64,000 nt of DNA from a phage. Below, piece by piece: positions 1 through 64,000 of this stretch. The notes under the pieces were generated by a model. The model was not told the origin of the DNA, did not search any database, and was given only the letters and a program-made list of their open reading frames with translations. Position 1 is the first letter of the stretch. Each line of letters starts with the position of its first letter. The stretch lies in the sequence record PQ536907.1; one strand, 5' to 3'. The translations under genes and the position numbers were made by a program.

Positions 1-1
1 T

Positions 2-196
2 GAACAATTTTTAACGGTGAGCGATATGTTATCCAAATGCTTGCTTAAGGTCAATGATGAAGTTAAAGAAATTAATTTTCTTGAGATGCCAGCATTCGTT
101 TTAAAATGGGCAAATGATATTTTTACAACTTTAGCAATTCCTGGCCCTAATGGTCCAATAACTGGAATTGGCAATATTATTGGATTATTTGAATGA
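2..196 (+). CDS. 28: Baseplate hub protein gp28, C-terminal fragment (5' end lies outside the window)
   Basis: Open frame from the window edge to TGA at 194-196, overlapping the gene 29 ATG (ATGA); position upstream of gene 29 matches T4 order 28-29-48-54. Confidence 0.5.
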   Translation, partial: EQFLTVSDMLSKCLLKVNDEVKEINFLEMPAFVLKWANDIFTTLAIPGPNGPITGIGNIIGLFE

Positions 197-1965
197 AAAA
201 GCCACAAGAAATGCAAACGATGCGTAGAAAAGTTATTTCAGATAATAAACCAACACAGGAAGCGGCTAAATCCGCTTCCAATACTTTATCTGGACTTAAC
301 GATATATCTACAAAATTGGATGATGCTCAAGCTGCTTCTGAATTAATTGCTCAAACTGTCGAAGAAAAATCGAATGAAATAATTGGAGCAATTGACAATG
401 TAGAAAGCGCAGTGAGTGATACTACTGCTGGTTCTGAGTTAATTGCTGAAACTGTCGAAATTGGCAACAATATTAATAAAGAAATCGGTGAATCACTCGG
501 AAGTAAATTAGATAAATTAACGAGTTTACTCGAGCAAAAAATCCAGACAGCCGGAATTCAACAAACAGGAACTAGTTTAGCTACGGTTGAAAGCGCTATT
601 CCTGTTAAAGTTGTTGAGGATGATACAGCTGAATCTGTTGGTCCTTTATTACCGGCTCCTGAAGCAGTTAATAATGATCCTGATGCTGATTTTTTCCCTA
701 CCCCTCAGCCAGTTGAACCCAAACAAGAATCGCCAGAAGAAAAACAGAAAAAAGAAGCATTTAACTTAAAATTATCTCAAGCTTTAGATAAATTAACAAA
801 GACTGTTGATTTTGGATTTAAGAAATCCATTTCAATTAGTGATAAAATATCAAGCATGTTATTTAAGTACACCATCAGTGCTGCTATTGAAGCCGCTAAA
901 ATGACTGCAATGATATTGGCTGTTGTTGTTGGAATAGATCTGCTGATGGTTCATTTTAAATATTGGTCAGATAAATTTTCAAAAGCCTGGGATTTATTTA
1001 ATACTGACTTTACTAAATTCTCTAGCGAAACCGGAACATGGGGTCCTTTATTACAGAGCATCTTTGATTCTATTGATAAAATTAAACAACTTTGGGAAGC
1101 GGGAGATTGGGGTGGATTGACAGCAGCTATTGTTGAAGGACTCGGAAGTGTTCTTTTTAATTTAGGAGAGCTTATTCAATTAGGTATGGCTAAATTATCT
1201 GCTGCAATTCTTCGAGTCATTCCTGGTATGAAGGATACCGCTGATGAAGTAGAAGGAAGAGCATTGGAAAATTTCCAAAATTCTACTGGAGCATCTCTCA
1301 ATAAAGAAGACCAAGAAAAAGTTGCAAATTATCAAGATAAACGAATGAATGGAGACCTTGGTCCGATAGCAAAAGGATTAGATAAAATTGCTAATTGGAA
1401 AACTCGTGCATCTAATTGGATTCGTGGGGTTGATAATAAAGAAGCACTAACTACCGACGAAGAACGTGCAGCAGAAGAAGAAAAATTAAAGCAGCTTTCA
1501 CCTGAAGAAAGAAAAAATGCTTTAATGAAGGCTAATGAAGCACGTGCCGCGATGATTCGTTTTGAAAAATATGCTGATTCAGCTGATATGAGTAAAGACT
1601 CAACGGTTAAATCAGTTGAAGCTGCCTATGAAGACCTTAAAAAACGAATGGATGACCCGGATTTAAATAATTCACCGGCAGTTAAAAAAGAACTTGCTGC
1701 TAGATTTTCTAAAATTGATGCTACTTATCAAGAGCTCAAGAAAAATCAGCCTAATGCCAAACCTGAAACTTCTGCTAAATCACCAGAAGCAAAACAAGTC
1801 CAGGTAATAGAAAAGAATAAAGCACAGCAAGCTCCTGTTCAACAAGCATCTCCTTCGATCAATAATACTAATAATGTTATTAAGAAAAATACTGTCGTTC
1901 ATAATATGACACCCGTAACGAGCACGACTGCTCCTGGTGTATTTGATGCGACTGGAGTTAATTAA
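193..1965 (+). CDS. 29: Baseplate hub / tail-length determinator (tape measure) gp29
   Basis: 590 aa, the T4 gp29 length; central hydrophobic segment; followed by 48 and 54 as in T4. Confidence 0.88.
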   Translation: MKKPQEMQTMRRKVISDNKPTQEAAKSASNTLSGLNDISTKLDDAQAASELIAQTVEEKSNEIIGAIDNVESAVSDTTAGSELIAETVEIGNNINKEIGESLGSKLDKLTSLLEQKIQTAGIQQTGTSLATVESAIPVKVVEDDTAESVGPLLPAPEAVNNDPDADFFPTPQPVEPKQESPEEKQKKEAFNLKLSQALDKLTKTVDFGFKKSISISDKISSMLFKYTISAAIEAAKMTAMILAVVVGIDLLMVHFKYWSDKFSKAWDLFNTDFTKFSSETGTWGPLLQSIFDSIDKIKQLWEAGDWGGLTAAIVEGLGSVLFNLGELIQLGMAKLSAAILRVIPGMKDTADEVEGRALENFQNSTGASLNKEDQEKVANYQDKRMNGDLGPIAKGLDKIANWKTRASNWIRGVDNKEALTTDEERAAEEEKLKQLSPEERKNALMKANEARAAMIRFEKYADSADMSKDSTVKSVEAAYEDLKKRMDDPDLNNSPAVKKELAARFSKIDATYQELKKNQPNAKPETSAKSPEAKQVQVIEKNKAQQAPVQQASPSINNTNNVIKKNTVVHNMTPVTSTTAPGVFDATGVN

Positions 1966-1973
1966 GGAATAAT

Positions 1974-3068
1974 ATGGCAATTGTTAAAGAAATAACTGCT
2001 GATTTAATTAAAAAGTCCGGTGAGAAAATTTCAGCCGGACAGAGTACTAAATCAGAAGTAGGAACTAAAACATACACTGCCCAGTTTCCAACTGGGCGTG
2101 CTAGTGGTAATGACACTACAGGGGACTTCCAGGTAACAGATCTATATAAGAATGGATTATTATTTACTGCATACAATATGTCATCTAGGGATTCTGGAAG
2201 TCTTAGATCGATGAGATCTAACTACTCTTCTTCATCTTCGAGTATTTTACGTACAGCTAGAAACACTATTAGTAGTACAGTATCAAAACTATCAAATGGA
2301 TTAATATCAAATAATAATTCAGGAACAATAAGTAAATCTCCTATCGCAAATATTCTTTTACCGAGATCTAAATCTGATGTTGATACATCATCACATAGAT
2401 TTAATGATGTTCAAGAAAGCCTCATCAGTAGAGGCGGAGGTACTGCTACTGGTGTGCTAAGTAATATTGCTTCAACCGCAGTATTTGGGGCGCTGGAAAG
2501 TATAACACAAGGTATAATGGCTGATAATAATGAACAGATTTATACGACAGCCAGAAGTATGTATGGTGGTGCTGAAAATAGAACTAAAGTGTTTACATGG
2601 GATTTGACTCCACGTTCAACAGAAGATTTAATGGCTATTATTAATATCTATCAATATTTTAACTATTTTTCTTATGGTGAAACGGGTAAATCTCAATATG
2701 CTGCTGAAATAAAGGGATATTTAGATGATTGGTATCGTTCTACGTTAATTGAACCTTTATCTCCGGAAGACGCAGCTAAAAATAAAACACTATTTGAGAA
2801 AATGACATCGAGTTTAACTAACGTTCTAGTAGTTTCAAACCCGACAGTTTGGATGGTGAAAAACTTTGGTGCAACATCTAAGTTTGATGGAAAAACGGAA
2901 ATATTTGGCCCATGCCAAATACAGAGCATCAGATTTGATAAAACACCTAATGGTAACTTTAACGGATTAGCTATTGCTCCAAACCTCCCTAGTACATTTA
3001 CTCTTGAGATTACTATGAGAGAAATTATCACGTTAAACCGTGCTTCTTTATATGCGGGGACTTTTTAA
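1974..3068 (+). CDS. 48: Baseplate tail-tube cap protein gp48
   Basis: 364 aa, matching T4 gp48; synteny 29-48-54. Confidence 0.88.
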   Translation: MAIVKEITADLIKKSGEKISAGQSTKSEVGTKTYTAQFPTGRASGNDTTGDFQVTDLYKNGLLFTAYNMSSRDSGSLRSMRSNYSSSSSSILRTARNTISSTVSKLSNGLISNNNSGTISKSPIANILLPRSKSDVDTSSHRFNDVQESLISRGGGTATGVLSNIASTAVFGALESITQGIMADNNEQIYTTARSMYGGAENRTKVFTWDLTPRSTEDLMAIINIYQYFNYFSYGETGKSQYAAEIKGYLDDWYRSTLIEPLSPEDAAKNKTLFEKMTSSLTNVLVVSNPTVWMVKNFGATSKFDGKTEIFGPCQIQSIRFDKTPNGNFNGLAIAPNLPSTFTLEITMREIITLNRASLYAGTF

Positions 3069-4033
3069 TGTATTCTTTAGAGGAATTTAATAATCAAGCA
3101 ATAAACGCAGATTTCCAGCGTAATAATATGTTTAGCTGCGTTTTTGCGACAACTCCATCAACTAAAAGCTCTTCGTTGATAAGTTCAATTAGCAACTTTT
3201 CTTATAATAACTTGGGTCTAAATTCAGACTGGTTAGGATTGTCTCAAGGCGATATTAATCAGGGAATTACCACGCTAATTACTGCTGGCACACAAAAACT
3301 GATAAGAAAATCAGGGGTTAGTAAATATCTTATTGGTGCCATGAGTCAACGTACAGTTCAAAGTTTATTGGGCTCATTTACAGTTGGTACATATTTAATT
3401 GACTTCTTTAATATGGCATATAACTCATCTGGATTGATGATATATTCTGTAAAAATGCCAGAGAATAGATTATCCTATGAAACTGACTGGAACTATAATT
3501 CTCCTAATATTCGTATAACTGGAAGAGAATTAGACCCTTTGGTTATTTCATTTAGAATGGATTCAGAAGCTTGTAACTATCGTGCAATGCAAGACTGGGT
3601 TAACTCCGTTCAAGACCCAGTAACTGGACTGCGTGCTTTGCCACAAGATGTCGAGGCAGATATTCAGGTTAATCTTCATTCTCGTAATGGATTGCCTCAT
3701 ACTGCGGTGATGTTCACCGGATGCATTCCAATATCAGTGAGCGCTCCTGAGTTATCATATGATGGAGATAACCAAATAACTACATTTGATGTTACTTTTG
3801 CGTACAGAGTGATGCAGGCTGGAGCGGTTGATAGGCAAGCTGCGCTTGAATGGCTTGAATCTGCTGCTATAAATGGTATTCAAAGCGTTCTCGGAAATAG
3901 TGGAGGTGTTACTGGACTATCTAATTCGCTTTCACGACTTAGTAGATTAGGAGGGACTGCTGGAAGCATTTCAAACATTAATACTATGACAGGAATTGTT
4001 AATTCGCAGAGTAAAATATTAGGAGCAATATAA
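3068..4033 (+). CDS. 54: Baseplate tail-tube initiator gp54
   Basis: 321 aa (T4 gp54 about 320 aa); start overlaps the gene 48 stop; synteny. Confidence 0.88.
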   Translation: MYSLEEFNNQAINADFQRNNMFSCVFATTPSTKSSSLISSISNFSYNNLGLNSDWLGLSQGDINQGITTLITAGTQKLIRKSGVSKYLIGAMSQRTVQSLLGSFTVGTYLIDFFNMAYNSSGLMIYSVKMPENRLSYETDWNYNSPNIRITGRELDPLVISFRMDSEACNYRAMQDWVNSVQDPVTGLRALPQDVEADIQVNLHSRNGLPHTAVMFTGCIPISVSAPELSYDGDNQITTFDVTFAYRVMQAGAVDRQAALEWLESAAINGIQSVLGNSGGVTGLSNSLSRLSRLGGTAGSISNINTMTGIVNSQSKILGAI

Positions 4034-4037
4034 CAAT

Positions 4038-4066
4038 GGGGACCTTTCGGTCCCCATATTTTTATT
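4038..4066 (+). terminator. Rho-independent terminator after gene 54
   Basis: Stem ggggacc / loop tttc / ggtcccc followed by a T-rich run (atatttttattt), directly after the gene 54 stop. Confidence 0.6.
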
Positions 4067-4352
4067 TACGGAATGAAATGAAAGCAGAAACTGAAGCAAC
4101 TAAACTGTCTTCAATATAAACTTCAATTTTTACCGGAGCTTCTGACTCGAATTTACCTGTTACTACACCTTGGAAAATACTTTCAGTTTGTTCTGGCTTT
4201 GAAAAATTTTCAGAAGGAAAAATTCCGAACTTTTTATCTGTTCCAAAAATTTTGATAAATTCATCATAAACTGCTTCATTAAAAGCATTATCAGCAGGAA
4301 TAACGCCTTCAACTACAAGTTCTTGACCCAAAAAGCGCAAAGAAGATTTCAT
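4062..4352 (-). CDS. Hypothetical protein (96 aa), first ORF of the 54-alt interval
   Basis: ORF with ATG start, preceded by an early-type promoter and leader; position corresponds to the small alt.-n ORFs of T4. Confidence 0.5.
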   Translation of the reverse strand: MKSSLRFLGQELVVEGVIPADNAFNEAVYDEFIKIFGTDKKFGIFPSENFSKPEQTESIFQGVVTGKFESEAPVKIEVYIEDSLVASVSAFISFRK

Positions 4353-4360
4353 TTTGTGTT

Positions 4361-4413
4361 CCTCATGTTATGTCAGTAAGACTACTATAACACAACACGA
4401 GGGACTTGTAAAC
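4361..4413 (-). promoter_or_regulatory. Early-type promoter plus 5' leader cassette (repeat copy 1)
   Basis: On the - strand: GTTTAC, about 17 nt, TATAGT-like -10, then leader ending in a GAGG ribosome-binding site; about 50 nt near-identical to 19682-19734. Confidence 0.5.
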
Positions 4414-6470
4414 TACATCTTGAACTTTTTAGACATTCCGTTGATGTTAACCAAAGAAGCCAAGATTTGAGAAACTTCGTTTTCCTCTTCTTTTGATTCT
4501 TCTACAAGGAATTGATTAAATCCAGCCATTGGACGAACTTTACCAGTTTCCATTAAATGATCGCCATCATATACTGATTCTTCTAATTGTTCAGAAGGAG
4601 GAACGATTGTACCTTCGATTAGATACTTGTTATAAGCAGTTTCTTTCATAAAGTACGTACTTACTTTATTAATCTTCAGTAAAATTCCACGCGGTAGAAT
4701 AACTTCAGCTTCTGATGGAAATCCTGATAAATGACCTGGAACGATAACTTTGATTCGCTCAGCCCCTTTAATTACCATACCTACGCTAGTTTCAGCATCT
4801 TCATTGGCATATGTAGAATGACTACCCATATGCATTAAATCTTCTGCATCAACGGAACCTTCTCCTTCGCCAGAAAATACTGCGCCGGAATCATCTAGAG
4901 CCATATAGTTTTTACCATGCTCACCGAAGATATTTGGTTTAAGTGATGTCGATACGAAGTTCTTGAAATAGAACATTTTGTTTTCAATGTTATGACGCAA
5001 AGTTTTAAAGGTAACTTCTTGTCCACGGTAAAGTGTAGTTCCTGGAGGAAGAACTGATCCTTTGGCAAAGGCAGAATCTAACGTCTCGATGTGATTAATA
5101 GCTCTTTCCATGTATTCTTCACGGGTAGAATCTGGTTTACCCAAAAGGAACGAGTTCATTTCAACATATGAATCTGCACAATAATCTTCAATTACATCAG
5201 ATTCAGCCTGAGTCAGTCCTTTTGGAGTTACTTCGGTGCTTGCGTATTCATATGCCTGAGCAGCAGATTCATTAATCAATTTATAAATGCCATTCATTAC
5301 AAATTGAATAATAGCTGTCTTTTCATCTGATGTAGCTTTAGAATCTTTAACTAAATCATTGATAATTTTCTTAATAACATCAAAGCTATTAGAAATATTA
5401 ATGTCAGCAAGATCGCTTAAAATTTTATCAGTTTTATAATCAAAGAATTCTTTATTCTTTAAATATTCTTGAGAACCTTGATATGTTATATCGCTCTGCA
5501 GCTTGATAGATGGATCGCGTAAACGTGCATGGGTCAATGCAATATGATTTCGGAAACTTTCTAGTTCATAATCATTAGATTTAAAACGAGAAGCACTTCT
5601 CATACCACCGATAGCTCCTTTGCTGAAGTTTGAACCAATCTGGATAACGCCAGAGTTCATTGGTCCTTCTGCTTTATATACCGGAACTTTAGATTCAAAC
5701 TCTTGATATTTCTTGGCAGCGAAGCTATCACCCTGAAGTGAAGCATCAACAGTAGAATATTGAGCTTGTGCTGCTAATCGACGACTAATTTTAGTTTTCT
5801 GAATAACAGCTTGATCAGTGCGCTTATCATTTTCTAAAGCAATAGAAGCAGCAACAGCGACAGCTTTAGGAACAGCATTACCTGTTTTAACGTCTACATA
5901 AACATCACCAACCTTTGATTCAACTTTTGTGAATAACTCAGTTGAAATAGGAGGTACACCTGGAATGTCTTCTAAATTGGCATTTTTACGGTAAACCATA
6001 ATATATGCATATTTTTTATCATAGTCCCAGATTTCCTTTAAAAGAACATATCGACCTGCTCCCTTAGTACGTACTAAACGGTCAGCAATAACTTGCATTT
6101 GACGAGCTGCGCCATTTGTTTTACTTTTTAGTACGCGGAATAGGCATGCGTCGATTTTATACTGTTTCATTGTTTGAAGAGCAGTATCAAAAACAGCATT
6201 AATGACGCCAATTGGATTTCCACCCAAGTTTCTAAGCTTAACCAGCGATAATTTCTCGTTGACACCTATCATTACGATATGCATCATTTTATCGCCCGGC
6301 TTAACGTTTTTATTTGTATCACCACCGGAGGTGTATGTACAAAATCTAAATCCAGGAAGCACGCTTTCTTCGCCGACTTGAATAGCAAAAATTTGTGGTA
6401 TTTTATGCTTAGGATTTAAGTTAACAACCGGCGCCGAAGCGCCGTCAAATAATTCTGTAATAAGTTCCAT
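4413..6470 (-). CDS. Alt-like mono-ADP-ribosyltransferase paralog (685 aa)
   Basis: N-terminus MELITELFD...LNPK.KIPQIF shared with the neighbouring Alt; C-terminal R-S-E motifs (LYRG, STS, EAEVILPRG). Confidence 0.8.
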   Translation of the reverse strand: MELITELFDGASAPVVNLNPKHKIPQIFAIQVGEESVLPGFRFCTYTSGGDTNKNVKPGDKMMHIVMIGVNEKLSLVKLRNLGGNPIGVINAVFDTALQTMKQYKIDACLFRVLKSKTNGAARQMQVIADRLVRTKGAGRYVLLKEIWDYDKKYAYIMVYRKNANLEDIPGVPPISTELFTKVESKVGDVYVDVKTGNAVPKAVAVAASIALENDKRTDQAVIQKTKISRRLAAQAQYSTVDASLQGDSFAAKKYQEFESKVPVYKAEGPMNSGVIQIGSNFSKGAIGGMRSASRFKSNDYELESFRNHIALTHARLRDPSIKLQSDITYQGSQEYLKNKEFFDYKTDKILSDLADINISNSFDVIKKIINDLVKDSKATSDEKTAIIQFVMNGIYKLINESAAQAYEYASTEVTPKGLTQAESDVIEDYCADSYVEMNSFLLGKPDSTREEYMERAINHIETLDSAFAKGSVLPPGTTLYRGQEVTFKTLRHNIENKMFYFKNFVSTSLKPNIFGEHGKNYMALDDSGAVFSGEGEGSVDAEDLMHMGSHSTYANEDAETSVGMVIKGAERIKVIVPGHLSGFPSEAEVILPRGILLKINKVSTYFMKETAYNKYLIEGTIVPPSEQLEESVYDGDHLMETGKVRPMAGFNQFLVEESKEEENEVSQILASLVNINGMSKKFKM

Positions 6471-6473
6471 GAT

Positions 6474-8570
6474 TTATCCTTGAACGAACTTGTAAGGCAT
6501 GTTTGTAATATCTATGCAAGACGCAATAATTCCAAGAGATGATTCTACTTTCTGTTTAACGTTTGATGAAACAAATGATGCAAAGTCAACTCTGTCTTCT
6601 ACTTCAATATCACCTGTCATTGCAACTACTTCACCGGTTTCCATTAAATGGTCTCCGTCATAGATTACCGATTCGGTGAGCTCTTCCGTAGTCATAACTT
6701 CAGCTTGAATGAGTTTTGTATTATTAGATGTTGTTCCGTCATTATTAGAAGCATCAGTTATTTTATTAACTTTGACCATCAATCCACGCGGTAGAATAAC
6801 TTCAGCTTCTGTTGCTATTCCGAGACTTCCTGGATATACAACATTAACTTTATGAGCTCCATCAATTGCCCATCCTATTTGAACTTTAACGTATTCAGGA
6901 TTTTCTTTATACGCTCTTATTTCGTTTGGATTAATAGTTATTCCTTCTTCATTTTTATCAACTGTCAATTCATTACGAGCTTCTGGTTCTAAAAGACCAA
7001 TACCAGCATGTGTAATTCCAAAACGCCCAAAAATGATAGGAGTTAAAGAAGTAGATACAAAATTTCTGAAATAGAACACTTTATTTTTAACTAGCGCTTC
7101 GTATATAGGAGCAGTCATACTTTGAGCACGATAAACTGTAATGCCTTCCGGTATGCGGTCACCATTTTCAAAAGCTGAATCTAAATTATTTATAGCAGAT
7201 TCAATTTCTTTTTCACTCATTACATCATATCGTTCTGGATTGTAACGACCTAAAAGAAGATTATTGATGTCAGTATATCCTGAACCACAATACTCTCTAA
7301 TGCCGCGCTTTTGTGATGGAGTATATTTAGAACCATCACGGGCAATAGTAATATCAATCATTGGACCTGCACCAATTCCAGAAAAACTATAAATCATTCT
7401 TTTGAGGAATTTAGTTTTTGCTGCATTCCAGGCATTTTTAGTTATTTCTTCCCAGACTTCATCTGGCTGCCCTTTACGAGTTTTATTATGTTTATCAAGC
7501 CAATTATCTTTATATTCTTCAAAGAGTTGATTAACAGCTGCTGCGTATTTCTCTAAACATTTTATTGAAGTAGTTGGTTCATTTTTAATCGCATTAAGAA
7601 TTACATCTTTAATTTTTTCAGAAACTTCATTAACCTCACTTTTTGAAAAGAATTTATAGTCATAATGAAGTTCATCTGCAGTTCCTTCAGCAATAATTTT
7701 TGCTGCCTTAGTTTTAGAAGCTAATGAATTAATTCCAATTTTCATTTCTTCTGCTTCGGGAATTAAAGGTGCAGTAGCTGGTTTATTAAAATTAGCTGCT
7801 GTAGATTCATACTTCTGGAATAATTCACTTTCAAATCTAGAAGATTCCAATGACTGGCTTTGTGCAATTGCTCTACGGGAAATTTTAACTTTAACGATTA
7901 CAGCTTGGTCAGAACGTTTATCATTTTCTTGTGCAATAGATGCTGCAATTGCCTCATTTTTGGTTACTTGGGCTCCAGTATCTTTATTGATATAAACATC
8001 ACCGACTTTCGATTCAACTTTAGTAAAGAGCTCGGTACTAATTTCCGGAACTCCTGGAATGTCTTCTAGTGATACATTTTTACGATGTATAAGAATATAT
8101 GCATACTTTTTATCGTAATCCCAGAGTTCCTTAAGAAGGACGTATCTGCCACCTGAACGACTACGGATAAGTCTATCAGCAATAACTTGAATTTGTCGAG
8201 CTTGACCAGCGGTTTTAGACTTAAGAATACGAAGCATACAAGCATCAATTTTATATTGACGCATTGTTTGCATTGCAACAGTAAAAACTGAATTGATATA
8301 ATTAATTGGGCTTGGACCAAGACCTTTTAATTTAGCAATTGAACCTTTAGCAGTTAATGTAAAAGGAACGATATGCATCATTTTATCGCCCATTTTTAAA
8401 TCGCGATTAGTATCACCTCCAGATGTATACGTGCATAAACGAAAGCCTGGTTGTTCAATTGCATCATCAACATGAACTGAAAAAATTTGTGGTATTTTCT
8501 TCTTTGGATTTAAGTTTGTAATCGGAAGAGTAGTATCTTCGTCAAATAATTCTGTAATGAGTTCCATCAT
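6474..8570 (-). CDS. alt: RNA polymerase ADP-ribosyltransferase Alt (698 aa), capsid-packaged type
   Basis: N-terminal MELITELFD resembles a capsid-targeting sequence; C-terminal R-S-E motifs (YRA, STS, EAEVILPRG); adjacent to the ligase as alt is in T4; late promoter upstream. Confidence 0.8.
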   Translation of the reverse strand: MMELITELFDEDTTLPITNLNPKKKIPQIFSVHVDDAIEQPGFRLCTYTSGGDTNRDLKMGDKMMHIVPFTLTAKGSIAKLKGLGPSPINYINSVFTVAMQTMRQYKIDACMLRILKSKTAGQARQIQVIADRLIRSRSGGRYVLLKELWDYDKKYAYILIHRKNVSLEDIPGVPEISTELFTKVESKVGDVYINKDTGAQVTKNEAIAASIAQENDKRSDQAVIVKVKISRRAIAQSQSLESSRFESELFQKYESTAANFNKPATAPLIPEAEEMKIGINSLASKTKAAKIIAEGTADELHYDYKFFSKSEVNEVSEKIKDVILNAIKNEPTTSIKCLEKYAAAVNQLFEEYKDNWLDKHNKTRKGQPDEVWEEITKNAWNAAKTKFLKRMIYSFSGIGAGPMIDITIARDGSKYTPSQKRGIREYCGSGYTDINNLLLGRYNPERYDVMSEKEIESAINNLDSAFENGDRIPEGITVYRAQSMTAPIYEALVKNKVFYFRNFVSTSLTPIIFGRFGITHAGIGLLEPEARNELTVDKNEEGITINPNEIRAYKENPEYVKVQIGWAIDGAHKVNVVYPGSLGIATEAEVILPRGLMVKVNKITDASNNDGTTSNNTKLIQAEVMTTEELTESVIYDGDHLMETGEVVAMTGDIEVEDRVDFASFVSSNVKQKVESSLGIIASCIDITNMPYKFVQG

Positions 8571-8590
8571 ATCCTCTCTAGTGTTTATTC

Positions 8591-8598
8591 TATTTATA
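8591..8598 (-). promoter_or_regulatory. Late promoter (TATAAATA) upstream of alt
   Basis: Exact TATAAATA on the - strand about 20-28 nt upstream of the alt ATG. Confidence 0.55.
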
Positions 8599-8619
8599 AA
8601 ATTAAAGGCCCGAAGGCCT

Positions 8620-8808
8620 TTAATAATCTAGTGGTAAGAGAGTACGATATATTTCAAACTTTGGTCCTTTTTCATAGGCATCAAATGTTTCTGTAAATTT
8701 ATTATAAGCGTATGCATCTACAAATTCGAGAATGACTTGTGATACAGAAGTAGAAACATCTCCACCTTCTTTTTGAGCAATGACAATTGTTTCTAAGTAA
8801 GCTTTCAT
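8620..8808 (-). CDS. Hypothetical protein (62 aa), translationally coupled to DNA ligase
   Basis: ATG overlaps the ligase stop (ATGA); stop lies inside a GC hairpin (aaaggcccgaaggccttt). Confidence 0.45.
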   Translation of the reverse strand: MKAYLETIVIAQKEGGDVSTSVSQVILEFVDAYAYNKFTETFDAYEKGPKFEIYRTLLPLDY

Positions 8809-10268
8809 AGACCAGTTACCTCATGAAAATCACCAAATACATCTTCGAATGTATTAGCTTTAGTTTTATCTTCACGTAAACGAATCGCAATCGGAAGAAA
8901 TAATTTAACGTAATCAGTGCGGCCATCAGATTTTAACCAACCGTTGCATTCGCACTCTAGAATTTTTCCAATATAATAATTTTGGTTTTCCATAATGCGA
9001 GTACGGTCAAGCTCATGTGATTTTACGCCGGCTTTATCTTTTAAGCCTGAACCAGCATTTACTTTAATTTTTCCACACTCTGATTCAAGAATAAATCCAC
9101 CTGCTTTAGTAGGGTCTTTACGGTGAGGATAAATTCCTACAATTTTTAAATCAACATCAATTACTTCTTTAAATTTATAGAGATTTTTTGAACGAGCATT
9201 TTCCCATAATCCATCGATATTTTTGAGAATAATACCTTCAAGACCTTGGTCAATATACTTTTTATAAATTACCTTAGCTTCATCTAGGTTATTTACTACT
9301 TGGTTTTCAATTAAAATTACTTTATCATAGCCTGATGTCATTTGTTCTAGTTTAGAAAAACGTACATCATATTTTAAACGAAATGCTGGAAGACCGTATA
9401 TTTCTACCAACGGAACATAATCCCAGACCTGAAACTTCATGCATTGAGCTTCTTTTTCTGAAATAGTTCCCTTTAAAGATTTATTAGCGATTCCATTAGA
9501 AGTAGTACGTGATTCAGCTACTTCAGCAAACTCTTTAGCTTTACTAATTTCAGGATAAGCATCAAAAAGAAAATCTAGGCCTTCTGGCTCCTTTTTAACT
9601 TGCTCATGGTATACCAATTCGCCATCAATTAACACACCTTCTGGATGAATCTGGCGGGCTTCAGCGGTCATTTTGATTAACTCTTCCTTAAGAAGATCTA
9701 ATCCTAGATATTCATTACCAGCTCGTGATAAAAGACGGACATCATCTAATTCATCACCTCTAACTTCAGCAAAACACCGAGCTCCATCTGCTTTTAATTG
9801 TGCAAAGGCTGGAAATTTGATATTCTTACTAATGCCTTTTTCATCATAAGAACTTGCGAGCATTTGAGGTTGTTCAGGAATTAAACCTGGCCAAACTTTG
9901 TTTGCAATAGATACTGAAGCACCACATTCAAGGTCTCGCATCATCACTCGACGCAAAACTTCAACATCATCTTTTTTACCATCGGTGATATATCCAGATA
10001 ATTCCTCAATTGCCGCATTTCCGGTCAATTTCCGAGTAGCTAACGTGAATTCAATGAAGTCAAGCATATCGGTAAGAGTCAACATTCCAAAACTCTGGGT
10101 AGCAATACCCGGTTTAGGCCATTTCTTGATATAATACTGTAACCCACGAGAATAAGTCAGACGATATACTCGTTTAAGCAATTCATTATCTTTATTCTTT
10201 TCAAGAATTGCTTGCTTCTGCTTAGTTGAACCAATAGATGCTATTTCGTTCAGAATTTTAAGAATCAT
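8805..10268 (-). CDS. 30: ATP-dependent DNA ligase gp30
   Basis: 487 aa; sequence matches my recollection of T4 DNA ligase (MILKILNEIASIGSTKQKQAILEKNKDNELLKRVYRL...); adenylation motif KADG. Confidence 0.95.
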   Translation of the reverse strand: MILKILNEIASIGSTKQKQAILEKNKDNELLKRVYRLTYSRGLQYYIKKWPKPGIATQSFGMLTLTDMLDFIEFTLATRKLTGNAAIEELSGYITDGKKDDVEVLRRVMMRDLECGASVSIANKVWPGLIPEQPQMLASSYDEKGISKNIKFPAFAQLKADGARCFAEVRGDELDDVRLLSRAGNEYLGLDLLKEELIKMTAEARQIHPEGVLIDGELVYHEQVKKEPEGLDFLFDAYPEISKAKEFAEVAESRTTSNGIANKSLKGTISEKEAQCMKFQVWDYVPLVEIYGLPAFRLKYDVRFSKLEQMTSGYDKVILIENQVVNNLDEAKVIYKKYIDQGLEGIILKNIDGLWENARSKNLYKFKEVIDVDLKIVGIYPHRKDPTKAGGFILESECGKIKVNAGSGLKDKAGVKSHELDRTRIMENQNYYIGKILECECNGWLKSDGRTDYVKLFLPIAIRLREDKTKANTFEDVFGDFHEVTGL

Positions 10269-10534
10269 TGTTCATCCTTTAGAGTTTGGTTTACAGCTCT
10301 ATTATAAATCAATTCATCATTAAGCTCAGTCAAAGACCTGTGGTACGTGGTTCTAACTTTATTTCCTTGCATCCAATGCTTGACGTAAATGAAACCTTGC
10401 TCTACACATTTTTTAAAAATTCGTTCGTCTTTTTGAGCTCGGAATTCTGGATTGCATCTAAAAAATTGATTTACGTGACCGTAATCACGTGTAGTATTAC
10501 CTTCATTTTCATAAATAGTGTGAACAACAAACAT
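10265..10534 (-). CDS. Hypothetical protein (30.1-like, 89 aa)
   Basis: ORF overlapping the ligase start region; first ORF of the 30.x cluster. Confidence 0.5.
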   Translation of the reverse strand: MFVVHTIYENEGNTTRDYGHVNQFFRCNPEFRAQKDERIFKKCVEQGFIYVKHWMQGNKVRTTYHRSLTELNDELIYNRAVNQTLKDEQ

Positions 10535-11370
10535 TAGAATGCTCCTTGGAAAATATTATCACCACTAGTAGGTCTATTATACAAATACTCTATACCACCG
10601 GGTTTAATATAGTTCCATGTCTGAAACGGATGCGTCTGATATGGATGATATGGATTATAAGGATTAAATCCAGGAGTTCTCCAGGTAGTGTTCCAACGAA
10701 AAGAATCATTTTTAATCATCTTTTCAATTACATCTTTTATAGCTTTTTCACTATCAAAACTTTCTTTATTTTCCTTCGGTGAAAAAAGCTTATTCTCTAC
10801 ATCGTTCCATGTATAAACTCGCTGAGCGGTTTTTGGAATACTGTCACGTTCCCCTCGAGCCATCCAATACACAGGAACACGTAATATTTCACTCGCATGA
10901 TCGCAGTGGTGAGCGAGATCGTCAATATAACAAATTACGTTATATTTCTCTTTTGCCTTTTTGAACAACTCTTCTTTTGAAGAATCATGACCACACATCA
11001 TTACTTCTGAGAAGGCACCAGGAAAAAGAGCATTCAAATTAAATTGACGATTCAACAGAGCGTCAATAGAATCACCCAATGCTGTAACAGCTACAAAATT
11101 ATAATCTTCTTTTAATTTGTTAATTACACACAGAGCATCTTTATATGGAGACAAGTAACGAATAAAATCTGATCGATTGTATTTTTCAATTAACTTGACG
11201 CCAAGTTCTTCATCACAATTAAAAAGTTTACCTGGAGAAATAAATTTTTCATCCTGGATCATTTTTAAAATATGTTCCAACGGAAGATTATATTTCTGAG
11301 CAAAATAAGGAAGGCCTGATTGCCAGCTTAAACATACTCCATCAATATCAGTTAAAATAGTAGGCTTCAT
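10534..11370 (-). CDS. HAD-superfamily hydrolase-like protein (30.2-like, 278 aa)
   Basis: N-terminal DIDGV motif (HAD motif I, DxDG); ATGA-type coupling to neighbours. Confidence 0.6.
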   Translation of the reverse strand: MKPTILTDIDGVCLSWQSGLPYFAQKYNLPLEHILKMIQDEKFISPGKLFNCDEELGVKLIEKYNRSDFIRYLSPYKDALCVINKLKEDYNFVAVTALGDSIDALLNRQFNLNALFPGAFSEVMMCGHDSSKEELFKKAKEKYNVICYIDDLAHHCDHASEILRVPVYWMARGERDSIPKTAQRVYTWNDVENKLFSPKENKESFDSEKAIKDVIEKMIKNDSFRWNTTWRTPGFNPYNPYHPYQTHPFQTWNYIKPGGIEYLYNRPTSGDNIFQGAF

Positions 11371-11831
11371 AGAGAGTCTCTTAATAGGTTTAACACATCA
11401 ATAAATTCAGCTTCGGTTAGTATTGTATCATCTTTTGTTAGACCACTAGCCATGCTGTGCTTCAAAACTTTTCCTTTCGAGGCTTGTAATGCATCGCGAA
11501 AGCCCCTGTTTTGGAACGCTGCTTCAAAATATGCATTTGTGTATAATTCTTTCCACGCTGGAGAGTATCTTGAAAACGGAACTCCAAGCCAGAAGAGGGT
11601 CCCACGGTCCTGAGCTCTTGCATAAGACCTTCCAGCTTGTTGGGCGGCAAGACCGGATAACCCAAATATACGACGTTGCTGTTCAATATTTTTCACCTTA
11701 CACCCTTGGAGGAATCCTTCGAGACCTCCAAATTGGATACCATCCATAACAAAAGGCCATTGGGCGAAATTACTTAATGCGCATGATGGCCATCTAAAAT
11801 TGCTTCTAATCTCTAACTCAGACATTTTCAA
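11367..11831 (-). CDS. NADAR / YbiA-like (DUF1768) protein (30.3-like, 154 aa)
   Basis: Motif CALSNFAQWPFVMDG resembles the YbiA/NADAR signature (DFSNFAAWPIKVDG) as I recall it. Confidence 0.6.
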   Translation of the reverse strand: MKMSELEIRSNFRWPSCALSNFAQWPFVMDGIQFGGLEGFLQGCKVKNIEQQRRIFGLSGLAAQQAGRSYARAQDRGTLFWLGVPFSRYSPAWKELYTNAYFEAAFQNRGFRDALQASKGKVLKHSMASGLTKDDTILTEAEFIDVLNLLRDSL

Positions 11832-12024
11832 TACTTATAATTTCAACATCAGCCCAATGACCATAGCAAGGAAGACGAAATTCAACTGGCCAGTTAGGGT
11901 CCTTTTCTAATATAATAGACTTAACTTGTGGTTCTTCGTGTTCATCAGTATATGGATTTTTATCTGTTACTTTATATGTGACCTTAATGTACTGAATTCC
12001 AAAAATCTTATTAATTATATTCAT
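11818..12024 (-). CDS. Hypothetical protein (68 aa)
   Basis: ORF tightly packed in the 30.x cluster, overlapping its neighbours. Confidence 0.45.
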   Translation of the reverse strand: MNIINKIFGIQYIKVTYKVTDKNPYTDEHEEPQVKSIILEKDPNWPVEFRLPCYGHWADVEIISIENV

Positions 12025-12218
12025 ACTAATTCCTTTAATCCGTAAATAGGAGATAATTCATCGCCCATACGAAGGTCTTCATTTCCATCTACCCAGGAAA
12101 CAATATAAGCCTCTTTTATTTGAATACCACTCCATTTAAATGGAGGTAGAACCTTAGAAATTAATCCAGGTATACCAACTCCCTTTAATTCAACAGTTTG
12201 ACCTAAAAAGAATTTCAT
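12021..12218 (-). CDS. Hypothetical protein (65 aa)
   Basis: ORF with overlapping start/stop in the 30.x cluster. Confidence 0.45.
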   Translation of the reverse strand: MKFFLGQTVELKGVGIPGLISKVLPPFKWSGIQIKEAYIVSWVDGNEDLRMGDELSPIYGLKELV

Positions 12219-12505
12219 TAGAACCTCATCTGAAAACCGTGCGATTTAACATTACCGCCGCCAATATCAGAAATGTTAATTTCGCGCGCAATTGAAGGGT
12301 CAATGTCAATTTCACGATTGAGTTTAGTGATAGCTAAAGTATCGCGCCCATTTACTGTACGGAATTTTAAAGGACAAACCACATCAACGTAGTTTTTAAT
12401 CGATTCACTGGTAGGCTGCAAATGAGCAGGAAGGTCTTTAGGTGCCTTTGAGAAAACAACTTCACAGAAATTTTTGCGGGTGTCAAAATAAGTAGTCATA
12501 AACAT
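12218..12505 (-). CDS. Hypothetical protein (95 aa)
   Basis: ORF; GC hairpin aggggctaaagcccct immediately upstream of its ribosome-binding site. Confidence 0.5.
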   Translation of the reverse strand: MFMTTYFDTRKNFCEVVFSKAPKDLPAHLQPTSESIKNYVDVVCPLKFRTVNGRDTLAITKLNREIDIDPSIAREINISDIGGGNVKSHGFQMRF

Positions 12506-12546
12506 AATATTTTCCTCAGTAAGGGGCTAAAGCCCCTCATTTTATT

Positions 12547-12924
12547 TTAAATATCAAATTCATTAAGAACTACATCAAAGATTGCTTCAAGATGCTCAGA
12601 TTTGGCTTTGTTACTCAGAATATGACGAATCCAAGTTTTAACTAAGAGTTTACGATTAACGCCATTCCAGCAAGGATGAGTCCCTAAATCGCGTTGACGG
12701 AAATCATCATCCAGAGCGATTTTAAAGTTGGAACCTTCCATTGTGATTGAAACCGTGATACCGTTTTCAAATCGCATATAAACGTAATTAGGAGTCATAT
12801 ACTGATCGATTTCGCATACTGATCCGTTTTGATGTTTCCAGAGGCAAATAGTATCAATAGAACCTGCAATACCATTAGAAACATATTTACGTTCAAAGTT
12901 GATGTAGTTCATTTTATTCTCCAA
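12547..12924 (-). CDS. Hypothetical protein (125 aa)
   Basis: ORF in the 30.x cluster. Confidence 0.5.
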   Translation of the reverse strand: MENKMNYINFERKYVSNGIAGSIDTICLWKHQNGSVCEIDQYMTPNYVYMRFENGITVSITMEGSNFKIALDDDFRQRDLGTHPCWNGVNRKLLVKTWIRHILSNKAKSEHLEAIFDVVLNEFDI

Positions 12925-12979
12925 GATGTTTAATTGCGGTACAGGTATATAATATCATATCCTGTACCAAAGTAAACAA

Positions 12980-13312
12980 TTATTTTACTACTTTCCAATG
13001 CTGCATGTCAAGTTTACCAACTTTTTTCATCTTCTCAATTAAGCGTTCGGCACGTTGGCGAGCTGTAACATAATGCCATTCGCCTAATTCATTTTGTTCA
13101 ATTTTTCCAACGATTACTGTATTCAATTCATAAATCCAACCAGTAAAGAAATTATGAACTTGAATTGTAAAGGTGAAATCTGTTCCCATACCTTCTGTTG
13201 TTTCTACTTCAATAATATCACCTTCAACTGCCATTAAGAACCACATAGTTTCATCATATTTACCATTGAAGCATTTAGTTTTAACTGTAGCGTTCAGATT
13301 AATCGTTTTCAT
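12980..13312 (-). CDS. Hypothetical protein (110 aa)
   Basis: ORF in the 30.x cluster. Confidence 0.5.
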   Translation of the reverse strand: MKTINLNATVKTKCFNGKYDETMWFLMAVEGDIIEVETTEGMGTDFTFTIQVHNFFTGWIYELNTVIVGKIEQNELGEWHYVTARQRAERLIEKMKKVGKLDMQHWKVVK

Positions 13313-13422
13313 TTTATTCTCCTTTGTTTGTGTAAGATAATACTATCACAAAGGAACCGTACTGTAAACAACTTTGTGCAATCTTTGGAAAATAAAAAAG
13401 GACTCCCGAAGGAGTCCTCAAC

Positions 13423-13599
13423 TTATGCTTTCTGCTTACCAAAACGAGAAGCATCATCTCGAAGAACCGCACGTGCTCGGCGCATGATCTTCTCAACAGT
13501 TTGATTGATACGAGAGTTCGACCCACGCTTGTAACCAGCGCGTTTAGAATCACCAACTTTCTTTTCAACTGCTTTCTTTGCTTTAGCTTGTTTTGCCAT
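13423..13599 (-). CDS. Small basic protein (about 58 aa, Lys/Arg-rich)
   Basis: Track ORF trimmed to the internal Met (MAKQAKAKKAVEKK...), which has an upstream AAGAGA ribosome-binding site. Confidence 0.45.
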   Translation of the reverse strand: MAKQAKAKKAVEKKVGDSKRAGYKRGSNSRINQTVEKIMRRARAVLRDDASRFGKQKA

Positions 13600-13887
13600 T
13601 ATAAATTCTCTTTTAAATGAAAATGCAGGACTTATTGGCATTGCCTGCGCAAGCCCTCAAGGGGGTACTTAGGTTTTGAATATTTACCGACAGGATAACC
13701 ATAAACCTCGTCATCATACCACCAAGACTTACACAGATAACACTTTTCTGACGCATGATAGTAACATTCAAGAGGTACACCGTAAAACTGCCGGGGTCTT
13801 AAAACTATAATGATTTGCGAATCATTAATCAGACAGTTCGACGGCTCCTCGATTTAGCTCACACTAAGGCAGTGAATCTCCAATAAA

Positions 13888-14136
13888 TTACTTCAATGTT
13901 ACCACAAAGTGACGAACTGCTTTTCGTGCAGCAGAAGCCAGAGACTTAGCATACTTAAGTTCATCTTTTTCCTGAAGCTCAGCAGCTAATGCAGTTTGAG
14001 CAGGATTCAGATGTTTGAAATAACGCAGGATTTCAAGAGCTTCGGCTTCAACATCAATAGATGCGCCATAGTTTTCGTGACCATTATTCCATGCGTTTCG
14101 TTGCAGTTCAAGAGCGTGTTGTAATTGTTTAATCAT
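13888..14136 (-). CDS. rIII: rIII lysis-inhibition accessory protein
   Basis: 82 aa (T4 rIII length); position between the 30.x cluster and gene 31 as in T4. Confidence 0.8.
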   Translation of the reverse strand: MIKQLQHALELQRNAWNNGHENYGASIDVEAEALEILRYFKHLNPAQTALAAELQEKDELKYAKSLASAARKAVRHFVVTLK

Positions 14137-14262
14137 TTAAAAATTCTCGTTAGAGATTAAAACTCGGTAGTCACGTTCTTCTGAATTTCATCTTCTTTCG
14201 ACAGATCTCTCAGTTGTAGACTACCACATAGAATTGAAACTCAATTCATATTATTATTTATA

Positions 14263-14598
14263 TCACTTATAAAGACACGGAATAGCTTTATAGTGACAGG
14301 TAACAAATTTTTGTTTAATTTCTTTTGGCTGCTTAAGACCCAGAGCTACAAAAGGATGCGGAACGTTTCGAATTTGACCAACTGGAAGAGAAGTCAAATC
14401 ACCAACTTCACAAAAACCTTCAGGAACATCAGGACCGACAGAGTGAATTACACACAGTTCAGGAACTTCACCTTGAACACGTTTACCGATAATAAGTCCT
14501 GATTCTGTAACTTCTTCATCACCGGCTTGTGCAGGTTCAGAAACTAAAATAACATATTCACCGACAGCACGAATTGGTAGCTGTTGTACTTCAGACAT
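14263..14598 (-). CDS. 31: Co-chaperonin gp31 (GroES analogue for capsid folding)
   Basis: 111 aa; GroES-like mobile-loop region; synteny rIII-31-cd. Confidence 0.88.
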
Positions 14599-14654
14599 CG
14601 TTTTTCCTTTTTGTTAACAGATGAATTAATAATAACAAATAATTCTTAAAGCAT

Positions 14655-14963
14655 TTATTTACCAATAAATTGGAGTAAATGCTCAACTTTCATACCATTA
14701 ACAGAAATCAATTTGTCAATAGAAAAACCTCGCCATGCGCCAAGTTCAACATCAAATACTGGAATCATGTCAGTAGATTCTTTCCGAGTAGATTCAGTCA
14801 ATTTACCAGTTTGCATGGTTGGCATAAAGTCTGCATCACGCGTACCTTTCATAGTACGAATAGTACCATCAGACTTTTCAAAAACTACGTTTGAAACACC
14901 CATGGACAGTTTAGTTTTCAAAATTTCACGAATTGCTACTTTCTGCTCAGTTGTCAGTTTCAT
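14655..14963 (-). CDS. Hypothetical protein (31.1-like, 102 aa)
   Basis: ORF downstream of gene 31. Confidence 0.5.
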   Translation of the reverse strand: MKLTTEQKVAIREILKTKLSMGVSNVVFEKSDGTIRTMKGTRDADFMPTMQTGKLTESTRKESTDMIPVFDVELGAWRGFSIDKLISVNGMKVEHLLQFIGK

Positions 14964-15200
14964 TTATTTACCTATCACAGTTTTAATATGAGTTGTTCCA
15001 CGTTCTTTAAGGGTGGAAAGTAATTTTTGGCATTTTTCTAAATCAGATTTCCAACTATATGGTCTATCAATACTAGTCCAATCAGTTTTATAATACTGTT
15101 TCCATTTAGAGAAAAAATACTTCTTATACTCTACAGCAAATGAAATGTTCTCGTTAGAATAAGAACTAATTGCTGTGAGCTGTACCAAACGAAATTTCAT
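14964..15200 (-). CDS. Hypothetical protein (31.2-like, 78 aa)
   Basis: ORF; start overlaps the cd stop. Confidence 0.45.
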   Translation of the reverse strand: MKFRLVQLTAISSYSNENISFAVEYKKYFFSKWKQYYKTDWTSIDRPYSWKSDLEKCQKLLSTLKERGTTHIKTVIGK

Positions 15201-15781
15201 TATTCACCACAGAATTCGTTGATATTTTCCCAATTTAACTTATTCAAGTTTTTCTTAGGAACATTAAACACTTCAATACCTGCATTTCGCAGAATATCAT
15301 CCCAGCCAGGTTTATTTTTATCGTATGTTTCACAATAAACCAGCTTTTTAATTCCAGATTGAGCTATCGCTTTTGCACAATCTGGGCAAGGAGAAAGTGT
15401 TACATACATAGTAGCACCTTCAATAGAAGAACCATTTCGTGCAGCAAACAAAATCGCATTTAGTTCAGCGTGAATTTCATTTTTAGACGACCATTCAGAG
15501 TGAGCGCTACGGTGTTCTTTCGCCAAGACAAAACGATCAGTTGAACCAAACGATACGCATTCAGGCTTATGACCTTGAATGATAGTATGTTTAGGCTTGT
15601 TCAACAACCAGCCTTGTTCAGCAGCATAATCACAGCAATTCACACCACCAGCAGGTGAACCATTATATCCGGTAGAAATAATACGTCCATTCTTTTCAAT
15701 TACTGCTCCTACCTTCCAGGAGCAGCATTTTGATTCTTGCGATACTAAATATGCAATTTGAAGTACTGTACTCGCTTTCAT
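15200..15781 (-). CDS. cd: dCMP deaminase
   Basis: 193 aa; zinc-binding motifs HAELNAI and SPCPDCAK typical of cytidine/dCMP deaminases. Confidence 0.9.
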   Translation of the reverse strand: MKASTVLQIAYLVSQESKCCSWKVGAVIEKNGRIISTGYNGSPAGGVNCCDYAAEQGWLLNKPKHTIIQGHKPECVSFGSTDRFVLAKEHRSAHSEWSSKNEIHAELNAILFAARNGSSIEGATMYVTLSPCPDCAKAIAQSGIKKLVYCETYDKNKPGWDDILRNAGIEVFNVPKKNLNKLNWENINEFCGE

Positions 15782-16116
15782 TTCATAATCACCAGATAAG
15801 CAGATTTAGCAGTTTCTACACGATAAATTTCGTGACGAAGTTTAGTTATACTTTTAATAACAGAACTAATTATATTCTGCCCATCTTTAAAGCGGTTTTT
15901 CTTATCAATAAAAATTGCGCCAACCAGCTTTTTGTGAAGCTCAACTGGATACTTCGTCACAATAATAGCATCATACACAGAAGGATGAATACTATTCACT
16001 AGAGTGTCATTCATTAAAGTTATTCTAATGAACTGTGCTGTTTCAGAGTCAAGCGCTCTATGATCGCCAGTATCATTTTCAAGACAATTATCAATTATAT
16101 CAGTTAAATTCATCAT
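15778..16116 (-). CDS. Hypothetical protein (112 aa)
   Basis: ORF with ATGA overlap to cd. Confidence 0.5.
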   Translation of the reverse strand: MMNLTDIIDNCLENDTGDHRALDSETAQFIRITLMNDTLVNSIHPSVYDAIIVTKYPVELHKKLVGAIFIDKKNRFKDGQNIISSVIKSITKLRHEIYRVETAKSAYLVIMK

Positions 16117-16349
16117 AGTACGCCATACACCCTTTGTGCTTCAACTAATCCATCAAAATCCAATTTGAGATGTGTTATTTGGTCACCATCACCTGGATTC
16201 ACAATTACTAATACTGAACGAGGAGTTTCGGTAATAACGCGAACCGATGTTTCTGGAAATCGTTCAGAAACCTTATTTACCAATTCCTGAGCAAATAGTT
16301 TAACTTTTTCTTGGAATTCTTTAACAGTAATTGGTTTTTCACTTAGCAT
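16113..16349 (-). CDS. Hypothetical protein (78 aa)
   Basis: ORF with overlapping start/stop. Confidence 0.45.
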   Translation of the reverse strand: MLSEKPITVKEFQEKVKLFAQELVNKVSERFPETSVRVITETPRSVLVIVNPGDGDQITHLKLDFDGLVEAQRVYGVL

Positions 16350-16411
16350 TTTGTTTTCCTCATTTGTTTTGGTAGAGCTATAATATCACAACTCTACCGT
16401 AAAGTAAACTG

Positions 16412-16687
16412 TTAAATTGCTTTGAATTCTGATGTCTGTGATTCAAAGCGAATATCGCCTTTGATGACTAGCTCAGCATCAAGACCAAATACGACAATGA
16501 TATGCGCAGAACCTGGATACAGCGTAATGGCAATAGAATCCACCTGGTCTGGAAGCAAAGTGTTCAATACATGAGTCACTTGAGCATGAATTCGAAGCTC
16601 GGCTGCGTTATCAAGCTTTTCAAACATATTATTAGCGATAATTTGGCTAAAAACTACTTCTACGATTTTAGAATAAGTCGGAAACAT
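16412..16687 (-). CDS. Hypothetical protein (91 aa)
   Basis: ORF. Confidence 0.45.
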   Translation of the reverse strand: MFPTYSKIVEVVFSQIIANNMFEKLDNAAELRIHAQVTHVLNTLLPDQVDSIAITLYPGSAHIIVVFGLDAELVIKGDIRFESQTSEFKAI

Positions 16688-16689
16688 AT

Positions 16690-16882
16690 TTACCTCACAT
16701 AATTTTCTTCAAGCCAATCAATAACATCCAACGCATTATCAAAAGTTGAACCATCTACTTTGTCTTCTGTTTCATAATCAAGAACATCTAAGCCTACTCT
16801 TCCATCAACAATAGGCCATAAACAAAATAGATATTTCTTTTCTTTTTCAATTTTATCACAAAGTCGATAAATCTTTTCTATG

Positions 16883-16890
<8 letters not shown>
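16690..16890 (-). CDS. Hypothetical protein (66 aa)
   Basis: ORF. Confidence 0.45.
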
Positions 16891-18305
<1,415 letters not shown>

Positions 18306-18539
18306 TTATTTTTTCTCAACCAATGATTGAATATAATCATGCAGGTCTTTAGATGCTTTACCCCACTTATTTTGATATTCATTTTTGAGATTAGCGCGTG
18401 ATTGAGCTAATAAAACATCATTAGTTGGAGGTAAAGATTCTAATCGCTGAATCTGGCGTCCATAAATCATTGCAGCCATCTCGGATTCATAAATCAATCC
18501 TTTAAGATGTTCAAATTGATGCCATGAAATCATTTGCAT
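18306..18539 (-). CDS. Hypothetical protein (77 aa)
   Basis: ORF. Confidence 0.45.
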   Translation of the reverse strand: MQMISWHQFEHLKGLIYESEMAAMIYGRQIQRLESLPPTNDVLLAQSRANLKNEYQNKWGKASKDLHDYIQSLVEKK

Positions 18540-18829
18540 TTATCCTCTTTTAACTCTTGACGATAATAACATATCATAGTTTTCTGGTCATGTACATATC
18601 GTTTTACATCATTAAGCCAAATACGAAATTCCTGGGAATCTTCAAATGGCATACCGACCCAAGCTTTACCATCAATAACTTTAACTTGCCAAGATAGTTT
18701 AGCTTCATCATATGACTTTATCTGCACAGGCCAATTAGGATGAACTGTTTCTTTCTTTACTTCTAGAGGCTTTGTCGAACAACCAACTAGAAGACCAATA
18801 GATAATATTACTGCTGATAGTCTAATCAT
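18530..18829 (-). CDS. Outer-membrane spanin lipoprotein (o-spanin)
   Basis: Signal peptide plus lipobox (LLVGCS); overlaps the i-spanin ORF by 4 nt; T4 spanins lie in the pseT.2/pseT.3 interval. Confidence 0.65.
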   Translation of the reverse strand: MIRLSAVILSIGLLVGCSTKPLEVKKETVHPNWPVQIKSYDEAKLSWQVKVIDGKAWVGMPFEDSQEFRIWLNDVKRYVHDQKTMICYYRQELKEDKCK

Positions 18830-19179
18830 TTAGAAAGGTCCTGGATGTCTTCTGCGAACTTGTTGAAGGAGTTATTGATTTGTTTTTCAACCAATCCTGG
18901 CTTATGAGCCACCACATCCGCCTTCTTTGCGTCTTTGCGCAGTTTTTCATTTTCACGCTCAATAGCAGCAATTGCCTCACGATTTTTATTATTCATCGCA
19001 TCAATATAATTATACTGAATTCGCAAATTATTTAATGCTAAGGCGTTTTCATTGGCCGTTTTTGTAATTTCAGTAACCGATGTTTCTAATCTTTCTACCT
19101 TATTTTTTAAAATAATAGATGTTCCGCCAAATACTATTACAAGTAATAGCAAACCTGCTGTCGTATTACTTAATTGCAT
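18826..19179 (-). CDS. Inner-membrane spanin (i-spanin)
   Basis: N-terminal transmembrane segment followed by a long coiled-coil-like charged helix; adjacent to the lipoprotein. Confidence 0.65.
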   Translation of the reverse strand: MQLSNTTAGLLLLVIVFGGTSIILKNKVERLETSVTEITKTANENALALNNLRIQYNYIDAMNNKNREAIAAIERENEKLRKDAKKADVVAHKPGLVEKQINNSFNKFAEDIQDLSK

Positions 19180-19676
19180 AAAGTTTTAATAACCTCTATA
19201 ATATCGTCTTGAGAAAGACCGTTAATTAAAATATGATGTTCCGCCGGAGATTTAGAAATTTTAAAGCATGCCGCAACATCTTCTGCCATATCTGATGCAC
19301 TACGATTTGGATTACTAATCCCAAGGCGGTGTTTTCCCGTTAAAGGATTAACGATGATATAGCATTTACAGTTGTTAATATGAACATTAGGTTGAGTCTG
19401 ATTAATGAACACATCACAATCATATTTCGCAAGCTGATTTTCTAAAAAGACTTTCATCTCCTCAACCGCATCAGGAAGCATATCACGGGCTTGCTCAAGA
19501 CGACGATTTCGATATTCTTTAATGGTCGTTTTCCGCTTGACTTGCTTAGCTAAATCTTTCTTAAGATCGGTGATATATCCAACTCGACGATTTCCTTTGA
19601 ATACAGAAATCCCATCTGTAGTATCACCGTATGCTTCAACGACCATTTCAGTAGTAATAAGTTGTAAATCCATCAT
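19170..19676 (-). CDS. alc: Alc-like protein (inhibitor of host transcription on cytosine DNA)
   Basis: 168 aa (T4 Alc 167 aa); position between the pseT block and rnlA as in T4. Confidence 0.65.
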   Translation of the reverse strand: MMDLQLITTEMVVEAYGDTTDGISVFKGNRRVGYITDLKKDLAKQVKRKTTIKEYRNRRLEQARDMLPDAVEEMKVFLENQLAKYDCDVFINQTQPNVHINNCKCYIIVNPLTGKHRLGISNPNRSASDMAEDVAACFKISKSPAEHHILINGLSQDDIIEVIKTLCN

Positions 19677-19681
19677 AAAGT

Positions 19682-19734
19682 CCTCATGTTATGTCAGTAA
19701 GACTACTATAACACAACACGAGGAACTTGTAAAC
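19682..19734 (-). promoter_or_regulatory. Early-type promoter plus 5' leader cassette (repeat copy 2, upstream of alc)
   Basis: About 50 nt near-identical (one mismatch) to 4361-4413, including GTTTAC, a -10-like element and leader up to the ribosome-binding site. Confidence 0.5.
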
Positions 19735-19737
19735 AGC

Positions 19738-21325
<1,588 letters not shown>

Positions 21326-21352
21326 AATAAAATGGGCCTTGCGGCCCACTCC

Positions 21353-22531
21353 TTAAAAGTATTTTTTAAAACTCATCATAACTTTATCATCAACATCATT
21401 ATCAATCTGCGCTACAAGGTAAGATGACAGTTCTACTTCTTGCGGCGCGGATTGAACATTATCAGAATTAAGGTATTCACGAATCCAAGGATATGGATGT
21501 TTAACCGGAGCATCGGTAATTGGGCATGGAAGACCACACTGTTTCATACGAGATACAGTTAAGTAATCAATAAAGCTCCACATGCTATTTGTATTTAATC
21601 CAGGAACATCGCCATTTTTAAATAAATGAACTGCCCAATCTTTTTCTTGGCGGTTAACTTCCATGAAAATATCAACTGCTTCTTGTTCACACTCTTTGGC
21701 AATTTTAACCCATTCATCACCATCCGTGCCAAGTTGAAGTTGACGAATAATATATTGTGTACCTTTAAGATGAAGCTGCTCATCACGTGCAATGAACTTC
21801 ATAATCTTGGCATTACCTTCCATGATTTCCATGTTCTTATGGAAGTTAAAGGTACATGCGAAAGATACATAAAAACGAATAGCTTCCAATGCGTTGATTA
21901 CGTGTAGGCAGAGGTAAAGAGAGCGCATTAGTTCACGTTTCCAATACATTTCATGCTCTATGGCATCTTTAATATCATCTTCGTCTGCATTAATTTCTTT
22001 TTGGTATTCGATATCAGCTTTAGCGTTTTCCCAATAACGAGTTTTAATCAGAACATCATCATAATAGCGTCCAATAGATTCGGCTCGTTTCATGATTGCT
22101 TCATCTAATACAATCTCATCAAATACCTTTGACGGATCAGTATAAAGATTTCGCATGATATGTGTATATGAACGACTGTGAATAGTTTCACTAAAAGTCC
22201 ATGTAGCAACCCATGTATCAAGACTTGGGTCTGAAATTAACGACATAAGTACAGCAGACGGTGCACGACCCTGAATGCTATCTAGAAGTGATTGATACTT
22301 CAGGTTATTAGTAAAAATATCTTGCTGATATTGAGGAAGCTTGTTAAATTGCGCAGCATCCATCATTAAGTTTACTTCTTCAGGACGCCAGAAAAATGAC
22401 AACTGCTTTTCGGTTAAATCTTCAAAAACTTTATGACGTTGAATATCATAACGCGCAATACCAAGGCCTGAACCAAAAAACATAGGTTCTTTTAAAACAT
22501 CAACTGGATTTGTATTAAAAACTGTGCTCAT
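21353..22531 (-). CDS. nrdB: Ribonucleotide reductase small subunit (uninterrupted)
   Basis: 392 aa continuous ORF with a ferritin-like diiron pattern; no intron interruption. Confidence 0.9.
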   Translation of the reverse strand: MSTVFNTNPVDVLKEPMFFGSGLGIARYDIQRHKVFEDLTEKQLSFFWRPEEVNLMMDAAQFNKLPQYQQDIFTNNLKYQSLLDSIQGRAPSAVLMSLISDPSLDTWVATWTFSETIHSRSYTHIMRNLYTDPSKVFDEIVLDEAIMKRAESIGRYYDDVLIKTRYWENAKADIEYQKEINADEDDIKDAIEHEMYWKRELMRSLYLCLHVINALEAIRFYVSFACTFNFHKNMEIMEGNAKIMKFIARDEQLHLKGTQYIIRQLQLGTDGDEWVKIAKECEQEAVDIFMEVNRQEKDWAVHLFKNGDVPGLNTNSMWSFIDYLTVSRMKQCGLPCPITDAPVKHPYPWIREYLNSDNVQSAPQEVELSSYLVAQIDNDVDDKVMMSFKKYF

Positions 22532-22582
22532 AAATTTTCCACTTAGTTAATAGATAGTGACTCGTCCATGAGTCAAATTATA

Positions 22583-24847
22583 TCATAATTTACAGGATGA
22601 ACAATCTTCAGCTTTTGGAGTTTCTATTTCATAATCATCAGTACCAGAACCATCGCGGGTATTATGATAATAGAAATTTTTTCCGCCAAAATACCAAAAA
22701 TACAAAAGGTCATCAATCATTATTGACATTGGAACCTTTCCTTTTGGAAAAATCTGCGGGTCATAATATGTATTCGCCGAAGCTGATTGACAAACCCATT
22801 TCAGCATAATAGCTACCTGCGTAAGATAAGGTTTATTACCTTTCTTAGCTAATTTCCATGTATAATCATAGAGGTCTATGTTATGCTCAATATTGGGCAC
22901 GACTTGATTAAAGGAGCCCTCTTTTGATTCTTTAACAGAGACTGGTCCACGTGGAGGCTCGATACCGTTTGTACTGTTAGAAACTTGGGAAGATGACTCA
23001 CATGGCATAAGTGCTGATAATGTGCTATTACGGATGCCAAAGAGCTTAAGGTCTTCCCGCAGCGACGACCAGTCACAAACGTATTTTGGAGCTGCGATTT
23101 GGTCAATCTTTTTATTGTACCAGTCGATAGGTAATTCGCCTCGAGACCAACGAGTGTCTGAATAATATTCGCAAGGTCCTTTTTCTTTGGCGAGCTTAAT
23201 GGATGCTTTAATGAGTCCATACTGTAATCTCTCAAATAGTTCATGTGTTAAATCGTTAGCATCTTCATAAGAAGCAAAGTTACTTGCCAGCCAAGCTGCA
23301 TAGTTAGTAACACCTACACCAAGGTTTCGACGCTTTTTAGCTTTTTCTGCTTCAGGAACTGGATATCCTTGGTAATCCAAAAGATTATCAAGAGCACGAA
23401 CTTGAACTTCTGCCAATTCATTAATTTTATCTTGGTCTTGCCAATCGAAGTTATCCAGCACAAATGCAGATAACGTGCACAATCCAATTTCAGCATCGGG
23501 GCTATTCACATCATTTGTTGGAATAGCAATTTCACAGCACAAGTTACTCTGACGAATAGGTGCCTTTTCACGAATAAATGGAGTATAGTTATTCGTATTA
23601 TCAATGAACTGTACATAAATCCTTGCTGTTCCTGAGCGTTCAGTCATGAGCAATTCAAATAGTTCACGGGCTTTAATACGCTTTTTACGAATATTAGGGT
23701 CTTTTTCTGCTGCTTCGTATAATTCACGGAAACGGTCTTGGTCTTTAAAATAAGAATAATAAAGCTCGCCACCCATTTCATGCGGACTGAACAAAGTAAT
23801 GTAATCGTTCTTTCCGAATCGTTCCATCATCAAATCATTCAGCTGAACACCATAATCCATATGACGAATGCGGTTTTCTTCTACGCCTTTGTTATTTTTC
23901 AAAACGAGAAGATTTTCAACTTCCAAATGCCAAATAGGATAATAAGCAGTAGCAGCGCCGCCACGAATTCCACCCTGTGAACATGATTTAACTGCAGTCT
24001 GAAAATGTTTCCAAAAAGGAATAACACCGGTATGGCGTACTTCACCCATGCCAATCTTAGAACCTTCAGCACGAATCATACCAACGTTAATACCAATTCC
24101 AGCGCGTTTAGAGATATATTCAACAATTGAAGCGGAAGCCTTATTGATAGACTTTAATGAATCACCTGCCTCAATAACAACGCATGAACTAAACTGTCGA
24201 GTCGGAGTACGGCAACCAGCCATAATAGGAGTTGGCAATGAAATCTGTCGAGTAGATACTGCTTCATAAAAACGGATAACATGTTTTAGTCTATCAACAG
24301 GTTCATCTTGATGCAGTGCCATTCCAATAGTCATAAATGCAAACTGTGGAGTTTCATAAATTTGACCGGTGGTTTTATCTTTAACTAGATATTTTTCTTT
24401 TAATTGCATCGCCCCGGAATAAGTAAATTCCATATCCCGCTCGTGCTTAATTTTTGATTCTAAAAATGTAATTTCTTCTGCTGAATATTTTGACAATAAT
24501 TCAGGGTCATATTTACCTGCATTTACACAATAAGAAATATGGTCAATAAATGAACGCGGTTCATACTGCCCATAAACATGCTTACGAAGAGCGAACATTA
24601 GACAACGTGCAGCTACATATTGATAATCAGGCTCTTCAACCGAAATAGAATTCGCAGCGGCCTTAATGACAATAGTCTGAATATCATCAGTTGTCATTCC
24701 ATCACGGAGATAAGATTTAATATTTTCATATAATTCATAAGGATCTACTGATGTTCCTTCAGCTGCCCAAGATAAAACTTTAATAATTTTTTGTGGGTCA
24801 AAGCTCTGAGAAACACCACTACTTTTGATAACATTGATTAATTGCAT
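22583..24847 (-). CDS. nrdA: Ribonucleotide reductase large subunit
   Basis: 754 aa; class I RNR catalytic-subunit length and organisation; synteny nrdB-nrdA-td. Confidence 0.92.
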   Translation of the reverse strand: MQLINVIKSSGVSQSFDPQKIIKVLSWAAEGTSVDPYELYENIKSYLRDGMTTDDIQTIVIKAAANSISVEEPDYQYVAARCLMFALRKHVYGQYEPRSFIDHISYCVNAGKYDPELLSKYSAEEITFLESKIKHERDMEFTYSGAMQLKEKYLVKDKTTGQIYETPQFAFMTIGMALHQDEPVDRLKHVIRFYEAVSTRQISLPTPIMAGCRTPTRQFSSCVVIEAGDSLKSINKASASIVEYISKRAGIGINVGMIRAEGSKIGMGEVRHTGVIPFWKHFQTAVKSCSQGGIRGGAATAYYPIWHLEVENLLVLKNNKGVEENRIRHMDYGVQLNDLMMERFGKNDYITLFSPHEMGGELYYSYFKDQDRFRELYEAAEKDPNIRKKRIKARELFELLMTERSGTARIYVQFIDNTNNYTPFIREKAPIRQSNLCCEIAIPTNDVNSPDAEIGLCTLSAFVLDNFDWQDQDKINELAEVQVRALDNLLDYQGYPVPEAEKAKKRRNLGVGVTNYAAWLASNFASYEDANDLTHELFERLQYGLIKASIKLAKEKGPCEYYSDTRWSRGELPIDWYNKKIDQIAAPKYVCDWSSLREDLKLFGIRNSTLSALMPCESSSQVSNSTNGIEPPRGPVSVKESKEGSFNQVVPNIEHNIDLYDYTWKLAKKGNKPYLTQVAIMLKWVCQSASANTYYDPQIFPKGKVPMSIMIDDLLYFWYFGGKNFYYHNTRDGSGTDDYEIETPKAEDCSSCKL

Positions 24848-25164
24848 AAGTCCTCAACTTGAAAATCGTCTTTAAACAATCGGTTAACTATATGAGCTAT
24901 TATATCACCATGACACGGCTTTGGTTTACATGTGCATCCTAGCCTCATTCCACGTAAAGGCTCTAAATGTGCTTTAGTTATTTCTCCGGATTTAATTCGA
25001 CGTATAAAATCTTTTTTGAATAATTCAATGGCAGCCTCCCGGCTGCCAGCATCTTTACCGACGTAATTTCCCCAAAATGTACCACGGTGAATATTAACAT
25101 CAAAGTCGGATTTGTATTTATTCACTACCCGGCATAGACGGCCCGGTTGGTAATAATTCTTCAT
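24838..25164 (-). CDS. Hypothetical Cys/His-containing protein (nrdA.1-like, 108 aa)
   Basis: ORF with [11 protein letters not shown] motif; between td and nrdA. Confidence 0.5.
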
Positions 25165-25381
25165 ATTGTTTTTCCGTTAAAACAGTAATATCGTAGTAAC
25201 AGTCAGAAGAAGTTTTAACTGTGGAAATTTTATTGTCAAAATACTCACGAGTCATTTTATGAGTATAGTATTTTTTACCATAAATGGTAATAGGCTGTTC
25301 TGGTCCTGGAACTTCTAACTCGCTTGGGTTAGGAAGTGTAAAAAGAACGACACCAGAAGTATCTTTAAATCGTAAAATCAT
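25118..25381 (-). CDS. Hypothetical protein (nrdA.2-like, 87 aa)
   Basis: ORF overlapping the td stop and the next ORF by 47 nt. Confidence 0.4.
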
Positions 25382-26238
25382 ATTGCCATTTTCCCTTTAA
25401 TTGCTGGATGCGATTCATAATTTTCAAGGATAAAATCTTTCGGTTTCATGTATTCAGTTAACCAGTAAAGCTGTGTTTCGGTGTCACAATTTCCAAACTC
25501 TATAGGCCAATCAATTTTAAGTTCACACAGTTCTTTAGGCTCACGACGTAAAATTTCTTTACATTGCTCAGTATGATTCATATAGATGTGAGTATTACCA
25601 CCAGAAAATATCAAATCTCCTGGGATAAGATTACACATCTTAGCCACAATATGCGTCAAGGCAGCGTACGAGGCAATGTTGAATGGCAAGCCCAAGAAAA
25701 CATCTACACTTCTTTGGTACCATTGTAAATCAAGATAACCATTACGCACATTAAACTGATAGAACATATGACAGGGCGGTAATGCCATTTGATTGGTTTC
25801 AGCTGGATTCCATGCTGAAACGATTTGACGTCGATCAGTTGGTAATTTTTTAATACGATCAATAGTTTCAACTAATTGATCCACACCACCGAAATCACGC
25901 CATTGTTTACCGTATATAGGACCAAGTTCACCACTATGATATCCTAGGTCTTTAGCCTGGTTTTCATAGTTATCGTCCCAAATAGTTTTACCTTGAATAA
26001 GACTACCATGAGTGCGAAGACGTAAATCATTAACATTGGTAGAACCGGAAATAAACCATAGAAGCTCAGCAATACATGCATTCCACGCAAGCTTCTTAGT
26101 TGTTACCGCAGGAAAACCTTTAGTTAAATCCCAGCGTAATTTAGTACCGAACAAAGCAATTGTTCCTGTGCCTGTTCGGTCATCGGTTTCATAACCATTT
26201 TCAAAAATGTCTTTAATTAAATCTTGGTATTGTTTCAT
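25378..26238 (-). CDS. td: Thymidylate synthase (uninterrupted)
   Basis: 286 aa continuous ORF; N-terminus [26 protein letters not shown] matches T4 TS as I recall it; no intron. Confidence 0.93.
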
Positions 26239-26282
26239 TTAGTACCTTATATAAATTATAATACATTTTATGAAGCTAATAA

Positions 26283-26630
26283 TCAATACGGTTTAGCATC
26301 AAATTTTCTCTCAATTTCAGGCGTGAAATATAATTCTTTACCGCGTTTGGAAAAGCGACCAATAATATGATAATTATTCTCATCAAACGTGATATTACCA
26401 ATATCCATAGCTTTCAACCAAATATCGATATTTCTATCCAGCTTTATGTCAAAATTCCAATACGGAGAACTATTACCGAAAATACTACAAGCGGATTCAG
26501 TGAAACAGCTACTATAAATCTTGTCTTTAGGAACTACTAATTGGTAGACACCTTTAATAAACTGAGGACCTTGCCATTTTGGCTGTTTCTCGTCTTTTTC
26601 TAACAGAATAGGGTAATAATTAAAATTCAT
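26283..26630 (-). CDS. Hypothetical protein (115 aa) between frd and td
   Basis: ORF with ATG start 19 nt downstream of the frd stop; no motif I recognise. Confidence 0.5.
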   Translation of the reverse strand: MNFNYYPILLEKDEKQPKWQGPQFIKGVYQLVVPKDKIYSSCFTESACSIFGNSSPYWNFDIKLDRNIDIWLKAMDIGNITFDENNYHIIGRFSKRGKELYFTPEIERKFDAKPY

Positions 26631-26649
26631 ATTTCCGCCACGCGTTATT

Positions 26650-27470
<821 letters not shown>

Positions 27471-27479
27471 TATATTTCC

Positions 27480-27722
27480 TCAAACAGACTTTTTCACAAT
27501 TTTCCAATCAGATTTAAACTGGTCGACGTCAGAATGGTAAATCCAAAATCCTGCGCTTTCTCCGTCTTCATAAAGAGGGCACCCATCACATTCATCTTCC
27601 CATCCCATGCCACGTAAAAGGTGTTCAGCTTTTTCAACAAGTTCAGAATCTTTACCGATGATATTAAAATACCATTTACCTCTAACTTCCGAATCTTTGA
27701 TGCTCTGACGTTGTAATCTCAT
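27480..27722 (-). CDS. Hypothetical protein (80 aa)
   Basis: ORF. Confidence 0.45.
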   Translation of the reverse strand: MRLQRQSIKDSEVRGKWYFNIIGKDSELVEKAEHLLRGMGWEDECDGCPLYEDGESAGFWIYHSDVDQFKSDWKIVKKSV

Positions 27723-27780
27723 TTTATTCTCCTCAAGTTGATAAGGCTATAGTATCATTACCATAGCCCGTTGTAAACAA

Positions 27781-28041
27781 TTATTTTTGAATTTTATCGA
27801 GCCACTTACCAAGCTTAATCATTTCTTTAGTAGCCTTTTCCATACTTCTGAACTTGACCAATAGAGGATAGGTATCGACACCCATAACTAAACTGGTTAC
27901 AAGACTGTGTTCACCCACAAGCCATAACGAATACGTTTGAATATCGAGCCCGTAATTTCTGTCTTTATGGACCCGTACACCCATCACTTCAAATTTCTCA
28001 CTAGCTTTTTCTACCGCATCCAGGAAATCATCTTTAGTCAT
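27781..28041 (-). CDS. Hypothetical protein (about 86 aa)
   Basis: Track ORF trimmed to the internal Met, which sits 1 nt after the upstream ORF stop. Confidence 0.45.
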   Translation of the reverse strand: MTKDDFLDAVEKASEKFEVMGVRVHKDRNYGLDIQTYSLWLVGEHSLVTSLVMGVDTYPLLVKFRSMEKATKEMIKLGKWLDKIQK

Positions 28042-28042
28042 A

Positions 28043-28423
28043 TTAGGCCTTAAAAGTTTTTCGCAAAAGTTCAATGATTTCATCTACATTGTTTTCGTCA
28101 ACAATGCAGTGAATTTTTGTTACGCCAGAAACCTTGTCTTTGACTTCATCTTCTTCAGAAGTCGGTTCTTTATACTCACGAAAACAATGAAATTCATCTT
28201 CGCAAATTTCTAAAAGTCTATCTTTGAGGTAAAAATGCTTTCCATTTGCGCATTCAATGTGTTTTACTGCTTTATATCCATTAGCGACGGAAACTTCTTT
28301 AACTTCAAACCATCCGCCATTCTCTCGAATGGCTTTAACTATTGATGAATTAGAACGTGGGCTATAATTAATAAATGTATCAATAAGTCTTGGAACAAGT
28401 TCATACTTTTTACCGGTATACAT
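28043..28423 (-). CDS. Hypothetical protein (126 aa)
   Basis: ORF; GC hairpin aggggcttgatagcccct just upstream of its ribosome-binding site. Confidence 0.5.
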   Translation of the reverse strand: MYTGKKYELVPRLIDTFINYSPRSNSSIVKAIRENGGWFEVKEVSVANGYKAVKHIECANGKHFYLKDRLLEICEDEFHCFREYKEPTSEEDEVKDKVSGVTKIHCIVDENNVDEIIELLRKTFKA

Positions 28424-28467
28424 TACGGTTTCCTCATTTTAATAGGGGCTTGATAGCCCCTTGATAA

Positions 28468-28695
28468 TTATTGTTCAATCAGTCCCATGTAAAATTCTGC
28501 GTCTTCAGAATCCATACCATCACAATATTCATTAGCCATAAAGCGGGTGAGGTCTTCAAGAGGACCTTCAATAACGATTTGAATACTCCAAAACTTAGAA
28601 TCTTGCACGCTTGTGATACTAAGTTCAGGATAACGATTACGAATAATTTCTTCGATATATTCAAAATCAACGATGTCAATATCAACTTTAGCCAT
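28468..28695 (-). CDS. Hypothetical acidic protein (about 75 aa)
   Basis: Track ORF (non-ATG start) trimmed to the internal ATG with an AAAGAGGAAAAT ribosome-binding site; early-type promoter upstream. Confidence 0.5.
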
Positions 28696-28789
28696 ATTAT
28701 TTTCCTCTTTAATCATCAGCAGTATTGCCGATAGTTGTATAGTACCATGGAAGGACAAGGATGTAAACCGTTTTGTGAAAAAATTTTTG

Positions 28790-28818
28790 AAATAAAAAAG
28801 GGGACCCTAGAGGTCCCC
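28790..28818 (-). terminator. Rho-independent terminator downstream of gene 32
   Basis: On the - strand: stem ggggacc...ggtcccc followed by a T7 run; immediately followed by an early-type promoter. Confidence 0.6.
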
Positions 28819-28840
28819 AATTAATTAGTAATATAATCTA

Positions 28841-29749
28841 TTAAAGGTCATTCAAAAGGTCATCTAGGTCCGTGTCATCAGCACTAGATGAACTGCCAGA
28901 GCTTGAGCTCATAAAATCATCTTCAGTTTTTGTATTGAAGTCATCAACATTGAATGCATCCAAATCATCAGCAACTTTATCAGCTTTCTTAGCAGCAGTT
29001 GCAGCGGCACCGCCCATCACAGCAGTTCCCATGACTTGACCGAATTTAGTGCTCAGTTCTTCAAACGATTTGAATTTATCTTTAGAAGTCATTTCAGAAA
29101 GGTCAACCATTTGTTCGAACAGTTCTTTCTGGAAAGATTCATCGTCAATGTTTGGAATCGCAGATTGATTTAGGAATTTAGATTCATCGTAGTTACTAAA
29201 TCCAGAAACCTGTTTAACTTTCAGTACAAAGTTAGCACCTTCCCACGGACAAGTTACATCAACTGGAGTTTCACCCATTTCAACATCAACCGCAATCATC
29301 GCGTTGATTTTATCCCAGATTTTCTTACCGAAACGATATTTAAATACTTTACCTTCATTTTCTGGAGCAGCTGGGTCTTTTACAACAAGAATGTTAGCCC
29401 AGTAAGAAGTTTTACGTTTAACAAGACTGTACTCTTTATTGTCAGTGTTGTACAGATCATTTTTACTGATGTACTGACATACTGGGCAAGAATCGTAATC
29501 ACCGTGGGTAGATGAACAGTTTTCAATATACCATTTACCATTTTTCTTGAAACCGTGATTTACAAGAATTGCGAATGGTGCTTGTTCATCATTTTTAGAC
29601 GGAAGAAAACGAATTACTGCTTGACCGTTACCCGCATTGTCGAGTTTCAGTTTCCACTCGCCTTTATCTTCAGAAGAAAAACCACCTTTATTTCCAGCCA
29701 GTTTAGCCATTTGTGCAGCGAGTTCAGCAGTAGATTTACGTTTAAACAT
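28841..29749 (-). CDS. 32: Single-stranded DNA-binding protein gp32
   Basis: 302 aa; sequence matches my recollection of T4 gp32 ([17 protein letters not shown]..., acidic C-terminal tail [12 protein letters not shown]). Confidence 0.96.
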
Positions 29750-29848
29750 TTTTATTTCCTTTTTAATTTAATTAACAGTTGGTGCTATGACGATGTATGA
29801 CCTCATAGCTGGTCAGTGAGATAATTATAATCTATTTATAATAAGCAA

Positions 29849-30502
29849 TTAATACTTGCAAGATTTCACAGTTTCAATAAAAACTTTTTTAGCTTCCTGT
29901 GAATCAATATTTAAAATTTTTCTATAAGCCTTTAACTTTATAGAATAATTATTCCAGACTAAATTATCAGTCTGTTCATCATGTTTATCAATTATATTTA
30001 AAAACGAATCAAGCAAGATAAACGTTTCAAACGAAATTATGTTCGATTGCAGAAGTTTAAAAATATAACTTGACTGAACCTTTGGATTATATTCAAAGAT
30101 TTCTTTAAAAGCAGAAACTTCAACTTTTTTACTAAAATAATAAATGTTGCGAATATCTTCTTCAAACTTAAATTTAATTTGCTTTAAGCGTCCGATATAT
30201 TCACGATAAAACACAAGTGCATCAGCGTCAGAGATGTCACCAATCCAAGCATCTTGGTTAGCAACCAAATTACTTATAAAGATTAAAGCAAGTTCCTTTA
30301 ATTTATATTTTTCTGATAACTTCTGGAAAAAATACTTATCCCTTCGCTTTTGATAAGCGGCATCAGACACCCGCATGCACCAATTATACTTAATTACATC
30401 ATACTTTCCATTCATATGCTGTTTTATCATTAAGTATAATTTATAAACTGATTTACCATCAATATATCTTTCACCACCAGCAGGCATGCGGAGTTTAATC
30501 AT
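29849..30502 (-). CDS. 59: Helicase loader gp59
   Basis: 217 aa; position immediately upstream of gene 32 as in T4. Confidence 0.88.
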   Translation of the reverse strand: MIKLRMPAGGERYIDGKSVYKLYLMIKQHMNGKYDVIKYNWCMRVSDAAYQKRRDKYFFQKLSEKYKLKELALIFISNLVANQDAWIGDISDADALVFYREYIGRLKQIKFKFEEDIRNIYYFSKKVEVSAFKEIFEYNPKVQSSYIFKLLQSNIISFETFILLDSFLNIIDKHDEQTDNLVWNNYSIKLKAYRKILNIDSQEAKKVFIETVKSCKY

Positions 30503-30837
30503 AGCAGAAAGTCTAACGTATTCGTTTTTTCACATCTAACAACAGAAGGGCGTAAAAGATTTTCGTCAATAGCTTCTGACTGAATTTTTTCAATTATACC
30601 CGAAGGAATAAATTTAGCAAATTGAGTTTCAGGAATAGAGTTTTCTTCCAAGAATGCTGTCGTAGCTTCAAGATAACTCATTCCAAATTCTTCTACCATT
30701 TTTTCAATAATAAATCCATTTTCTTGGCGGTCAAGAAGCTTTGCAATTTCATCCTTTTCTTTCTTAATTGAAAGTTCTTTTTCTGAAAGCCCGGCCTCAT
30801 CGACCGGGCGAATATCATTTAGAGAAAACTGTGTCAT
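30499..30837 (-). CDS. 33: Late-transcription co-activator gp33
   Basis: 112 aa from the internal Met (MTQFSLNDIRPVDE...); synteny 59-33-dsbA. Confidence 0.85.
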   Translation of the reverse strand: MTQFSLNDIRPVDEAGLSEKELSIKKEKDEIAKLLDRQENGFIIEKMVEEFGMSYLEATTAFLEENSIPETQFAKFIPSGIIEKIQSEAIDENLLRPSVVRCEKTNTLDFLL

Positions 30838-31084
30838 AAAGTTCAACTACCTCTTCGGTTTCAGCTTCAAACACATCACGGTTATCTTTATGATATAGAG
30901 CCAAAAGACGATTAAACATCTTGCCATCAACACCAAGTTCATCTTTGGCACGAATTCGAATATCTTTAATCAATTCATTATAACCAGAAATTTTCAGTTT
31001 ATGATCAGATGCTTCTTTAATAAATTTAGCCAAATCTTCGCCATGGATAGCTTCATCAAATTCAACCATTTCTTTTTTAGCCAT
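30815..31084 (-). CDS. dsbA: dsDNA-binding protein DsbA (late transcription enhancer)
   Basis: 89 aa; position between rnh and gene 33. Confidence 0.8.
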   Translation of the reverse strand: MAKKEMVEFDEAIHGEDLAKFIKEASDHKLKISGYNELIKDIRIRAKDELGVDGKMFNRLLALYHKDNRDVFEAETEEVVELYDTVFSK

Positions 31085-31092
31085 TATTCACC

Positions 31093-32010
31093 TCAAAATT
31101 CATTAATGCTATTAGTTAATTTAGAAAGACCCGCTTTTACAAAATATGAATAAATTTTGCCACGCGGTGGTAATTTATATGAATTATAGTAATTCACAAT
31201 GTTTGAAGCAATATTATCAGGAATATAATCAAAATCAATTAGAACTAGATTTTCTTTATAACGATTATATTCAGATTCTGTGAGAAGCACCTTAGCTTGC
31301 TCACGGTCATTAGCAATAGCTTCAACGATTGAAGTTTTCATTGAAGGAGTTCGTTCACCTTCAACTTTGGTAAACCAAAAGTCAGATCGTACTTTAACTG
31401 AAGCAACGTTATCCTTTTTGTCGCCTTTAAGGATTTTAGTCATACAGTCAATTTCAGCAGAACCGCTTTTAATTTTAACCCATTTCTTGTGCATCGGTGA
31501 CCATTGCTTAACATTTGGGTATTTGTGAAGCTGTGTAAAGTCACCATCCGACGAAATGATTAAAATCTTATGTCCTTCTAAAGAGAACTTTTTAACAAGA
31601 ACAGCAATGTGGTCATCTGCTTCATACTTATCAATATCCATAACAATGTATGGCATATAAGCTTTCAATTCATCTATAACTTTATGACTGGATTCAAAAT
31701 AACCTTCCCAGTCCCAAGTCGATTCTTCTCGTGCTTTTCCACGGTTTTTCTTATAATAATAAGCGAAATCACGACGCCAGTATCCAGATTTCGCGTTATC
31801 AATACACAGTACAATTTTAGTGTATCCAAGCGTTTTTGCTTTTTTGACATTAAACTTAATTGAGTTCAATATCAAATGACGAACCATTGATAAATTAATT
31901 TTTTCTTTATCTGGGAAGTTTACTAAAGCAGTTGAAAGCGCAATTTGACTAAAGTCAATAAAGCAAATTCCTTCTTTGTAATCTTCATCCAGCATCATTT
32001 CTAAATCCAT
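31093..32010 (-). CDS. rnh: RNase H (5'-3' exonuclease, FEN-1 family)
   Basis: 305 aa from the internal Met (MDLEMMLDEDYKEG...); acidic FEN-type residues; divergent from gene 34. Confidence 0.9.
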   Translation of the reverse strand: MDLEMMLDEDYKEGICFIDFSQIALSTALVNFPDKEKINLSMVRHLILNSIKFNVKKAKTLGYTKIVLCIDNAKSGYWRRDFAYYYKKNRGKAREESTWDWEGYFESSHKVIDELKAYMPYIVMDIDKYEADDHIAVLVKKFSLEGHKILIISSDGDFTQLHKYPNVKQWSPMHKKWVKIKSGSAEIDCMTKILKGDKKDNVASVKVRSDFWFTKVEGERTPSMKTSIVEAIANDREQAKVLLTESEYNRYKENLVLIDFDYIPDNIASNIVNYYNSYKLPPRGKIYSYFVKAGLSKLTNSINEF

Positions 32011-32072
32011 ATGAACCTCGTTCAATTAGTGAGATTTCTATTATATACCATCCAAATCTTAAAGTAAACAAG

Positions 32073-32080
32073 TATAAATA
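32073..32080 (+). promoter_or_regulatory. Late promoter (TATAAATA) for gene 34
   Basis: Exact TATAAATA about 35 nt upstream of the gene 34 ATG. Confidence 0.7.
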
Positions 32081-32114
32081 CTTATTATTGAAAACACAAT
32101 AGGAGCCCGGGAGA

Positions 32115-35100
32115 ATGGCCGAGATTAAAAGAAAGTTCAGAGCAGAAGACGGTCTGGACGCAGGTGGTGATAAAATAATCAACGTAGCTTTAGCTGATCG
32201 TACCGTAGGAACTGACGGTGTTAACGTTGATTACTTAATTCAAGAAAACACAGTTCAACAATACGATCCAACTCGTGGATATTTAAAAGATTTTGTAATC
32301 ATTTATGATAACCGCTTTTGGGCTGCTATAAATGATATTCCAAAACCGGCAGGAGCTTTTAATAGCGGACGCTGGAGAGCATTACGTACCGATGCTAACT
32401 GGATTACGGTTTCATCTGGTTCATATCAATTAAAATCTGGTGAAGCTATTTCGGTTAACACCGCAGCTGGTAATGATATTACATTTACTTTACCATCTAC
32501 CCCAATTGATGGTGATACTATCGTTCTCCAAGATATTGGAGGAAAACCTGGAGTTAACCAAGTTTTAATTGTAGCTCCGGTGCAAAGTATTGTAAACTTC
32601 AGAGGTCAACAAGTACGTTCAGTACTAATGACTCATCCAAAATCGCAGATAGTTTTAATTTTTAGTAATCGTCTGTGGCAAATGTATGTTGCTGATTATA
32701 GTAGAGAAGCTGTAGTTGTAACACCAGCAAGTCTCTATCAGGCGCAATCTAATGATTTTATCGTACGTAGATTTACTTCTGCTGCACCAATTAATGTTAA
32801 ACTTCCAAGATTTGCTAATCATGGCGATATTATTAATTTCGTTGATTTAGATAAACTGAATCCACTTTATCATACAATTGTTACTACATACGATGAAACG
32901 ACTTCAGTACAAGAAGTTGGAACTCATTCCATTGAAGGCCGTACATCAATTGACGGTTTCTTGATGTTTGATGATAATGAGAAATTGTGGAGATTGTTTG
33001 ACGGGGATAGTAAAGCACGTTTACGCATTATAACGACTAATTCTAATATTCGTCCAAACGAAGAAGTCATGGTATTTGGTGCGAATAACGGAACAACTCA
33101 AACAATTGAGCTTCAGCTTCCAACTAATATTTCTGTTGGTGATACTGTTAAAATTTCCATGAATTACATGAGAAAAGGACAAACAGTTAAAATCAAAGCT
33201 GCGGGCGAAGATAAAATTGCTTCTTCAGTTCAATTACTGCAATTCCCAAAACGCTCAGAATATCCACCTGAAGCTGAATGGGTTACAGTTCAAGAATTAG
33301 TTTTTAACGGTGAAACTAATTATGTTCCAGTTTTACAACTTGCTTATATAGAAGATTCTGATGGAAAATACTGGGTTGTACAGCAAAACGTTCCAACTGT
33401 AGAAAGAGTTGATTCTTTAAATGATTCTACTAGAGCAAGATTAGGCGTAATTGCTTTAGCTACACAAGCTCAAGCTAATGTCGATTTAGAAAATTCTCCA
33501 CAAAAAGAATTAGCAATTACTCCAGAAACATTAGCTAACCGTACTGCTACTGAAACTCGCAGAGGTATTGCAAGAATAGCAACTACTGCTCAAGTGAATC
33601 AGAACACCACATTCTCTTTTGCAGATGACCTTATCATTACTCCTAAAAAGCTGAATGAAAGAACTGCTACAGAAACTCGTAGAGGTGTTGCTGAAATTGC
33701 TACGCAGCAAGAAACTAATGCAGGAACCGATGATACTACAATCATCACTCCTAAAAAGCTTCAAGCTCGCCAAGGTTCTGAATCATTATCTGGTATTGTA
33801 ACTTTTGTATCTACTGCAGGTGCTACTCCGGCTTCTAGCCGCGAATTAAATGGTACCAACGTTTATAATAAAAACACTAATAATTTAGTTGTTTCACCTA
33901 AAGCTTTGGATCAGTATAAAGCTACTCCAACGCAACAAGGTGCAGTAATTTTAGCAGTTGAAAGTGAAGTAATTGCTGGACAGAGTCAAGAAGGATGGGC
34001 AAATGCTGTTGTAACGCCAGAAACGTTACATAAAAAGACATCAACTGATGGAAGAATTGGTTTAATTGAAATTGCTACGCAAAGTGAAGTTAATACAGGA
34101 ACTGATTATACTCGTGCAGTCACTCCTAAAACTTTAAATGACCGTAGAGCAACTGAAAGTTTAAGTGGTATAGCTGAAATTGCTACACAAATTGAATTCG
34201 ACGCAGGCGTCGACGATACTCGTATCTCTACACCATTAAAAATTAAAACCAGATTTAATAGTACTGATCGTACTTCTGTTGTTGCTCTATCTGGATTAGT
34301 TGAATCAGGAACTCTCTGGGACCATTATACCCTTAATATTCTTGAAGCAAATGAGACACAGCGTGGTACACTTCGTGTAGCTACACAGGTCGAAGCTGCT
34401 GCAGGAACATTAGATAATGTTTTAATAACTCCTAAAAAGCTTTTAGGTACTAAATCTACCGAATCACAGGAAGGTGTTATTAAAGTTGCAACTCAGTCTG
34501 AAACTGTGACTGGAACGTCAGCAAATACTGCTGTATCTCCAAAAAATTTAAAATGGATTGTGCAGAGTGAACCTACCTGGGCAGCTACTACTGCGATAAG
34601 AGGTTTTGTTAAAACTTCATCTGGTTCAATTACATTCGTTGGTAATGATACAGTCGGTTCTACCCAAGATTTAGAACTGTATGAGAAAAATAGCTATGCA
34701 GTATCACCATATGAATTAAACCGTGTATTAGCAAATTATTTGCCGTTAAAAGCAAAAGCTGTAGATAGTAATTTATTGGATGGTCTAGATTCATCTCAGT
34801 TCATTCGTAGGGATATTGCACAGACGGTTAATGGTTCACTAACCTTAACCCAACAAACGAATCTGAGTGCCCCTCTTGTATCATCTAGTACTGCTGCGTT
34901 TGGTGGTTCAGTTTCGGCAAATAGTACATTAACTATTTCTAATACTGGAACGGCAACTCGTCTGATTTTTGAGAAAGGACCTCAAACTGGAACTAACCCA
35001 GCACAGACGATGACTATTAGAGTTTGGGGAAATCAGTTTGGCGGCGGTTCAGATACAACACGTTCTACTGTATTTGAAGTTGGTGATGAAACGTCTAGTC

Positions 35101-35984
35101 ATTTTTATTCCCAGCGCAATAAAGCTGGAAATATAACATTTAATATCAACGGTACAGTAACACCGATAAATGTGAATGCTTCAGGCACATTGACTGCGAA
35201 TGGTGTAGCAACATTCGGTAGTTCAGTCACAGCAACTGGTGAAATTATATCTCGAAACGCAAATGCTTTCCGTGCTATTAACGGAAATTATGGTTTCATT
35301 GTTCGCAATGATGGGTCAGTAACGAATTTTATGCTTACTGCATCTGGTGATCAGACCGGTGGATTTAATGGATTACGTCCATTATCAATTAATAATCAAT
35401 CCGGTCAAGTCACAATTGGTGAAAGCTTAATCATTGCCAAAGGTGCTACTATAAATTCAGGTGGTTTGACTGTTAACTCGAGAATTCGTTCTCAGGGTAC
35501 TAAAACATCTGATTTATATACCCGTGCGCCAACATCTGATACTGTAGGATTCTGGTCAATCGATATTAACGATTCAGCCACTTATAACCAGTTCCCAGGT
35601 TATTTTAAAATGGTTGAAAAAACTAATGAAGTGACTGGGCTTCCATACTTAGAACGTGGCGAAGAAGTTAAATCTCCTGGTACACTGACTCAGTTTGGTA
35701 ACACACTTGATTCGCTTTACCAAGATTGGATTACTTATCCAACGACACCAGAAGCGCGTACCACTCGTTGGACACGTACATGGCAGAAAACCAAAAACTC
35801 TTGGTCAAGTTTTGTTCAGGTATTTGACGGAGGTAACCCTCCTCAGCCGTCTGATATCGGTGCTTTACCATCTGATAATGCTACAATGGGGAATCTTACT
35901 ATTCGTGATTTCTTACGAATTGGTAATGTTCGCATTATTCCTGACCCAGTGAATAAAACGGTTAAATTTGAATGGGTTGAATAA
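32115..35984 (+). CDS. 34: Long tail fibre proximal subunit gp34
   Basis: 1289 aa (T4 gp34 length); N-terminus MAEIKRKFRAEDGLDAGGDKIINVALADR; internal repeats (TPKKL...RTATETRRG.A.IAT). Confidence 0.96.
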   Translation: MAEIKRKFRAEDGLDAGGDKIINVALADRTVGTDGVNVDYLIQENTVQQYDPTRGYLKDFVIIYDNRFWAAINDIPKPAGAFNSGRWRALRTDANWITVSSGSYQLKSGEAISVNTAAGNDITFTLPSTPIDGDTIVLQDIGGKPGVNQVLIVAPVQSIVNFRGQQVRSVLMTHPKSQIVLIFSNRLWQMYVADYSREAVVVTPASLYQAQSNDFIVRRFTSAAPINVKLPRFANHGDIINFVDLDKLNPLYHTIVTTYDETTSVQEVGTHSIEGRTSIDGFLMFDDNEKLWRLFDGDSKARLRIITTNSNIRPNEEVMVFGANNGTTQTIELQLPTNISVGDTVKISMNYMRKGQTVKIKAAGEDKIASSVQLLQFPKRSEYPPEAEWVTVQELVFNGETNYVPVLQLAYIEDSDGKYWVVQQNVPTVERVDSLNDSTRARLGVIALATQAQANVDLENSPQKELAITPETLANRTATETRRGIARIATTAQVNQNTTFSFADDLIITPKKLNERTATETRRGVAEIATQQETNAGTDDTTIITPKKLQARQGSESLSGIVTFVSTAGATPASSRELNGTNVYNKNTNNLVVSPKALDQYKATPTQQGAVILAVESEVIAGQSQEGWANAVVTPETLHKKTSTDGRIGLIEIATQSEVNTGTDYTRAVTPKTLNDRRATESLSGIAEIATQIEFDAGVDDTRISTPLKIKTRFNSTDRTSVVALSGLVESGTLWDHYTLNILEANETQRGTLRVATQVEAAAGTLDNVLITPKKLLGTKSTESQEGVIKVATQSETVTGTSANTAVSPKNLKWIVQSEPTWAATTAIRGFVKTSSGSITFVGNDTVGSTQDLELYEKNSYAVSPYELNRVLANYLPLKAKAVDSNLLDGLDSSQFIRRDIAQTVNGSLTLTQQTNLSAPLVSSSTAAFGGSVSANSTLTISNTGTATRLIFEKGPQTGTNPAQTMTIRVWGNQFGGGSDTTRSTVFEVGDETSSHFYSQRNKAGNITFNINGTVTPINVNASGTLTANGVATFGSSVTATGEIISRNANAFRAINGNYGFIVRNDGSVTNFMLTASGDQTGGFNGLRPLSINNQSGQVTIGESLIIAKGATINSGGLTVNSRIRSQGTKTSDLYTRAPTSDTVGFWSIDINDSATYNQFPGYFKMVEKTNEVTGLPYLERGEEVKSPGTLTQFGNTLDSLYQDWITYPTTPEARTTRWTRTWQKTKNSWSSFVQVFDGGNPPQPSDIGALPSDNATMGNLTIRDFLRIGNVRIIPDPVNKTVKFEWVE

Positions 35985-35992
35985 GAGGTATT

Positions 35993-37108
35993 ATGGAAAA
36001 ATTTATGGCAGAGTTTGGACAAGGATATGTCCAAACGCCATTTTTATCGGAAAGTAATTCAGTAAGATACAAAATAAGTATAGCGGGTTCTTGCCCGCTT
36101 TCTACAGCAGGACCATACGTTAAATTTCAGGATAATCCTGTAGGAAGTCAAACATTTAGCGCAGGCCTTCATTTAAGAGTTTTTGACCCTTCCACAGGAG
36201 CATTAGTTGATAGTAAGTCATATGCTTTTTCGACTTCAAATGATACTACATCAGCTGCTTTTGTTAGTTTCATGAATTCTTTGACGAATAATCGAATTGT
36301 TGCTATATTAACTAACGGAAAGGTTAATTTTCCTCCTGAAGTAGTATCTTGGTTAAGAACCGCCGGAACGTCTGCCTTTCCATCTGATTCTATATTGTCA
36401 AGATTTGACGTATCATATGCTGCTTTTTACACTTCTTCTAAACGAGCTATTGCATTAGAACATGTTAAACTGAGTAATAGAAAAAGCACAGATGATTATC
36501 AAACTATTTTAGATGTTGTATTTGACAGTTTAGAAGATGTCGGAGCTACCGGGTTTCCAAGAAGAACGTATGAAAGCGTTGAGCAATTTATGTCAGCGGT
36601 TGGTGGAACTAATAACGAAATTGTGAGATTGCCAACTTCAGCTGCTATAAGTAAACTCTCTGATTATAATTTAATTCCTGGTGATGTTCTTTATCTTAAA
36701 GCACAGCTATATGCTGATGCTGATTTACTTGCACTTGGAACTACAAATATATCTATCCGTTTTTATAATGCATCTAATGGATATATTTCCTCGACACAAG
36801 CTGAGTTTACTGGGCAAGCTGGGTCATGGGAATTAAAGGAAGATTATGTAGTTGTTCCAGAAAACGCAGTAGGATTTACGATATATGCACAAAGAACTGC
36901 ACAAGCTGGCCAAGGCGGCATGAGAAATTTAAGCTTTTCTGAAGTATCAAGAAACGGCGGCATTTCGAAACCTGCTGAATTTGGCGTCAATGGTATTCGT
37001 GTTAATTATATCTGTGAATCCGCTTCACCTCCGGATATAATGGTACTTCCTACGCAAGCATCGTCTAAAACTGGTAAAGTGTTTGGACAAGAATTTAGAG
37101 AAGTTTAA
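35993..37108 (+). CDS. 35: Long tail fibre hinge connector gp35
   Basis: 371 aa (T4 gp35 372 aa); synteny. Confidence 0.9.
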   Translation: MEKFMAEFGQGYVQTPFLSESNSVRYKISIAGSCPLSTAGPYVKFQDNPVGSQTFSAGLHLRVFDPSTGALVDSKSYAFSTSNDTTSAAFVSFMNSLTNNRIVAILTNGKVNFPPEVVSWLRTAGTSAFPSDSILSRFDVSYAAFYTSSKRAIALEHVKLSNRKSTDDYQTILDVVFDSLEDVGATGFPRRTYESVEQFMSAVGGTNNEIVRLPTSAAISKLSDYNLIPGDVLYLKAQLYADADLLALGTTNISIRFYNASNGYISSTQAEFTGQAGSWELKEDYVVVPENAVGFTIYAQRTAQAGQGGMRNLSFSEVSRNGGISKPAEFGVNGIRVNYICESASPPDIMVLPTQASSKTGKVFGQEFREV

Positions 37109-37113
37109 ATTGA

Positions 37114-37140
37114 GGGAGCCTTCGGGTTCCCTTTTTCTTT
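37114..37140 (+). terminator. Rho-independent terminator after gene 35
   Basis: Stem gggagcc / loop ttcg / ggttccc followed by tttttcttt. Confidence 0.55.
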
Positions 37141-37147
37141 ATAAATA
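37140..37147 (+). promoter_or_regulatory. Late promoter (TATAAATA) for gene 36
   Basis: Exact TATAAATA 24 nt upstream of the gene 36 ATG. Confidence 0.65.
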
Positions 37148-37170
37148 CTATTAAAATAAAGGGGCATACA

Positions 37171-37836
37171 ATGGCTGATTTAAAAGTAGGTTCAACAACC
37201 GGAGGCTCTGTCATTTGGCATCAAGGAAATTTTCCATTGAATCCAGCCGGTGACGATGTACTCTATAAATCATTTAAAATATATTCAGAATATAATAAAC
37301 CACAAGCTGCTGATAACGATTTCGTTTCTAAAGCTAATGGTGGTACTTATGCATCAAAGGTAACATTTAACGGCGGTGTTCAAATACCATATGCTATAAA
37401 CAATACAAATCAATCTGGTATTTATCCTGGTAATGGAGATGCAGCTACTTTTGCTACAGCAAATATTGATATTGTTTCATGGTATGGTATTGGTTTTAAA
37501 TCATCACAGGGTTCAGCAGCCAGAACTGTAGTAATCAATACACGTAATGGTGATATTAGTACAAAAGGTGTTGTATCCGCTGCAGGTCAAGTAAGAAGTG
37601 ATATGCCGACGCCAATTGCGGCGAATGACCTTACTAGAAAGGACTATGTTGATGGAGCAATAAATACTGTTACAGCAAATGCGAACTCTAGAGTGTTGCG
37701 TTCTGGCGACACTATGACAGGTAATTTAACCGCGCCAAACTTTTTCTCGCAGAATCCCGCATCTCAACCTTCACATGTTCCACGATTTGACCAAATCGTA
37801 ATTAAGGATTCTGTTCAAGATTTCGGCTATTATTAA
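37171..37836 (+). CDS. 36: Long tail fibre distal connector gp36
   Basis: 221 aa (T4 gp36 length); synteny. Confidence 0.9.
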
Positions 37837-37844
37837 GAGGACTT

Positions 37845-40800
37845 ATGGCTACTTTAAAACAAATACAATTTAAAAGAAGCAAAACCGCAGGTGCACGTCC
37901 TGCTGCTTCAGTATTAGCCGAAGGTGAATTGGCTATAAACTTAAAAGATAGAACACTTTTTACTAAAGATGATACAGGAAATATCATTGATTTAAGTATT
38001 TCCGCTGGCGGTAATATCAGTGGAAATATCACTCAAACTGGTGATTATTTACAAAATGGAACATATAATCTTAATGGAAACCAGTTTGTTTATGCTGGTA
38101 AATATATTGAATTCCTGCCTAAAACCGCGGGTAATGGTGCTTGGGCAAACCAACATAAAAATAAAGCTCCTATCTTTACCGATTTGAGTTCAACTACTTC
38201 TACTTCAGAATACCATCCGCTAATTAAACAACGCTATAAAGATGGAACTTTTTCTGTTGGTACGTTAGTAAATGAAGGAAGTTTTAAAATTCAATATATC
38301 AATGAATCTGGTGATTCAAAATATTGGACTTTTAATCGAAACGGTAGTTTTATTGTAGATAATGGCAATATTAAAGTTCGTGCTGGTAATATTTCCGCTT
38401 CAGGCAATATTAATTCAGCTACTGGGATGGTTTCTGCTCCACAGATTAATACAAAAACCATAGTTTTTAATACAAAAGCATTCGGACAATATGATTCGCA
38501 GTCATTAGTTCAATATGTTTATCCTGGAACAGGTGAAACAAACGGAATCAATTACCTTCGCAAATTCCGTGCTAAATCTGGTGGTACAATTTATCATGAA
38601 TTAGCTTCTGCGCAAACCGGAAAAAGTGATGAACTTTCTTGGTGGACTGGTAATACAGCGGTTAATAAACAAATGGGCCTTCGCAATGATGGGTCTTTAG
38701 TACTACGACGTTCACTTGCAATTGGTACAATTACAACAGATGAAAACATCAATAACTACGGTTCCACTGGAGCAATGGGCAAATGTTATATAGTTATCGG
38801 TGATGCATCAACGGGTTTATCATACAAAAAAACTGGGGTATATGACTTAGTTGCTAGTGGTCTTTCTGTAGCATCTATTACTCCTGATAGTTTCCGTAGT
38901 ACGCGCAAAGCGATTTTTGGACGCTCGGAAGACCAAGGTGGTACGTGGATTCTTCCTGGTCAAAACGCAGCTCTTCTTTCAGTTCATACTGAAGTTGACC
39001 AAAACAATAATGGAGATGGTCAGACACATATTGGCTATAATAGTAATGGTAAATTTTATCATTATTTTAGAGGCAGAGGAAGAATGGCCATTGGAATGGC
39101 CGAAGGACTTATTGTTGAACCAGGAATTTTAGATATTAAAACTGGTTCAAATACATTAAGTTTGCGTGCTGATGGTACCGTCGCTTCTGTTCAAACATTA
39201 AAGCTTAATAATGGATTATATTTTAATAGTGATGGAACTAACGCTTCTCTAATTTTTAAAGCAGCTTCAGGTATTGATGGTACTAAACAAATACTTTGGG
39301 AAGGTGGTACTCGTGCTGGGCAGAATAAGAGCTATGTAACTGCTAAAGCTTGGGGAAATTCATTTAATTCATCTGGCGATCGTAATCGTGAAACGGTTTT
39401 TGAAGTATCAGATGGACAAGGATATTATTTTTATGCTCAACGTGTAGCTCCTGCACCAGGTTCAACAACTGGAGTAGTTCAATTTAGAGTTGCTGGAGCA
39501 TTATTAACTTCTGGTGGCATTACATCATCCGGTTCTATTGTTACTGAATCTAGTTTAGTTGCTAATAATGGATTATCTGTAAATGGTCAAGCTAAATTTG
39601 GTGGAACAGCAGATGCATTAAGAATTTGGAATGCTGAATACGGCGCAATTTTCCGTCGTTCAGAAGCATCATTACATATTATCCCGACTCCTAAAGATGC
39701 TGGTGAAAGTGGTGGAATAAGTAATCTCCGCCCGCTAAGTATTAGTCTTAATAATGGTATGGTACAAATGCGCCATTCTGTTACGTTAGGCGATGATGGC
39801 ACTGGCGGTAATATGATTACTGTGGACAACGATAACAAACGTGTTGTTGTTGCTAGTAATAGTCGTATTGCTCCTAATTTCAGAATGCAATTAGGACAAT
39901 CATCTTATATTGATGTAGAATGTACTGATGCTGCTCGCCCAGCCGGTGCAGGTTCATTTGCATCCCAGAATGACGCAAACGTAAGAGCTCCAATTTATAT
40001 GAATATAGAGCGTACTGCTGCTTCTGAATATATTCCAATTGTTAAACAGCGGTATGTAAATGGTGATAGTACTTATTCTATTGGCACCTTAATTTCTCAA
40101 GGAGACTTTCGCGTTCATTATCACCAGGGTACTAGTACTACCGGTACTGATTTAAGCTGGGAATTCCGTCGCAATGGTGATTTCCGCGCGGCAGGTAAAA
40201 TTATTGCCGGTGCTGCTACTTTTGGCACTGATGGTAATATTACTGGTGGTTCAGGAAACTTTGCCAACTTAAACAGCACAATTGAATCACTTAAAACTGA
40301 TATTGTTTCAAGTTATCCTATTGGGGCTCCTATTCCATGGCCAACGGATACTCCTCCTGACGGTTACGCTATTATGGAAGGCCAGACCTTTGATAAGTCT
40401 GCGTATCCAAAGCTAGCTGTTGCATATCCTAGTGGCGTTATTCCGGATATGCGCGGGCAAACTATTAAAGGTAAACCGAGTGGTCGTAATGTATTAAGCG
40501 CGGAAGCTGATGGTATTAAGTCTCATACCCATGGAGCATCTGCATCCAATACAGATTTAGGTACTAAAACTACATCAAGCTTTGATTATGGCACTAAGAC
40601 CTCTTCAAGTTTTGACTATGGTACTAAAACCAGTAATACCACAGGTAACCACTCTCATACTGTAAGCGGTACTACGAGTTCTGCTGGTGCACACCAACAT
40701 GCGCGCTCAGGTCCTCAGTTACAAGCCGGCATACCCAATAACATATTCTATGACGGATATAATACTGTAGGTGCAAACGCCAACGCTAAAATCACCGGAT

Positions 40801-41069
40801 CTGTGAGCGGTGCTACTGCAGGGTCAAATATAGCCAAAACTTCTTCAGACGGTGCTCATACTCATACTTGGTCTGGTACTACAAGCACTACAGGTAACCA
40901 TGCTCACACAGTAGGTATTGGTGCTCATACCCATACTGTAGGTATCGGTGCTCATACCCACACGGTAGCAATTGGCTCGCATGGTCATACTATCACTGTA
41001 AATAGTACAGGTAATACAGAAAACACGGTTAAAAACATCGCTTTTAACTATATCGTTCGTTTAGCATAA
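37845..41069 (+). CDS. 37: Long tail fibre distal subunit gp37 (receptor-binding tip, T4 type)
   Basis: 1074 aa; C-terminal tandem His boxes ([24 protein letters not shown]); followed by a 183-aa gp38 chaperone rather than an adhesin-type gp38. Confidence 0.93.
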
Positions 41070-41096
41070 GGAGAGGGGCTTCGGCCCCTTCTGAAC
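41068..41096 (+). promoter_or_regulatory. Translation-initiation-region hairpin between the ribosome-binding site and ATG of gene 38
   Basis: AAGGAG, then hairpin aggggc-ttcg-gcccct, then ATG; folding would bring the ribosome-binding site close to the start codon. Confidence 0.5.
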
Positions 41097-41648
41097 ATGA
41101 AAATTTATCATTATTATTTTGACACTAAAGAATTTTATAAAGAAGAAAATTATAAACCAATTAAAGGATTAGGTCTTCCTGCACATTCAACAACTAAAAA
41201 ACCTTTAGAACCTAAAGAAGGATATGCGGTTGTATTTGATGAAAGAATTCAAGATTGGATTTATGAAGAAGACCATCGCGGCAAACGAGCATGGACTTTT
41301 AATAAAGAAGAAATTTTTATAAGTGACATTGGAAGCCCGGTTGGTATAACCTTTGATGAGCCCGGCGAATTTGATATATGGACTGATGACGGTTGGAAAG
41401 AAGACGAAACATATAAACGCGTTTTAATTCGCAATAGAAAAATTGAAGAATTATACAAAGAATTCCAAGTTTTAAATAATATGATTGAAGCTTCTGTCGC
41501 GAATAAAAAGGAAAAATTCTATTATAAAAACCTTAAGCGGTTCTTTGCTCTTTTAGAAAAGCATGAGCATTTAGGTGGTGAATTCCCTTCATGGCCTGAA
41601 AAAGAACGGAAACCTTGGTATAAGCGTTTATTCAAGCATTACGTATAA
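41097..41648 (+). CDS. 38: Tail fibre assembly chaperone gp38
   Basis: 183 aa (T4 gp38 length); N-terminus MKIYHYYFDTKEFYKEENYKPIKGLGLP. Confidence 0.9.
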   Translation: MKIYHYYFDTKEFYKEENYKPIKGLGLPAHSTTKKPLEPKEGYAVVFDERIQDWIYEEDHRGKRAWTFNKEEIFISDIGSPVGITFDEPGEFDIWTDDGWKEDETYKRVLIRNRKIEELYKEFQVLNNMIEASVANKKEKFYYKNLKRFFALLEKHEHLGGEFPSWPEKERKPWYKRLFKHYV

Positions 41649-41668
41649 ATATCTTAAAAGGAGGGTCT

Positions 41669-42325
41669 ATGGCAGCACCTAGAATATCATTTTCGCCCTC
41701 TGATATTCTATTTGGTGTTCTAGATCGCTTGTTCAAAGATAACGCTACTGGGAAAGTTCTTGCTTCCCGGGTAGCTGTCGTAATTCTTTTATTTATGATG
41801 GCGATTGTTTGGTATAGGGGAGATAGTTTCTTTGAGTACTATAAGCAATCAAAGTATGAAACATACAGTGAAATTATTGAAAAGGAAAGAAATGCACGCT
41901 TTGAATCTGTCGCCCTGGAACAACTCCAGATAGTTCATATATCATCTGAGGCAGACTTTAGTGCGGTGTATTCTTTCCGCCCTAAAAACTTAAACTATTT
42001 TGTTGATATTATAGCATACGAAGGAAGATTACCTTCAACAATAACTGAAAAATCACTTGGAGGATATCCTGTTGATAAAACTATGGATGAATATATAGTT
42101 CATTTAAATGGACGTCATTATTATTCTGACTCAAAATTTGCTTTTTTACCAACTAAAAAGCCTACTCCCGAAATAAACTACATGTACAGTTGTCCATATT
42201 TTAATTTGGATAATATCTATGCTGGAACGATAACCATGTACTGGTATAGAAATGATCATATAAGTAATGACCGCCTTGAATCAATATGCGCTCAGGCGGC
42301 CAGAATATTAGGAAGGGCTAAATAA
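41669..42325 (+). CDS. t: Holin T
   Basis: 218 aa; N-terminal transmembrane segment plus large periplasmic domain; matches T4 T as I recall it. Confidence 0.93.
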   Translation: MAAPRISFSPSDILFGVLDRLFKDNATGKVLASRVAVVILLFMMAIVWYRGDSFFEYYKQSKYETYSEIIEKERNARFESVALEQLQIVHISSEADFSAVYSFRPKNLNYFVDIIAYEGRLPSTITEKSLGGYPVDKTMDEYIVHLNGRHYYSDSKFAFLPTKKPTPEINYMYSCPYFNLDNIYAGTITMYWYRNDHISNDRLESICAQAARILGRAK

Positions 42326-42598
42326 TTATTTGTTCGTATACATCTCTAGATATCGATATACACCCTCAAAACCCTCGTTGAATTCGTCGATGAGGGTTTT
42401 CTTATCTTCTTGAGTTAATTCAGAAACAATTTTACGGAATGAATTCTGATTTAATTTTCTACCTTCATGCGTTACTCCAATCTCATTCAGAAATGCAATA
42501 AAATTAGCACGATTCTCAACAATATCTTCTCTGGAAAATTTAATCAAAATAGACGCAACAGTAATAATTTCACGAACTGTATCAATGTTTTTATTCAT
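42326..42598 (-). CDS. asiA: Anti-sigma-70 factor AsiA
   Basis: 90 aa; N-terminus MNKNIDTVREIITVASILIKFSREDIVENRANFIAFLNEIGVTHEGRKL. Confidence 0.9.
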   Translation of the reverse strand: MNKNIDTVREIITVASILIKFSREDIVENRANFIAFLNEIGVTHEGRKLNQNSFRKIVSELTQEDKKTLIDEFNEGFEGVYRYLEMYTNK

Positions 42599-42610
42599 TA
42601 ACTATACCAC

Positions 42611-42763
42611 TCAATTAGTTGACTTTGTTATAATATCATCAGACGCTTGATTTGTAAACTGGTCTGTGTTATTTTCTTCAAAAATTTTTTCTACGAATTC
42701 CTTGAACGACTTACGTTCCTGAGCTACATTATGCTCGATTACTTTTTCAAGATTATGACTCAT
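42611..42763 (-). CDS. Small hypothetical protein (about 50 aa, below the track cutoff)
   Basis: Hand-translated ORF MSHNLEKVIEHNVAQERKSFKEFVEKIFEENNTDQFTNQASDDIITKSTN; its ATG overlaps the arn stop (ATGA). Confidence 0.4.
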   Translation of the reverse strand: MSHNLEKVIEHNVAQERKSFKEFVEKIFEENNTDQFTNQASDDIITKSTN

Positions 42764-43038
42764 TCGAAATAATCTTCAATTTCATAATCATGGACGTAAA
42801 TCATTATAGTTTTTAATACATCATCAATACTTTTTCCTGGAGCTGGAATTACGTAGAAATATCCTGCTTTTGAGAGGTCTTTATAAGTTCCAATCAAGAA
42901 ATCATTATTCTCAAGATGTAGTTCTTCAACTAATTCATTAACAATTGAATGGTATAGGTTTGGTAGAAACTTATATAGCTTTTCTAGAATATCAATTTTG
43001 ATTGTGTATTGAACCACGGATTGAGAATCAATAATCAT
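42760..43038 (-). CDS. arn: Anti-restriction nuclease Arn (McrBC inhibitor)
   Basis: 92 aa, acidic; position next to asiA as in T4. Confidence 0.8.
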   Translation of the reverse strand: MIIDSQSVVQYTIKIDILEKLYKFLPNLYHSIVNELVEELHLENNDFLIGTYKDLSKAGYFYVIPAPGKSIDDVLKTIMIYVHDYEIEDYFE

Positions 43039-43121
43039 AGACCTTCCCCTTATGTTTCTGTTTGCGATTAGATTCTTTAAACGCTTTCTTCTTATCCTTA
43101 TGAACAGAAGCTTTATTAAAA

Positions 43122-43340
43122 TTATGTTTTGCGACTAAATTGTTCATAGTGCTGAATTACCTCTCTCAAACATTTGCATGTGAATGAAAACTTTTTAGCT
43201 ACACCACATTCAAATATATGTTCTCTTAAATCGTGTGTATCCGTATATCCCATCTCAACAATAAAATGCCGTATTAGATTTTTATCTTTATCATTGAGAG
43301 AATTAAAATAATCAGATTTTGAATTAATTTCCCTGGCCAA
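43122..43340 (-). CDS. Hypothetical Cys/His-containing protein (72 aa)
   Basis: ORF with HxxxC...CxC...H pattern suggesting a small metal-binding protein. Confidence 0.45.
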   Translation of the reverse strand: MAREINSKSDYFNSLNDKDKNLIRHFIVEMGYTDTHDLREHIFECGVAKKFSFTCKCLREVIQHYEQFSRKT

Positions 43341-43620
43341 ATTGAATCACCTTCAGTTGACGTTTTAATTCTTTTATCATTTCTTCGTTCATCGCAATAT
43401 AAAGATCGCGTAAAGCAGGTTTTAGCATGTCATTTATTATAGAACTAAATGGACATACATAATCTTTTCCTACGAGCTTTTTGGTGAATTCCATATCACA
43501 GAACTTAAATCCCGGCTCATTGGTATAAATTCCCCAATTAGTTGACATCATTTTATTGGCATATTCTAGTGCCTGGATTTGATTCATAATTCCATCAATT
43601 TGAAACTTTTTAATATTCAT
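43324..43620 (-). CDS. Hypothetical protein (98 aa)
   Basis: ORF overlapping its neighbours. Confidence 0.45.
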   Translation of the reverse strand: MNIKKFQIDGIMNQIQALEYANKMMSTNWGIYTNEPGFKFCDMEFTKKLVGKDYVCPFSSIINDMLKPALRDLYIAMNEEMIKELKRQLKVIQFGQGN

Positions 43621-44081
43621 TAGTAAAGGTCCTCAGAGTAAAGTTCTTTTTCACTACCACCACGTTCAATACGTACTTGTCCAGCGTAAGTTGCAATAAT
43701 CATTGCTTCTTCACGTGTCCAATAATTACTATATTGGTCAATAAACCCTTGGTCATCATCACAAACTTGTTGAGTAACTAATTGGGGTTTAACTACATCT
43801 AAAACTTCTGCCATATCTTTAGAATAATGACGAGCACCTGGAATAATAAGAGTTCGTCCATCTTTTAATTTAAACCGATTAGCAGCACATACAATTCGTC
43901 GTTGATACTTTTGGTTTTCATCCCAATATGCAGTCTGCCAACAGATTTCAGGAACTTCTTTCAGAATATCTTCTTCTGTGCATTTATAACCGTGTGCTTT
44001 AAATTTTTGAACAAGACTTTCTGGAGTCTCGCGAGATAAAGGAACATTCAGCATTTTTAAACGATTAACAAACGGGTTCAT
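43620..44081 (-). CDS. Hypothetical protein (153 aa)
   Basis: ORF with ATGA coupling. Confidence 0.5.
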
Positions 44082-44407
44082 TTAAACCATCCTTTAATAC
44101 GTTGCCACAAAGTTTTCTGTTGAGCTTTGTTAACACCAATTGAACGAATAACTGGTTGAGATTCCTGGAATTCTTTATAATCAGCAAGGTAAATTTCGTA
44201 AGCTGCATCCGTAAATGAACTTATCGCTGCCATAAAATTATTACGAATACCTACTGGAGCATCTTTACTTTCACGAATAATCATGTATTTACCAGTCTTA
44301 ATCTTTACGATAGTTCCAAGATAAGCTCCATGATACCAGATGTCCCAACCCTCTTGGGTAGGTTCTGCACAACGACGAAGTTCATTAACAATTTCTAACT
44401 TGTTCAT
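44078..44407 (-). CDS. Hypothetical protein (109 aa)
   Basis: ORF with ATGA coupling. Confidence 0.5.
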
Positions 44408-44417
44408 TATTTATTCC

Positions 44418-45053
44418 TCACAGTTCAGATGCTACAGTGATTACTGCTTCAATGTTTTCTACCGAGCGTTTAATGTCAAGATACACATTACCGTTTTTAG
44501 CGATTTTACATGACATTCCGATGTCAGTAAATTTCTGAATATGATGTTCCATCATTTTGTATCCAAAAATTCGCATGTTTCCATTGTTGTTAATTTCAAA
44601 ATTACGAATTCCGTGAGTGCGTTTTTCTAAAATGGCAAGATAATTACTACGATAAGTTTCAACCTTTTTAAGAACAAATCCATTTTCATCTAAAAGTTTT
44701 AACATGAGGTCTTTATCTTCTTCCATATCGGAAGTAATCTCGCGAGCTTTACGAGTTGCTCGTTTTTTCAGTAGTTCCGGAGCATTTTCCTGTGCATATA
44801 AAGTTGCTGCATTTGAAATAATATCCTGAGCTTCACCAGTAATGATTAATCCATCACCAGATTTCTCCACCAGGCCTTTTTTAATCAATACCCCAATATT
44901 ACTATTAACTACTGCGTTACCTAAATCTGGATGCACCTCACGAACTTCTGCAGCTGTAATGAAATCTTTCTTAGCAATAGTAATTAAAATCGCAGCAGTT
45001 TTTTCATTCAGAACATCGTTAGAAGCTTTGATGATGTAAGTTACTTTAGACAT
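44418..45053 (-). CDS. motA: Middle-transcription activator MotA
   Basis: 211 aa; N-terminus MSKVTYIIKASNDVLNEKTAAILITIAKKDF matches T4 MotA as I recall it. Confidence 0.94.
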   Translation of the reverse strand: MSKVTYIIKASNDVLNEKTAAILITIAKKDFITAAEVREVHPDLGNAVVNSNIGVLIKKGLVEKSGDGLIITGEAQDIISNAATLYAQENAPELLKKRATRKAREITSDMEEDKDLMLKLLDENGFVLKKVETYRSNYLAILEKRTHGIRNFEINNNGNMRIFGYKMMEHHIQKFTDIGMSCKIAKNGNVYLDIKRSVENIEAVITVASEL

Positions 45054-45145
45054 TTTTTAATCTCCGTAATTCTGTATCAGTAGTTGATAGTTGTATAGTA
45101 CCACAGTATGCTTTGGTTGTAAACCGTTTTATGAAAAAATTTTTG

Positions 45146-45176
45146 AAATAAAAAAGGGAGAGCCGAGGCTCTCCCT
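45146..45176 (-). terminator. Rho-independent terminator followed by the early promoter for motA
   Basis: On the - strand: stem gggagagcc / loop tcg / ggctctccc plus a T run, then GTTTAC...TGGTACTAT promoter-like elements. Confidence 0.55.
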
Positions 45177-45180
45177 AAAA

Positions 45181-45330
45181 TTACTGCATGACTGTGATAA
45201 CTGTCATGATAACACGTTGAATGCCGAACGCAAGAAGACCTCCTGCTACGGCTGGAACAACACCTACCCCCGCTAGTAAAATGCCGCCAGATACTAATGC
45301 AGCGCTTGTAATACCAATGAATGGACTCAT
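45181..45330 (-). CDS. Small hydrophobic Gly/Ala-rich peptide (49 aa, below the track cutoff)
   Basis: Hand-translated MSPFIGITSAALVSGGILLAGVGVVPAVAGGLLAFGIQRVIMTVITVMQ; its ATG overlaps the gene 52 stop (ATGA). Confidence 0.45.
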   Translation of the reverse strand: MSPFIGITSAALVSGGILLAGVGVVPAVAGGLLAFGIQRVIMTVITVMQ

Positions 45331-46655
45331 TTGATTTCCTCTAAATCTTTAGTGTATTCTGTAACTACATCAGTAGTTTTCCAATATTCGTTTTCTTCTT
45401 TTTTAGCTTTAGCTTCTTCAGCAAGTTTCTTTGCTTCATCAGAAGTCATATGAAAAATATTCATTCCAACTAGTTTATCAACATAAGAAGAATACATCTC
45501 AATTTTAGAAAGTTCTTCGGTCAGTTCTTTACGAGTTTTACCCTGTACAACAATTTCACCTGAAATTACTTTCTTAATGAAATGCGCCTTGGCAAAGGCT
45601 AAACGAAATGCTGATTCAGTTTCTTTGATTTTGTTATCAATTCGTTTTTGGACATAAGTTTTACGAACTTCAACGAAGTCTTTGATTAAATCAACTACGT
45701 TATCGTAAACTTGTAGCTTTCCTTTCTCATTAATAACCGTAATATTCTGAGAACGACGCTCAATCAACCCGAAGTCTTTCATAATTTTTGCATGGCGTTC
45801 TTCTTCATTATCGCTCAAAGAATATTCTTTACGGAATTTAACTTTAAAGCCAAAACCATGCTCACCACAAGCATCATCCCACGTAATGAAGCCTTTATCT
45901 TCAAGTGGGTCTAAGATTTTACTCACATAAGTTTCACGATCATACTTATACGGAATCTCAGTGATATGCATTTGAGTTCGTGAAGTAAACTTGTATGTTC
46001 CACGAATTTCATATTGCCCATCAATCTCAACGACTTCACCACGAAATTCTGGGAATTCTACCTTCGGTTTAGTTACTTTCTTTCCTTGAAGAGCTTGCAG
46101 TACAGCTTTCTTGACAGAAGAAACACTATGAGGAAGAATGTAAGTTGCATAACCAGTTGCAATACCGGAAACACCATTAAGAAGAACAGTAGGAATAATA
46201 GGCAAATAGAAAGCAGGCGGAATGTGTTCTTTATCTTGATGTACTGGAGCATATTCAGTATCTTTATATACGTTATAGAAATTTTTACTTACACGAGCAA
46301 AAATATAACGACTAGCTGCTGCCTTTTGGACAGTACGAGAACCAAAGTTTCCTTGACCATCTAACAAAGGAAAGTTATTATTCCAAGTGTTAGCCATCAA
46401 AGCACCTGCGTCTTGCGCAGAGTTTTCACCATGATGATATCCAAGGTCTGCTACACCGCCTGCAATAGAAGCGAGTTTGTGAAACTTATCTTTATTTCCT
46501 CGTGCCAAATCAAGAGCTCGAGCAATAACAAATCGTTGAACTGGCTTAAATCCATCAATCATATTTGGGATAGCACGATTTTCAACCGTGTACATAGCAT
46601 AAGCCAATGCTTCATTATCAATGATACTTTTTAAATCGCGATTATTCAGTTGCAT
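45327..46655 (-). CDS. 52: DNA topoisomerase II medium subunit gp52
   Basis: 442 aa; type IIA topoisomerase cleavage/religation (GyrA-like) region; synteny motA-52. Confidence 0.93.
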   Translation of the reverse strand: MQLNNRDLKSIIDNEALAYAMYTVENRAIPNMIDGFKPVQRFVIARALDLARGNKDKFHKLASIAGGVADLGYHHGENSAQDAGALMANTWNNNFPLLDGQGNFGSRTVQKAAASRYIFARVSKNFYNVYKDTEYAPVHQDKEHIPPAFYLPIIPTVLLNGVSGIATGYATYILPHSVSSVKKAVLQALQGKKVTKPKVEFPEFRGEVVEIDGQYEIRGTYKFTSRTQMHITEIPYKYDRETYVSKILDPLEDKGFITWDDACGEHGFGFKVKFRKEYSLSDNEEERHAKIMKDFGLIERRSQNITVINEKGKLQVYDNVVDLIKDFVEVRKTYVQKRIDNKIKETESAFRLAFAKAHFIKKVISGEIVVQGKTRKELTEELSKIEMYSSYVDKLVGMNIFHMTSDEAKKLAEEAKAKKEENEYWKTTDVVTEYTKDLEEIK

Positions 46656-46659
46656 AAAT

Positions 46660-46800
46660 TTACCATACTAGTGAATGTAGTGCCATAATAACATCAGAAA
46701 TGAAAAGCACGACTTGAATTAATCCGAACATTACTCCATAATATAGTGCTACCAATAAAGTAGCAAGGGCTAATGAATAGCCCAAGATTTTCTTAATCAT
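46660..46800 (-). CDS. Small membrane peptide (46 aa, below the track cutoff)
   Basis: Hand-translated MIKKILGYSLALATLLVALYYGVMFGLIQVVLFISDVIMALHSLVW; immediately upstream of gene 52. Confidence 0.4.
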   Translation of the reverse strand: MIKKILGYSLALATLLVALYYGVMFGLIQVVLFISDVIMALHSLVW

Positions 46801-46951
46801 TAGTAGATAACAACACAAATGTTAAATATGCACACATACCCTGGGCTAAAGCTTGTGAAAACACACTGCTAGCATCGATACAGATAGTTAAAACACATGC
46901 TACTATCCAACAAATAAATGAAATAACTCCTAATAATTTTGCGATATTCAT
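46793..46951 (-). CDS. Small membrane protein, ac-like (52 aa)
   Basis: Track ORF trimmed to the internal ATG with a GAGGAGAAT ribosome-binding site; hydrophobic; paralogous to the next ORF. Confidence 0.5.
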   Translation of the reverse strand: MNIAKLLGVISFICWIVACVLTICIDASSVFSQALAQGMCAYLTFVLLSTND

Positions 46952-46961
46952 AATATTCTCC

Positions 46962-47117
46962 TCAACTATTTTTAGAACCAATGTACGCGAATAATGATAA
47001 AATCGCTAATACGCCCTGAGCTGATGCTTGCAAAAATACTGAAGTTTCTCCGGTTATTACTGTTCCGATGCATAAAAAGAACCAACAGAAAAAGGCTATA
47101 CCGTGAACAAATTTCAT
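46962..47117 (-). CDS. Small membrane protein, ac-like paralog (51 aa, below the track cutoff)
   Basis: Hand-translated MKFVHGIAFFCWFFLCIGTVITGETSVFLQASAQGVLAILSLF...; GAGGAAAAT ribosome-binding site; shares the FxCW...SVFxQAxAQG pattern with 46793-46951. Confidence 0.45.
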   Translation of the reverse strand: MKFVHGIAFFCWFFLCIGTVITGETSVFLQASAQGVLAILSLFAYIGSKNS

Positions 47118-47124
47118 ATTTTCC

Positions 47125-47205
47125 TCACTGGCGTCCGAAGACGCCTTTGGTTTTAAGATTGTTACGATAGAACTGCATCACATGTTCGTTATGGAAATTA
47201 CTCAT
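47125..47205 (-). CDS. stp: Stp peptide (26 aa; activator of the host PrrC anticodon nuclease)
   Basis: Hand-translated [26 protein letters not shown], which matches T4 Stp as I recall it; start overlaps the ndd stop. Confidence 0.8.
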
Positions 47206-47663
47206 TAATATGCCTGCAAAACAAATTTAAAGTTATCAGCCAACATACGGTTCATTTCTTCAAGTGTTTGATACTCAGAATGATGATTACGAGTAAACGC
47301 TAAAGCTAACTGTCCTTTTCCAAATCCCGTCGTCAAAGGTTTCATCTTAGAAGCAGGCAGATAAAATACTGTGTATGGAACATTGTTATTTGCAATAGTA
47401 CGTGCAAGTTGAGACCGGCGTTGACGAATATGACTTAGAACTGCACTGAATCCTTGCTTAGAACGCTGATTACCTACATAAAATCGTGCAGACACACATG
47501 GATTACTAAATGGACGACCATCTAATTTACACACTAAAAAGTAAAATCCAGGTTTAGATAAAATATCTTTATGCGGAGTTCCCAAAAACCACTCACCACC
47601 CTTGATTGTACCAATAACAGTAGCGCCTGCATTGTTCAGATCAGTAACAGTCATGTATTTCAT
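47205..47663 (-). CDS. ndd: Nucleoid disruption protein Ndd
   Basis: 152 aa from the internal Met ([13 protein letters not shown]...); position upstream of stp as in T4. Confidence 0.8.
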
Positions 47664-47723
47664 AATAATTTCCTCTAAATTATTTTCTACTCCAAGGCCG
47701 CATGAATACACACGGCCATTAAA

Positions 47724-47939
47724 TTAATCGTCGCAGTCGACGCTCAATTCCCAAAACTCTTCTACGGTATAAGTTTCAGTATCATTTTCAATACAGAAAC
47801 GTTCATTACTGTTATTTGCTAAAGTAGCGTTAACTGTCGGTTTCTCGCTAGTGCTCTTAAGAGGTGAAATACGAATTAACTGATCACCGTTATCTAAACA
47901 GAAAATTTCACCAACTTTTACATCTTTAAAAATTTTCAT
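47724..47939 (-). CDS. Hypothetical protein (71 aa)
   Basis: ORF in the ndd-denB interval. Confidence 0.45.
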   Translation of the reverse strand: MKIFKDVKVGEIFCLDNGDQLIRISPLKSTSEKPTVNATLANNSNERFCIENDTETYTVEEFWELSVDCDD

Positions 47940-48054
47940 AATTCACCTCAAGGAGTATAAAATCCGAATGCAGTTGTTGACCATCCCATCCAATATGGAA
48001 AATTTGCACCAATGTAAAACATAAGAATATAAAACCAACCGCTCAGCAAATTCA

Positions 48055-48273
48055 TCATTTTACACCATTCCAAATTGTTTCAACCACAGATTTTAAACCA
48101 TTTTGATGAATATCAATTCCGACTACTGTCATCAAATAGATTCCAACTACAACTGAACCTAAGGCAAAAATCAGCATGAAAATGAATAAAGCCGGAAAAA
48201 TATTATCGAAAAACCATTCAATAAATGTAAAAGCACTGCGTTTACGCTTCATATTTTCCTCACATAAATCCAA
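48055..48273 (-). CDS. Small membrane protein (72 aa)
   Basis: ORF with two predicted transmembrane helices. Confidence 0.45.
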   Translation of the reverse strand: MDLCEENMKRKRSAFTFIEWFFDNIFPALFIFMLIFALGSVVVGIYLMTVVGIDIHQNGLKSVVETIWNGVK

Positions 48274-48373
48274 AGTAAACGTTTAATACATCAATCATTA
48301 AAACGATTGGGAATATACACAAAACTGTTAGTATTATAACTACATTCCATATAGCTTTAACAATCTTTTTCAT
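48260..48373 (-). CDS. Small membrane peptide (about 37 aa)
   Basis: Track ORF trimmed to the internal ATG (MKKIVKAIWNVVIILTVLCIF...) with a GGAGG ribosome-binding site; the longer track start would run through the promoter region. Confidence 0.4.
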   Translation of the reverse strand: MKKIVKAIWNVVIILTVLCIFPIVLMIDVLNVYFGFM

Positions 48374-48616
48374 TTTCTGTTCCTCCGTAGTTGATAGTTG
48401 TATAGTACCACAGAGGAACAGTCTTGTAAACAACTTTTTTAAAAATATTCGTAATAAATGTGAATACCAATCACTACTGCCGAAACTTGTGCAACCAACC
48501 ATGCACACGCAATAAGTACAGAATTCAAAATTTTCATAATAACCTCATCACAAAAGTAAATGTTAAACAAATTACTGGAATACTAATTAACCAAACAAAA
48601 CACCACCATAATGAAC

Positions 48617-48880
48617 TCATAGTTCAATCTCAACGATTTCCAGGTGTTTTTGTTTTATTGCCTTTTTAACACAATCATGGACTAAATATGACCATGAATC
48701 ATTATATTCTCCATTAACTAATCGTTGGAGATCTTCACGTGATGATAAGTAAGGTTGATCTGATTCCCATTTTGATAAAAATACTGCAGTAAAAATATCT
48801 CCTTCACCTGTAGTTGAAGTCGTAAATGCAATAAATTCACCGGTAATTTTATGTTTAGCGTAATAAAATTTAAATTTCAT
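48617..48880 (-). CDS. Hypothetical protein (about 87 aa)
   Basis: Track ORF trimmed to the internal ATG (MKFKFYYAKHKITGEF...) with a GGAGGAG ribosome-binding site; the track N-terminus is translated from a homopolymer tract. Confidence 0.45.
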   Translation of the reverse strand: MKFKFYYAKHKITGEFIAFTTSTTGEGDIFTAVFLSKWESDQPYLSSREDLQRLVNGEYNDSWSYLVHDCVKKAIKQKHLEIVEIEL

Positions 48881-48960
48881 TTTTACTCCTCCGTAGCTGA
48901 TAGTTGTATAGTACCACGGTCCTTGTGGTATGTAAACCATTTTGTGAAATTTTTTTTTTT

Positions 48961-49518
48961 TTAAATGGAAAGATACCATCCGTTGTAGTTGCTTTTTCTT
49001 ACAACCTTACGAAGGTCTTCTCTGTCACCGATGAACTTCGGAGTGTACTGGATGACACCTGGATGAATTTCTTTAGTGTTGAATATAATTATACAGTCAG
49101 CGACTTGATGATTTAGAATGGGCCCTAGATTTATTCCAGAACCGTATGGATACTCTCCGCTGCATCCTGTTGTTACAGAAATCCAACGTGAGTCAGTTTG
49201 GTGTGTCTTAACTTCTACACGAAGCCCGCAGTATCTTGGATGCGCCAATACATCCCATGCGTATGTATACGGGTCATTAACATCCTCTTGGCCTTTATTA
49301 ACATACCCGCTTAACCAATCTGCTACAAAAAATTCTGCGTACACAGCGATACGGCATCTTTCGATAACTTCTGCTTTATCCTGGTTCGGGTTTTGTTTTA
49401 AAGAGTATCTTGCTGTATCAGCAATTTTGACCTTCATTTCACTAGTCAAGTCACTGTTCGATAGGGTAAATGTCGGAATCTGAAATAGTCTCTGTAAACC
49501 CGGATTCGTTTTCTGCAT
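48961..49518 (-). CDS. denB: Endonuclease IV (cytosine-DNA-specific)
   Basis: 185 aa (T4 EndoIV length); position upstream of the ndd cluster and downstream of rIIB as in T4. Confidence 0.7.
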   Translation of the reverse strand: MQKTNPGLQRLFQIPTFTLSNSDLTSEMKVKIADTARYSLKQNPNQDKAEVIERCRIAVYAEFFVADWLSGYVNKGQEDVNDPYTYAWDVLAHPRYCGLRVEVKTHQTDSRWISVTTGCSGEYPYGSGINLGPILNHQVADCIIIFNTKEIHPGVIQYTPKFIGDREDLRKVVRKSNYNGWYLSI

Positions 49519-49581
49519 TTAAACTTTCCTTTATGTCGGAATCATAATTTCTCTTAAAACAAAAGGGCCGAAGCCCTTATT

Positions 49582-49776
49582 TTATTTGAATTGTGCGATT
49601 CTTTTCTCTAGACACTCAGCATAAGATTTCATTGAGATGAACTGTGAAAGCAGCAGTTCTTGCTCAACTGCACTAACCGTTAGAAACTTTGTGCTTTCTA
49701 AAAATTTGCTCAGTGCATTAATTTTGAGCATTAATTGATCGTATTCTTCTTTTACTCGTGCTTGATAACCTAACAT
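49582..49776 (-). CDS. Hypothetical protein (64 aa)
   Basis: ORF flanked by GC hairpins (aagggccgaagccctt) on both sides. Confidence 0.45.
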   Translation of the reverse strand: MLGYQARVKEEYDQLMLKINALSKFLESTKFLTVSAVEQELLLSQFISMKSYAECLEKRIAQFK

Positions 49777-49808
49777 AATTTTCCTTAATATGATAAGGGC
49801 CGAAGCCC

Positions 49809-50747
49809 TTATTTAAATTGTTCAGTAACGTCTTCAACTACTTCGTATTGGCAGGTACGCATTTTAGCATCGTTGTAATCAATCGGAATTGATACTACAT
49901 CACGTGGATGTACTTTAACTTTTACAACTCGGCTGGTTGAACTGCCAAAGTGACGAATATAAGATTTAGAACACACATGCAGACCACGAGAACAAGTTTG
50001 TGTATCATCGTCATTCACACGAGTACGCGGCATTTTAACTACTTTACCAGGACTGTTATCAAAGGTGTTTGAGTGACAGTCAAAGTAGTTGTCACGAACT
50101 ACTTTCCAAGCATAGAAGTAACCATCTTCTGTAATTTCAATATCGTTTGCTACCAAGAAATCAAAGAGTCGAGATACCGCTTTCTGGCTTGGGTTTTCCA
50201 GCAGATTTTCCAAGAACGGAAAATAAAATTCAAAGTTTTCACCTTTTTCCATCGAATCGAGAATACGATCAACTAAACCAGACCGTAATTCGATATTTTG
50301 ATAGAACAAGCTTCCGCCTTCAATTCGAACATCGCCGGAAATATATTTTTCAACAGCGCGACGAACATTAATTTTTTGCGCAGCTTCTTCCAGCTTATCT
50401 GCTACAAGCAGATTAAGAATTTCCTGGAAGTTTGAATGAGTATTAGGAGTTGCGTTATAAGTTACACCGTCAACAGTAATTGAAATGAATTTTTTAGATG
50501 CATTCCAAATAATGTCAGATTTAGCAACTGGAGCAATAACTGCATCGCTATTAACTTTAACTGTAATATCACCGCTAATAGTAACTTTAGGGCGTTTAGC
50601 TTCTTCAGCATTTTTCAAAACACGACGAATTGTGTCAACCGATACACCTTGCCAATCAGCCAATTCCTGTTGGGTGTAATTACCACTTGAATACAGCTTA
50701 ACAATTTCAGCTTGTTCGTTTTTGGTCAGGCATTTAATATTGTACAT
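49809..50747 (-). CDS. rIIB: rIIB (rapid-lysis / membrane integrity protein)
   Basis: 312 aa (T4 rIIB length); immediately downstream of rIIA. Confidence 0.9.
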   Translation of the reverse strand: MYNIKCLTKNEQAEIVKLYSSGNYTQQELADWQGVSVDTIRRVLKNAEEAKRPKVTISGDITVKVNSDAVIAPVAKSDIIWNASKKFISITVDGVTYNATPNTHSNFQEILNLLVADKLEEAAQKINVRRAVEKYISGDVRIEGGSLFYQNIELRSGLVDRILDSMEKGENFEFYFPFLENLLENPSQKAVSRLFDFLVANDIEITEDGYFYAWKVVRDNYFDCHSNTFDNSPGKVVKMPRTRVNDDDTQTCSRGLHVCSKSYIRHFGSSTSRVVKVKVHPRDVVSIPIDYNDAKMRTCQYEVVEDVTEQFK

Positions 50748-50758
50748 AATTTTCCTTA

Positions 50759-52936
50759 TTAGGCCGCAAGGGCCTTCATAGTTTTAGCGATTTGGGAAAC
50801 TTCATCATCACTTAAAGAGTTGCGATAACCGATGAAGTCGGAAACAATACGGAATTTCTTGGTAAACTCAGCAACCATTTTATCACTATTTTTTGAAGCA
50901 TTACGTGATAATTCATCAAAGAGATTAGTTACTGTCCAGATATCATGACCGATGGTATCTTTTCCACCATTGAAATACACACCGCGTAATGAACTAACCA
51001 TATTACCAAGTCGTGTATATTCTTCAGAAACTTCATCTGTACTGAAGTACTTCATCATAAAATCTAGTTCAGGATACTTGATAATTTTATCAATATATCG
51101 TTGAGCTGAACTTGAATAACCTACATACTTATCATAATCTACATCATCAAAAGCATCTACATATAAATCACGCAAAGCTTCAAAAATACATTGGCACTGA
51201 CCAAGCTCTTTTACCTTTTTCTGCAAAAGCGGACGAATAACATAAAATTCATTAATGCCAATAAGATTAGCCATACGAATCAAAATATTCATAGATGGAT
51301 GACAAAGAGATGTAGTACCATCCATAGAGAAAATATCAGAACGATGCATATACGCTACATAACCAGTAATTTCATCTGCTTCTGACGTGAGTGTAAATAG
51401 TTCCTCTTTTTCCCATCGTCCATCTTTAATTTCAAATTTAAATGCTGTAGCAGCTTTAGGACGAGGAGCTTTACTTTTAACTACCTTTGGAATATAGCTT
51501 TTAACTAAAGCTTCAATTTCTGACAAATAATGAATGTTAACTTCATCACTTTCAAACATTGCCATAATATCAGGTAGTAAATCAATCTGCGATTCTACTT
51601 CCGGATTAATAAACAGAAGACGCTCATTGTGATGAATATTTAAAGTGTTATTAAATTCACTATCATCTAACGCATGCGCTAATCCACGGACAATATTAAC
51701 ACGATTTTTAATATTATCAATAACGATATTAATTTTTGTTGTATTAATACCAAACAGACGATAACTTGATGCAACGGCTGAAGTTTCATGGCTTTGCTTA
51801 ATGCGTTTCAGTCGAGGGTCAAGATTTACTTCATACACAACTCCTGCATTGCATAACTTACTGTCAGGTTCAAACATGCTCTGCATCTTTTTATATGACA
51901 GATTTTTAGTCGTGAATTTGACTGAATTACTAATCATATAATCTCGAGCAGAATACCCCATCTTCATTAATTCACGATATGTGTGACGAGGAGATGTAGA
52001 TTCTTTAAATCGTTTTACATCTTCATTAAATGCTTTCTCACTGAGTTCTTTAACTCGTTCAATAATATTTTTACGAGTACGATCATCCAGTGAAAGAGCC
52101 TCGCGAGATGGAGCAATATCAAGTGAACCCATTGGAAACTTAATGTAATTCACTTCATTGCGAATGCTTAGCCAGTTACGGTCTCTAATAACACCATCGA
52201 TAGGATAAACAATACCGCCATAGATAGCATATAATCCACCACGATCAGGCCAGTATCTTTCTGGATTTACACCATAATAATCATCAAAATCAGGAAAATA
52301 ATCAATTTCGCGGTCAAGACCATTAATGATAGCCAAATCTTTGAACGGTCGCATGATATAAGAAACTTCATAAGCAAAGTTTCTAAAGTCTTTTTCTTCA
52401 ACTGGAACTACGATTTCAATACCAGTTTTATCATTTGGACCCATTTCTTTTACGAATGTAGGTTTAATTTGTGGACCATCGCCATCCATGTAAGCTACAT
52501 AACCACGAATTTCGCCTTTATGATATGAAGTAATACTAAATGTATCAGTATAACTAAACGGAGATTTAGAACCTAAACCAAATCCGCCAATGAAATCGTT
52601 AGATTCAGCCTTAGATGAACTAAAGTATGAATTATACAACCCAGGAGAATTATCATCACCTTGAATATCAAAATCGCTCATACCCGGACCAAAATCTCGG
52701 CAAACAAATCGCGGATCTAATCGTCCTGGAACTTGAATGATAAATTTTTCAGGATTTCCATTAAGAGCATGGGCATCAATCATGTTGGTAATCAATTCAC
52801 GGACTACTGCGCGAATCTTGTTTGTATACAAATCAGATGACAGAATTTTAAATACTTTAGGATTTGCTGCGATGCTAAATGCTTTTGATTTAGCACCATT
52901 ACCAAGAATTGTTTCTTTTTCAGTAGTGATAATCAT
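50759..52936 (-). CDS. rIIA: rIIA
   Basis: 725 aa (T4 rIIA length); GHKL/HSP90-like ATPase-type N-terminal region; synteny 39-rIIA-rIIB. Confidence 0.92.
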
Positions 52937-52946
52937 AATTTCCTCA

Positions 52947-53150
52947 TTAATTCATATTGCGTTTAATAACTTCAGCAACTTCTAGTAGTTCATCTTTAGT
53001 TGCGGTGTCGGATTGAATTTTATCTCTAATATCCTTAAAGCGGTTTTTAAACTCTTCGGCTTCTCCCATATCGAAAAAGCGTTGAATGATTCTATATTCT
53101 CGATGAACTGCTTTATCAAAAAGTTCTAAATTTACTTTATATGATTTCAT
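52947..53150 (-). CDS. Hypothetical protein (rIIA.1-like, 67 aa)
   Basis: ORF between gene 39 and rIIA. Confidence 0.5.
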
Positions 53151-53204
53151 TTCAATATCCTCATTTGCCCAATTAATTATACCACATCCTTGTGGTAAAG
53201 TAAA

Positions 53205-55022
53205 CTACTGGCTCATCCATTCTTTACGAAGGTCAGCATTATCTCCCATGAGCATTTCAAAAAGCTCTTTCCAGTTCTCAGGAAGTTTAACAACATCATA
53301 TACTGGATTTTGAATCATCTCACGATATTCAGATTTTTCCAAAGAGCCAAGTCCTTTAATATAACGGATGCTATGTTTAGGTAGAGCATCTTTGGCACTC
53401 TCATATTCAGCGACTGTATAAAACCATTCTTGTTTTTTACCGACCTGAGCGATGATTACCGGAGTTTTGACAAAGCGAATTCGTCCTTGCTCAAACAATT
53501 CTGGCCAATTACTAAAAAACCCGAGCAGAGAAGGATAAATGCTTCCTAGACCATCATGGTCAGCATCAGTCATAATAGCAATATTGCGATAATTCAAGTT
53601 TTCAGCCTTTTCACCAAGAACTAGACCAGTGATTGCGCAAATATCAAATAGTTCTTTGTTTTTAAGCATATCAGCATATGACATACCCCAACTGTTGAGA
53701 ACTTTACCACGCAATGGATAACCACCATGAAGTTCTTTATCACGAACATCAATAAGATATCCGATAGCCGAATCACCCTCAGTCAGGAAAAGAGTAGTGT
53801 CAGCATCTTTACCACAAAGATTCGCTTTGATATGTTTATGAACTTTAGCTTTAGAAGCCTTTTTAGCTGCTTTAGTTTCAGCTGCTTTTTCTGCTGCCAA
53901 TTTACGGGCCAAGGCAGCTTCAATAATTGGCATCAAAATAGCTTCATTATTTAGAATAGCGCGTGAAATCTTTTTAGCATCAAGCTGAATATGACTACGA
54001 ATTTCGCCAAATGGAGAAGTCAAACGCTCTTTAGTTTGAGAATCAAATCGCATGTTTTTCATATCACGAACAAACATAACGATAGTCAAACATTCTTTAA
54101 CACGTGCTTTAGTTACATCAATTTTGAACTTACGTTTGATTTGTGGAATAAGGTCTTCACAAATATCATCCATAACACAGTCAATGTGATGGCCACCATT
54201 CTTAGTGTGAATGTTATTCACGTAAGTTAATTGACGAAATCCATCCGGTGAACGACCAACCGCAATAGAACAATTTTCTTGTTCTTGAACAATAGCATGT
54301 TCATCATACTGTCGTGCATATTTCTTAAAATTGCCCTGAACCTTTTTACCATTAAAGGTAAATTGAATATCAGGATAAACAACAGCAAGTGTCTGGAGAC
54401 GATCTAGTGTAATGTCAAGATAAACTTGGGACAGCTCATTAGTTTCAAATGACATAAAATCTGGAATGAAAGTAACACGAGTTCCTTTCCATTTTCCAGG
54501 AATAGTTTCCCAGGATTTATTTTCCATGCCATTTGAACAACGAACTACAATATTATTTTGACCATCGCCAGTTTCACCGACAAACATCACAGAAAAAATG
54601 TTAGTTAAACTAGAACCAACACCATTCATACCACCGGTGACACGTTCTTTATCATCACCAAAGTTACCACCCGCTTTTGGAATAGTCCAAGCAGCAACTG
54701 GACCAGGAATTTCTTCACCGGTAGGTGTTTTAACCATCGCTTGTGGAATACCACGACCGTTATCTTCAACTGTTACTTGATTGTTTTTAATAGTAACATT
54801 AATTTTATTTGCGAATTTAAACTTAGTACGAATACCTTCATCGACTGAGTTATCGATAATTTCATCAATAAGCTTAACAAGACCAGGTACATACTGAACA
54901 CTTTCCCATTTACCAAACAGAAAGCGCTCATGCATTTCATTAGCAGAAGAGCCAATGTACATGCCACTACGCTTTTTGATATGTTCAATATCGCTCAGAA
55001 TTTTAATTTCATTCTTAATCAT
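53205..55022 (-). CDS. 39: DNA topoisomerase II large (ATPase) subunit gp39, uninterrupted
   Basis: 605 aa from the ATG (the track ORF uses a GTG one codon upstream); single ORF spanning what T4 splits into genes 39 and 60. Confidence 0.92.
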   Translation of the reverse strand: MIKNEIKILSDIEHIKKRSGMYIGSSANEMHERFLFGKWESVQYVPGLVKLIDEIIDNSVDEGIRTKFKFANKINVTIKNNQVTVEDNGRGIPQAMVKTPTGEEIPGPVAAWTIPKAGGNFGDDKERVTGGMNGVGSSLTNIFSVMFVGETGDGQNNIVVRCSNGMENKSWETIPGKWKGTRVTFIPDFMSFETNELSQVYLDITLDRLQTLAVVYPDIQFTFNGKKVQGNFKKYARQYDEHAIVQEQENCSIAVGRSPDGFRQLTYVNNIHTKNGGHHIDCVMDDICEDLIPQIKRKFKIDVTKARVKECLTIVMFVRDMKNMRFDSQTKERLTSPFGEIRSHIQLDAKKISRAILNNEAILMPIIEAALARKLAAEKAAETKAAKKASKAKVHKHIKANLCGKDADTTLFLTEGDSAIGYLIDVRDKELHGGYPLRGKVLNSWGMSYADMLKNKELFDICAITGLVLGEKAENLNYRNIAIMTDADHDGLGSIYPSLLGFFSNWPELFEQGRIRFVKTPVIIAQVGKKQEWFYTVAEYESAKDALPKHSIRYIKGLGSLEKSEYREMIQNPVYDVVKLPENWKELFEMLMGDNADLRKEWMSQ

Positions 55023-55049
55023 CACTTATCCTCGTTTGGTTTCGGGAAT

Positions 55050-55075
55050 ATTATACTCCGGTAATCATAAAGCTA
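55050..55075 (-). promoter_or_regulatory. Putative MotA-dependent middle promoter for gene 39
   Basis: On the - strand: MotA-box-like TAGCTTTA, 11-12 nt, then TATAAT, about 25 nt upstream of the gene 39 start. Confidence 0.45.
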
Positions 55076-55091
55076 AAGGCCCGAAGGCCTT

Positions 55092-55361
55092 TTATTTAAA
55101 ACGAATAGTTGAATCCTTAAAGAACAGCCCAGAACATACTGTTCCTTCTACTTTCTGCCCGGTAGGTCCAATAGCACGAAATCCAGTATGTTGGAAATCA
55201 TTTTCAGAGCAACCGAACCAGTTATATCCAGTGATTTCAATATTAGTAAAACCGCTTGAAGATAAAACTTTGGTTGCATTATCAGCATCAGTACATCCTA
55301 CTAAAGATACTGCTAATACTAATGCTGCAATAGAACGATTAATATATTTCATAATTTTCAC
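55092..55361 (-). CDS. Small lipoprotein (89 aa)
   Basis: Signal peptide with lipobox (LVGCTD); two further Cys residues. Confidence 0.55.
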   Translation of the reverse strand: MKIMKYINRSIAALVLAVSLVGCTDADNATKVLSSSGFTNIEITGYNWFGCSENDFQHTGFRAIGPTGQKVEGTVCSGLFFKDSTIRFK

Positions 55362-55729
55362 TTAAATTTAATGGCTTGAAGAAGACTAATAATTCTCAAG
55401 CGACTTCTTTCATCTTTAACTGTAAAAGAAAGAGGGTCACCAGATTTCATAGTAATAGTACATTCAAAATCAAAATCTTCGGGAACTTCTTCGAATAGGT
55501 CAAATTCTTCATCATAAATTAGAACATTACTCTGAAAACTGTGAAGAATTTTTCCATCATTTCCAGATGCTGTACTAATCATTGTAACATTATTACCTTT
55601 CATATCTTCAACGATAAATTCGCTTGTAGATATTACATTACTAATAGAACCATTCCTATAAATAGCAGAAAATAGATATTTCTTTTCTTCACCTTCGCGA
55701 ATACGATACTTCTTACCGATTTTAAACAT
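55358..55729 (-). CDS. Hypothetical protein (123 aa)
   Basis: ORF with ATGA coupling to the lipoprotein gene. Confidence 0.5.
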   Translation of the reverse strand: MFKIGKKYRIREGEEKKYLFSAIYRNGSISNVISTSEFIVEDMKGNNVTMISTASGNDGKILHSFQSNVLIYDEEFDLFEEVPEDFDFECTITMKSGDPLSFTVKDERSRLRIISLLQAIKFK

Positions 55730-55731
55730 AA

Positions 55732-55908
55732 TTACCCTTTAAGTAAGTCGTAAAAACCGCCATTCACATGCTTAGGAGCAGAAGGCCGACGAGTAGACAG
55801 ACGATGACATTTAGGACAAACATCATTTTCTCGTTCAGAAATCTTTTTAATTTTTTCATATTCATGCCCGCAATCTTCGGATTGGCATTTATAATCATAC
55901 ATTGGCAT
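55732..55908 (-). CDS. FmdB-like zinc-ribbon protein (about 58 aa, below the track cutoff)
   Basis: Hand-translated MPMYDYKCQSEDCGHEYEKIKKISERENDVCPKCH...; the MPxYxYxCxxCG...CPxC pattern is typical of FmdB-family zinc ribbons. Confidence 0.5.
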   Translation of the reverse strand: MPMYDYKCQSEDCGHEYEKIKKISERENDVCPKCHRLSTRRPSAPKHVNGGFYDLLKG

Positions 55909-55910
55909 AA

Positions 55911-56336
55911 TTATTCCTTAAAGTGTGCTTTCAACATCTGATACAAGGACCATGCCTGTTCATTATTTTCAATAGTAACTTTCATGACCGGGAATTCTGT
56001 GAAATCTTCTATTTGTTCTTGCTCTTGCTCTTCCTGCTCTTGCTCTTCAGCTGCCTGATATGGATTTTCCACTTCATCAAAGAACTCGGCTTCGTTAGTA
56101 GAGAGCCAGATAAAGTTTTCGTCAAGGATATCACCATGTGTTGCATATCCAATTGTGCCAGTAAATGACATAATTTTAGTAGGACGACCAAGATGGTCAA
56201 CATCTAAAATTTTAAAAGGATGCATACCTAAACGTCGTGCATAAATTCCGTTATCAGTATGGTCTTTAATAAAAGCTTCTTGAGCTTGTTTATTTTTAAA
56301 TTGATACCATTTATTAACTTCAAATTTAATAGCCAT
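55911..56336 (-). CDS. goF: GoF-like protein (141 aa)
   Basis: 141 aa (T4 GoF length as I recall) with an acidic [12 protein letters not shown] stretch; position after the 39.x ORFs. Confidence 0.55.
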
Positions 56337-56584
56337 TAATAAATTTCCTTCCAGTAAGTTGTACCGTCTTCAGTGATTTCACGGAATACACCATAAATCG
56401 GTTGTTTATCACCAACCTTTTCATACACATAAACCGAAGTCAAGTGAGTAAACTTGATGGTGTGTTCCTTTTGAACTACTACCAAATCTGGATCAAATAA
56501 TACATCTTCAAATTCGTCATTAGTGCAATTCTGAACAATTTTACGTTTCATTACAATTTCCTCATTAATTGAACAGTGGAGCAA
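56336..56584 (-). CDS. Hypothetical protein (82 aa; 71 aa from the internal Met, possibly Cef-like)
   Basis: ORF; the internal Met gives 71 aa, the T4 Cef length; position next to goF. Confidence 0.45.
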
Positions 56585-56846
56585 TGCGTTTCAGAAGAGT
56601 AGCAGCACCTTTGGCGAATTTTACATCATGAAAAACAGTTTCTTCTTCCGTTACAACACGAGCTTTAATGTTTTCACAATCCCAATTTTTACGAACAATC
56701 TTCAAAAGCTGCAGTAAATCTTTACATTCAGCAATATCGATAACACATCCACGAGAATCTTCCATTATCGCACGATAACCATAAGCCATACCATAATCGT
56801 TGAAAGATTGCTCGATGATAATTAAGTTTTCCATTTTATTCTCCAA
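56565..56846 (-). CDS. Hypothetical protein (93 aa)
   Basis: ORF. Confidence 0.45.
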   Translation of the reverse strand: MENKMENLIIIEQSFNDYGMAYGYRAIMEDSRGCVIDIAECKDLLQLLKIVRKNWDCENIKARVVTEEETVFHDVKFAKGAATLLKRIAPLFN

Positions 56847-56931
56847 GTTGTTTTCTGTATCAGTAGTTGATATTGATATAGTACCATAATCAACTACTGA
56901 TGTATATAGTTTTATGAAAAAATTTTAAACT

Positions 56932-57423
56932 TTATGCATAGCGAGCTTTGCTATAGTGTTTAATCCAACTTTCAGGAATGACTTTATATGTTCCTAAAAA
57001 TACCGTGTTGTACAGCTTAACACCGTCTTCTACCCATTGATCGGTAATGTATGCACACATAGCGCGAGTACGGTTAACAACACCTTCCTCACCTTCAGTA
57101 AATTCAAACTCATAAGGAGCAACGAACTTGATAGCTTGACCGAGTTTCCACTTAAAGTCTACACCTACATGCGAAGTATCAATCGTTTCAATTCCTTTAG
57201 CGGGAACAGCTTTCAAAAACGCAGGCTCAAGAAATTTCCATCGAACATAACCAAACTGAGGTTTAGACATTCCATCTTTAGGAATGATACGCACTTTTAC
57301 TTCAGAATCTTCATCTTTAACACCATGTTTAAGCTGAATGCTTACGACTTCAACCAATTTTCCTGCTGCTTTAGAACGGGATTTATCAGATACACGAGCA
57401 ATTTCACCGATATTAATATTCAT
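56932..57423 (-). CDS. MotB-like protein (163 aa)
   Basis: Size and position consistent with T4 motB (162 aa); C-terminal ITDQWVEDGVKLYNTVFLGTYKVIP shared with the next ORF. Confidence 0.5.
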   Translation of the reverse strand: MNINIGEIARVSDKSRSKAAGKLVEVVSIQLKHGVKDEDSEVKVRIIPKDGMSKPQFGYVRWKFLEPAFLKAVPAKGIETIDTSHVGVDFKWKLGQAIKFVAPYEFEFTEGEEGVVNRTRAMCAYITDQWVEDGVKLYNTVFLGTYKVIPESWIKHYSKARYA

Positions 57424-57496
57424 AATTATCTCTCACTTGTTAAAAAGATTTTATACTCCGCAGGACCATTATACTCTGGTCCCAAGAGTTTGTAAA

Positions 57497-58000
57497 CTAG
57501 CTTACACGAACATTAATCACTGCGCTGCGAGGAACTACAGAGTACTCTCCAGCATGAACTACGTTCAGAAGTTCAACGCCATCTTCAATCCACTGGTCAG
57601 TTACCCAACCACCGACCGGATTCGCGAATGGACGACGAATGTAAACCGCCTTACACAACAAATCAGTCGGGTCTTCAATTTTTTCAACTGGTGCCACATA
57701 CATAGAAACTAAATCCATATCAATATGGAATTTTTCCTGTTCTTCTTTTTCAATTTCTGTCAATAGACTAAAATCTTTTTCATAAATAATAAGCGATGAC
57801 ACCATTCCATAATAGTTTCTAATTTCAATATACATCATGCCGATAAGAATTCCGCTATTAACACTAATAACAGTAAAAGGATATCCGCCAGTTAAAGCAA
57901 GAAGTTCACAAAACTTATTATGAGATGTATTAGACAGTACCGGAAAATTCTTAATTTCATCAAATTTTTTCAATTGATAAACAGCATTATTTTTAATCAT
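57497..58000 (-). CDS. Hypothetical protein, C-terminal paralog of the MotB-like ORF (167 aa)
   Basis: C-terminal VTDQWIEDGVELLNVVHAGEYSVVP is similar to the 56932-57423 product. Confidence 0.5.
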   Translation of the reverse strand: MIKNNAVYQLKKFDEIKNFPVLSNTSHNKFCELLALTGGYPFTVISVNSGILIGMMYIEIRNYYGMVSSLIIYEKDFSLLTEIEKEEQEKFHIDMDLVSMYVAPVEKIEDPTDLLCKAVYIRRPFANPVGGWVTDQWIEDGVELLNVVHAGEYSVVPRSAVINVRVS

Positions 58001-58010
58001 AATTTTCTCT

Positions 58011-58562
58011 TTAATCTAAGGTAATAAAGCCTTTTAATTCGGCATGCGATTTGCGGAACATTACTTGATGTCCGCCAATGATAACTTGGTCATCTGGCAC
58101 TTCATAAATCGCAATGTACATTCCACGTTCTTTTAAGTCTTCACGCTCTTCTCGAGTGAACCATCTCATCATATCATATTCACTAGCGAAAGCAAAATGA
58201 TATAATGCAATAAACCATAATGGAATATAATTTTCAATTCGTGAATAATCTTTATTCCATTTAGTTTTAATAACATCATTAGCATTTTCAACTAATAACT
58301 TATCATCGTGTGGAATAGGAATACTTTCATGGCTTTCATAATTATCGCTATGATGATGAAATGACGATGAATTAATACCGCAAAATTTTAGCCAAGTTCG
58401 AGTTTTCATAGAATCAAATCCACGATAAGGAGTTGATTGAACGCATAACTCTTGCCTAATTTTGACTATACCACTATCATCATTTAATGCGCTAAACGAT
58501 GATTCAACACGATAAATTTTCATTTTATTATCCTCAGTAGCTATGGTGTTATAATACCACAA
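58011..58562 (-). CDS. Hypothetical protein (183 aa)
   Basis: ORF upstream of dexA. Confidence 0.5.
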   Translation of the reverse strand: MWYYNTIATEDNKMKIYRVESSFSALNDDSGIVKIRQELCVQSTPYRGFDSMKTRTWLKFCGINSSSFHHHSDNYESHESIPIPHDDKLLVENANDVIKTKWNKDYSRIENYIPLWFIALYHFAFASEYDMMRWFTREEREDLKERGMYIAIYEVPDDQVIIGGHQVMFRKSHAELKGFITLD

Positions 58563-58586
58563 CTAACCGAGGAAGTAAACAACTTT

Positions 58587-59270
58587 TTATCGTTTTGTTG
58601 GAAGAGACAGAGGATCGCAATCTTCCTCTGACGGAGCATCTTCAAGACCCATAGCGTATCGCAAAGCATACTTCATCATCAGGATGTCTTTCGCACAGTC
58701 ATGAATAGAATCATGTGCAACGAATCCATCTAAAGTTCCCTTTGGAAGAGGACACGTGGTCATATCACGAACAAGCAGAAGTGCTTCAATTCTGGTACGA
58801 ATATCACGCTGATTCCAGAATTTACATGGTTCTAACTTAAATGTATCAAGCTCATTCTCGGAAACGCCATTAAGACGTTGAATATCGCGAATGAGATCGA
58901 CTAAAATTGGAAAATCAAACGACATTCCACGGCACCAGCCTTGAGATTTCCAAGGATCGATATTATGTGCATTGATGTAATCGTTGAATTTTGCAATACC
59001 ATCAATGGTGCTTACATCTTCATCGGATGGTGCAATATTTTTTCGAGCTTCAGGAGACTGATTTTTCCACCATTCGATAGTGCTTTTAGTAAAAAGACGA
59101 TGTCCTTTTTGGCTTTTTAAATCAAATTTGATTTTAATGCCACGTGAAACTAGTTCATCGAATGATTCAACTACTTCTGGGTTAGGGTCAAAAGCAATTA
59201 CAGCCAAATCAATAACAGCTGCTTTTTCACCGCTTCCCATTGTTTCAAAATCTATAATAAAATCAAACAT
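58587..59270 (-). CDS. dexA: Exonuclease A (DEDD-type 3'-5' exonuclease)
   Basis: 227 aa (T4 DexA length); N-terminal DFETMG (Exo I D-x-E motif). Confidence 0.85.
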   Translation of the reverse strand: MFDFIIDFETMGSGEKAAVIDLAVIAFDPNPEVVESFDELVSRGIKIKFDLKSQKGHRLFTKSTIEWWKNQSPEARKNIAPSDEDVSTIDGIAKFNDYINAHNIDPWKSQGWCRGMSFDFPILVDLIRDIQRLNGVSENELDTFKLEPCKFWNQRDIRTRIEALLLVRDMTTCPLPKGTLDGFVAHDSIHDCAKDILMMKYALRYAMGLEDAPSEEDCDPLSLPTKR

Positions 59271-59527
59271 TAAATTTTCCTCGCTAAATCACGAATTTGG
59301 CCTACAGTATAGTCTTGAATATAAACTTTATTAATAGGCTCATCAATAAATTTTGCCATAGATTCAATATCTTTTTGTATCTCTTCAAGACTGTATACTA
59401 TCTTTAAAGCTTTTTCGCGAATAGTAACATTATCAGGTCCTGAATTTTCTTGAATGACAGCTTTAACATTTGCCATAAGAGATTTAAACTGGTACCAACT
59501 TAATTCAATCATTAATAATCGCCTCAT
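59270..59527 (-). CDS. Hypothetical protein (85 aa)
   Basis: ORF; weak similarity to the following ORF (LEEIxKDI / LEEIERDL). Confidence 0.45.
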   Translation of the reverse strand: MRRLLMIELSWYQFKSLMANVKAVIQENSGPDNVTIREKALKIVYSLEEIQKDIESMAKFIDEPINKVYIQDYTVGQIRDLARKI

Positions 59528-59765
59528 AAAGATAGCTAATTTCGCCTAAAACGTAATCATTGATTGTAACAGTTTTCACTTCACCACAAAAGAATTCTAA
59601 CGCAATTAAATCTCGTTCAATTTCTTCTAATTGAAGCATCAACTTACTAGATTCAATTTTTACAGTTTCACGATTTTTACCATGAGCAATTTCATAAATT
59701 TCGCTCACTTTATCCTGAAGAAGATAAAACTGATCTTTAGTTATTTCCACGAATAGCTTCCTCAA
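59505..59765 (-). CDS. Hypothetical protein (86 aa)
   Basis: ORF overlapping both neighbours. Confidence 0.45.
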   Translation of the reverse strand: MRKLFVEITKDQFYLLQDKVSEIYEIAHGKNRETVKIESSKLMLQLEEIERDLIALEFFCGEVKTVTINDYVLGEISYLYEAIIND

Positions 59766-59997
59766 ATTTAATTAGTAATTTACAGACACTTTCATCTAGT
59801 GTAATTACCGTATCTGTATTACTGTGATATGATTGTTTTTCAATTCGTTTAATTGCTAATATAGTATCACTTATAAGATAAAGCTTATGAAGGAGCTCAG
59901 CTCCTGTTACCATAACATTAAGATTATCTTGCTTATTAGTATGCTTCCTTATACCATCTATTAGACGATTTAAATATTTTGAATTGATGTTAATCAT
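59737..59997 (-). CDS. Hypothetical protein (86 aa)
   Basis: ORF. Confidence 0.45.
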   Translation of the reverse strand: MININSKYLNRLIDGIRKHTNKQDNLNVMVTGAELLHKLYLISDTILAIKRIEKQSYHSNTDTVITLDESVCKLLIKFEEAIRGNN

Positions 59998-60003
59998 ATA
60001 TCC

Positions 60004-61323
60004 TCACACATAAAACACATCATAACGACCACGGGTAACACCAACATAAAGAAGTTGTTGGGCCAATTCAGCATCTGCATAATGAATACAAGGCGTATAA
60101 ATGAAAGCACGGTCTACAGACATACCCTGAGCTTTATGGAATGTTGATGCAGGAAGTGCTTTCACTTTACTAAACTGTGATTTAGCATCCCAAAAATCAC
60201 TCCACGGAGCTTTTCCGCCTTTGTTCCAATTTTTATAAGTTTCTGCAGTTTTACCTAAAAATAGGTTAAACTTATATAGCTCTTCATCAGATGAAATTAT
60301 TTTAATCTTTTCACGATAATATTCATCATCGCCGTAAGTTTCTACTGTTAAATCCCAATGACGAATTAAGTATTCTCCAGGAACACCACGGGCTTTAACA
60401 AACGTTGATGTATACTCTGCTTCTATAATACGAACTAATTGTCCGTTATTAAAAATAATTTCTGACACAGGCTTTCCATCAATTTTATATGTTTTAATTA
60501 ATGGTTCCTGCATTACAATAATTTCACCTACAATAAAATCTTTATCAGTTTCAAAAATCTTTTTACGAATAATGCTATTTAACTTGTCAACAGATTTATT
60601 CGTAAATGCCATTACGCGATTTTCAAACAAATCATCTAGAGATTTGACGATTGAAAAATAATTTACCATAAAATCGCGTAAAGCGGTATCACCTGTAAAT
60701 CCACGTACTCCATGCCCGTCAACAACTTTATCATAAATCCACTTACCGTTGCGAACATCAGTAGCTACATCAATAATAGGAGCATTACTGCGTTTAACTT
60801 CAGTAAGTTCACACTGATAAAAATCTTTGTGTATAAAGAATGGACTGATATAAGCAGTATTTTCTCCTGGATCAACAGGTCTAATTTGCTTATTATCCCC
60901 TATTCCAATTATGGTACACCATGGCGGGATAGTTGAAAGCAGAATTTTAAATAGCTTTCTATCATACATTGACACTTCGTCGCAGATTAATACCCTGCAT
61001 TTAGCTAAATCTGGTACTTCTTTTTGTTCAAAAAGAACGTTTTCTTCATATGTTACTGGGTTAATTTTAAGAATACTATGAATAGTACTCGCTTCTTTCC
61101 CTGATAGTTTTGAAAGAATCTTTTTAGCCGCATGCGTAGGAGCTGCTAAAATAATACCAGTTTCACCCGTAGATATTAAAGCTTCAATGATGAATTTAGT
61201 AAGAGTAGTCTTACCGGTACCAGCAGGTCCATTAATAGTTACATGATGTTTCTTTTCTTTAATAGCCTTCATAACAATGTTAAAGGCATTTTTCTGGCCT
61301 TCGGTCAAATCATCAAATGTCAT
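60004..61323 (-). CDS. dda: DNA helicase Dda (SF1B)
   Basis: 439 aa (T4 Dda length); Walker A GPAGTGKTT; synteny dexA-dda-srd. Confidence 0.92.
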   Translation of the reverse strand: MTFDDLTEGQKNAFNIVMKAIKEKKHHVTINGPAGTGKTTLTKFIIEALISTGETGIILAAPTHAAKKILSKLSGKEASTIHSILKINPVTYEENVLFEQKEVPDLAKCRVLICDEVSMYDRKLFKILLSTIPPWCTIIGIGDNKQIRPVDPGENTAYISPFFIHKDFYQCELTEVKRSNAPIIDVATDVRNGKWIYDKVVDGHGVRGFTGDTALRDFMVNYFSIVKSLDDLFENRVMAFTNKSVDKLNSIIRKKIFETDKDFIVGEIIVMQEPLIKTYKIDGKPVSEIIFNNGQLVRIIEAEYTSTFVKARGVPGEYLIRHWDLTVETYGDDEYYREKIKIISSDEELYKFNLFLGKTAETYKNWNKGGKAPWSDFWDAKSQFSKVKALPASTFHKAQGMSVDRAFIYTPCIHYADAELAQQLLYVGVTRGRYDVFYV

Positions 61324-61631
61324 CGGAAAGTCCCTGCAATTGGAATACTAACAATACGCCCAGTATCTAAAATTCGCTGATATAATCTTTGTGTGTCTAC
61401 GTCAGGCTTAACATGTTTAACTTCTATTTTATTAAACCAAAACTTGCGTGGAGTCTCAACTAATCTTGGAATTCCCTTACCTAAAGCTAATCGATACTGC
61501 TCTTTAAGAGTAGTAAATACTTTATCAGCAATATTCCATTCAAAAAATACAGCAGGACGATGTTCATCAAGTGGAACTGGCGCCGTAAATCCGTCTTTGT
61601 CTCGGTAAACTATCGCATATACATAAACCAT
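61320..61631 (-). CDS. Hypothetical protein (dda.1-like, 103 aa)
   Basis: ORF with ATGA coupling to dda. Confidence 0.5.
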   Translation of the reverse strand: MVYVYAIVYRDKDGFTAPVPLDEHRPAVFFEWNIADKVFTTLKEQYRLALGKGIPRLVETPRKFWFNKIEVKHVKPDVDTQRLYQRILDTGRIVSIPIAGTFR

Positions 61632-61632
61632 A

Positions 61633-62379
61633 TTATCCTCGGATAAGTTTAAAAATTGAACAATTTAGCGGGTATCCTCTTTTCAGTTTAAGTTTATCAA
61701 TAAAAGACAAGTTTTGATACCGCTCTACACCTTGAATAATTTTATCACACATATCATATTGCATTTCTGCTTCTGACAACTTTTTCACAATTTTCCAATC
61801 CGAGCCTTTAAGAAGAACGTTCAGTTTAACAACTTCAGCGCCTTCTGCTATGCGAGAACCATCAATACGAGCTTTAAGTGCTATAATTCTTAGCTTAATG
61901 TCAGAGGTCTGTTTTGATTTAGAAAGCTGAGAAATGTGTTCAATTCGGTTTTCACGTTTTTTCTGTATAGCTTTAATTTGATTATAAGTCTTTTTGATTT
62001 TAGCCCATTTCTTTTCATCTAAATTTAGTTTATGAACTTTTTTCGCAGATGAACGACCAATTCGCAAAGCAAATAAATCCCGTTTTTCAATCAACTCCTC
62101 TAAAGTATAATCAGAACGAAATGTATTATACTTTTTCTTTACTGCAATAACATTCCCTTTAATGTATCCAACGTTATTATCAAAACGTTCTAATGATAAT
62201 TTCTCTCCTTCAATACGATTATCAAAAGGTTCTCCCGAGTAAGCACAAACTTTTTGATCTAAAATGTTCTTAATGTAATTGAAGTCTAAGTTAAAATCTT
62301 TAGAACGTCTTTTTGCAGATGCCTGAGTATGCTCTAAACGACGTTTAATTTTACGAATTTGATTATTAGACAGCTTCAT
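61633..62379 (-). CDS. srd: Srd-like protein (sigma-similarity domain protein)
   Basis: 248 aa, basic; position between dda.1 and modA as in T4. Confidence 0.6.
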   Translation of the reverse strand: MKLSNNQIRKIKRRLEHTQASAKRRSKDFNLDFNYIKNILDQKVCAYSGEPFDNRIEGEKLSLERFDNNVGYIKGNVIAVKKKYNTFRSDYTLEELIEKRDLFALRIGRSSAKKVHKLNLDEKKWAKIKKTYNQIKAIQKKRENRIEHISQLSKSKQTSDIKLRIIALKARIDGSRIAEGAEVVKLNVLLKGSDWKIVKKLSEAEMQYDMCDKIIQGVERYQNLSFIDKLKLKRGYPLNCSIFKLIRG

Positions 62380-62502
62380 ATTTTTCTCACATCTTACGGA
62401 CGGTTAACTACTTATACTATAACATTTTTACCTTAACTTGTAAACAACTTTATGTAAAAATGCTTTAAAACTTTCATGGTATAATGAATCTAAGTCCTTC
62501 CA

Positions 62503-63105
62503 TTATAGATTAAATCCTTCAAAATCAAGAGTATAGATAGTGTATGTTGAATACTTTTTATACTCATATCTATCTGCAATTCTAAATACACTTCCAGCTG
62601 GTATCATTACTTCTTGTTCATCTGAAACTAATTCCATATTACGATAACGATGGCTATCCGGAAACTTAAAGTTTGGATTGTATTCTTTACAGCGTAGAGC
62701 TTTTATAGCATACTCCTGGAAATTGAATACCATAGGAGCTTTGAATTCAAAAATAACCTGTGTGTTATACTCTAAACCGGAAGCAAAATGTAGAGCTATA
62801 TTTTTATCATATGAAGCTGATACGACTTTATCAAATGTAATAATATCAATTCCTTGATTTAACACCTGCTTAGTCTCAGCTGGAACACCTCTCCAAAGAG
62901 GTTTATCGTTTGGAACCAAACGAGATTTGATTATTTCATTTAACCAAGTATGGTCATCTGGCTTATTAGTAATACAATGAATTAAAAGTTCAATTTCAGA
63001 TAAATTAAACCCTTCAGAAAGCAATTCTTCACGAATAGAAGCACGCACCGATGCATCCATTGATTTTATTTTAAAATCTTTTAGTTGCATTACTGAGTAT
63101 TTCAT
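62503..63105 (-). CDS. modA: ADP-ribosyltransferase ModA
   Basis: 200 aa (T4 ModA length); R-S-E-type motifs (LWRG...EQEVMIP). Confidence 0.85.
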   Translation of the reverse strand: MKYSVMQLKDFKIKSMDASVRASIREELLSEGFNLSEIELLIHCITNKPDDHTWLNEIIKSRLVPNDKPLWRGVPAETKQVLNQGIDIITFDKVVSASYDKNIALHFASGLEYNTQVIFEFKAPMVFNFQEYAIKALRCKEYNPNFKFPDSHRYRNMELVSDEQEVMIPAGSVFRIADRYEYKKYSTYTIYTLDFEGFNL

Positions 63106-63725
63106 TCAACTACCTCAATATCATAAACTTTAAATGTTCCAAACGAATCGTGTAATTTTTCTTTTGAAATAGAAGTTATTCTATACTTTCCAATTGGAAT
63201 CATCCATTCTTGTTCACGCACAATCATCATTAAGTTATCAGTACGCTCTGAATCTAGCCCATCAGTATCTTCATACGTGTACTTGAACTCAGTATTAGGA
63301 GAAGAAAGTATAATATCGCTGATATGGTCAGAATAATTAAAAGCTTTATCAGTTTTTAAGCGAAGTATTATTTTAGTAAAATATTCAGCATAAGAAAAAG
63401 AACATGCTGTGAGTAAACTAGTAGTAAATGAATCTACCCTGTTCGTTGAAAACACTTCTCCAACTTGTAAATCTTTAATAAGTTCTTCTGTTGATTTTGA
63501 TATACCACGATATAACTGATAAGGTGATTTAGTTAAATGCTTTTTAATGATTTTATTCAACTGCCGATGAAGAGCTTCATTCTTTTTGGCTTCCATACAT
63601 TGCCAAAGAACAGACTGCTCAAAGTCAGTAAATTTTTCACAGACTTTTTTATACATATCATATTGAAAATCAACGCTTTCAGCTTTTATAGATAACTGTT
63701 CAACATCTGCAGGATTAATAATCAT
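63102..63725 (-). CDS. modB: ADP-ribosyltransferase ModB
   Basis: 207 aa (T4 ModB length); R-S-E-type motifs (LYRG...EQEWMIP); ATGA coupling to modA. Confidence 0.85.
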   Translation of the reverse strand: MIINPADVEQLSIKAESVDFQYDMYKKVCEKFTDFEQSVLWQCMEAKKNEALHRQLNKIIKKHLTKSPYQLYRGISKSTEELIKDLQVGEVFSTNRVDSFTTSLLTACSFSYAEYFTKIILRLKTDKAFNYSDHISDIILSSPNTEFKYTYEDTDGLDSERTDNLMMIVREQEWMIPIGKYRITSISKEKLHDSFGTFKVYDIEVVE

Positions 63726-63792
63726 GATAGCCTCCGTATACTTCAGAAGCTATCATATCATCGTTAGAAAGGAAAGTAAACAACTTTTTGAA

Positions 63793-63975
63793 TTATTTTG
63801 CCCAGGGAGCCCAAGGCGGAGGGTCAAGATGGTATGAAGCTAGTTCTTCTAGAAGAGCATCTGGGGCTTCAATTCCATAATTCTGTAATACTATACGGTA
63901 CTCTTTCTTATAATCACTAGAATCATTCTGGTTATTCGTAGAATGATTATCTTCTAACATCTCAAATAAATCCAT
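63793..63975 (-). CDS. Hypothetical protein (60 aa)
   Basis: ORF near the window edge, upstream of modB. Confidence 0.35.
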   Translation of the reverse strand: MDLFEMLEDNHSTNNQNDSSDYKKEYRIVLQNYGIEAPDALLEELASYHLDPPPWAPWAK

Positions 63976-64000
63976 ATTAATTCCTAGCGATAAAAACCAA

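Follow-up and report, generated by a model that had tools for sequence, protein, structure and literature searches.

A second Ac-family membrane peptide gene between stp and the T4-type ac gene of a Tequatrovirus

The closest described relatives of the small genes reported here are stp (NP_049878; PF08133), ac (NP_049877, T4p266) and 52.1 (NP_049876; DUF7396) of phage T4. The Stp peptide acts directly on EcoprrI, a type Ic restriction enzyme, and also inhibits EcoR124I (PMC3014915). Inhibition by Stp alters the EcoprrI-PrrC complex and so unmasks the tRNA-Lys anticodon nuclease, after which the cut tRNA-Lys is healed by Pnk, the product of pseT, and sealed by Rnl1, the product of rnlA (PMC3014915). 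The N-terminal 18 residues of Stp are nearly invariant, the remainder of the peptide being polymorphic (PMC3014915). Ac, in turn, determines the response of the infection to acridines: wild-type Ac makes infection acridine-sensitive and its loss makes it resistant, such that a T4 delta-ac mutant plates on acriflavine, and expression of T4 ac sensitizes E. coli to acriflavine and ampicillin (bioRxiv 10.1101/2025.06.30.662393). The substitution G38R abolishes Ac function and thereby gives acriflavine resistance, and the Ac of phage PP01, which carries an additional Thr as does one of the two peptides described below, stays acriflavine-sensitive (bioRxiv 10.1101/2025.06.30.662393). On the basis of these phenotypes and of a predicted fold (two helices in an ESMFold model of T4 Ac), Ac has been proposed to block AcrAB-TolC (bioRxiv 10.1101/2025.06.30.662393). 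A 2026 PNAS paper takes this blockade over as an assumption and contains no phenotype data that separate one-copy from two-copy BASEL phages. The preprint surveyed Ac homologues by BLASTN at 93–100% identity and mentions no paralogue (bioRxiv 10.1101/2025.06.30.662393); because homologues were sought in this way, the lineage of the second gene described here was missed. Literature searches on acridine resistance in Tequatrovirus and T4-like phages likewise brought up no second ac gene.

We analyzed a window of 64,000 nucleotides of phage DNA (sequence record PQ536907.1), in which the interval between ndd and gene 52 encodes, on the minus strand and in 5' to 3' order, stp, acB, acA and 52.1 (Table 1). 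The names acA, for the T4-type copy, and acB, for the extra copy, were coined in this analysis. An earlier note on this DNA had described four small open reading frames between ndd and gene 52, and re-translation recovered all of them, on the minus strand and with the coordinates and lengths that it gave; their identification as 52.1, two ac-like paralogues and Stp was upheld by alignments with T4 (NC_000866) and by Pfam and PHROG profiles. The whole string from ndd to gene 52 is tightly packed, with neighbouring stop and start pairs that overlap or lie 4–10 nt apart. The ndd TAA and the stp ATG have one base in common (TAATG), two Shine-Dalgarno sites of the cluster, those of acB and acA, are placed on the stop codon of the preceding gene, and gene 52 begins 4 nt past the 52.1 stop. 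Over positions 46600–47300 (701 bp), the sequence is 100% identical to that of Escherichia phages vB_Eco_Geo and vB_Eco_TB37 and >98% identical to that of around 50 further Tequatrovirus records. No exact MotA box (TGCTTYA) was found on the minus strand close to the cluster, and a scan for sigma-70-type promoters returned 16 sites against 12.4 expected from shuffles, which is no enrichment; the promoter of the cluster was therefore not located. We read the locus, with a probability of about 0.8, as the early/delayed-early ndd-stp-ac-52.1-52 string of a Tequatrovirus, in which acB represents a second Ac-family member and the two-gene state is intermediate between an ancestral acB-like gene and later losses. 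The cluster as such is already known, as it consists of T4 families throughout and its two-ac form, although less common, is annotated in identical public genomes.

Table 1. Features of the ndd-to-gene 52 interval and the tRNA repair genes encoded in the same window
Feature	Position	Strand	Evidence
ndd (nucleoid disruption protein)	47205-47660	-	PF06591 E 1.7e-94; phrog_1102; position and length as T4 ndd
stp, 26 aa	47125-47205	-	PF08133 E 2e-21; phrog_6763; 26/26 residues as T4 Stp
acB, 51 aa, ac-family membrane peptide absent from T4	46962-47117	-	phrog_2501 E 4.9e-26
acA, 52 aa from its ATG, T4 ac orthologue	46793-46951	-	phrog_2501 E 3.7e-25
52.1, 46 aa, hydrophobic, DUF7396	46660-46800	-	PF24129 E 3.5e-23; phrog_3595 E 1.2e-25
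gene 52 (topoisomerase II medium subunit)	45327-46655	-	ORF; position agrees with T4 annotation
pseT (polynucleotide kinase/3'-phosphatase)	17080-17988	-	PF25109 E 3.6e-59 and AAA_33; PNKP phosphatase and kinase domains
rnlA (RNA ligase 1)	19738-20898	-	PF09511 (RNA_lig_T4_1) E 3.1e-25 and PF20819 (T4_Rnl1_C) E 1.3e-39; ORF given from GTG, real start probably an internal ATG

Stp of this phage shows no difference from T4 Stp, is found at the same place, where its start overlaps the ndd stop codon, and scores 75.3 bits with PF08133 (Nuclease_act), for which the cut-off is 25. From this identity with the T4 peptide, type Ic inhibition and PrrC activation can be inferred for it. It would act as a soluble peptide that binds and inhibits type Ic enzymes, with PrrC being unmasked in prr+ hosts; the resulting damage would then be healed by PseT and sealed by RnlA, both of which, as had been claimed, are encoded in the same window according to their domain matches. 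The earlier statement that Stp activates PrrC thus holds for the consequence of its action, but not for its direct target, which is EcoprrI (PMC3014915). Similarly, the description of all four peptides as membrane-type fits 52.1, acA and acB, which are hydrophobic (GRAVY 1.68, 1.42 and 1.15, respectively), but not Stp, which is hydrophilic (GRAVY −1.03). The last codons of stp contain a hairpin, GGCGUC-UUCG-GACGCC with a C(UUCG)G tetraloop (47130–47145, minus strand), located directly 5' of the acB Shine-Dalgarno sequence. A 66-nt segment around it has a folding energy of −17.7 kcal/mol (z −2.8). The hairpin lacks a U-tract on the coding strand, and a terminator-like score was obtained on the plus strand only.

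The downstream ac copy, acA, is T4 Ac with one Thr inserted near the C-terminus (the PP01-type variant) and is otherwise identical to it, and it shares with T4 ac both its position and an 8-nt overlap with 52.1. Its Shine-Dalgarno sequence, GAGGAG (46958–46963, minus strand), lies in the 10-nt spacer behind acB and overlaps the acB TGA stop, and its pairwise dN/dS values range from 0 to 0.53. The product of 52.1 is identical to T4 gp52.1 at 45 of 46 residues, with a single Ala/Thr difference, and matches PF24129 over positions 1–46 of 46 (81.9 bits, cut-off 27). As in T4, the start of 52.1 overlaps the end of ac, its ATG being found inside the last acA codons. Since 52.1 also has no Shine-Dalgarno sequence of its own, it is likely to be translationally coupled to acA.

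T4 has no counterpart of acB, which corresponds to a 166-bp block wholly missing from that genome. Its Shine-Dalgarno sequence, GAGGA (47122–47126, minus strand), overlaps the TGA of stp and stands 4 nt (AAAT) before the ATG, within a stp-acB spacer of 7 nt. The acB frame is free of stops and frameshifts in all the carriers inspected, the full-length peptide is encoded at ≥95% identity in 48 phage records, and pairwise dN/dS values within the acB lineage (eight homologues) range from 0.09 to 0.54, all below 1. Between this phage and T4_ev151, both of which carry acB in the tandem context, dN/dS is 0.49, a value that derives from only 11 changes (7 nonsynonymous, 4 synonymous) and is compatible with some relaxation of selection. 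On these grounds acB is, as far as its sequence can tell, a real gene. It also belongs to the same family as acA. Alignment with phrog_2501 covers residues 1–50 of this 50-position model for acB and is full-length for acA as well, and the E-values of these full-length matches (Table 1) put the kinship of the two peptides far beyond chance. They are 41% identical, and both contain F-x-C-W and SVFxQAxAQG exactly as the earlier note had pointed out. The columns invariant in both copies and their homologues include C, W, T, S, V, F, Q, Q and G. The genomic position of acB is that of the Ac family, with ndd/stp on one side, 52.1 on the other and gene 52 downstream. A local Pfam scan gave no family match for either ac copy; the precomputed family PF26944 lists acA-type and some acB-type proteins, with the closest relatives of this acB missing.

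An AlphaFold2 model of acB, based on a 12-sequence family alignment, predicts a two-helix hairpin with a TGET loop in between (mean pLDDT 77), which agrees with the hydrophobic two-helix hairpin of about 50 residues expected of the Ac family. The predicted helices span residues ~3–22 and 27–50 in native numbering, the model having been built without Met1 (model helices 2–21 and 26–49, to which 1 is added). A Foldseek search of this model against the PDB retrieved only PsbZ (E 9.4), a match that tells little about so generic a fold as a two-helix hairpin, and AcrZ was absent from the results. AcrZ of E. coli is a 49-aa membrane protein consisting of a single helix that binds AcrB and modulates the substrate range of the pump. 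As a functional analogy only, Ac is likewise a small hydrophobic inner-membrane peptide of ~50 aa for which the same pump, AcrAB-TolC, has been proposed as the target. The two differ, however: AcrZ modulates the pump with its one helix, and Ac, for which a hairpin of two helices is predicted, is proposed to block it.

We read the haplotypes of the locus from multi-way DNA alignments, which distinguish four states. In the first, found in this phage, T4_ev151, KNP5 and others, both ac genes are present; further two-copy phages are the BASEL phage FriedrichZschokke (MZ501067), ECML-134 and pSs-1. In the second, that of T4 and KIT06, the acB block is precisely missing, and GAGGAAAATATGAA contains the point at which the spacer next to stp meets acA; recombination between the two spacers, which resemble each other, could account for this state. 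In the third, that of T2, T6 and YUEEL01, acA is the only ac gene, yet ~16 nt from the end of acB remain, as does the spacer between acB and acA. The remnant, GGTT(T/C)TAAAAATAGTTGAGGAGAATA(C/T)TATG, is fused in frame after Stp codon 18 and results in a Stp of 27–28 aa (28 in T6), and the UUCG hairpin at the end of stp is deleted. Stp of the T2/T6 type therefore departs from T4 Stp past residue 18 as a consequence of the acB deletion, and this deletion junction provides a structural explanation for the C-terminal polymorphism of Stp. As its first 18 residues are intact, Stp of this type would be expected to retain EcoprrI/EcoR124I inhibition and PrrC activation. The fourth state is a single acB-type gene that overlaps 52.1. 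It is present in RB51, RB33, AREG1, RPN226 and REP4 and, beyond these, in Gaprivervirus UPEC01, Mosigvirus OLB35, Jiaodavirus KP179 and the unclassified Roth20. The single ac proteins of the RB51/RB33 type and of other genera (YP_002854217, AIT74898, QQG30928, AYR04177, AYD80890) belong to the same lineage as acB, which is 76% identical to RB51 Ac, 71% to RB33 Ac and 72% (36/50) to UPEC01 Ac, the TGETSV loop being common to all. In the single-ac phages the gene, their only ac copy, overlaps 52.1; in this phage, by contrast, acB terminates at a TGA of its own after ...IGSKNS, and acA comes next.

All seven outgroup Ac proteins (from four phages and three uncultivated contigs) are nearer to acB than to acA by both identity and BLOSUM score; for example, UPEC01 Ac shares only 22 of 50 positions with acA. 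Their loops are of the TGE(T/S)SV type, as in acB, whereas the acA loop reads IDASSV. T4-type Ac, used as the query, matched 463 records, of which 460 reach ≥80% identity; the hosts are of the Tequatrovirus type throughout, and no acA-type Ac came up outside Tequatrovirus. BLASTP searches of Ndd-anchored IMG/VR loci with the small peptides were too insensitive beyond Tequatrovirus, and a hand-iterated HMM found homologues in five more of these loci and none in the remainder. The order and overlaps of the small genes are conserved across genera. This distribution suggests that acB probably represents the older lineage and the canonical ac gene of T4 the derived copy. The two genes are, by the divergence of their sequences, old paralogues, and the tandem duplication that had been claimed for them stands in a deep evolutionary sense but not as a recent event, given the 41% identity.

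We propose that the locus originally contained a single acB-like gene, which overlapped 52.1, and that a unit of ~166 bp, reaching from the stp end and its Shine-Dalgarno sequence to ...AAAAAT in the penultimate codons, was tandem-duplicated within Tequatrovirus. The downstream copy, still overlapping 52.1, would have become acA by divergence, and the upstream copy, which would have gained its own TGA through an extra T, would be acB. The junction expected from such an event is AAAAAT joined to AGTGAGGAAAATATG, compared with the observed AAAAATAGTTGAGGAGAATATTATG. An alignment of the stp-acB spacer with the acB-acA spacer scored 23; shuffles averaged 6.8 (sd 4.9), and 5 of 2000 of them reached 23. 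The similarity is, however, dominated by the Shine-Dalgarno sequence and start codon and could be convergent. For this reason we regard tandem duplication in situ as likely and not as proven. The absence of acB from the T4 line and from the T2/T6 line looks like two independent losses, the latter line descending from a two-gene ancestor to judge from the acB tail and acB-acA spacer that it still carries. The single gene of RB51 is ambiguous: its 3' end matches the tandem-type acB up to AAAAAT and then runs on into 52.1, and it may be either the pre-duplication progenitor or the product of an acA deletion.

Other accounts of the locus were weighed against this reading. The two-gene arrangement might instead go back to an illegitimate or modular recombination event that brought together a phage of the T4 type, with acA only, and one of the RB51 type, with acB only, in which case the two ac genes would be highly diverged alleles. 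The mosaic nature of T-even genomes, the occurrence of both single-gene haplotypes in the same hosts and the near identity of the 3' end of acB in this phage to that of RB51 up to AAAAAT would all suit such an origin. However, the end of RB51-type ac and the start of T4-type ac share only the Shine-Dalgarno sequence and spacer, the acA-only phages T2, T6 and YUEEL01 retain parts of acB and the acB-acA spacer, implying ancestors with both genes, and the confinement of acA to Tequatrovirus in our searches fits an origin within the genus; we therefore consider recombination between diverged alleles very unlikely. Even less can be said for the view that the small reading frames are chance open frames in AT-rich DNA, to which we give virtually no credence. 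It is true that they comprise only 26–52 codons in a genome of 36% GC and that overlapping antisense or out-of-frame reading frames of 33–58 codons exist in the same place, but the frames of the cluster give full-length matches to curated families (E 1e-21 to 1e-26), their order and overlaps recur in other genera, dN/dS values lie below 1, and T4 stp and ac are backed by genetic and biochemical evidence. The family matches and dN/dS values refute this explanation for acB and its neighbours, and the antisense and out-of-frame frames (for example 46994–47170, plus strand, and 46972–47085, minus strand) are not conserved as proteins.

A different question is whether acB in the two-copy phages is a decaying, redundant leftover, with a cluster that is functionally equal to that of T4. 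At least two independent losses (T4 type and T2/T6 type) would be in line with decay, as would the retention of both copies in only ~9% of matching records and the dN/dS of 0.49 against T4_ev151, which exceeds that of several single-copy acB genes (down to 0.09–0.25). The repeated loss does show that acB is dispensable in many backgrounds. Against decay stand the frame free of stops and frameshifts, the 48 records that are ≥95% identical over the full length, the strong Shine-Dalgarno sequence that has been kept, the pairwise dN/dS values, every one of which is <1, and the intact family-invariant residues W, T, SVF, Q and QG. On balance, decay of acB appears unlikely, though far from negligible, and we favour its retention as a second Ac-family gene.

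As for function, acA and acB are both predicted to form two-helix inner-membrane hairpins, with an invariant Trp in helix 1, a Thr ahead of the loop and a helix 2 that opens with SVFxQAxAQG. Both peptides would insert into the host inner membrane and may thereby raise the level of acridine-type compounds inside the cell. The Gly of the AQG motif, equivalent to G38 of T4 Ac, is invariant in both paralogues and kept in most outgroups, which makes it most likely that acB shares the basic activity of acA and is either redundant with it or tuned to another host target. It is quite unlikely, in our estimate, that the paralogues have diverged functionally, for example by forming a heterodimer or by acting on different host efflux or membrane targets. 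A deletion test for acriflavine sensitivity, as suggested in the earlier note, has the expected direction inverted, because deletion of ac gives resistance (bioRxiv 10.1101/2025.06.30.662393).

Turning to the abundance of the two-copy arrangement in public records, we found that 51 of 566 matching phage records (~9%) cover ≥80% of the whole locus with both ac copies, and that a 91-nt probe over the acB-to-acA junction is also covered to ≥80% in 51 records; these counts include GenBank/RefSeq duplicates. Proteins of the acB type are found at ≥60% identity in 95 records and at lower identity in Klebsiella, Raoultella and 170-kb Escherichia phages. Several matching Tequatrovirus records annotate 'acridine resistance (x2)' together with a small membrane or hypothetical protein, Ndd and topoisomerase, and a few of them name stp as well. 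Among the 40 two-copy records listed, around three name all four small genes and at least nine annotate one or none. The warning that automated annotation easily misses these genes is borne out by the small share of records that name all four. The two-copy state as such is neither new nor overlooked for this genome: both ac copies are annotated as acridine resistance in identical records.

As a discovery the locus is minor, since it is made up of described T4 families and its two-ac arrangement is annotated in identical public genomes. Its interest lies in the use of ac as a selectable marker and in the treatment of acriflavine sensitivity as a single-gene trait of T4-like phages. If the two copies are redundant, resistance may need two hits in the ~9% of sampled Tequatrovirus records that carry both. 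Moreover, the single ac gene of RB51-type phages encodes a different protein from T4 Ac, and the acB lineage appears to be ancestral and more widespread, which bears on mechanistic models such as the blockade of AcrAB-TolC. Were the paralogues to have diverged in function, the polymorphism among T-even phages in copy number and in which copy is kept would be an adaptive switch that adjusts how infected cells cope with chemical antiphage defence in the shape of intercalating or otherwise toxic small molecules, and the textbook ac gene of T4 would be a derived specialist and not the ancestral gene. The locus offers a compact example of gene duplication, divergence and independent loss.

Within the Stp peptides of phage relatives, the changed C-terminus of phages T6, T2 and YUEEL01 (NFGILGFKNS in T6) arises from an in-frame fusion with the tail of the deleted acB, the second ac-family gene. 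Among public protein sets there are gene calls (P0006, P0009) that run stp directly into ac, giving products of 81 aa that carry PF08133 and PF26944 together, and a frameshift-type variant seems, in some relatives, to join the stp and ac ORFs across the spacer that lies between them. The stop codon found in ac of the T2 record AP018813 means that, judging from its sequence, the T2 stock behind this record would be ac-defective.

The window carries two C(UUCG)G-tetraloop hairpins. The one at the end of stp resembles an intrinsic terminator on the opposite (+) strand only, and it has been deleted in phages of the T2/T6 type. A 6-bp hairpin adjoins the overlap of acA and 52.1, where it could affect coupled translation.

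Features located in the window and in loci of relatives (L numbers)
Feature	Source	Coordinates	Details
C(UUCG)G-tetraloop hairpin 1	Window	47130-47145	Within final codons of stp; z -2.8
C(UUCG)G-tetraloop hairpin 2	Window	49563-49578	Terminator-like score, both strands
6-bp hairpin	Window	46767-46783	GGGCTA-TTCAT-TAGCCC (coding strand); just within 52.1 5' end
606-aa single ORF	Window	53205-55025 (-)	HATPase_c, DNA_gyraseB and TOPRIM_C domains
Altered Stp	L042 (T6), L043 (T2), L044 (YUEEL01)	382-468	27-28 aa; C-terminus changed
ac stop codon	L043 (T2, AP018813)	about 509-511	TCA to TAA, codon 11
Small hydrophobic ORF cassettes	L001	1596-1769	
	L047	247-420	
	L048	241-414	
	L052	555-710	
	L053	537-710	
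	L049	410-571	

The topoisomerase large subunit of T4 is encoded by two genes, 39 and 60, with a 50-nt translational bypass, whereas the window carries one ORF, which looks like an unsplit version of this subunit.

Further small hydrophobic ORF cassettes, absent from the window, occur between ndd and gene 52 in relatives. One of them, a 57-aa ORF, separates ndd from stp/ac in 101117BS1, AREG1, UPEC01 and Roth20; KP179 has the same ORF, but there annotation from an internal start yields 51 aa. Another, 53 aa long, is found in REP4, where it sits between stp and ac. This stretch from ndd to gene 52 behaves as a hotspot for the gain and loss of small membrane peptides.
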